A stretch of DNA of 7,321 nucleotides from a virus (Duplodnaviria > Heunggongvirae > Uroviricota > Caudoviricetes). Below are positions 1 through 7,321 of this stretch, piece by piece (positions within the stretch are counted from its first letter, which is position 1; every line of letters starts with the position of its first letter). The position numbers were made by a program, and so were the translations under genes. The DNA lies in IMG/VR virus record IMGVR_UViG_2541047691_000019, positions 1 to 7,321 of that record. One strand, 5' to 3'. The notes beneath the pieces were generated by a model, which was not told the origin of the DNA, ran no database searches, and saw nothing but the letters and a program-made list of their open reading frames with translations.

Positions 1-2346
1 ATTAAAACGGAACTGCTGGAAACGCAGACCGTGGACTTCAGCGTGGGTGCCGAAGGGCTTCGCCATGTACCGGGCGATGTCATTGAAATCTGCGATGATG
101 ACTATGCCGGTATCAGCACCGGCGGGCGCGTGCTGGCGGTAAACAGCCAGACCCGGACGCTGACGCTCGACCGTGAAATCACGCTGCCATCCTCCGGCAC
201 CACGCTGATAAGCCTGGTTGACGGGCAGGGTAATCCGGTGAGCGTGGAGGTCCAGTCCGTCACCGACGGTGTGAAGGTGAAAGTGAGCCGTGTTCCTGAC
301 GGCGTTGCCGGATACAGCGTGTGGGGGCTGAAGCTGCCGACGCTGCGCCAGCGCCTGTTCCGCTGTGTGAGTATCCGTGAGAATGACGACGGTACGTATG
401 CCATCACCGCCGTACAGCATGTACCGGCAAAAGAGGCCATCGTGGATAACGGGGCGCACTTTGACGGCGACCAGAGCGGCACGGTGAATGGTGTCACGCC
501 GCCAGCGGTGCAGCACCTGACCGCCGAAGTTACCGCAGACAGCGGGGAATATCAGGTGCTGGCGCGCTGGGACACGCCGAAGGTGGTGAAGGGCGTGAGC
601 TTTATGCTTCGCCTGACCGTGGCAGCGGATGACGGCAGTGAGCGGCTGGTCAGCACGGCCCGGACGACGGAAACCACATACCGCTTCACGCAACTGGCGC
701 TGGGGCGGTACACGCTGACAGTCCGGGCAGTAAATGCGTGGGGGCAGCAGGGCGATCCGGCATCGGTATCGTTCCGGATTGCCGCACCGGCAGCGCCGTC
801 TCGGATTGAGCTGACGCCGGGGTATTTTCAGATAACGGCGGTCCCGCGTCTTGCGGTGTATGACCCGACGGTACAGTTTGAATTCTGGTTCTCAGAAAAA
901 CGCATCACGAACACAGCACAGGTGGAAAAATCTGCCCGTTATCTGGGGACCGGCAGTCAGTGGACTGTCCAGGGGAGCCGGATTAAGCCGGGGACGGATT
1001 TCTGGTTTTACGTGCGCAGCGTCAACCTGGTGGGGAAATCTGCTTTTGTGGAAGCCAGCGGGCAGCCCAGCAATGATGGTGAAGGGTATCTGGAAATTTT
1101 CCGGGGGCTGATAGATGAGACGCTTCTGGGTCAGGCACTGAAAGAGCGCATTGATGCTTCAGCGCTGCGTACGGAGGTCACGCAACTGGAAGAAGATATC
1201 CGTCAGCGGATGGACACGGATATCGCAGAAGTGACCCGGAAAATCGGGAAGGCGGAAAACAGCCTCACGCAGCTGGTTGCGAAAAAGAATGAGGACCAGA
1301 CACTGGCCATCGCGCAGGTGAGCCAGAAAGTGGACCGGGTGAGCAGTGAAATCTCACAGACTGTCAGCCAGGGGCAGTCAGAAAACGCCCGACAGATAGC
1401 ACAGGTCCGCCAGTACGTGGATAAAAAAGGGAGTGAAATTACCTCGACCACGGATAAAAAGCTGGGTGACCAGGCCGTGACCATACAGCAAATCCAGCGG
1501 GTTCAGTCAGACACGCGCAATGAGCTGAATGCCATGTATATGCTGAAGGTGCAGAAAACAAAAAACGGTATTCCCTATGTGGCCGGGATTGGCGCGGGGA
1601 TTGAGGATGTTGATGATCAGACCCTGAGTAACATTCTGCTGCAGGCCGATCGCATTGCGATGATTACCCCGGAGAACGGCAACACCACGCCGCTGTTTGT
1701 GGCGCAGGGGAATCAGCTGTTCATGAACGACGTGTTCCTGAAGCGACTGTTTGCGGTGAGCATCACGTCATCCGGCAATCCTCCGACGTTTTCCCTGACG
1801 CCGGATGGCAGGCTGACAGCCCGCAATGCGGATATCAGTGGAGCCATCACGGCGAATACCGGCACGCTCAATAATGTCACCATTAACGAGAACTGTGTCA
1901 TCAGAGGGAAACTGTCTGCAAACCAGATTGAAGGCGATCTCGTTAAAACAGTGGGTAAGGCTTTCCCCCGTGACTCCCGTGCACCGAAGCGTTGGCCATC
2001 AGGAACCATTACCGTCAGGGTTTATGACGATCAGCCGTTTAACCGGCAGATTGTTATTCCGGCGGTGGCTTTCAGCGGTGCCAGACATGAGCGGGAGAAC
2101 AGCGATACTTATTCGTCATGCCGCCTGATAGTGAAGAAAAACGGTGCTGAAATTTATAACCGTACCGCGCTGGATAATACGCTGGTTTACAGTGGTGTTA
2201 TTGATATGCCTGCTGGTCGCGGTCACATGACGCTGGAGTTTTCTGTATCAGCATGGTGGGTAAATGGCTGGTATCCCACAGCAAGTATCAGCGATTTGCT
2301 GGTTGTTGTGATGAAGAAAGCCACTGCAGGCATCACGATTAGCTGA
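1..2346 (+). CDS. J: Host specificity / tail tip protein J, C-terminal ~780 codons (5'-truncated by window edge)
   Basis: Frame is open from base 1 (ATT AAA ACG GAA ...) with no upstream stop, so the gene starts before the window; the ORF track's start at 31 is only the first in-frame GTG. Product has fibronectin-III-like repeats, a long coiled-coil segment ([34 protein letters not shown]...) and a C-terminal domain, and sits directly before lom as in lambda. TGA stop at 2344-2346. Confidence 0.9.
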
Positions 2347-2364
2347 ATTTTATAACCCCAATAC

Positions 2365-2391
2365 GGGCGCCAGAAATGGTGCCTTTTTTAT
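2365..2391 (+). terminator. Candidate intrinsic terminator between J and lom
   Basis: GGCGCC (2366-2371), loop AGAAAT, GGTGCC (2378-2383) gives a 6-bp stem with one G.U pair, followed by TTTTTTATT (2384-2392). Weak stem; tentative. Confidence 0.3.
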
Positions 2392-2413
2392 TGCAGAAAA
2401 GCGAGAGGTAATT

Positions 2414-3013
2414 ATGCGTAAAGTTTGTGCAGTCATTTTGTCCGCAGCCATCTGTCTGTCCGTATCCGGTGCGCCTGCATGGGCGTCTGAACATCAGTCC
2501 ACACTGAGCGCGGGGTATCTTCATGCCCGTACGAACGCTCCCGGCAGCGATAATCTGAACGGGATTAACGTGAAATACCGTTATGAGTTTACGGACGCGC
2601 TGGGGCTGATTACGTCCTTCAGTTATGCCAATGCTGAAGATGAGAAAAAAACGCACTACAGCGATACCCGCTGGCATGAGGATTCTGTGCGTAACCGCTG
2701 GTTCAGCGTGATGGCGGGGCCATCTGTGCGCGTGAATGAATGGTTCAGCGTGTATGTGATCGCTGGTGTGACTTACAGCCGTGTGTCGACTTTTTCCGGG
2801 GATTATCTCCGTGTAACTGACAGCAAGGGGAAAACGCACGATGTGCTGACCGGAAGTGATGACGATCGCCACAGCAACACGTCTCTGGCGTGGGGAGCTG
2901 GCGTGCAGTTTAACCCGACCGAATCCGTGGCCATTGACCTTGCTTATGAAGGTTCCGGCAGTGGTGACTGGCGCACTGACGGTTTCATCGTGGGTGTCGG
3001 TTATAAATTCTGA
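2414..3013 (+). CDS. lom: Lom outer-membrane protein (Ail/Lom/PagC family 8-strand beta-barrel)
   Basis: 199 aa; N-terminal signal peptide MRKVCAVILSAAICLSVSGAPAWA; near-identical over most of its length to lambda Lom as I recall it (…SEHQSTLSAGYLHARTNAPGSDNLNGINVKYRYEF…DWRTDGFIVGVGYKF). RBS GAGAGG at 2403-2408, ATG at 2414. Position J-lom-stf matches lambda. Confidence 0.92.
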   Translation: MRKVCAVILSAAICLSVSGAPAWASEHQSTLSAGYLHARTNAPGSDNLNGINVKYRYEFTDALGLITSFSYANAEDEKKTHYSDTRWHEDSVRNRWFSVMAGPSVRVNEWFSVYVIAGVTYSRVSTFSGDYLRVTDSKGKTHDVLTGSDDDRHSNTSLAWGAGVQFNPTESVAIDLAYEGSGSGDWRTDGFIVGVGYKF

Positions 3014-3039
3014 TTAGCCAGGTAACACAGTGTTATGAC

Positions 3040-3066
3040 AGCCCGCCGGTTCAGGCGGGCTTTTTT
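3040..3066 (+). terminator. Rho-independent terminator downstream of lom
   Basis: AGCCCGCC (3040-3047), loop GGTTCA, GGCGGGCT (3054-3061): a GC-rich 8-bp stem followed by TTTTTT (3061-3066). Confidence 0.7.
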
Positions 3067-3077
3067 GTGGAGTGGAT

Positions 3078-5144
3078 ATGGCAGCAGTAAAAATCTCAGG
3101 TGTGCTGAAAGATGGTGCGGGAAAACCAATACAGAACTGCACTATTCAGTTGAAGGCAAAGCGTAACAGCACCACGGTACTGGTGAACACGGTGGCCTCT
3201 GAAAATCCGGATGAAGCCGGGCGTTACAGCATGGATGTTGAGTATGGCCAGTACAGCGTCATCCTGCTGGTTGAAGGTTTTCCGCCTTCACATGCCGGGA
3301 CCATTACCGTCTATGAAGGTTCCAGACCAGGTACGCTGAATGATTTTCTCGGTGCCATGACGGAGGATGATGTTCGTCCGGAGGCACTGCGCCGTTTTGA
3401 GCTGATGGTGAATGAAGTGGCACGTCATGCCGGAGCGTCATCACAGAGTGCAGCGGCGGCAAAGAAATCCGAAACGGCAGCAGCCTCATCGAAGAATGCG
3501 GCGAAAACCTCAGAAACGAATGCAGCTAACAGCGCACAGGCGGCAGCGGCCTCGCAGACTGCATCGGCAAACTCCGCGACAGCAGCCAAAAAATCAGAAA
3601 CCAACGCGAAAAATAGCGAGACAGCCACAAAGGCCAGCGAAAAAAACGCAAAATCCAGCCAGACGGCAGCGAAAACCAGTGAGACGAATGCCAAAGACAG
3701 TGAAGCCAACGCAAAGGTGAGCGAAACAGCGGCGGCGAACTCGGCGAAAGCATCGGCAGCAAGCCAGACGGCAGCAAAAGCAAGTGAAGATGCTGCCAGA
3801 GAATACGCAAACCAGACAGCAGAGCCGTACAGATATGTTTTACAGCCGCTGCCGGATGTGTGGATACCCTTTAATGATTCGCTGGATATGATTACGGGCT
3901 ATTCTCCGGGTTATAAAAAAGTGAAGATTGGTGATAATGTGGTTCAGGTTGCCAGTGATAAACAGGTTAATTTCAGTCGCGCATCAACGGCAACATATAT
4001 CAACAAATCTGGCGAACTGAAAACGGCGGAAATTAATGAGCCACGATTTGAGTGTGATGGCCTGCTTATTGAGGGGCAAAGAACGAACTTCTTCCCGAAC
4101 AGTACAGACCCTTCGAAGTGGAATAAGTCAACTTCACTGGACGTTACAGAAACAGGCACAGATAGTTTCGGGTTTAATTATGGCCGGTTTGTCGTACAGG
4201 ATTCGATTGTTGGTACAAGTAAAGCGCATACCATTATCGGACTGTATTCGAGTACCGGAGGGGTTGATACTTCAGGGGACGAAAAGTATGTAACTATATC
4301 CTGTCGGGTAAAAAGTGAAGTTGATAATATCGCCGTTCGTATTTTATTTGAACATTATGATGGGGAGGTAAGGACATCAATAGGAGCAGCAAGCCTGAAC
4401 CTTACCACCCGCATAATTAGCAAGACAGGTCAGACAAGCCGTGTTACAGCAAGGTCTGTTAAGGATGATGCAACTGGCTGGATATTTTTTGAGGCTACAT
4501 TAAAAGCAGATACAACAGAAAATACGGTTGGCGGTTTTGTCCAGTATTCTCCGGATACAGGGCAGATGGTTGCATCAGGGGATTATCTCGATGTAACCAC
4601 TCCACAGATTGAGGCTGGTACAGGCGCATCATCTTTTATTGTTACGGGGACGGCACCGGTAACGCGGGCAAGCGATATGGTTACAGTTCCGATTAAGAAT
4701 AATCTTTATAATCTTCCTTTTACGGTTCTTTGTGAGGTACATAAGAACTGGTATAAAACGCCAAATGCAGCGCCGCGTGTTTTTGACACATACCGGCATC
4801 AGGCAGATGCGGGGATCGTAATGGGGTTTGGTTCATCAGGTGGGTACGACGGTTTTCCGTATTGTGATATTGGTGGTTCAAACCGACGAATAAATGAAAA
4901 TGCCGGGCTGAAAAAAATGCTTATTGGTATGCGGGTAAAGTCCGAACGGTCCACATGTGTAGTCAGTAACGGTAAGTTAAGCAGCGAAACTAAAACCAAA
5001 TGGGAATATATCCGGAGTACAGCAACCATTCGCATTGGTGGACAAACTACAGCAGGATTACGCCATTTATTTGGGCATGTGAGGAATTTTCGTCTCTGGC
5101 ATAAAGAGCTAACAGATGCGCAGCTTGGGGAGGTTGTGGAGTGA
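3078..5144 (+). CDS. stf: Side tail fibre protein Stf (lambda Stf-like N-terminus, repeat stalk, divergent distal domain)
   Basis: ATG at 3078 is preferred over the in-frame GTG at 3072 because MAAVKISGVLKDGAGKPIQNCTIQLKAKRNS matches the lambda Stf N-terminus and GGAG lies 5 nt upstream. 688 aa; central Ala/Ser/Thr/Lys repeats (KxSETNAK); conserved block AREYANQTAEPYRYVLQPLPDVWIPFNDSLDMITG…; C-terminus …LRHLFGHVRNFRLWHKELTDAQLGEVVE typical of enterobacterial prophage side tail fibres. TGA at 5142-5144. Confidence 0.88.
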   Translation: MAAVKISGVLKDGAGKPIQNCTIQLKAKRNSTTVLVNTVASENPDEAGRYSMDVEYGQYSVILLVEGFPPSHAGTITVYEGSRPGTLNDFLGAMTEDDVRPEALRRFELMVNEVARHAGASSQSAAAAKKSETAAASSKNAAKTSETNAANSAQAAAASQTASANSATAAKKSETNAKNSETATKASEKNAKSSQTAAKTSETNAKDSEANAKVSETAAANSAKASAASQTAAKASEDAAREYANQTAEPYRYVLQPLPDVWIPFNDSLDMITGYSPGYKKVKIGDNVVQVASDKQVNFSRASTATYINKSGELKTAEINEPRFECDGLLIEGQRTNFFPNSTDPSKWNKSTSLDVTETGTDSFGFNYGRFVVQDSIVGTSKAHTIIGLYSSTGGVDTSGDEKYVTISCRVKSEVDNIAVRILFEHYDGEVRTSIGAASLNLTTRIISKTGQTSRVTARSVKDDATGWIFFEATLKADTTENTVGGFVQYSPDTGQMVASGDYLDVTTPQIEAGTGASSFIVTGTAPVTRASDMVTVPIKNNLYNLPFTVLCEVHKNWYKTPNAAPRVFDTYRHQADAGIVMGFGSSGGYDGFPYCDIGGSNRRINENAGLKKMLIGMRVKSERSTCVVSNGKLSSETKTKWEYIRSTATIRIGGQTTAGLRHLFGHVRNFRLWHKELTDAQLGEVVE
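3438..3813 (+). repeat. Imperfect in-frame tandem repeats encoding the Stf low-complexity stalk
   Basis: Recurrent DNA units such as AAA(A/T)C(A/C)AG(T/C)GA(A/G)AC(G/C)AA(T/C)GC(G/A)AAA encode repeated (A/T)AK(T/K/N)SETNAK motifs. This tract produces spurious highly basic or hydrophobic ORFs in other frames (3412-3720 +, 3425-3709 -, 3526-3810 -). Confidence 0.6.
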
Positions 5145-5419
5145 GAGATTTCACGTTGCGTTTCAGTGATAAAGCAGATTTCAGGGCATTTCTCAGGAAA
5201 CTTAACTGGGAAGAGGACGAAGAGCTGCAGAATGCCGTTCTGGTTGATGAGATTGGTTTTACGTTCAGGGAGACAGATGTTCCTGATGACGGAGAACCAG
5301 AATACACGCGAAACGAAGGGTACTTTGTTAATATCCGTCTTCTTGACGATGGATTTGATGATTCCGTGTTCCGTGAGTGGGTGGTTACACCAGAGCGCCC
5401 GCTCAGGGAGTGGTTTTAA
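5141..5419 (+). CDS. Hypothetical acidic 92-aa protein, translationally coupled to stf (possible cognate fibre chaperone/accessory protein)
   Basis: GTG start at 5141 overlaps the stf stop (GTGA); strong SD GGGGAGG at 5127-5133, 7 nt upstream. Product MRDFTLRFSDKADFRAFLRKLNWEEDEELQ… is acidic with protein-like composition. I do not recognise it as lambda Tfa. Confidence 0.5.
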   Translation: MRDFTLRFSDKADFRAFLRKLNWEEDEELQNAVLVDEIGFTFRETDVPDDGEPEYTRNEGYFVNIRLLDDGFDDSVFREWVVTPERPLREWF

Positions 5420-5428
5420 GGATAGCAG

Positions 5429-5650
5429 ATGGATATCACGTCGATACTTCATGCGCTTTGTGCCGTAGCGGTGCAGGTACTGGCTGGTCTTTTTACCGGA
5501 AACTGGGCTTACGGGGCGATAGCCGGTTGTACGTTCTTCATTGCGCGTGAACACACCCAGGCAGAATATCGCTGGATTGAAATGTTCGGGCATGGCAAGC
5601 GTATGAATATGCCGTGGTGGGGCGTGCCTGCGAATCTGGCTGTTGGTTAA
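5429..5650 (+). CDS. Hypothetical 73-aa small hydrophobic (membrane?) protein
   Basis: ATG at 5429 with SD AAGGA at 5417-5421, 7 nt upstream. Two hydrophobic segments (ITSILHALCAVAVQVLAGLF; WAYGAIAGCTFFIA) then a Trp-rich polar tail. TAA at 5648-5650. No family recognised. Confidence 0.4.
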   Translation: MDITSILHALCAVAVQVLAGLFTGNWAYGAIAGCTFFIAREHTQAEYRWIEMFGHGKRMNMPWWGVPANLAVG

Positions 5651-5669
5651 TCGTGGGTGAAAAAGGTGA

Positions 5670-5798
5670 GCAGTATATGCAACGAAGGAGGAAACATCAT
5701 TGCTGGCGGCATGGAAGGCATGCAGGGTGTTGCTGAACCGTGTTGATACATCAACTGCACCTGATATTGAGTGGCCGGAAGAACCAGACACAATGTAA
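5670..5798 (+). pseudogene. tfa: Tail fibre assembly protein Tfa, C-terminal remnant (about 42 codons; N-terminal ~150 codons absent)
   Basis: Frame 0 after the TGA at 5667-5669 encodes [42 protein letters not shown], matching the conserved C-terminus of lambda Tfa as I recall it (…[32 protein letters not shown]…). No ATG start and no N-terminal domain. Confidence 0.65.
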
Positions 5799-5801
5799 GC
5801 G

Positions 5802-5847
5802 AAAAAGAAAAACCGCAGACACGACGTATGCAGGACGTGCTGCGGTT
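5802..5847 (-). terminator. Rho-independent terminator for the leftward int-dinI transcript
   Basis: On the + strand, AACCGCAG (5811-5818) pairs with CTGCGGTT (5840-5847), with an extended imperfect stem (ACACG/ACGTG). The A-run AAAAAGAAAAA at 5802-5812 reads as U-rich 3' of the hairpin on the - strand. About 65 nt downstream of the dinI-like stop. Confidence 0.55.
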
Positions 5848-5913
5848 GGCTGGTGAACTTTCGATAGTGCGGGTATTGAATGATTTCCAGCCGTTACCGA
5901 TTTTACGTGTTTA

Positions 5914-6162
5914 TTAGTGAACAAACCACTCGTCAGCAGACTCCCAGGTATCTTTCAGAGTCTCCTGAACAAATGTTTTTGCAGAATCCTTATCTGCTGT
6001 GCGTGTAACAGAAAGCCCATCATTGCTGGTGGCTTTTACGATCACTTCTACATCGTCATAACGCTTACTGATGCGCCGAGTTAATTCTTCCTTTAACGCA
6101 TCCACAGCACCGTTTGGCATTTTAGTCATTTTCTCTTTGGCTATGCAGATTTCAATACGCAT
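5914..6162 (-). CDS. dinI: DinI family protein (DNA-damage-inducible protein I homologue; modulator of RecA coprotease activity)
   Basis: 82 aa, [35 protein letters not shown]…[15 protein letters not shown], matching E. coli DinI in length and in the MRIE…GA(I/V)DAL…(E)TWESAD(D/E)WFV motifs. RBS GAGGGA upstream; LexA-box promoter immediately upstream. Confidence 0.88.
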
Positions 6163-6175
6163 AAAAATCCCTCTA

Positions 6176-6195
6176 TACTGTGTTTGTATACAGTG
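6176..6195 (-). promoter_or_regulatory. LexA operator (SOS box) 1, proximal to the dinI-like start
   Basis: TACTGTGTTTGTATACAGTG: perfect CTGT-N8-ACAG (6178-6193) with an AT-rich spacer, against consensus TACTGTATATATATACAGTA. Lies between the putative -10 and the RBS. Confidence 0.75.
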
Positions 6196-6197
6196 TT

Positions 6198-6227
6198 ATT
6201 TTTATCTGTATAAATAAACAGTGTCAA
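6198..6227 (-). promoter_or_regulatory. Sigma-70 promoter for the dinI-like gene
   Basis: On the - strand: TTGACA (complement of 6222-6227, a perfect -35 that overlaps the int stop codon at 6224-6226), a 17-18 bp spacer, then TAAAAAT (complement of 6198-6204) as the -10. Start codon is about 35 nt downstream. Confidence 0.6.
6204..6223 (-). promoter_or_regulatory. LexA operator (SOS box) 2, within the promoter spacer
   Basis: ATCTGTATAAATAAACAGTG: perfect CTGT-N8-ACAG at 6206-6221. Sits between the -35 and -10 elements of the dinI-like promoter. Confidence 0.7.
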
Positions 6228-7321
6228 GAGGTCTTGTTTCTGCTCTTTTGGAGTTCTTCAAAACGATTATGTAAAGATTTCGGATACAGTTCGGTATATA
6301 CCTGCCATAGCACGTTTAATGAACGATGCCCTGTAACTTGAGCGACTTCCTCAATACTAAAACCAGCCTCAAATAAGCGACTTGCCCCTTCTCTACGCAA
6401 ATCATGGTATCGCAGATCTTTAATACCTAATTTGCTTCTTACCCTCTGAAATCCTGCGGTAACAGAAGTGCTGTTATATGGAAAAATGAATTCTGATTTT
6501 TTGGGTTGGCGCTGGACGATATCCCAGGCTTCCCCAAGCAAGGCAACTTTCATATGGTTACCTTCCTTTTTACGTGGATCTTTCCTATCTCTTACTAGTA
6601 TAGATTTTTGTTCTTGGTCGAGATCTTCCCATCGTAACCGGCATACTTCTCCGATTCGCATACAGGACCACACAGAAAATTTGAGGATATCAACGAACGG
6701 AATTTTTGAGCATTTATGAGTAGATCGTTGTTGAAGGCCTTCAATGAGCATGTCCAGTTCATCAGATGCTGGTCTACGATTACGACGGTTTGATTTACCA
6801 ATCAAACCGAGTTTAAGTAGATATGGACGAGCGCTTTTCGCCGGGTTTGATGTGTAATTGATTCCGTATACAGGTTTTGCCGCATCCAGAACACTGCCAA
6901 GATAACTAACATCGTGGCTGACTGTTGCTGGGCCTGCACCAGCGTTGTTTCTTAGCCTGCAATGTTCAATTACGTCATTTTCTGTCAGTTCAGATAGTTT
7001 GATCGCGGATATGTCACTATCCATAAGCAGTTCCAGCACATATCTTTTAGTACGGCCTGCTTTACCTCCGGCATTTGGGTCATTTAAATATTTGTGTAGT
7101 AAGTCACGGACTGTAAGTCCATCAACAGCATTTGATGATGGAATGCCATATAGATCTAATTCCATCACTTTCTGTGCGCCCCATGTTTTGGCATGAGCAT
7201 GTTTAGGGAATGTTTTGCTTTCCCTGTAAGTGATAACACCTTTTTCTTTGATAATCACATTACAGCGATAGCGTGGTGTGCCATCGGATTTTAGTCGTTT
7301 CTCTATGTTATAGTACGCCAT
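6224..7321 (-). CDS. int: Phage integrase, tyrosine site-specific recombinase
   Basis: 365 aa. C-terminal catalytic-domain motifs: Arg in …CMRIGEVCRLRWEDLD…, HDLRREGASRLF (H-x-x-R) and a Tyr near the C-terminus (…GHRSLNVLWQVYTELY). Start codon is the final 3 bases of the window (complement of 7319-7321), so an upstream extension cannot be excluded. AT-rich relative to J and lom. Confidence 0.88.
   Translation of the reverse strand: MAYYNIEKRLKSDGTPRYRCNVIIKEKGVITYRESKTFPKHAHAKTWGAQKVMELDLYGIPSSNAVDGLTVRDLLHKYLNDPNAGGKAGRTKRYVLELLMDSDISAIKLSELTENDVIEHCRLRNNAGAGPATVSHDVSYLGSVLDAAKPVYGINYTSNPAKSARPYLLKLGLIGKSNRRNRRPASDELDMLIEGLQQRSTHKCSKIPFVDILKFSVWSCMRIGEVCRLRWEDLDQEQKSILVRDRKDPRKKEGNHMKVALLGEAWDIVQRQPKKSEFIFPYNSTSVTAGFQRVRSKLGIKDLRYHDLRREGASRLFEAGFSIEEVAQVTGHRSLNVLWQVYTELYPKSLHNRFEELQKSRNKTS

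Follow-up and report, generated by a model that had tools for sequence, protein, structure and literature searches.

Does the lom gene of a lambda-like prophage form an insulated unit with expression of its own, or is it carried along by the late operon into which it is inserted? This question is raised by a locus in which lom lies between J and stf, with a terminator-like hairpin on either side, and which the initial annotation read as an insulated, independently expressed moron. The whole stretch of DNA analysed here (the window) comprises 7,321 bases, and a prophage in the chromosome of E. coli ST95-32 matches it at 99.9% identity. The RefSeq genes for this match are gpJ, an Ail/Lom family protein and a tail fibre with prophage N-terminal domain, furthermore degraded tail-fibre-assembly fragments, a DinI-like gene and a tyrosine integrase adjoining dusA. 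Our own ORF and Pfam calls in the window agree with this annotation. The features are as follows:

31-2346, + strand: J, 3′ part (tail-tip gene, last late gene before the locus); Pfam Ig_J, Ig_J_second, Phage_Tail_Tip and Ig_GpJ_C, RefSeq gpJ
2365-2392, + strand: tJ, intrinsic-terminator motif of J; stem-loop 2365-2384, T-run 2384-2389, tail to 2392
2393-3065, + strand: lom cassette, 673 bp, absent from lom-less relatives; boundaries ambiguous by 1-3 T
2403-2409, + strand: lom RBS GAGAGGT, 4 nt before the ATG
2414-3013, + strand: lom CDS, 199 aa; Pfam PF06316
3040-3066, + strand: tlom, the cassette's intrinsic-terminator motif; stem-loop 3040-3061, T-run 3061-3066
3069-5144, + strand: stf (side-tail-fibre), RBS GGAG 3069-3072, ATG 3078; Pfam phage_tail_N 3e-67, RefSeq start
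5914-6162, - strand: DinI-like gene; Pfam DinI, 1e-19
6224-7321, - strand: tyrosine integrase; ORF and Pfam calls, RefSeq

The identity of the gene is clear. PF06316 (Ail_Lom) spans the whole Lom protein (E 2e-123, positions 1-199 of 199, 410 bits versus a curated cut-off of 23), and the identical protein is named Ail/Lom family in RefSeq. A signal peptide in codons 1-24 (MRKVCAVILSAAICLSVSGAPAWA, ending APAWA and followed by SEHQ) and a C-terminal aromatic residue, Phe (...GVGYKF), can be read directly from the translation. Solved chains homologous to residues 25-199 are OmpX (1qj8), Ail (3qra) and lambda Lom (9wso, E 2e-47). Lom thus has the predicted properties of an 8-stranded outer-membrane beta-barrel of the Ail/Lom family, with OmpX, Ail, PagC and Rck as relatives. 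Both the gene name and the separate RBS proposed by the initial annotation are borne out: the RBS GAGAGGT is present in front of the ATG, and the leader 2394-2413 shows no variation among 71 distinct relatives. The identity to lambda Lom amounts to 42%, the protein of the window being of a different allele class, and because of this low identity the adhesion results for lambda Lom transfer only loosely. A solved structure of lambda Lom (206 aa) exists as chain C of PDB 9wso; J and stf were searched for among the partner chains of this entry, and neither is present. Opposite to lom, an antisense ORF of 177 aa (2339-2872, - strand) has no Pfam match and was treated as spurious.

Each of the two gaps flanking lom contains a hairpin followed by a T-tract. 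The upstream hairpin (2365-2384) consists of GGGCGCCA-GAAA-TGGTGCCT, followed by TTTTTATT, and has 8 pairs, a loop of 4 and six T, with an energy of -13.8 kcal/mol (z -3.0). The downstream hairpin (3040-3061) consists of AGCCCGCC-GGTTCA-GGCGGGCT, followed by TTTTT, and has 8 pairs, 7 of them G-C, a loop of 6 and six T, with an energy of -18.2 kcal/mol (z -3.6). Here the earlier description of a strong intrinsic terminator after lom is fully supported, all the more as this terminator is located inside the variable segment and travels with lom (see below). For the upstream site the hairpin and the T-tract stand as described, but the term weak does not: one G-C pair of the relatives is a G.U pair in the window, and the resulting -13.8 kcal/mol is only slightly below the strength in most relatives (-15.7 kcal/mol). 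In Rfam, no family matches either hairpin; a match to Trp_leader at 2986-3068 with 21.7 bits was discarded as a mere resemblance between terminators.

Could the two motifs be functionless inverted repeats that arose by chance? A loose terminator scan of the window would permit this, as it delivered 7 sites versus 7.8 in shuffled sequences. However, when a strict definition was applied (a stem of 8 pairs, no fewer than 5 of them G-C, and T at 5 or more of the following 6 bases), the search of both strands of the 7.3-kb window left exactly two sites, namely the tJ and tlom motifs. Both are on the coding strand and they occupy the two intergenic gaps, one on each side of lom. Since 300 dinucleotide shuffles yielded 0.003 such sites per window compared to the 2 observed, the pair is non-random. 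In addition, the relatives preserve the structure although its sequence varies, and the chance reading can be regarded as effectively refuted.

The conservation of tJ was studied in 80 viral contigs with a Lom 90-95% identical to that of the window, together with annotated phages. Ten sequence variants of tJ were found, all of them paired completely (80/80 cells), and 2 pairs are changed on both sides. One compensatory change leads from G-C to A-U, with the G.U pair of the window as the intermediate, and the other from C-G to U-A. In this comparison, 1 of 500 shuffles reached the observed score. The T-tracts directly 3′ of the stems are conserved as well as the stems. At the position of tJ, lambda, Fels-1 and Stx1_14040 carry different stems, unrelated ones in lambda and Fels-1, each of them again followed by a T-tract. 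In seven loci (L015, L025, L039, L042 and 3 more), the loop is inverted from AGAAAT to ATTTCT. This inversion includes the closing bases (CCAGAAATGG to CCATTTCTGG) and keeps the stem, and represents a clean hairpin-loop inversion polymorphism.

The downstream motif tlom is nearly invariant in 56 loci and lambda, and it is near-identical also next to a third lom allele; the small variation that exists consists mostly of G.U changes. In 25 relatives another terminator takes the place of tlom, at the end of a longer spacer. In every version examined, a terminator is found directly ahead of the stf RBS. The loci that we refer to as type B (L008-L013 and others, n=25) have a lom-stf spacer of about 150 nt, in which an extra strong hairpin without T-tract (ACGCAGGTTCATCC...GGGTGAACTGCGT) precedes a different terminator (AAGCCCG...CGGGCTTTTTTT).

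These data show both hairpins to be sequence-competent intrinsic terminators whose structure is maintained across relatives. A different function has to be weighed: the hairpins might mainly act as RNA 3′-end stabilisers or processing barriers in the long late mRNA and, instead of stopping transcription, determine how abundant its J, lom and stf parts are relative to one another. The compensatory changes in the stems would fit such a role, and it is established lambda biology that Q-modified polymerase is expected to ignore terminators in the sole phase in which the operon is highly transcribed. However, the T-tracts are as conserved as the stems, and a T-tract is needed for termination, not for protection against exonucleases. 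Furthermore, where the stem was built anew in independent lineages, a T-tract was built along with it. We consider stabilisation as the main function to be improbable and return to the hairpins as terminators.

To which gene does the upstream terminator belong? In the lom-less phage ev207, the same hairpin comes after the J stop, then TTTTTTATT and directly thereafter TGTGGAGTGAGTATGGCAG, the sequence that follows the downstream terminator in the window. Accordingly, the window minus 2393-3065 aligns colinearly with the J-stf junction of ev207 without any indel. Phage 21, likewise without lom, has the same hairpin between J and stf, and its record labels the hairpin 'terminator'. A contiguous lom-less junction was found in 29 phage records, classical phage 21 among them. 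Besides ev207 and phage 21, some 27 further records carry this hairpin between J and stf. Because tJ is kept unchanged in lom-less phages directly before stf, it is not part of the lom cargo; by this comparison it is the resident terminator of J. The previous statement that terminators bracket a lom cargo is therefore correct insofar as both are real and flank lom, but the upstream one is not a boundary element of the cargo.

The close relatives that differ in lom allow the variable segment to be defined more precisely. The phages mEp460 (JQ182728) and Ayreon (MF807953), with lom, and ev207, without it, agree in the stf start and, at 95-96% identity, in the J C-terminus. Compared with the window, mEp460 and Ayreon carry the same lom allele class (87-88% identity) and the same tJ and tlom, whereas the J receptor-binding domain is just 43-44% identical in the last 135 aa. 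A coupling of the lom allele to the J receptor domain, which we had considered, is weakened by this occurrence of one Lom class with two such different J domains. The third lom allele, in Stx1_14040, retains the outer stem of the upstream hairpin and TTTTTTATTG; divergence begins exactly after TTTTTTATTG, and the sequences come together again over the final ~60 nt of lom and in tlom. On the basis of these alignments, the exchangeable unit is RBS, lom and its own terminator, that is 673 bp directly after the tJ T-tract. On the left, exchange takes place at the tJ T-tract, and on the right at tlom or the 3′ end of lom. The lom-less junctions may be either ancestral or the product of a deletion between the two T-tracts.

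Two further loci with an unusual region around the lom 3′ end deserve mention. At 618-880 of phage D2 (L088, OM475427), the final ~40 codons of a lambda-type lom follow on the 3′ region of J, and the tlom behind them, also of lambda type, is still present. The locus clearly contains a deletional lom remnant, with the reservation that ambiguous bases are present at the joints and an assembly artefact is possible. The small RNA 24B_1, located downstream of lom in phi24B (PMC4426718), is absent here; its place is another lom-downstream region, 428 bp long, in short-tailed Stx phages.

A comparison with lambda itself (NC_001416, 18.9-19.7 kb, J-lom-stf (orf-401)) reveals the same gene order, a J-lom hairpin with T-tract and the same RBS GAGAGGT. 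Near-identity extends over the final ~60 nt of lom, through tlom and into the start of stf (144 alignment columns, 90%). In contrast, Lom (42%) and the J C-terminal receptor domain (41%) differ strongly from those of the window, and the lambda tJ stem is unrelated (CGUCCG-GGAA-CGGGCG followed by UUUUAUUAU, -9.7 kcal/mol). Moreover, the lambda T-tract runs into a TATTAT hexamer, which the T-tract of the window lacks. The lom-less phages ev207, phage 21, Tritos and Fels-1 share the J-terminator-stf frame, with a single terminator instead of two; in Fels-1, J is followed by one terminator and then by stf.

If lom was expressed independently, a promoter would be expected between J and lom, as the initial annotation did, although it found no convincing -35/-10 there. 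Our results agree with the latter observation and speak against the former expectation. Only 21 nt (GCAGAAAAGCGAGAGGTAATT), RBS included, separate the T-tract of tJ from the lom ATG, so that the cassette has no room for a promoter. A consensus scan revealed no + strand sigma-70-like site at 9 of 12 near lom. A PWM scan with spacer penalties and an extended -10 bonus gave a best + strand score of 5.9 in the 500 nt upstream of lom, compared to a window maximum of 11.2; nothing in this region rose above background, and the sites above the 99.9th percentile occurred in about the number expected by chance. Three candidates picked out by eye were set aside. TATAAC at 2351-2356 as a -10 element has no -35, and its start site would coincide with the base of the hairpin stem. 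Across the hairpin lies a sigma-54-like TGGYGC...TTGCA with the wrong spacing, 8 and not 5, and half of a PhoP-box-like motif, GGTTTA at 2185-2190, is present without a good second half. A conservation profile for a promoter hidden in J showed no clear island; low diversity inside lom itself was excluded as evidence, as the loci were chosen by Lom similarity and this value is biased. A non-consensus or activator-dependent lom promoter is possible and compatible with the sequence scans. Since neither space nor a site for a promoter was found, the notion of an independent expression of lom rests on the analogy to lambda and not on the sequence.

Morons are described by a set of properties (Juhala et al. 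2000; Cumby et al. 2012 for HK97/HK022, PMC3594210), and lom shares some of them. Presence or absence at the same site among close relatives is evident from ev207 compared to mEp460 and Ayreon and from the 29 lom-less junctions, and the factor-independent terminator of its own is tlom, inside the variable segment. An own promoter was not found, neither in the 21-nt space nor by the two sigma-70-type scans, and no distinct base composition is visible: the GC content is 53.8% for lom, 51.7% for the last 600 nt of J and 53.3% for the first 600 nt of stf. What remains of the insulated, independently expressed moron is therefore the presence/absence pattern and the terminator, while promoter, composition and the upstream hairpin as part of the cargo fall away. 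Like the HK97/HK022 morons (PMC3594210), lom is extra DNA between conserved late genes with its own downstream terminator, and like them it is dispensable for plaque formation, as reported for lambda lom (PMC10695390). The difference is that the lom of the window has neither a recognisable own promoter nor a compositional contrast.

Expression from the repressed prophage is a further moron property, and literature data on the expression of lom in lambda point in two directions. According to statements in PMC1151598 and PMC7067206, which cite Reeve & Shaw 1979 and Barondess & Beckwith 1990, lom is expressed in lambda lysogens. One array study did not detect lom in the lambda lysogen and described its promoter as uncharacterised and little known (PMC2147009). 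Passages in PMC12366544 and PMC9836094, both citing the ribosome profiling of Liu et al. 2013, report that lom is strongly increased late in infection, and a co-transfer of lom with a holin gene was noted as well (PMC9836094). Over-expressed Lom protects against lambda-vir and not against T7, and an anti-adsorption or exclusion role was suggested (PMC12366544).

Taken as a whole, the locus has the usual order of lambda-like prophages, J - tJ - lom - tlom - stf, in an E. coli ST95-type chromosome beside dusA, and we consider it probable that it is expressed in the following way. During lytic growth, RNA polymerase modified by Q would start from pR′ and read through tJ and tlom, as known from lambda. 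J, lom, stf and tfa would then be on one late transcript and Lom would be strongly made late. Read-through of both terminators is necessary because stf, with its RBS 3 nt after the tlom T-run, can be transcribed only through them. In the repressed prophage, unmodified polymerase would halt at tJ and tlom, and stray transcription would miss lom and stf. A lysogen-stage lom transcript would have to come from a promoter that is weak or depends on a factor and that lies upstream of tJ or overlaps it. Such a transcript would have to leak past this terminator and would be confined to lom by tlom. Termination efficiency and Q read-through are both adopted from lambda in this model; the Q/pR′ region lies outside the window.

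The main rival reading treats lom as a promoterless passenger of the late operon that is transcribed essentially only by Q-antiterminated read-through, with tJ silencing the prophage copy, and sees its main role late, in blocking non-productive adsorption of progeny or superinfection, and not in lysogenic conversion. Several observations speak in its favour: the cassette leader of only 21 nt without promoter, the lack of a promoter-like site upstream, the sense orientation of lom inside the late operon, the competent terminator directly ahead of it and a GC content equal to that of the flanks. The block of lambda-vir by over-expressed Lom and its sharp late rise (PMC12366544), as well as the failure of the array study to detect lom in the lysogen (PMC2147009), point in the same direction. 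On the other hand, lambda lom was repeatedly reported to be expressed in lysogens (PMC1151598 and PMC7067206, after Reeve & Shaw 1979 and Barondess & Beckwith 1990), and leaky termination at tJ would yield some expression from the prophage. We regard this reading as rather doubtful. It would imply a truly promoterless cassette, a Lom that is made mainly late and is near-silent in the prophage via tJ, and a selected function directed at phages, not at adhesion or virulence conversion. If it is true, the exchange of highly divergent lom alleles (~42% identity) between constant flanks would be the trace of an arms race in which receptor or adsorption specificity is at stake. Such an effect on adsorption has a parallel in another accessory gene.

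The exclusion gene cor is located downstream of the tail genes in phi80/N15/HK022-type phages, and its protein acts on FhuA. Both cor and lom are outer-membrane-directed accessory genes beside tail-fibre genes that affect adsorption, and the two proteins are unrelated.

The feature as such is already known: lom is annotated, and terminators are marked in the GenBank records of mEp460, Ayreon and phage 21, with both hairpins given as rho-independent terminators in mEp460 and Ayreon. As lom is a textbook accessory gene, the practical weight of our results is small. For the annotation of prophage cargo, they mean that the phrase 'bracketed by terminators' is not evidence of an insulated unit, because the upstream terminator is that of J and persists in phages without lom. 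A mobile unit that consists of RBS, gene and terminator without a recognisable promoter sharpens the question of how lom is transcribed in the lysogen, and it is in line with the recently proposed late action of Lom against the adsorption of phages.

The remainder of the window provided some minor observations. The integrase abuts dusA, so that the tail-fibre-gene end of the prophage is also its integrase end; the window ends exactly at the integrase start codon, and the region beyond is represented by L086 10410-11447. Inside stf (3750-5250), the GC content falls from ~0.55 to ~0.44, which points to mosaicism, with a distal fibre part of foreign origin joined to the conserved N-terminal domain. 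An antisense ORF of 330 aa opposite stf/tfa (4799-5791, - strand) has no Pfam match and is probably not a gene. Two RefSeq pseudogene fragments are located at 5429-5798 on the + strand, a hypothetical protein without C-terminus and a tail fibre assembly protein without N-terminus. The side-fibre assembly function of the prophage looks degraded, with stf itself intact. Among these degraded fragments, Rfam gives a match below its threshold to the candidate E. coli small RNA IS009 (5658-5755, + strand; 47 bits versus a gathering score of 117, E 1e-8). Finally, the best promoter-like site of the window precedes the DinI-like gene (TTGACA-18-AAAAAT, 6227-6198, - strand). LexA-box-like palindromes are found nearby, TACTGTGTTTGTATACAGT at 6176-6194 with a perfect CTG-N10-CAG and ATCTGTATAAATAAACAGT at 6204-6222, and the DinI-like gene beside the integrase (5914-6230, - strand) looks SOS-controlled.

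Follow-up and report, generated by a model that had tools for sequence, protein, structure and literature searches.

The window analysed here, the whole 7,321-nucleotide stretch of viral DNA, carries a side-tail-fibre gene (stf) followed on the same strand by two small open reading frames (ORFs) and a remnant of tfa:

3078 to 5144, plus strand: stf, supported by the RefSeq CDS and by Pfam, NCBIfam and PDB matches
5141 to 5419, plus strand: ORF for an acidic 92-aa protein (WP_001204581, phrog_1361), GTG start at 5141
5429 to 5650, plus strand: hydrophobic 73-aa ORF, assigned as a phrog_1443 pseudogene, starting 9 nt past the stop of the 92-aa ORF
5612 to 5624, plus strand: junction of a 62-bp deletion, located by alignment to intact relatives
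5679 to 5798, plus strand: tfa remnant, identified by tblastn, Pfam Caudo_TAP and blastn

A prophage next to dusA in E. coli ST95-32 is 99.9% identical to the window, and RefSeq labels its second ORF 'missing C-terminus' and its tfa 'missing N-terminus'. The order stf, 92-aa gene, membrane-protein gene is also found in phage 21, Lambda_2E9, ev243 and PhiR49_2. The viable phages 21, ev243 and PhiR49_2 contain the stf/92-aa/97-aa cassette, and the same cassette is present in many induced or isolated coliphages. The locus in the window is an ordinary, common side-tail-fibre cassette with two decayed genes beside the 92-aa gene.

Stf comprises 688 amino acids from the RefSeq start (ATG 3078), or 690 if translation begins at GTG 3072. 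It consists of a lambda-like N-terminal attachment domain, a coiled-coil region (approximately aa 120-250) rich in Ala, Ser, Thr, Lys and Glu, a GTA-spike-fibre domain, and a C-terminal ConA/LamG-like lectin domain. The N terminus matched Pfam PF08400 phage_tail_N (E 3.2e-67, 225 bits, cutoff 26.6), residues 332-533 (nt 4065-4670) matched NCBIfam NF048003 GTA_spike_fiber (70.5 bits, cutoff 36), and residues 301-548 matched the RcGTA head spike fibre (PDB 6tb9, E 5e-5). This last protein, Rcc01080, has a homologous domain but belongs to a gene transfer agent, where it forms a spike at the capsid vertices and not a tail fibre. The lectin domain of the window protein (approximately aa 516-690, nt 4617-5141) scored below the cutoff of Pfam PF13385 Laminin_G_3 (14.6 bits, E 0.037; cutoff 27.6); 31 of 34 aligned homologues of this domain matched Laminin_G_3 (best E 6.7e-12), and the profile of its family matched the 4c1w lectin domain (PDB) with an E of 0.0016. 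A Pfam search of the window Stf found no Peptidase_S74 (PF13884) intramolecular chaperone, a domain present in related loci only on separate distal fibres. An AF2 model of the head (aa 255-690) had a pLDDT of 33 and was discarded; the prediction was effectively made from a single sequence because the only homologues retrieved were 99% identical. The last ~25 residues of the head correspond in part to a generic LamG end motif that is also present in pneumococcal NanA, and conservation of the head tail alone is therefore no mark of a binding site.

The stf stop (5144) and the GTG start of the 92-aa ORF (5141) overlap as GTGA, with GGAGG 7 nt upstream, suggesting translational coupling of the 92-aa gene to stf. 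The product has a pI of 4.26 (24 Asp and Glu versus 12 Lys and Arg); the overlap, the Shine-Dalgarno sequence and the acidic nature of the ORF agree with the initial annotation. Over its full length the protein matched phrog_1361, a family of unknown function (residues 1-92 on positions 1-92, E 6.8e-41). Pfam, NCBIfam and structure searches gave no relative of the 92-aa protein, Caudo_TAP matched neither it nor the 73-aa protein at E ≤ 1 in Pfam, comparison of lambda Tfa with both by blastp and tblastn yielded nothing significant, and neither had a match in NCBIfam or PADLOC. By the Pfam, NCBIfam and PHROG results, the 92-aa protein lies outside any Tfa or chaperone family; membership of a well-known one would have spoken against the initial annotation. 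The only PDB match of the family profile was a weak one to Tetrahymena p19 (E 0.02), judged to be chance. Kinship to giant PKD-repeat proteins, found in an exhaustive phmmer search (E down to 2e-15), was rejected: the family profile gave -3 to 9 bits on each of the P0143 repeats and no match to P0158, P0160, P0163 and P0174, and the matches were treated as a summed short-motif artefact. AF2 modelled the 92-aa protein as an alpha/beta fold that is not Ig-like, with a conserved C-terminal P.R.W tail of lower pLDDT. No sigma-70-like promoter or canonical terminator was detected around the small ORFs. We found no published function of the 92-aa protein and no paper naming the protein accessions, and the phage 21 genome announcement is silent on both genes. 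Between the window and phage 21, the 92-aa gene differs with a pS of 0.88 (saturated) and a pN of 0.23, a substitution pattern that places it under purifying selection.

A tblastn search with lambda Tfa (194 aa) aligned only residues 156-191, at 5679-5786 (86% identity, E 2e-15), all remaining matches in any of the six frames having E ≥ 1.7. The remnant spans some 39 codons at the end of a lambda-type Tfa together with the stop codon, and it has no start codon; it covers Caudo_TAP (PF02413) only at positions 95-130 of 131 (E 1e-14) and is 88% identical to the lambda tfa 3' end in blastn. Thus, tfa is indeed reduced to a C-terminal stub, as first described. The initial annotation had itself raised the alternative that the small ORFs are frameshifted pieces of an intact tfa; such pieces would stem from sequencing error or recent decay. 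Their position is compatible with this origin, as is a weak match between Tfa residues 23-41 and the 73-aa ORF (single comparison, E 0.023) that includes post-frameshift residues. However, the six-frame search recovered the C-terminal residues of Tfa only, the two ORFs belong to families of their own (phrog_1361 and phrog_1443), and independent complete genomes carry the identical sequence. We consider the probability of this origin negligible.

At the DNA level, lom and the 5' third of stf (2886-3469) are homologous to lambda, and homology resumes only at the tfa 3' end (5678-5776), which sets the borders of an exchange relative to lambda at 3469 and 5678, inside stf and the tfa 3' end as had been predicted. 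The window Stf shares its N-terminal attachment domain with lambda Stf (orf-401/orf-314; 75% identity to orf-401 over aa 5-161), and in both phages a small gene overlaps the stop of the fibre gene. In contrast to lambda, the fibre tip in the window is a GTA-spike-fibre domain with a lectin head, and the downstream protein has 92 aa instead of the 194 of Tfa (orf-194) and lacks similarity to Caudo_TAP. Among the closest named systems is phage 21 (OL657228: CPT_21_22, side tail fiber; CPT_21_23, hypothetical protein; CPT_21_24, putative membrane protein), with gene order and overlaps as in the window and identities of 60% for Stf (full length), 64% for the 92-aa protein and 89% for the membrane protein; the common sequence extends ~70 nt past the membrane-gene stop. 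In phage 21 the 97-aa gene is intact, sitABCD is inserted behind it and most of the tfa stub is removed; unlike phage 21, the window contains the 62-bp deletion and has kept the stub. The junction between the 97-aa gene and the tfa stub is common to every relative aligned, and since every relative compared has the stub behind the 97-aa gene, the swap is old. With this shared junction, and with the cassette present in phage 21 and many coliphages, the small ORFs cannot count as novel, nor the event as local, contrary to the initial annotation. In agreement, the proposed synteny comparison revealed a full tfa in 0 of 164 related loci.

The 73-aa ORF retains codons 1-65 of a gene for a conserved 97-aa protein with two transmembrane (TM) segments (2 TMDs in the phage 21 annotation), followed by 8 out-of-frame codons; it matched phrog_1443 (97-aa two-TM proteins of unknown function) at positions 1-65 of 97 only. 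Protein and DNA alignment to phage 21, ev243, PhiR49_2 and GPEC102 mapped a 62-bp deletion that shifts the frame, so that the remainder of the protein, with its second TM segment, is missing. In intact relatives the deleted segment is flanked by two short direct repeats, GTGGTGGGGCG and GGTGGTGGCG. At least 264 of 5426 complete E. coli genomes match the deletion junction without a break, and a sequencing error is thereby excluded. Judged from these alignments the 73-aa ORF is a pseudogene; its earlier placement at 5429-5650 was correct, its reading as a complete gene was not, given that 65 of 97 codons are left. Intact copies of the membrane gene have a dN/dS of 0.14-0.20. The gene is also located behind a P22-like tailspike and behind a P2-like tfa, without the stf/92-aa pair, and this distribution indicates that it moves independently of that pair. 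Of the two ORFs originally described as tied to stf, this applies only to the 92-aa ORF; the second belongs to a membrane-protein gene that moves on its own. Small genes behind receptor-binding genes are present in P2 (Z/fun), phi80 and N15 (cor), and T5 (llp). The 97-aa gene would resemble them by its position at the end of a fibre or tailspike module (lambdoid, P22-like, P2-like), a comparison of position alone, and no promoter of its own was detected.

Loci related to the 92-aa family were gathered with two sub-alignments. Among the 164 loci retrieved through the small protein, 163 have a small gene that overlaps, by 1 or 4 nt, the stop of an upstream fibre partner ending in ..RN[FL]R.W.. 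Reverse retrieval through the lectin tail identified the small gene as the direct downstream neighbour in all 79 testable loci. The collection comprises ~240 loci. The head of the partner fibre is composed of a GTA-spike-fibre domain and a ConA/LamG-like lectin domain. The pairing also occurs in the T5-like phages IrisVonRoten and fp01, in Aeromonas phage 14AhydR10PP and in cyanophage S-WAM2, and NF048003 was found on seven of seven upstream proteins tested from other lineages (51-138 bits). The loci examined come from both siphoviruses and myoviruses, with enterobacteria, Aeromonas and cyanobacteria as hosts. Synteny in close relatives would also be expected from simple linkage, and the distant cases are few (four lineages).

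The 92-aa gene might instead be a non-structural passenger riding the fibre cassette, for instance a moron with an anti-defence, exclusion or regulatory role. The protein is small, acidic and without a known fold relative, and morons gather in this region (lom upstream; sitABCD downstream in phage 21), as a passenger would lead one to expect. However, the 1- or 4-nt overlap is invariant in 163 of 164 loci, the pairing with the same head persists across unrelated phage types including virulent T5-like ones, and neither a promoter of its own nor a PADLOC match was found for the 92-aa gene. A passenger is thus improbable.

Most of the loci encode a second fibre protein of 230-590 aa, 9-11 nt downstream of the small gene. 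In each group, a conserved block with variable surroundings runs from the final ~25 aa of the proximal fibre through the small protein into the initial ~25 aa of the distal fibre. The two-part lateral fibre of IrisVonRoten (Bas32) comprises the proximal Gp22 with a 'galectin-like' C-terminal domain and the T-shaped distal Gp24, modelled as attached to Gp22, with the gene for the small Gp23, to which the BASEL study gives no role, lying between (bioRxiv 10.1101/2024.09.12.612763). Gp22 has a head of the window type (NF048003, 56.9 bits) and the ..RNFRIWHKELTD.. tail of the window Stf, and Gp23 is a member of the 92-aa family, its gene overlapping that of Gp22 by 4 nt. The N-terminal anchor is of the T5 type in IrisVonRoten and of the lambda type in the window, and of the two only IrisVonRoten has a gene for a distal fibre. 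LtfA/LtfB of DT57C were rejected as the same system; because LtfA ends in Peptidase_S74, they represent a different fibre type.

Such loci raise the alternative that the 92-aa protein is a joint that docks an interchangeable distal fibre on the proximal one in a branched or two-part lateral fibre. Its conserved P.R.W tail, of lower pLDDT, resembles a possible docking peptide. The window and phage 21 would then have lost the distal fibre, and their small protein would only cap the head or be on its way out. This is difficult to reconcile with an intact 92-aa gene (pN 0.23 versus pS 0.88) in the phage-21/window-type modules, which have no distal fibre, and with the Aeromonas phage, which also keeps the fibre/small-gene pair without one. 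Moreover, the distal Gp10 of AnnaHegner joins the proximal Gp9 without an intervening gene (bioRxiv 10.1101/2024.09.12.612763), as inferred from gene numbering only. We regard the joint as possible, if rather unlikely.

Inside each phage group, identity among the small proteins is 90-92%, against a drop to 30-53% for the heads; a constant small protein beside a variable head would suit a general adaptor no less than a head-matched chaperone. It counts against a partner role that the need of a monomeric lectin-type domain for a chaperone is not obvious. The initial annotation had proposed a fibre-specific chaperone or accessory: an accessory, be it a chaperone or a structural subunit, fits the genomic behaviour. 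In the proteome of SIA3lw (PMC12752171), the flanking fibre proteins ORF42 and ORF44 were detected in gel bands of ≥19 kDa; as only bands of 19 kDa and above were analysed, the 10-kDa protein could not have been seen.

On balance we favour, with moderate confidence, an explanation in which a phage-21-type cassette arrived by an old exchange, the 92-aa protein is a dedicated head partner, the membrane gene is a separate element and the tfa stub is a scar. Relative to lambda, the exchange spared only the proximal third of stf and a short end of tfa, its crossovers lying in the 5' third of stf and the conserved 3' end of tfa. The incoming fibre head would be globular (GTA-head-spike-fibre plus ConA/LamG-like lectin), unlike the Tfa-dependent tip of lambda Stf, and the 92-aa gene would have been part of the incoming unit, on the same late transcript as stf. 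Its product, in the position of Tfa, is most likely a dedicated partner of the lectin-type head, to which it would bind either as a folding/assembly factor or as a small subunit that remains part of it, a role independent of a second, distal fibre. The membrane gene would be a mobile, moron-like gene for a small inner-membrane protein; in the window it is inactivated by a slippage-type 62-bp deletion, and the tfa stub is non-coding. The deletion, the gene anatomy and homologies, the synteny and the purifying selection are direct observations, and binding of the 92-aa protein to the head, like any function of the membrane protein, is inferred.

The window itself offers little that is new, its decayed genes being already annotated as such in RefSeq. 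The 10-kDa protein matters more widely, as it is tied to one head architecture without exception in the loci examined, where tfa is absent. We tentatively suggest that phrog_1361 and its relatives may form a widespread but so far unrecognised class of accessory subunit in lectin-headed phage fibres, which binds the GTA-spike/LamG head and serves as a conserved socket for interchangeable distal fibres. If true, fibre assembly or branching would have a third solution, beside Tfa-type and intramolecular chaperones, and the phrog_1361 protein would be a handle for host-range swaps in lambdoid and T5-like phages. For the engineering of lambda- or T5-based particles with this fibre class, it matters whether the small gene must go along, and the collected loci allow a direct test.

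The gene order of the window was taken from an ORF map combined with family scans:

31-2346, tail-tip protein J, C-terminal part
2414-3013, lom
3072/3078-5144, side-tail-fibre gene stf
5141-5419, 92-aa ORF
5429-5650, 73-aa ORF
5679-5798, fragment with Tfa similarity
5914-6162, strand opposite to stf, dinI-like gene
6224-7321, strand opposite to stf, tyrosine integrase

The right end of a prophage located beside dusA in E. coli ST95-32 showed 99.9% identity to the window. On this counterpart, RefSeq annotates the 92-aa ORF as hypothetical protein WP_001204581, the ORF after it as 'incomplete, missing C-terminus', and the tfa piece as 'incomplete, missing N-terminus'. The prophage end is formed by the dinI-like gene and the tyrosine integrase (window 5914-7321; 7015-9548 in the compared locus L001); the integrase directly adjoins dusA in ST95-32, and the element therefore looks like a dusA-integrating prophage.

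The stf stop and the 92-aa start overlap in GTGA, as described in the initial annotation, and a GGAGG motif precedes the GTG start by 7 nt; the encoded protein is acidic (pI 4.26). In a six-frame tblastn of lambda Tfa against the whole window, only residues 156-191 of 194 were recovered (5679-5786, 86% identity, E 2e-15), all remaining matches having E values ≥1.7, and in Pfam Caudo_TAP profile positions 95-130 of 131 alone were matched. The possibility that the small ORFs are frameshifted pieces of tfa was rejected, as no continuous Tfa alignment was obtained in any frame combination; the earlier observation of a tfa reduced to a C-terminal stub behind two ORFs unrelated to Tfa therefore stands. 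Just 3' of the tfa stop, an imperfect hairpin was found at 5811-5847 (-20 kcal/mol, z -2.4 versus shuffles), without the following U-run of a canonical intrinsic terminator. The stretch at 5810-5900 has approximately 90% identical copies in many E. coli genomes, mostly without an overlying annotated feature; one record carries it next to pinE, another on a K-12 plasmid.

The fibre protein preceding the 92-aa ORF comprises the following parts:

N-terminus, lambda-type attachment domain (PF08400, E 3e-67)
aa ~120-250 (window 3430-3830), Ala/Ser/Thr/Lys/Glu-rich coiled-coil stretch
aa 332-533, GTA_spike_fiber domain (NCBIfam NF048003, 70.5 bits versus a cutoff of 36)
C-terminal ~170 aa, domain ending ..GHVRNFRLWHKELTDAQ..

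The region of aa 332-533 resembles the RcGTA head spike fibre 6tb9 (E 5e-5). The C-terminal domain was tested through an alignment of 34 diverse copies, 31 of which matched the ConA-like lectin family Laminin_G_3 of Pfam (best E 6.7e-12; the window copy is sub-threshold at E 0.037), and a profile of the domain matched the pneumococcal NanA lectin domain 4c1w (E 0.0016). For the homologous proximal fibre Gp22 of the T5-like phage IrisVonRoten, a 'galectin-like domain' has been described independently at the C-terminus (bioRxiv 10.1101/2024.09.12.612763). No Peptidase_S74 intramolecular chaperone was detected in the window Stf by Pfam scan. The coiled-coil repeats differ in length among relatives, the Stf of the GPEC102 prophage containing ~100 additional residues of the same repeats (790 versus 688 aa). 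In the T5-like phage fp01 (L168, 4051-5954), a shaft of 229 aa and a GTA-spike/LamG head of 418 aa are annotated as overlapping ORFs, explained either by a frameshifted record or by a truly separate head protein, the latter as in cyanophage S-WAM2, where a protein of 423 aa forms the head on its own.

An exhaustive phmmer search of 1.8 billion representatives with the 92-aa protein yielded 53 clusters, essentially all of stand-alone proteins of 85-116 aa; a few giant PKD-repeat matches were dismissed as artefacts of summed weak repeats. Among 164 loci gathered via the small protein, its gene start overlapped the stop of a lectin-tailed protein by 1 or 4 nt in 163, the single exception being without upstream DNA. 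Conversely, the small gene lay immediately 3' of the lectin tail in 79/79 testable loci gathered via that tail, which are close E. coli relatives. The pair also occurs in T5-like phages (IrisVonRoten gp22/gp23, fp01), in Aeromonas phage 14AhydR10PP, whose record has an annotated tail sheath, and in cyanophage S-WAM2 (Kyanoviridae); NF048003 was matched by all seven upstream proteins tested from the T5-like, Aeromonas and cyanophage lineages (51-138 bits). Comparison of the window with phage 21 shows the 92-aa gene at unchanged length, with pN 0.23 versus a saturated pS of 0.88; it is therefore a coding gene under selection.

In most loci, a second fibre protein is encoded 9-11 nt past the small gene; it measures 230-590 aa and has a conserved N-terminus specific to the phage group and its own Peptidase_S74 chaperone. 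This distal fibre has been described for IrisVonRoten as Gp24 and modelled attached to the proximal fibre (bioRxiv 10.1101/2024.09.12.612763). Inside each group, mean identity of the small protein was 90-92%; over its last 300 residues the upstream fibre reached only 30-53%, apart from the final ~25 residues with 85-87%, and conservation of the downstream fibre was confined to its first ~25 residues. The pattern resembles a conserved joint linking variable parts, with the caveat that the fibre tail motif is partly a generic LamG signature. Neither the window nor phage 21 nor the Aeromonas phage has the distal fibre gene, and the proposed role of the 92-aa protein does not require it. A passenger gene is unlikely because the overlap stays invariant among phages of unrelated types, some of them virulent. 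The 92-aa protein, proposed in the initial annotation as a fibre accessory, is best read as a dedicated candidate partner of the GTA-spike/lectin head, putatively a factor for assembly or else a subunit or adaptor that is retained. In lambda, stf and tfa overlap likewise, and the 92-aa gene occupies the Tfa position. The one virion proteome found covers proteins of 19 kDa and larger, above the 10-kDa size of this product.

The 73-aa ORF had been regarded as a novel small ORF; instead, it is a broken copy of an independent 97-aa gene, aligning to positions 1-65 of the 97-position phrog_1443. When aligned at the protein and DNA levels with phage 21, Lambda_2E9, ev243, PhiR49_2 and the E. coli GPEC102 prophage, the window proved to be missing 62 bp, which in intact genes are bracketed by the short direct repeats GTGGTGGGGCG and GGTGGTGGCG. 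The frameshift replaces the final 32 residues by 8 unrelated ones, and the second hydrophobic segment (two TMDs are given in the phage 21 annotation) falls within the lost stretch; the membrane gene is inactivated in the window. Of 5426 complete E. coli genomes, at least 264 contain the deletion junction as a single unbroken match; it is therefore an inherited allele, not an assembly error. Directly past it, at 5625-5639, 4 of 15 positions differ from intact relatives (TGCCTGCGAATCTGG versus TGTCTGCTGGTCTGG), a mismatch density above that of the flanks, consistent with selection having been relaxed once the frame had shifted, or with descent from another parental allele. Purifying selection acts on intact 97-aa copies (dN/dS 0.14-0.20). 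For this gene, no promoter of its own was detected. The gene also occurs without the stf/92-aa pair, 3' of the tailspike in the P22-like phage Gally and overlapping tfa in Halomonas phage phiHAP-1; the membrane protein is a matter separate from that pair, and its gene position resembles, as an analogy only, the one occupied by known genes for exclusion or conversion.

The order and overlaps of stf, the 92-aa gene and the 97-aa gene are as in the window in viable phages, namely phage 21 (60% full-length Stf identity), Lambda_2E9/ev-series, ev243 and the ECOR-derived PhiR phages. The two small ORFs are indeed not Tfa; their novelty had been overstated. The 3' flank of the 97-aa stop, reaching into the beginning of the tfa remnant, was common to 5/5 relatives aligned. 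In phage 21 and Lambda_2E9-type phages, the sitABCD metal-uptake operon lies on the opposite strand immediately 3' of the 97-aa gene (loci L004 and L005, 4370-7819), its insertion cutting flank and remnant after ~70 nt. Full-length tfa was found downstream of the module in none of the 164 related loci, all Tfa matches there starting at Tfa residue 127 or later. DNA homology of lambda to the window spans lom and the 5' third of stf (2886-3469) and resumes only at 5678-5776. It is thus fair to describe the difference as the exchange of a cassette, the crossovers lying in stf and in the conserved 3' end of tfa. The module swap proposed earlier holds to this extent relative to lambda; the exchange is, however, older than the divergence of these phages, common, and not peculiar to the window. 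IMG/VR contig 3300048887_000346 (L067), from an unrelated virus, shares only a 58-nt match with the window, and its equal size of 7321 nt is coincidental. In sum, a known and widespread fibre cassette is present here in an ordinary, partly decayed form, and what the small protein family does is the question of moderate interest.

What the first reader, a model, noticed from the sequence alone, without database searches (positions are those of the whole stretch)
5429..5650. Small hydrophobic 73-aa ORF in the classic moron position next to the tail-fibre genes
The ORF has a good SD, two hydrophobic helices and a possible lipobox-like IAGC, and it lies between the tail-fibre module and the int/att region. 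That position is where lambdoid phages carry lysogenic-conversion or superinfection-exclusion genes (lom here; cor in phi80/N15-type phages, as I recall). A small envelope protein here could mediate receptor masking or exclusion. No family assignment is possible by eye.
Basis: inference. Interest (0 to 1): 0.5.

Follow-up and report, generated by a model that had tools for sequence, protein, structure and literature searches.

The report
Broken copy of unknown phage membrane-protein gene
The 73-codon ORF is real, but it is a frameshifted, truncated copy of a conserved 97-codon gene for a small three-helix membrane protein of unknown function that many phages carry as the last gene after their tail-fibre genes, so this copy is most likely dead.

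Summary
The ORF at 5429-5650 exists. It has an AAGGA Shine-Dalgarno 6 nt upstream and two hydrophobic helices. It is not an intact gene.

Relatives such as E. coli PMV-1 and phage ev243 carry a 97-codon gene here. The window allele lacks 62 bp, so codons 66-73 are out of frame. The third helix and part of the invariant motif are lost. RefSeq already marks the identical locus as a pseudogene.

The parent family (PHROG 1443, function unknown) has no Pfam, NCBIfam, PADLOC or PDB relative. It is under purifying selection (dN/dS 0.03-0.23). AlphaFold gives a confident three-helix model (pLDDT 91.8).

An apparently full-length copy (at least 80% coverage) occurs in 1869 of 5426 complete E. coli genomes. 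The family sits directly after unrelated tail-fibre or tailspike genes in sipho-, podo- and myoviruses. It is also a chromosomal singleton in Aeromonas, Leclercia and sphingomonads.

It is unrelated to Cor, Lom or HK97 gp15, and the 'lipobox' fails the lipoprotein rule. Receptor masking is unlikely, because near-identical copies follow unrelated receptor-binding proteins.

My best guess is a generic envelope-acting cargo protein, possibly blocking phage DNA entry. That is inference only.

The parts
5418..5422 (+). Shine-Dalgarno AAGGA, 6 nt before the ATG. It overlaps the stop codon (5417-5419) of the upstream 92-codon gene, which suggests translational coupling.
   Evidence: Read directly from the sequence.
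5429..5650 (+).
   Evidence: ORF list. The exact 73-aa product is seen on 82 public contigs.
5429..5623 (+). Codons 1-65, the conserved in-frame part. It covers helix 1 (residues 4-23), helix 2 (26-53) and the first half of the invariant motif REHTQAEYRWI..FG.GKR.NMPWWG.
   Evidence: PHROG 1443 match over residues 1-65, E = 4.2e-39. PGAP pseudogene coordinates in the identical locus L001 (3330-3524, +2099 offset). AlphaFold helices.
5620..5623 (+). Junction of a 62-bp deletion. Its position is ambiguous by 2 nt (GG). In the intact gene the lost segment is flanked by the imperfect direct repeats GCCGTGGTGG and GCCGGTGGTGG.
   Evidence: Alignment A1 with PMV-1 and NMBU_W05E18. Junction mapping script.
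5624..5650 (+). Out-of-frame tail VPANLAVG plus TAA, created by the frameshift. It is not part of the ancestral protein.
5625..5660 (+). Relic of the ancestral C-terminus (CLRIWLLVNRG, stop TGA at 5658-5660), now in a different frame from the ATG at 5429.
   Evidence: Three-frame translation after the junction, compared with the intact ...ACLLIWLLVNRG*.
5141..5419 (+). Upstream 92-codon gene (PHROG 1361, function unknown). It overlaps the tail-fibre stop codon by 4 nt and is part of the same operon.
3072..5144 (+). Side tail-fibre gene (Prophage tail fibre N-terminal domain), the structural gene that the small ORFs follow.
   Evidence: Pfam PF08400, E = 3.2e-67.
5679..5798 (+). C-terminal remnant of a tail-fibre assembly (tfa) gene. 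It shows that this end of the prophage has been rearranged or has decayed.
   Evidence: PGAP annotation of identical locus L001 at 3580-3699.

Best explanation
Shown: the ORF is the 5' two-thirds of a 97-codon gene. The gene was inactivated by a 62-bp deletion between imperfect GCCGTGGTGG / GCCGGTGGTGG repeats. The frameshift replaces the last 32 residues with 8 unrelated ones. That removes G66, F67, D68, W72, D79 and P83 of the invariant motif and the whole third helix. The locus lies in the right arm of a dusA-integrated lambdoid prophage that also carries a tfa remnant. The parent gene encodes a ~97-aa protein predicted to form three helices, and it is under purifying selection. In phages it is the last gene of the tail-fibre or tailspike operon, usually 9-45 nt from the upstream gene or overlapping it by 4 nt. 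It also occurs as a chromosomal singleton in several proteobacterial lineages. Inferred: the truncated product is most likely non-functional. Inferred with about 0.3 probability: the intact protein sits in the cytoplasmic membrane. Its invariant N-terminal His and its helix-2/loop motif form one conserved site at one membrane face. It acts on a conserved envelope component and not on a phage-specific receptor. The most plausible role is a generic block to incoming phage DNA or injection machinery (inner-membrane superinfection exclusion). It would be carried as cargo at the end of the late operon. The confidence below refers to the pseudogene and family identification, not to the functional guess.
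For: Deletion and frameshift. PGAP pseudogene call in the identical locus. Family match limited to residues 1-65 of 97. Invariant columns lost in the window allele. Real gene under selection: 563 homologues, 444 clusters at 50% identity, dN/dS 0.03-0.23 among Escherichia alleles. Copies covering at least 80% of the gene occur in 1869 of 5426 complete E. coli genomes. The deletion-junction allele occurs in about 47 genomes. Structure: pLDDT 91.8, helices 4-23, 26-53 and 74-96; hydropathy. Position after receptor-binding proteins. Intergenic distances of -8 to +80 nt in 68 of 70 distinct viral contexts. Independence from receptor-binding-protein type. Chromosomal syntenic copies in Aeromonas and Leclercia.
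Against: The same deletion allele, 98.8-100% identical, persists in about 47 genomes and in at least three different prophage loci. A residual role for the 65-residue two-helix fragment therefore cannot be excluded. On function: no experiment and no homology to any characterised protein. The near-invariance of the motif from Escherichia to Sphingomonas and Desulfovibrio, and stable chromosomal synteny away from phages, are atypical of exclusion proteins, which usually evolve fast. Topology signals conflict: the loop carries about 5.4 K+R, while many members have Arg-rich C-tails. No promoter of its own was detected, so expression in lysogens is unproven.
Confidence: 0.8

Rival explanations
1. 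The truncated 73-aa product is itself functional: a two-helix membrane hairpin with half the motif, retained by selection as a shortened moron.
For: The ORF stays open with a good SD. The identical allele is found in about 47 complete genomes and three prophage contexts, and the product on 82 contigs.
Against: It lacks six invariant residues and the third helix. PGAP treats it as a pseudogene. In ETEC the carrier prophage is itself degraded and the ORF is not annotated. The carriers are too similar to test for selection. Spread is explained equally well by recombination among prophage right arms.
Confidence: 0.08
2. The parent family has a late lytic-cycle role (lysis timing, holin or antiholin-like action, or help with progeny release) and no role in the lysogen.
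For: It is translationally coupled to late tail genes, with 4-nt overlaps. No promoter of its own was found. It has three helices, about 97 aa and often a basic C-tail, like class I holins. In a Comamonas prophage it overlaps the first gene of a run of overlapping genes that look by eye like a lysis cassette: two small membrane proteins, an endolysin-like protein and a spanin-like protein. Those genes were not themselves searched. Phage lysozyme lies downstream in 2 loci.
Against: There is no match to any holin family in Pfam or PHROGs. The conserved part is a 34-residue polar loop and not the transmembrane segments. Chromosomal singletons sit next to housekeeping genes with no endolysin. In E. 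coli lambdoid prophages it is not next to any lysis gene.
Confidence: 0.2
3. The family is a host envelope-physiology protein that binds a conserved lipid, ion or membrane-protein partner. Phages captured it as a fitness cargo with no anti-phage role.
For: It keeps a syntenic chromosomal position in four Aeromonas species (pirin-X-RIO1) and five Leclercia species. In sphingomonads it lies next to ligA and other housekeeping genes. Invariant His, Gln, Arg, Glu, Tyr, Trp and Asp residues suggest a defined binding or catalytic site.
Against: About 517 IMG/VR viral contigs carry it. It has a very regular position after receptor-binding genes and up to 6 copies per E. coli genome on prophages. These point to a phage-linked role. 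There are no co-conserved partner genes.
Confidence: 0.25
4. It is a Cor- or Llp-like lipoprotein that masks an outer-membrane receptor.
For: IAGC at residues 31-34 fits the PROSITE lipobox pattern, and 20 of 36 close relatives fit it too. The position resembles that of cor in phi80.
Against: There is no K/R in the first 7 residues (3 of 36 close relatives have one, 0 of 40 distant ones). The Cys is replaced in 35 of 40 distant relatives. H8 and Q16 inside the putative signal peptide are invariant or nearly so. hhalign against phi80 Cor gives 0.3% probability. The model is an all-helical hydrophobic bundle. Near-identical copies follow unrelated receptor-binding proteins.
Confidence: 0.02

Closest known systems
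PHROG 1443 (uncharacterised phage protein family; RefSeq 'hypothetical protein' WP_021038225.1 / WP_000355701.1)
   Same: Residues 1-65 match the profile at E = 4.2e-39. The window DNA is 99.6% identical to the PMV-1 locus outside the deletion.
   Different: The window allele lacks 62 bp, so it lacks profile positions 66-97. The family has no known function.
Cor of phi80/N15/T1-type phages (outer-membrane lipoprotein, FhuA-dependent superinfection exclusion)
   Same: A small gene downstream of the tail host-specificity genes and before the att/int end.
   Different: No homology (hhalign probability 0.3%). Cor has a classic MRK...LTGC lipoprotein signal, and this family does not. In phi80, cor sits after a 111-nt gap and is followed by an annotated terminator. 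This gene is 9 nt from its upstream neighbour, and no terminator was found.
HK97 gp15 (inner-membrane moron protein that blocks DNA entry)
   Same: A small, hydrophobic, prophage-borne protein embedded in the tail gene region. This is the mechanistic analogy I favour for the intact family.
   Different: No homology (hhalign probability 0.2%). gp15 is 62 aa with one hydrophobic segment. It lies between tail assembly genes and is followed by an annotated putative terminator. It is described as an independent moron unit with its own promoter (from my knowledge of the literature, not tested here). The family studied here has three helices and is operon-coupled.
Lom/Ail outer-membrane beta-barrel (lambda lom)
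   Same: A prophage cargo gene in the same tail-fibre region. A true lom lies at window 2414-3013 (PF06316, E = 2e-123).
   Different: The target is all-helical and hydrophobic, with no Ail_Lom match.
P2 Z/fun moron position (between tail-fibre assembly gene G and sheath gene FI) - recalled from memory, not tested
   Same: In the P2-like tail cluster of Halomonas phage phiHAP-1, the family member sits between the tail-fibre assembly gene and the sheath gene. That is the slot I recall for Z/fun.
   Different: No sequence comparison with Z/fun was made. The resemblance is positional only.

Membership tests
PHROG 1443 / 97-aa three-helix membrane protein family | Significant match to the family profile | tested here: met
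   E = 4.2e-39, residues 1-65 to profile positions 1-65 of 97.
PHROG 1443 / 97-aa three-helix membrane protein family | Full length (~90-125 aa) including the third helix | tested here: not met
   A 62-bp deletion and frameshift leave 73 aa, of which the last 8 are unrelated. Helix 74-96 of the model is absent.
PHROG 1443 / 97-aa three-helix membrane protein family | Complete invariant motif (R40 E41 Q44 A45 E46 Y47 R48 W49 I50 R58 M61 P62 W64 G65 G66 F67 D68 W72 D79 P83) | tested here: not met
   Present up to G65. G66, F67, D68, W72, D79 and P83 are lost.
Cor-type exclusion lipoprotein | Sequence or profile homology to Cor | tested here: not met
   hhalign of family alignment A3 against phi80 Cor: probability 0.3%, 9 aligned columns.
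Cor-type exclusion lipoprotein | Lipoprotein signal peptide: K/R in the n-region plus a lipobox Cys at residues 15-35 (PROSITE PS51257 rule) | tested here: not met
   The pattern around C34 fits, but there is no K/R in the first 7 residues. The Cys is conserved in only 5 of 40 distant relatives. H8 is invariant (36/36, A3) or nearly so (39/40, A4), and Q16 is invariant in A3 (36/36) and largely kept in A4 (31/40); both lie in the would-be signal peptide.
Cor-type exclusion lipoprotein | Blocks FhuA-dependent phages when expressed | not testable with these tools
   Needs plaque assays.
HK97 gp15-type inner-membrane exclusion moron | Sequence or profile homology | tested here: not met
   hhalign probability 0.2%.
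Moron (independent promoter-ORF-terminator unit with deviant composition) | Own promoter and terminator flanking the ORF | tested here: not met
   No sigma-70-like promoter or intrinsic terminator on the + strand in 4900-6300. The gap to the upstream gene is 9 nt. The pattern scan is a weak test.
Moron (independent promoter-ORF-terminator unit with deviant composition) | G+C content unlike the flanking phage genes | tested here: inconclusive
   0.50-0.52 over the ORF against 0.45-0.47 upstream and 0.37-0.43 downstream. There is no sharp break.
Class I holin | Match to a holin family and adjacency to an endolysin | tested here: not met
   No holin family hit in Pfam or PHROGs. No lysis gene in the window. 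Adjacency to a likely lysis cassette was seen only in Comamonas-type prophages.
Known anti-phage defence proteins (PADLOC-DB 2.0) | Match to any defence-system profile | tested here: not met
   0 families at E <= 10 for the intact protein and for the 92-aa neighbour.

The most novel reading that the evidence does not exclude
The intact 97-aa family (PHROG 1443) could be a new, widespread class of phage-borne inner-membrane protein. It would act on a conserved envelope step independently of the phage's receptor-binding protein, for example as a generic block to phage genome entry. That would explain why sipho-, podo- and myoviruses all carry it directly after their tail-fibre or tailspike genes, and why some bacteria have fixed it in the chromosome. 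The window itself would hold only a decayed allele.
Probability: 0.3. Interest if true: 0.6.

Novelty: new member of a known kind. Interest (0 to 1): 0.3.

Why it matters
For this window the result is a correction. The candidate 'moron' is a dead allele that RefSeq already flags, so it should not be prioritised for expression or plaque assays as it stands.

The by-product is more useful. The parent gene belongs to a compact family that Pfam does not cover. A copy covering at least 80% of the gene is present in about a third of complete E. coli genomes, and about 500 IMG/VR viral contigs carry a relative. The family has a near-invariant 34-residue motif across Alpha-, Beta-, Gamma-proteobacteria and Desulfovibrio. 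It also has a very regular position after unrelated receptor-binding genes.

That combination makes the intact alleles a cheap and well-defined target for a functional test of a common prophage cargo gene. Suitable alleles are ev243 gp25, JEP4_21 and PMV-1 ECOPMV1_RS01830.

Tried and rejected
- Pfam, NCBIfam and PADLOC scans of the truncated and intact proteins found nothing significant. The only weak hits were PhoR N-terminal and DoxA at E > 0.1.
- A Pfam scan of 40 distant relatives found nothing.
- A PDB sequence profile search gave 0 hits at E <= 10.
- Foldseek against viral structures returned only a 42-aa fragment of the same family. The AFDB50 library was unavailable.
- The Tai/Ati tail-assembly-interference system was read about and rejected. 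It lies before the packaging module in phi80 and is not described as a membrane protein.
- I tested whether the tail-fibre C-terminus co-varies with the small gene. The window fibre shows no similarity to the JEP4 tailspike, the phiHAP-1 fibre or the Aeromonas phage protein. The idea of a cassette specific to one receptor-binding protein was therefore dropped.
- The 90%-identity cluster that groups the intact protein with a 234-aa S74 tail-fibre protein is a clustering artefact, since the sequences are unrelated.
- Literature searches for the accession numbers, the SEED id and the PHROG id returned nothing.
- An Rfam scan of the window found no RNA family.
- A related-loci run with the most divergent alignment failed for lack of a conserved block.
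- Topology from the positive-inside rule was inconclusive.

Full report
**Setting**

The window is the right arm of a lambdoid E. coli prophage.
- The C-terminal part of the host-specificity protein J is at 31-2346.
- A lom gene follows at 2414-3013 (PF06316, E = 2e-123).
- A side tail-fibre gene with the 'Prophage tail fibre N-terminal' domain is at 3072-5144.
- A 92-codon gene is at 5141-5419.
- The target ORF is at 5429-5650.
- A dinI-like gene (5914-6162) and a tyrosine integrase (6224-7321) lie on the minus strand.
- In the near-identical locus (99.9% over 1151 bp) of strain ST95-32, the integrase abuts dusA, so this is a dusA-integrated prophage.

**The observation**

The ORF is there as described. 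It runs from the ATG at 5429 through 73 codons to a TAA ending at 5650. AAGGA at 5418-5422 lies 6 nt upstream and overlaps the stop codon of the 92-codon gene. Two hydrophobic stretches are present, and IAGC is at residues 31-34.

It is not a chance ORF. Residues 1-65 match PHROG 1443 at E = 4.2e-39. However, the match covers only positions 1-65 of a 97-position profile.

**What it really is**

PGAP annotates the identical DNA in ST95-32 as a pseudogene 'missing C-terminus'. Close relatives carry an intact 294-nt gene at the same place: strains PMV-1 and NMBU_W05E18, and phage ev243.

The DNA alignment shows that the window lacks 62 bp.
- The junction lies at window 5620-5623, with a 2-nt ambiguity.
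- In the intact gene the lost segment is flanked by GCCGTGGTGG and GCCGGTGGTGG.
- Because 62 is not a multiple of 3, codons 66-73 (VPANLAVG) are read out of frame.
- The old C-terminus CLRIWLLVNRG* is still visible in another frame at 5625-5660.
- The intact protein is MDITSILHALCAVAVQVLAGLFTGNWAYGAIAGCTFFIAREHTQAEYRWIEMFGHGKRMNMPWWGGFDPRVWDMASLMDFAVPVVACLLIWLLVNRG.

The deletion removes six invariant positions (G66, F67, D68, W72, D79, P83) and the third helix.

A junction-spanning query finds the deletion allele in about 47 of 5426 complete E. coli genomes. That is 51 full-length matches minus 4 that are two-piece matches to intact genes. A copy covering at least 80% of the gene is present in 1869 genomes.

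The deleted allele occurs in at least three prophage contexts:
- at dusA;
- in a degraded prophage next to potB in ETEC O169:H41;
- in an ompT-carrying prophage in strain MS20657.

It has therefore spread by recombination or arisen more than once. The carriers are too similar to test for selection on the short form.

**The parent family**

The family is real and constrained.
- There are 563 homologues at E <= 1e-3 in the 5.8-billion-protein set.
- There are 444 clusters at 50% identity in the 1.84-billion representative set. Nearly all are 60-150 aa, and most are 90-125 aa.
- Pairwise dN/dS among five Escherichia alleles is 0.03-0.23.
- Every source names it 'hypothetical protein'.

There is no significant match in Pfam, NCBIfam, PADLOC or PDB sequences. 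That holds for the protein, for 40 distant relatives and for a profile.

The striking feature is a near-invariant polar block, REHTQAEYRWI..FG.GKR.NMPWWGGFD.R.W, together with H8, Q16, D79 and P83. It is kept from Escherichia to Aeromonas, Comamonas, Halomonas, sphingomonads and Desulfovibrio.

Topology is unresolved.
- Many members have Arg-rich tails directly after helix 3. This argues for a cytoplasmic C-terminus and a periplasmic loop.
- The loop itself carries about 5.4 Lys+Arg, which the positive-inside rule would place in the cytoplasm.

**Genomic position across phages**

The gene is the last gene of the receptor-binding module in three tail morphotypes.
- In lambdoid siphoviruses it follows the tail fibre plus a ~90-aa gene, or an S74-type fibre.
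- In the P22-like podovirus JEP4 it overlaps the tailspike gene by 4 nt and precedes int.
- In the P2-like tail cluster of Halomonas phage phiHAP-1 it overlaps the tail-fibre assembly gene by 4 nt and precedes the sheath gene.
- In a Comamonas prophage it follows J and a 72-aa gene. It overlaps the next gene in a run of overlapping genes that, read by eye, look like a lysis cassette.

IMG/VR holds about 517 viral contigs with a relative. Among 70 distinct contexts, the same-strand upstream gene ends between -8 and +80 nt from the start in 68. In 51 of 156 loci the predicted viral region ends within 300 nt after the gene. Of 10 diverse upstream genes scanned, 7 are tail fibres or tailspikes from different PHROG families, 2 are portal proteins and 1 is unknown.

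The adjacent receptor-binding proteins are unrelated to each other. The E. coli copies of the small gene nevertheless remain 75-100% identical. The gene is therefore not matched to a particular receptor.

**Genomic position outside phages**

The family is also chromosomal.
- Four Aeromonas species share pirin-X-RIO1 kinase synteny.
- Five Leclercia species share X followed by a MetE-like gene and an ABC transporter.
- Sphingomonad copies lie next to ligA and other housekeeping genes.

**Comparison with known systems**

- Cor of phi80 occupies a similar position. It is an unrelated true lipoprotein: hhalign probability is 0.3%, and its N-terminus is MRKLIICMAGAVMLTGC.
- In the present family the PROSITE lipoprotein rule fails. 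There is no K/R in the first seven residues. The Cys is replaced in 35 of 40 distant relatives. H8 is invariant or nearly so (36/36 close relatives, 39/40 distant), and Q16 is invariant among close relatives (36/36) and largely kept among distant ones (31/40); both lie inside the would-be signal peptide, which signal peptides do not show.
- HK97 gp15 is also unrelated: probability 0.2%, 62 aa and one hydrophobic segment.
- Lom is a beta-barrel and is present separately in the window.
- No holin family matches.
- The classic moron architecture was not found. No promoter or terminator was detected on the + strand, the intergenic gap is 9 nt, and there is no sharp G+C break. The pattern scan is a weak test.

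**Mechanism, with shown and inferred steps separated**

Shown: the window allele is a frameshift truncation of a conserved gene. The parent protein is a small hydrophobic three-helix protein with a conserved polar site. It is co-located, and probably co-translated, with late tail genes whatever the receptor-binding protein. Some bacteria keep it in the chromosome.

Inferred: the truncated product is non-functional (probability about 0.85-0.9).

Inferred with low confidence (about 0.3): the intact protein is an inner-membrane cargo protein that acts on a conserved envelope step, most plausibly entry of foreign phage DNA.

Rival functions, each unrefuted:
- a late lytic role (0.2);
- a purely physiological envelope role (0.25).

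**Verdict**

The position and the membrane character are right. The integrity of the gene, the lipobox and receptor masking are wrong.

The feature in the window is an already-flagged pseudogene of an uncharacterised family and is of low interest in itself. The intact family is a reasonable, cheap target for functional work.

Noticed in passing
window 6178-6193 and 6206-6221: Two perfect LexA-box consensus sites (CTGT-N8-ACAG) lie in the 61-nt gap between the dinI-like gene and int. Counting sites with up to one mismatch, 0 of 200 shuffles reach the window's total of 8. The dinI-like gene is probably SOS-regulated, as annotated for dinL in phi80.
   Followed up: partly
window ~5811-5848, minus strand: A GC-rich hairpin followed by UUUUUCUUUUU (dG -20 kcal/mol, z = -2.8) is a likely intrinsic terminator of the dinI-like gene. 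The pattern scan missed it because the loop is longer than 8 nt.
   Followed up: partly
window 5679-5798: This is a 39-codon C-terminal remnant of a tail-fibre assembly (tfa) gene. In relatives (L003, L010, L081, L082) a class I SAM-dependent methyltransferase sits on the opposite strand downstream of it, followed by a second tfa gene or remnant. This prophage end is therefore a recombination and cargo hot spot.
   Followed up: partly
window 5141-5419: A 92-aa acidic protein (PHROG 1361, function unknown, no Pfam hit) overlaps the tail-fibre stop codon by 4 nt and is seen on 975 contigs. A homologue-sized gene also follows the phage_tail_N fibre in other prophages (89 aa, L083). It is absent next to the small membrane gene in JEP4 and phiHAP-1. 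It may be a fibre-specific assembly factor.
   Followed up: partly
L081 (E. coli O169:H41 F6326-C1), L082 (MS20657), L001 (ST95-32): The same 62-bp deletion allele sits in three different prophage loci: potB-adjacent and degraded, ompT-carrying, and dusA. About 47 complete genomes carry it, including several ETEC lineages where it is not annotated at all.
   Followed up: partly
window 5623-5640: Three substitutions cluster within 10 nt just 3' of the deletion junction, relative to the otherwise 99.6%-identical PMV-1 allele (GGCGTGcCTGCgaATC against GGCGTGtCTGCtgATC). This could be post-deletion drift or a different parental allele.
   Followed up: no
protein cluster of the intact 97-aa protein: The 90%-identity cluster is headed by an unrelated 234-aa S74-type 'tail fiber domain-containing protein / chaperone of endosialidase'. 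The sequences share nothing. This is probably a clustering artefact caused by read-through fusions of the two adjacent genes.
   Followed up: yes
L010 (phage ev243) 6701-9325; L082 5486-8080: Related prophages carry an alpha/beta hydrolase gene and an omptin (OmpT-like protease) gene between the tail-fibre end and int. This is further cargo in the same slot.
   Followed up: no
window 3400-3830 (tail-fibre residues ~110-250): The tail fibre has a long, low-complexity Ala/Ser/Thr/Lys/Glu-rich stretch with recurring K-[ST]-SETNAK-like units. Tandem Repeats Finder reports no DNA repeat there, so the periodicity exists only at the protein level.
   Followed up: no

Follow-up and report, generated by a model that had tools for sequence, protein, structure and literature searches.

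Genomic context of the dinI-like gene

The window analyzed herein is a stretch of 7321 bp of viral DNA, which, as assessed from the ORF list and a Pfam search, forms the right-hand end of a lambdoid prophage of E. coli. A dinI-like gene, together with its promoter and terminator (hereafter, the cassette), lies between the tail-fiber region and the integrase gene. The features of the locus are listed in Table 1.

The window was 99.8% identical to a prophage of E. coli PMV-1 across positions 1–4051 and 5616–7321, and the PMV-1 annotation places the host gene dusA next to the start of the integrase gene. Positions 4051–5616, which hold the C-terminal part of the tail fiber and the two small ORFs, were ~92% identical to PMV-1 or unmatched, and this pattern reads as local mosaicism at the receptor-binding end of the side tail fiber. 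An Rfam search returned a sub-threshold match to IS009 at 5658–5755 on the plus strand (47 bits vs. a gathering score of 117). According to the PMV-1 annotation, the match falls in the C-terminal fragment of the tail fiber assembly gene, and the likely cause is that this Rfam family contains sequence of prophage origin, with no RNA gene here. The match is unrelated to the promoter and was rejected.

Table 1. Features of the window and of the dinI-like cassette (HI, heterology index)
Feature	Position	Strand	Basis and remarks
Tail-tip protein J, C-terminal part	31–2346	plus	ORF list, Pfam
lom	2414–3013		ORF list, Pfam
Side tail fiber gene	3072–5144		ORF list, Pfam
Two small ORFs, then tail-fiber-assembly gene remnant			3' of the side tail fiber gene
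Intrinsic terminator	5802..5847	minus	Stem-loop 5811–5847, then U-run UUUUUCUUUUU; right cassette boundary
Conserved 3'UTR hairpin (GGCUGG...CCAGCC)	5848..5892	minus	RNA fold; conserved across six phages
dinI-like gene	5914..6162	minus	82 aa, predicted RecA-filament-binding; Pfam PF06183
Shine-Dalgarno GAGGG	6169..6173	minus	6 nt before ATG; kept in homologues
LexA box 2 (proximal), predicted	6176..6195		20-mer TACTGTGTTTGTATACAGTG; core 6178–6193; HI 7.54
-10 region TAAAAAT	6198..6204	minus	Promoter scan, mEp460 annotation
LexA box 1 (distal), predicted	6204..6223		20-mer ATCTGTATAAATAAACAGTG; core CTGT-N8-ACAG 6206–6221; HI 8.46
-35 hexamer TTGACA	6222..6227	minus	6/6 matches; sequence, promoter scan; annotated as promoter in mEp460 (JQ182728); left cassette boundary
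Tyrosine integrase	6224–7321	minus	Pfam Phage_integrase; upstream context, outside the cassette

Two predicted LexA boxes bracket the -10 region of the dinI promoter

Read on the minus strand from position 6240 downward, the sequence ahead of the dinI-like gene is ctcTTGACA-CTGTTTATTTATACAG-A-TAAAAA-TAACA-CTGTATACAAACACAG-tataGAGGGatttttATG. A consensus scan gave 10 of 12 matches, in agreement with the near-consensus promoter with a perfect -35 that an initial annotation had described. The -10 is weak (4/6 matches), and two registers that differ by 1 nt are possible; it can be read as TAAAAA (6204..6199) after a 17-bp spacer or as AAAAAT after an 18-bp spacer, both within the 16–18 bp of sigma-70 promoters.

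The initial annotation had placed one LexA box in the spacer and the other just past the -10, 28 bp apart, and this layout was confirmed. The core of box 1, CTGTTTATTTATACAG (6221..6206), takes 16 of the 17 spacer bases between the -35 and the -10. The core of box 2, CTGTATACAAACACAG (6193..6178), begins 5 nt after the -10, ends 15 nt ahead of the ATG at 6162, and covers the predicted transcription start. Both boxes overlap or abut core promoter elements, and together they bracket the -10 of the sole good promoter that the scan found upstream of the dinI-like gene. The distance of 28 bp, whether start to start or center to center, corresponds to ~2.7 helical turns, and face-to-face cooperative binding is thus not suggested. 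The CTGT-N8-ACAG motif occurs twice in the 7321-bp window, both times here, where 0.10 occurrences were expected, and none of 200 shuffled windows held two or more.

The integrase stop codon TGA (6226..6224) falls inside the -35 hexamer (6227..6222), as had also been pointed out. The promoter also occurs behind no fewer than five other upstream neighbors, and the overlap is a by-product of the recombination junction, with no regulatory coupling. As no terminator separates int from the promoter, some LexA-independent transcription might arise from int read-through.

Strength and conservation of the predicted operators

An HI matrix was derived from 140 E. coli K-12 sequences with published HI values (supplement of PMC12527982), which a linear model fitted exactly (rmse 1e-5). 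The recovered matrix returned the established values for umuDC (2.77), recA (4.31), sulA (4.65), and K-12 dinI (6.24). In the K-12 data set, the boundary between binders and non-binders lies between 13.6 and 13.9, and the low-HI cluster ends at 13.60. Scoring both boxes with a LexA matrix had been proposed as a check, and with HI values of 7.54 (proximal) and 8.46 (distal) both fell inside the LexA-binding range, while the best of the remaining CTG-N10-CAG sites scored 18.1 across the window. In the K-12 table, both boxes rank between uvrA/ssb (6.98) and ruvAB (9.19), and neither is as strong as the lone box of chromosomal dinI. The description of the motifs as perfect therefore holds for the CTGT/ACAG arms but not for the 20-mers, which are of medium strength. 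As judged from these scores, both boxes are credible mid-strength LexA operators, and it is plausible that the dual operator confers tighter repression than that at chromosomal dinI.

The last two bases of the -35 (6222–6223) double as positions 1–2 of the LexA 20-mer of box 1, and box 1 is penalized in its HI for being flanked by the CA of this hexamer. In variants with TTGATA, the -35 is worse but box 1 improves (HI 4.9–5.5 vs. 7.2–8.5). A trade-off between the strengths of the promoter and of the operator is thus built into the shared bases.

Both boxes were kept in all 60 IMG/VR loci with enough upstream sequence, which comprised 21 promoter variants with HI values of 2.9–11.4. In the 20 variants that had the modal length, all 16 positions of the CTGT/ACAG arms were invariant, whereas 15 of the 52 other positions varied; by hand estimate, the hypergeometric probability of this split is ~0.01.

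Considering that the box region is AT-rich (34% GC) and adjoins int, and that an att repeat lies ~200 bp away in some phages, the palindromes might be chance AT-rich repeats, or attachment-region sites for integrase, Xis, or IHF without a role for LexA. We regard this as barely credible. Two palindromes were observed against an expectation of 0.10, their arms are invariant while the inner bases vary, and the 20-mers fit the LexA matrix beyond being mere palindromes. Moreover, the boxes travel with the dinI gene beside unrelated integrases and att sites, and the host junction in PMV-1 lies on the opposite side of int.

Predicted product of the dinI-like gene

The assignment of the gene to dinI was well founded. 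The product matched Pfam PF06183 with 70.8 bits (cut-off 24.2; 1.2e-19) over profile positions 1–63 of 63, matched the DinI structures 1GHH/7YWA in the PDB (E 7.9e-13), and was 46% identical to K-12 DinI in the alignment. [quoted passage not shown] The pocket residues align with M15, L23, W73, W79, and F80 of the phage product, and those of the acidic patch with E26, D71, and E78. All eight RecA-contact positions are thus identical or conservatively replaced, and the product is a bona fide member of the DinI family.

Downstream end and limits of the cassette

[quoted passage not shown] In phage PhiR40_1, changes in the terminator stem preserve pairing, as seen in the comparative alignment. A simple terminator scan of positions 5400–6400 returned none; it was discounted, as RNA folding and the comparative alignment had found one.

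Phage morons are promoter-gene-terminator insertions in lambdoid phages, a concept from HK97 and HK022. Like them, the cassette brings its own promoter and terminator, is poorer in GC (34–42%) than the tail-fiber flank (about 50%), sits between conserved phage modules, and has varying flanks. Its limits coincide with those of shared sequence. The homology with the cdtI, 2H10, and Stx2c phages, which have a different neighbor, starts exactly at the -35 TTGACA, at least five upstream contexts of the promoter occur, and homology among phages stops just past the T-run, ~100 nt after the dinI stop codon (BLAST ends at 5807–5813). We therefore consider it likely, at roughly 85%, that positions 5802–6227 are a self-contained and horizontally mobile unit of promoter, operators, dinI, 3'UTR, and terminator, that is, a moron of a lambdoid E. 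coli prophage. A typical moron is constitutive in the lysogen, whereas expression of this cassette is predicted to be tied to the host SOS signal.

A dinI-like fossil was observed on the E. coli chromosome, in the ykgJ-ecpE intergenic region right after the ecpE stop codon, where it matches window positions 5825–6091. It is present in 5201 of 5426 E. coli genomes, including MG1655, and is unannotated. Over 248 positions (3001–3248 of the examined stretch), identity was 85% for the 3' part with the 3'UTR and 73% for the 5' part. The terminator hairpin of the fossil has been preserved through changes on both sides of the stem, and it may now terminate the ecp operon.

The conserved 3' end raises the question of whether the key product is an RNA, instead of or besides the protein, with the ~100-nt 3'UTR acting as an SOS-induced small RNA. 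[quoted passage not shown] The two stable hairpins of the 3'UTR, its conservation, which in six phages extends through the terminator, and its persistence in the chromosomal fossil would fit such a role. However, the Rfam search of the 3'UTR gave no family match, the DinR seed falls in a Klebsiella-specific stretch (PMC10907235), and the conservation of the fossil is equally explained by reuse as a terminator after ecpE. The intact coding sequence and the retention of all RecA-contact residues indicate that the protein is under selection. An RNA as the key product is therefore improbable, and the DinI-like protein is preferred.

Comparison with known LexA-controlled dinI genes

The dinI homologues of the Gifsy prophages of Salmonella have a LexA-dependent, mitomycin-inducible promoter, as demonstrated by experiment (Lemire et al. 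2011, PMC3121763), and respond to nalidixic acid with a 4.6- to 23-fold induction (PMC8072944). In both Gifsy and the cassette, a TTGACA promoter with a LexA box immediately precedes a prophage gene of the DinI family, and such genes are widespread in enterobacterial prophages; in Gifsy, SOS induction has been shown by experiment. The two differ in several respects. Gifsy DinI belongs to a different subfamily, which starts with MFVELVYDKRN. Gifsy-2 has one strong proximal box (HI 2.94) in place of two mid-strength boxes, and in the dual promoters of the Gifsy type, the boxes are 24 bp apart from center to center instead of 28 bp. The Gifsy repressors are uncleaved, whereas a repressor of the CI/S24 type is encoded by the PMV-1 prophage, the relative of the one studied here.

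The dinI genes of Gifsy-1, -2, and -3 each head a LexA-controlled operon in which an antirepressor gene and irsA follow (dinI-gfoA/gftA-irsA), and the small antirepressor after dinI triggers induction (PMC3121763). An induction module of this kind could be imagined here, given that a 57-aa ORF with a TTG start (5751–5924) overlaps the dinI stop codon. This is very unlikely. The cassette dinI is monocistronic with its own terminator; the ORF has no Pfam match and is not conserved, as the homology among carriers ends after the terminator; and the self-cleaving CI/S24-type repressor of the PMV-1 prophage makes an antirepressor unneeded. The ORF was hence rejected as an antirepressor gene, and we retain the reading as a single-gene moron.

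The dinL gene of phi80 (GenBank JX871397) carries the annotation "predicted LexA binding site". Like the prophage studied here, phi80 is a lambdoid coliphage in which the tail-fiber genes and attP enclose a gene of the DinI family. Its box, CTGTATAAATAAACAG, lies in the spacer right after TTGACA, and the 16-mer is identical to that of box 1. phi80 dinL differs in having a single stronger box (HI 4.68) without a proximal box, a better -10 (TATAAA), and a product of another DinI subfamily. Together with the HI values, the position of the boxes, and their invariant arms, the Gifsy and phi80 precedents support the view of the initial annotation that this is a LexA-repressed promoter.

Chromosomal dinI of K-12 likewise has a LexA-repressed sigma-70 promoter, is monocistronic, and ends at an intrinsic terminator, LexA control of the cassette being predicted. 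Its promoter also lies near the stop codon of the preceding gene, within a few tens of nt, and the RecA-contact residues are kept. In K-12, one box (HI 6.24) overlaps the -10 and the -35 is an imperfect TTGTCA, whereas in the cassette a box lies on either side of the -10 and the -35 is a perfect TTGACA. Two or more LexA boxes within or adjoining the core promoter are also found in lexA, recN, colicin genes, and Salmonella dinI. The boxes of Salmonella chromosomal dinI lie 19 and 42 nt from the ATG (PMC8072944), compared with 15 and 43 nt in the cassette.

Two earlier studies touch on genes of this kind. A dinI-like gene of CFT073 behaved like the SOS genes in a transcriptome study, where it decreased along with sulA, umuD, and recN after evolution toward low SOS expression (PMC2817434), and a comparative study flagged a prophage DinI-like gene in relation to the evolution of quinolone resistance (PMC10575684). 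In the literature searched, no experimental study of the E. coli cassette or its dual operator was found; the O157 literature on dinI deals with the chromosomal gene or leaves the repeated prophage genes unresolved, with nothing on the cassette.

Distribution of the cassette and of the dual-operator layout

The dinI region matched more than 200 phage records, including mEp460, PhiR40_1, cdtI, 2H10, and many Stx phages. In the mEp460 record, the promoter is annotated but the LexA boxes are not. The cassette (at least 80% covered) was present in 1408 of 5426 complete E. coli genomes (~26%), with up to nine matching places per genome, and it also occurred in prophages carrying Stx, Cdt, and pertussis-like toxins.

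One genome per bacterial species was then scanned for the architecture of TTGACA, a box, 8–16 nt, and a second box. The scan returned 29 loci, mostly ahead of DinI-family genes. A gap of 12 nt between the boxes characterized the DinI subfamily of the cassette (E. coli, Shigella, and a Wohlfahrtiimonas MAG), and a gap of 8 nt the Gifsy-type subfamily (Enterobacter, Citrobacter, Klebsiella, and others), while the -10 motif TAAAAAT was conserved in the promoters of both. The remaining loci were ahead of UmuD-like (Pasteurellaceae), LexA-like, and other SOS-type proteins, identified by eye. In Mannheimia, Glaesserella, Muribacter, Ursidibacter, and others, the order TTGACA-box-(-10)-box was observed before a ~126-aa protein that is UmuD-like or S24-like by eye. 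The dual-operator layout is thus a recurrent SOS promoter design beyond the Enterobacteriaceae.

Among 62 sampled Gifsy-type DinI loci in viral contigs, 48 had one predicted box, 9 had two, and 5 had none; in this small sample, single boxes tended to be strong and paired boxes moderate. Predicted LexA control of phage dinI genes is accordingly the rule, and the dual operator is a fixed design in the subfamily of the cassette and a minority design elsewhere. Taken together, the element is best described as an ordinary, widespread, putatively LexA-repressed DinI moron of lambdoid prophages, of a class that is already recognized. What appears specific to it is the pair of mid-strength boxes flanking the -10 in a monocistronic unit without a Gifsy-type antirepressor.

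Proposed mechanism and its meaning

Judging from the sequence, the scores, and the homologous systems, dimers of host LexA would sit on both operators in an undamaged lysogen and block RNA polymerase. With box 1 in the spacer and box 2 over the start, either box should exclude the polymerase, and the promoter would fire only when both are vacant. Upon DNA damage, RecA∗ would promote self-cleavage of LexA and free the promoter, and the boxes should clear early because both are of medium affinity. The strong -35 would then give a burst of monocistronic dinI mRNA, and the 82-aa product, with its conserved hydrophobic pocket and acidic patch, would bind the groove of the RecA∗ filament. We infer these steps, that is, LexA occupancy, release on damage, dinI mRNA, and RecA∗ binding, and both the sequence and the homologous systems support them well.

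What follows for induction is less certain. The PMV-1 prophage repressor is a 230-aa protein with HTH and Peptidase_S24 domains in Pfam, and thus of the RecA-cleavable CI type. The RecA groove also serves LexA, UmuD, and lambda CI, and extra DinI would stabilize filaments and compete with the CI-type (S24) repressor and UmuD. Prophage DinI, from one or several copies, might in this way raise or delay the threshold for induction and mutagenesis, a tentative expectation to which we give somewhat less than even odds. DinI acts in a concentration-dependent manner, stabilizing filaments at low dose and inhibiting them at high dose, and the direction of its effect on induction is uncertain for this reason. 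In Gifsy-1 and Gifsy-3, non-polar dinI deletions caused no significant change in the level or rate of induction (PMC3121763), but the Gifsy phages do not rely on repressor cleavage. If prophage DinI alters the rate at which RecA∗ cleaves CI-type repressors or UmuD, copy number would affect the induction of toxin phages by antibiotics and SOS mutagenesis. The logic of LexA box, DinI, and prophage is established, and the cassette offers a well-defined and easily tested example of it, with no new principle.

A phage-encoded LexA-domain protein

The nin region of the PMV-1 prophage, outside the window, encodes a 108-aa protein between dam methylase and rusA (17997–18323, plus strand). It consists of the LexA DNA-binding domain only, without a cleavage site or an S24 domain, and is possibly a non-cleavable LexA mimic. 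Carriers include the close relatives PMV-1, mEp460, PhiR40_1, cdtI, 2H10, Stx2c phages, and SKA5; the protein occurs in 61 phage records, and the dinI cassette is present in many of these as well. No functional study of this protein was found in the literature searched.

The boxes might be mainly, or also, operators for this protein, which could recognize the CTGT half-sites as well; the phage would then have its own control over dinI, and perhaps over SOS genes of the host, that cleavage cannot lift. The protein matches LexA_DNA_bind in Pfam (2.9e-19), is 43% identical to residues 1–86 of host LexA, and has a nearly identical recognition helix (RSVNAAVEHL vs. RSPNAAEEHL). Among the matches listed, 13 of 25 phages with the dinI cassette are also among the 30 carriers of the protein. 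Nevertheless, we consider this reading unlikely. LexA dimerizes through the C-terminal domain, which the 108-aa protein lacks, and its gene lies outside the window. Co-occurrence is not obligate, since Stx2a and Stx1a phages match the cassette region and are not among the carriers listed, and SfV, SfII, and SfIV have the protein and are not among the cassette matches listed. The overlap between the two sets can also be explained by the shared ancestry of lambdoid coliphages. Host LexA is accordingly retained as the presumed repressor of the cassette.

A more elaborate possibility is a phage circuit that manipulates the SOS response, in which dinI is silenced by LexA, an early pulse of DinI from the mid-affinity dual operator after DNA damage sets the induction threshold by competing with the CI-type repressor and UmuD for the RecA groove, and the uncleavable LexA-domain protein ends the response. 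Once the lytic genes are on, the nin-region protein would re-occupy these boxes and the host SOS boxes; a dose effect would be expected in strains with up to nine copies of the cassette; and, as a further option, an SOS-induced small RNA might be cut from the conserved 3'UTR. Such a circuit is quite unlikely.

Further observations were made in PMV-1. The far end of the prophage is ~3 kb from the host lexA-dinF operon, and the LexA-controlled cassette is ~42 kb from lexA, the gene of its presumed repressor; this proximity is most likely a coincidence of the position of dusA. Downstream (3') of the antiterminator Q gene, the PMV-1 prophage (21238–22412) encodes a subtilase-family AB5 toxin B subunit and a scabin-related ADP-ribosyltransferase, in the place where Stx phages have stx. 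These genes are probably the pertussis-like toxin locus of E. coli.
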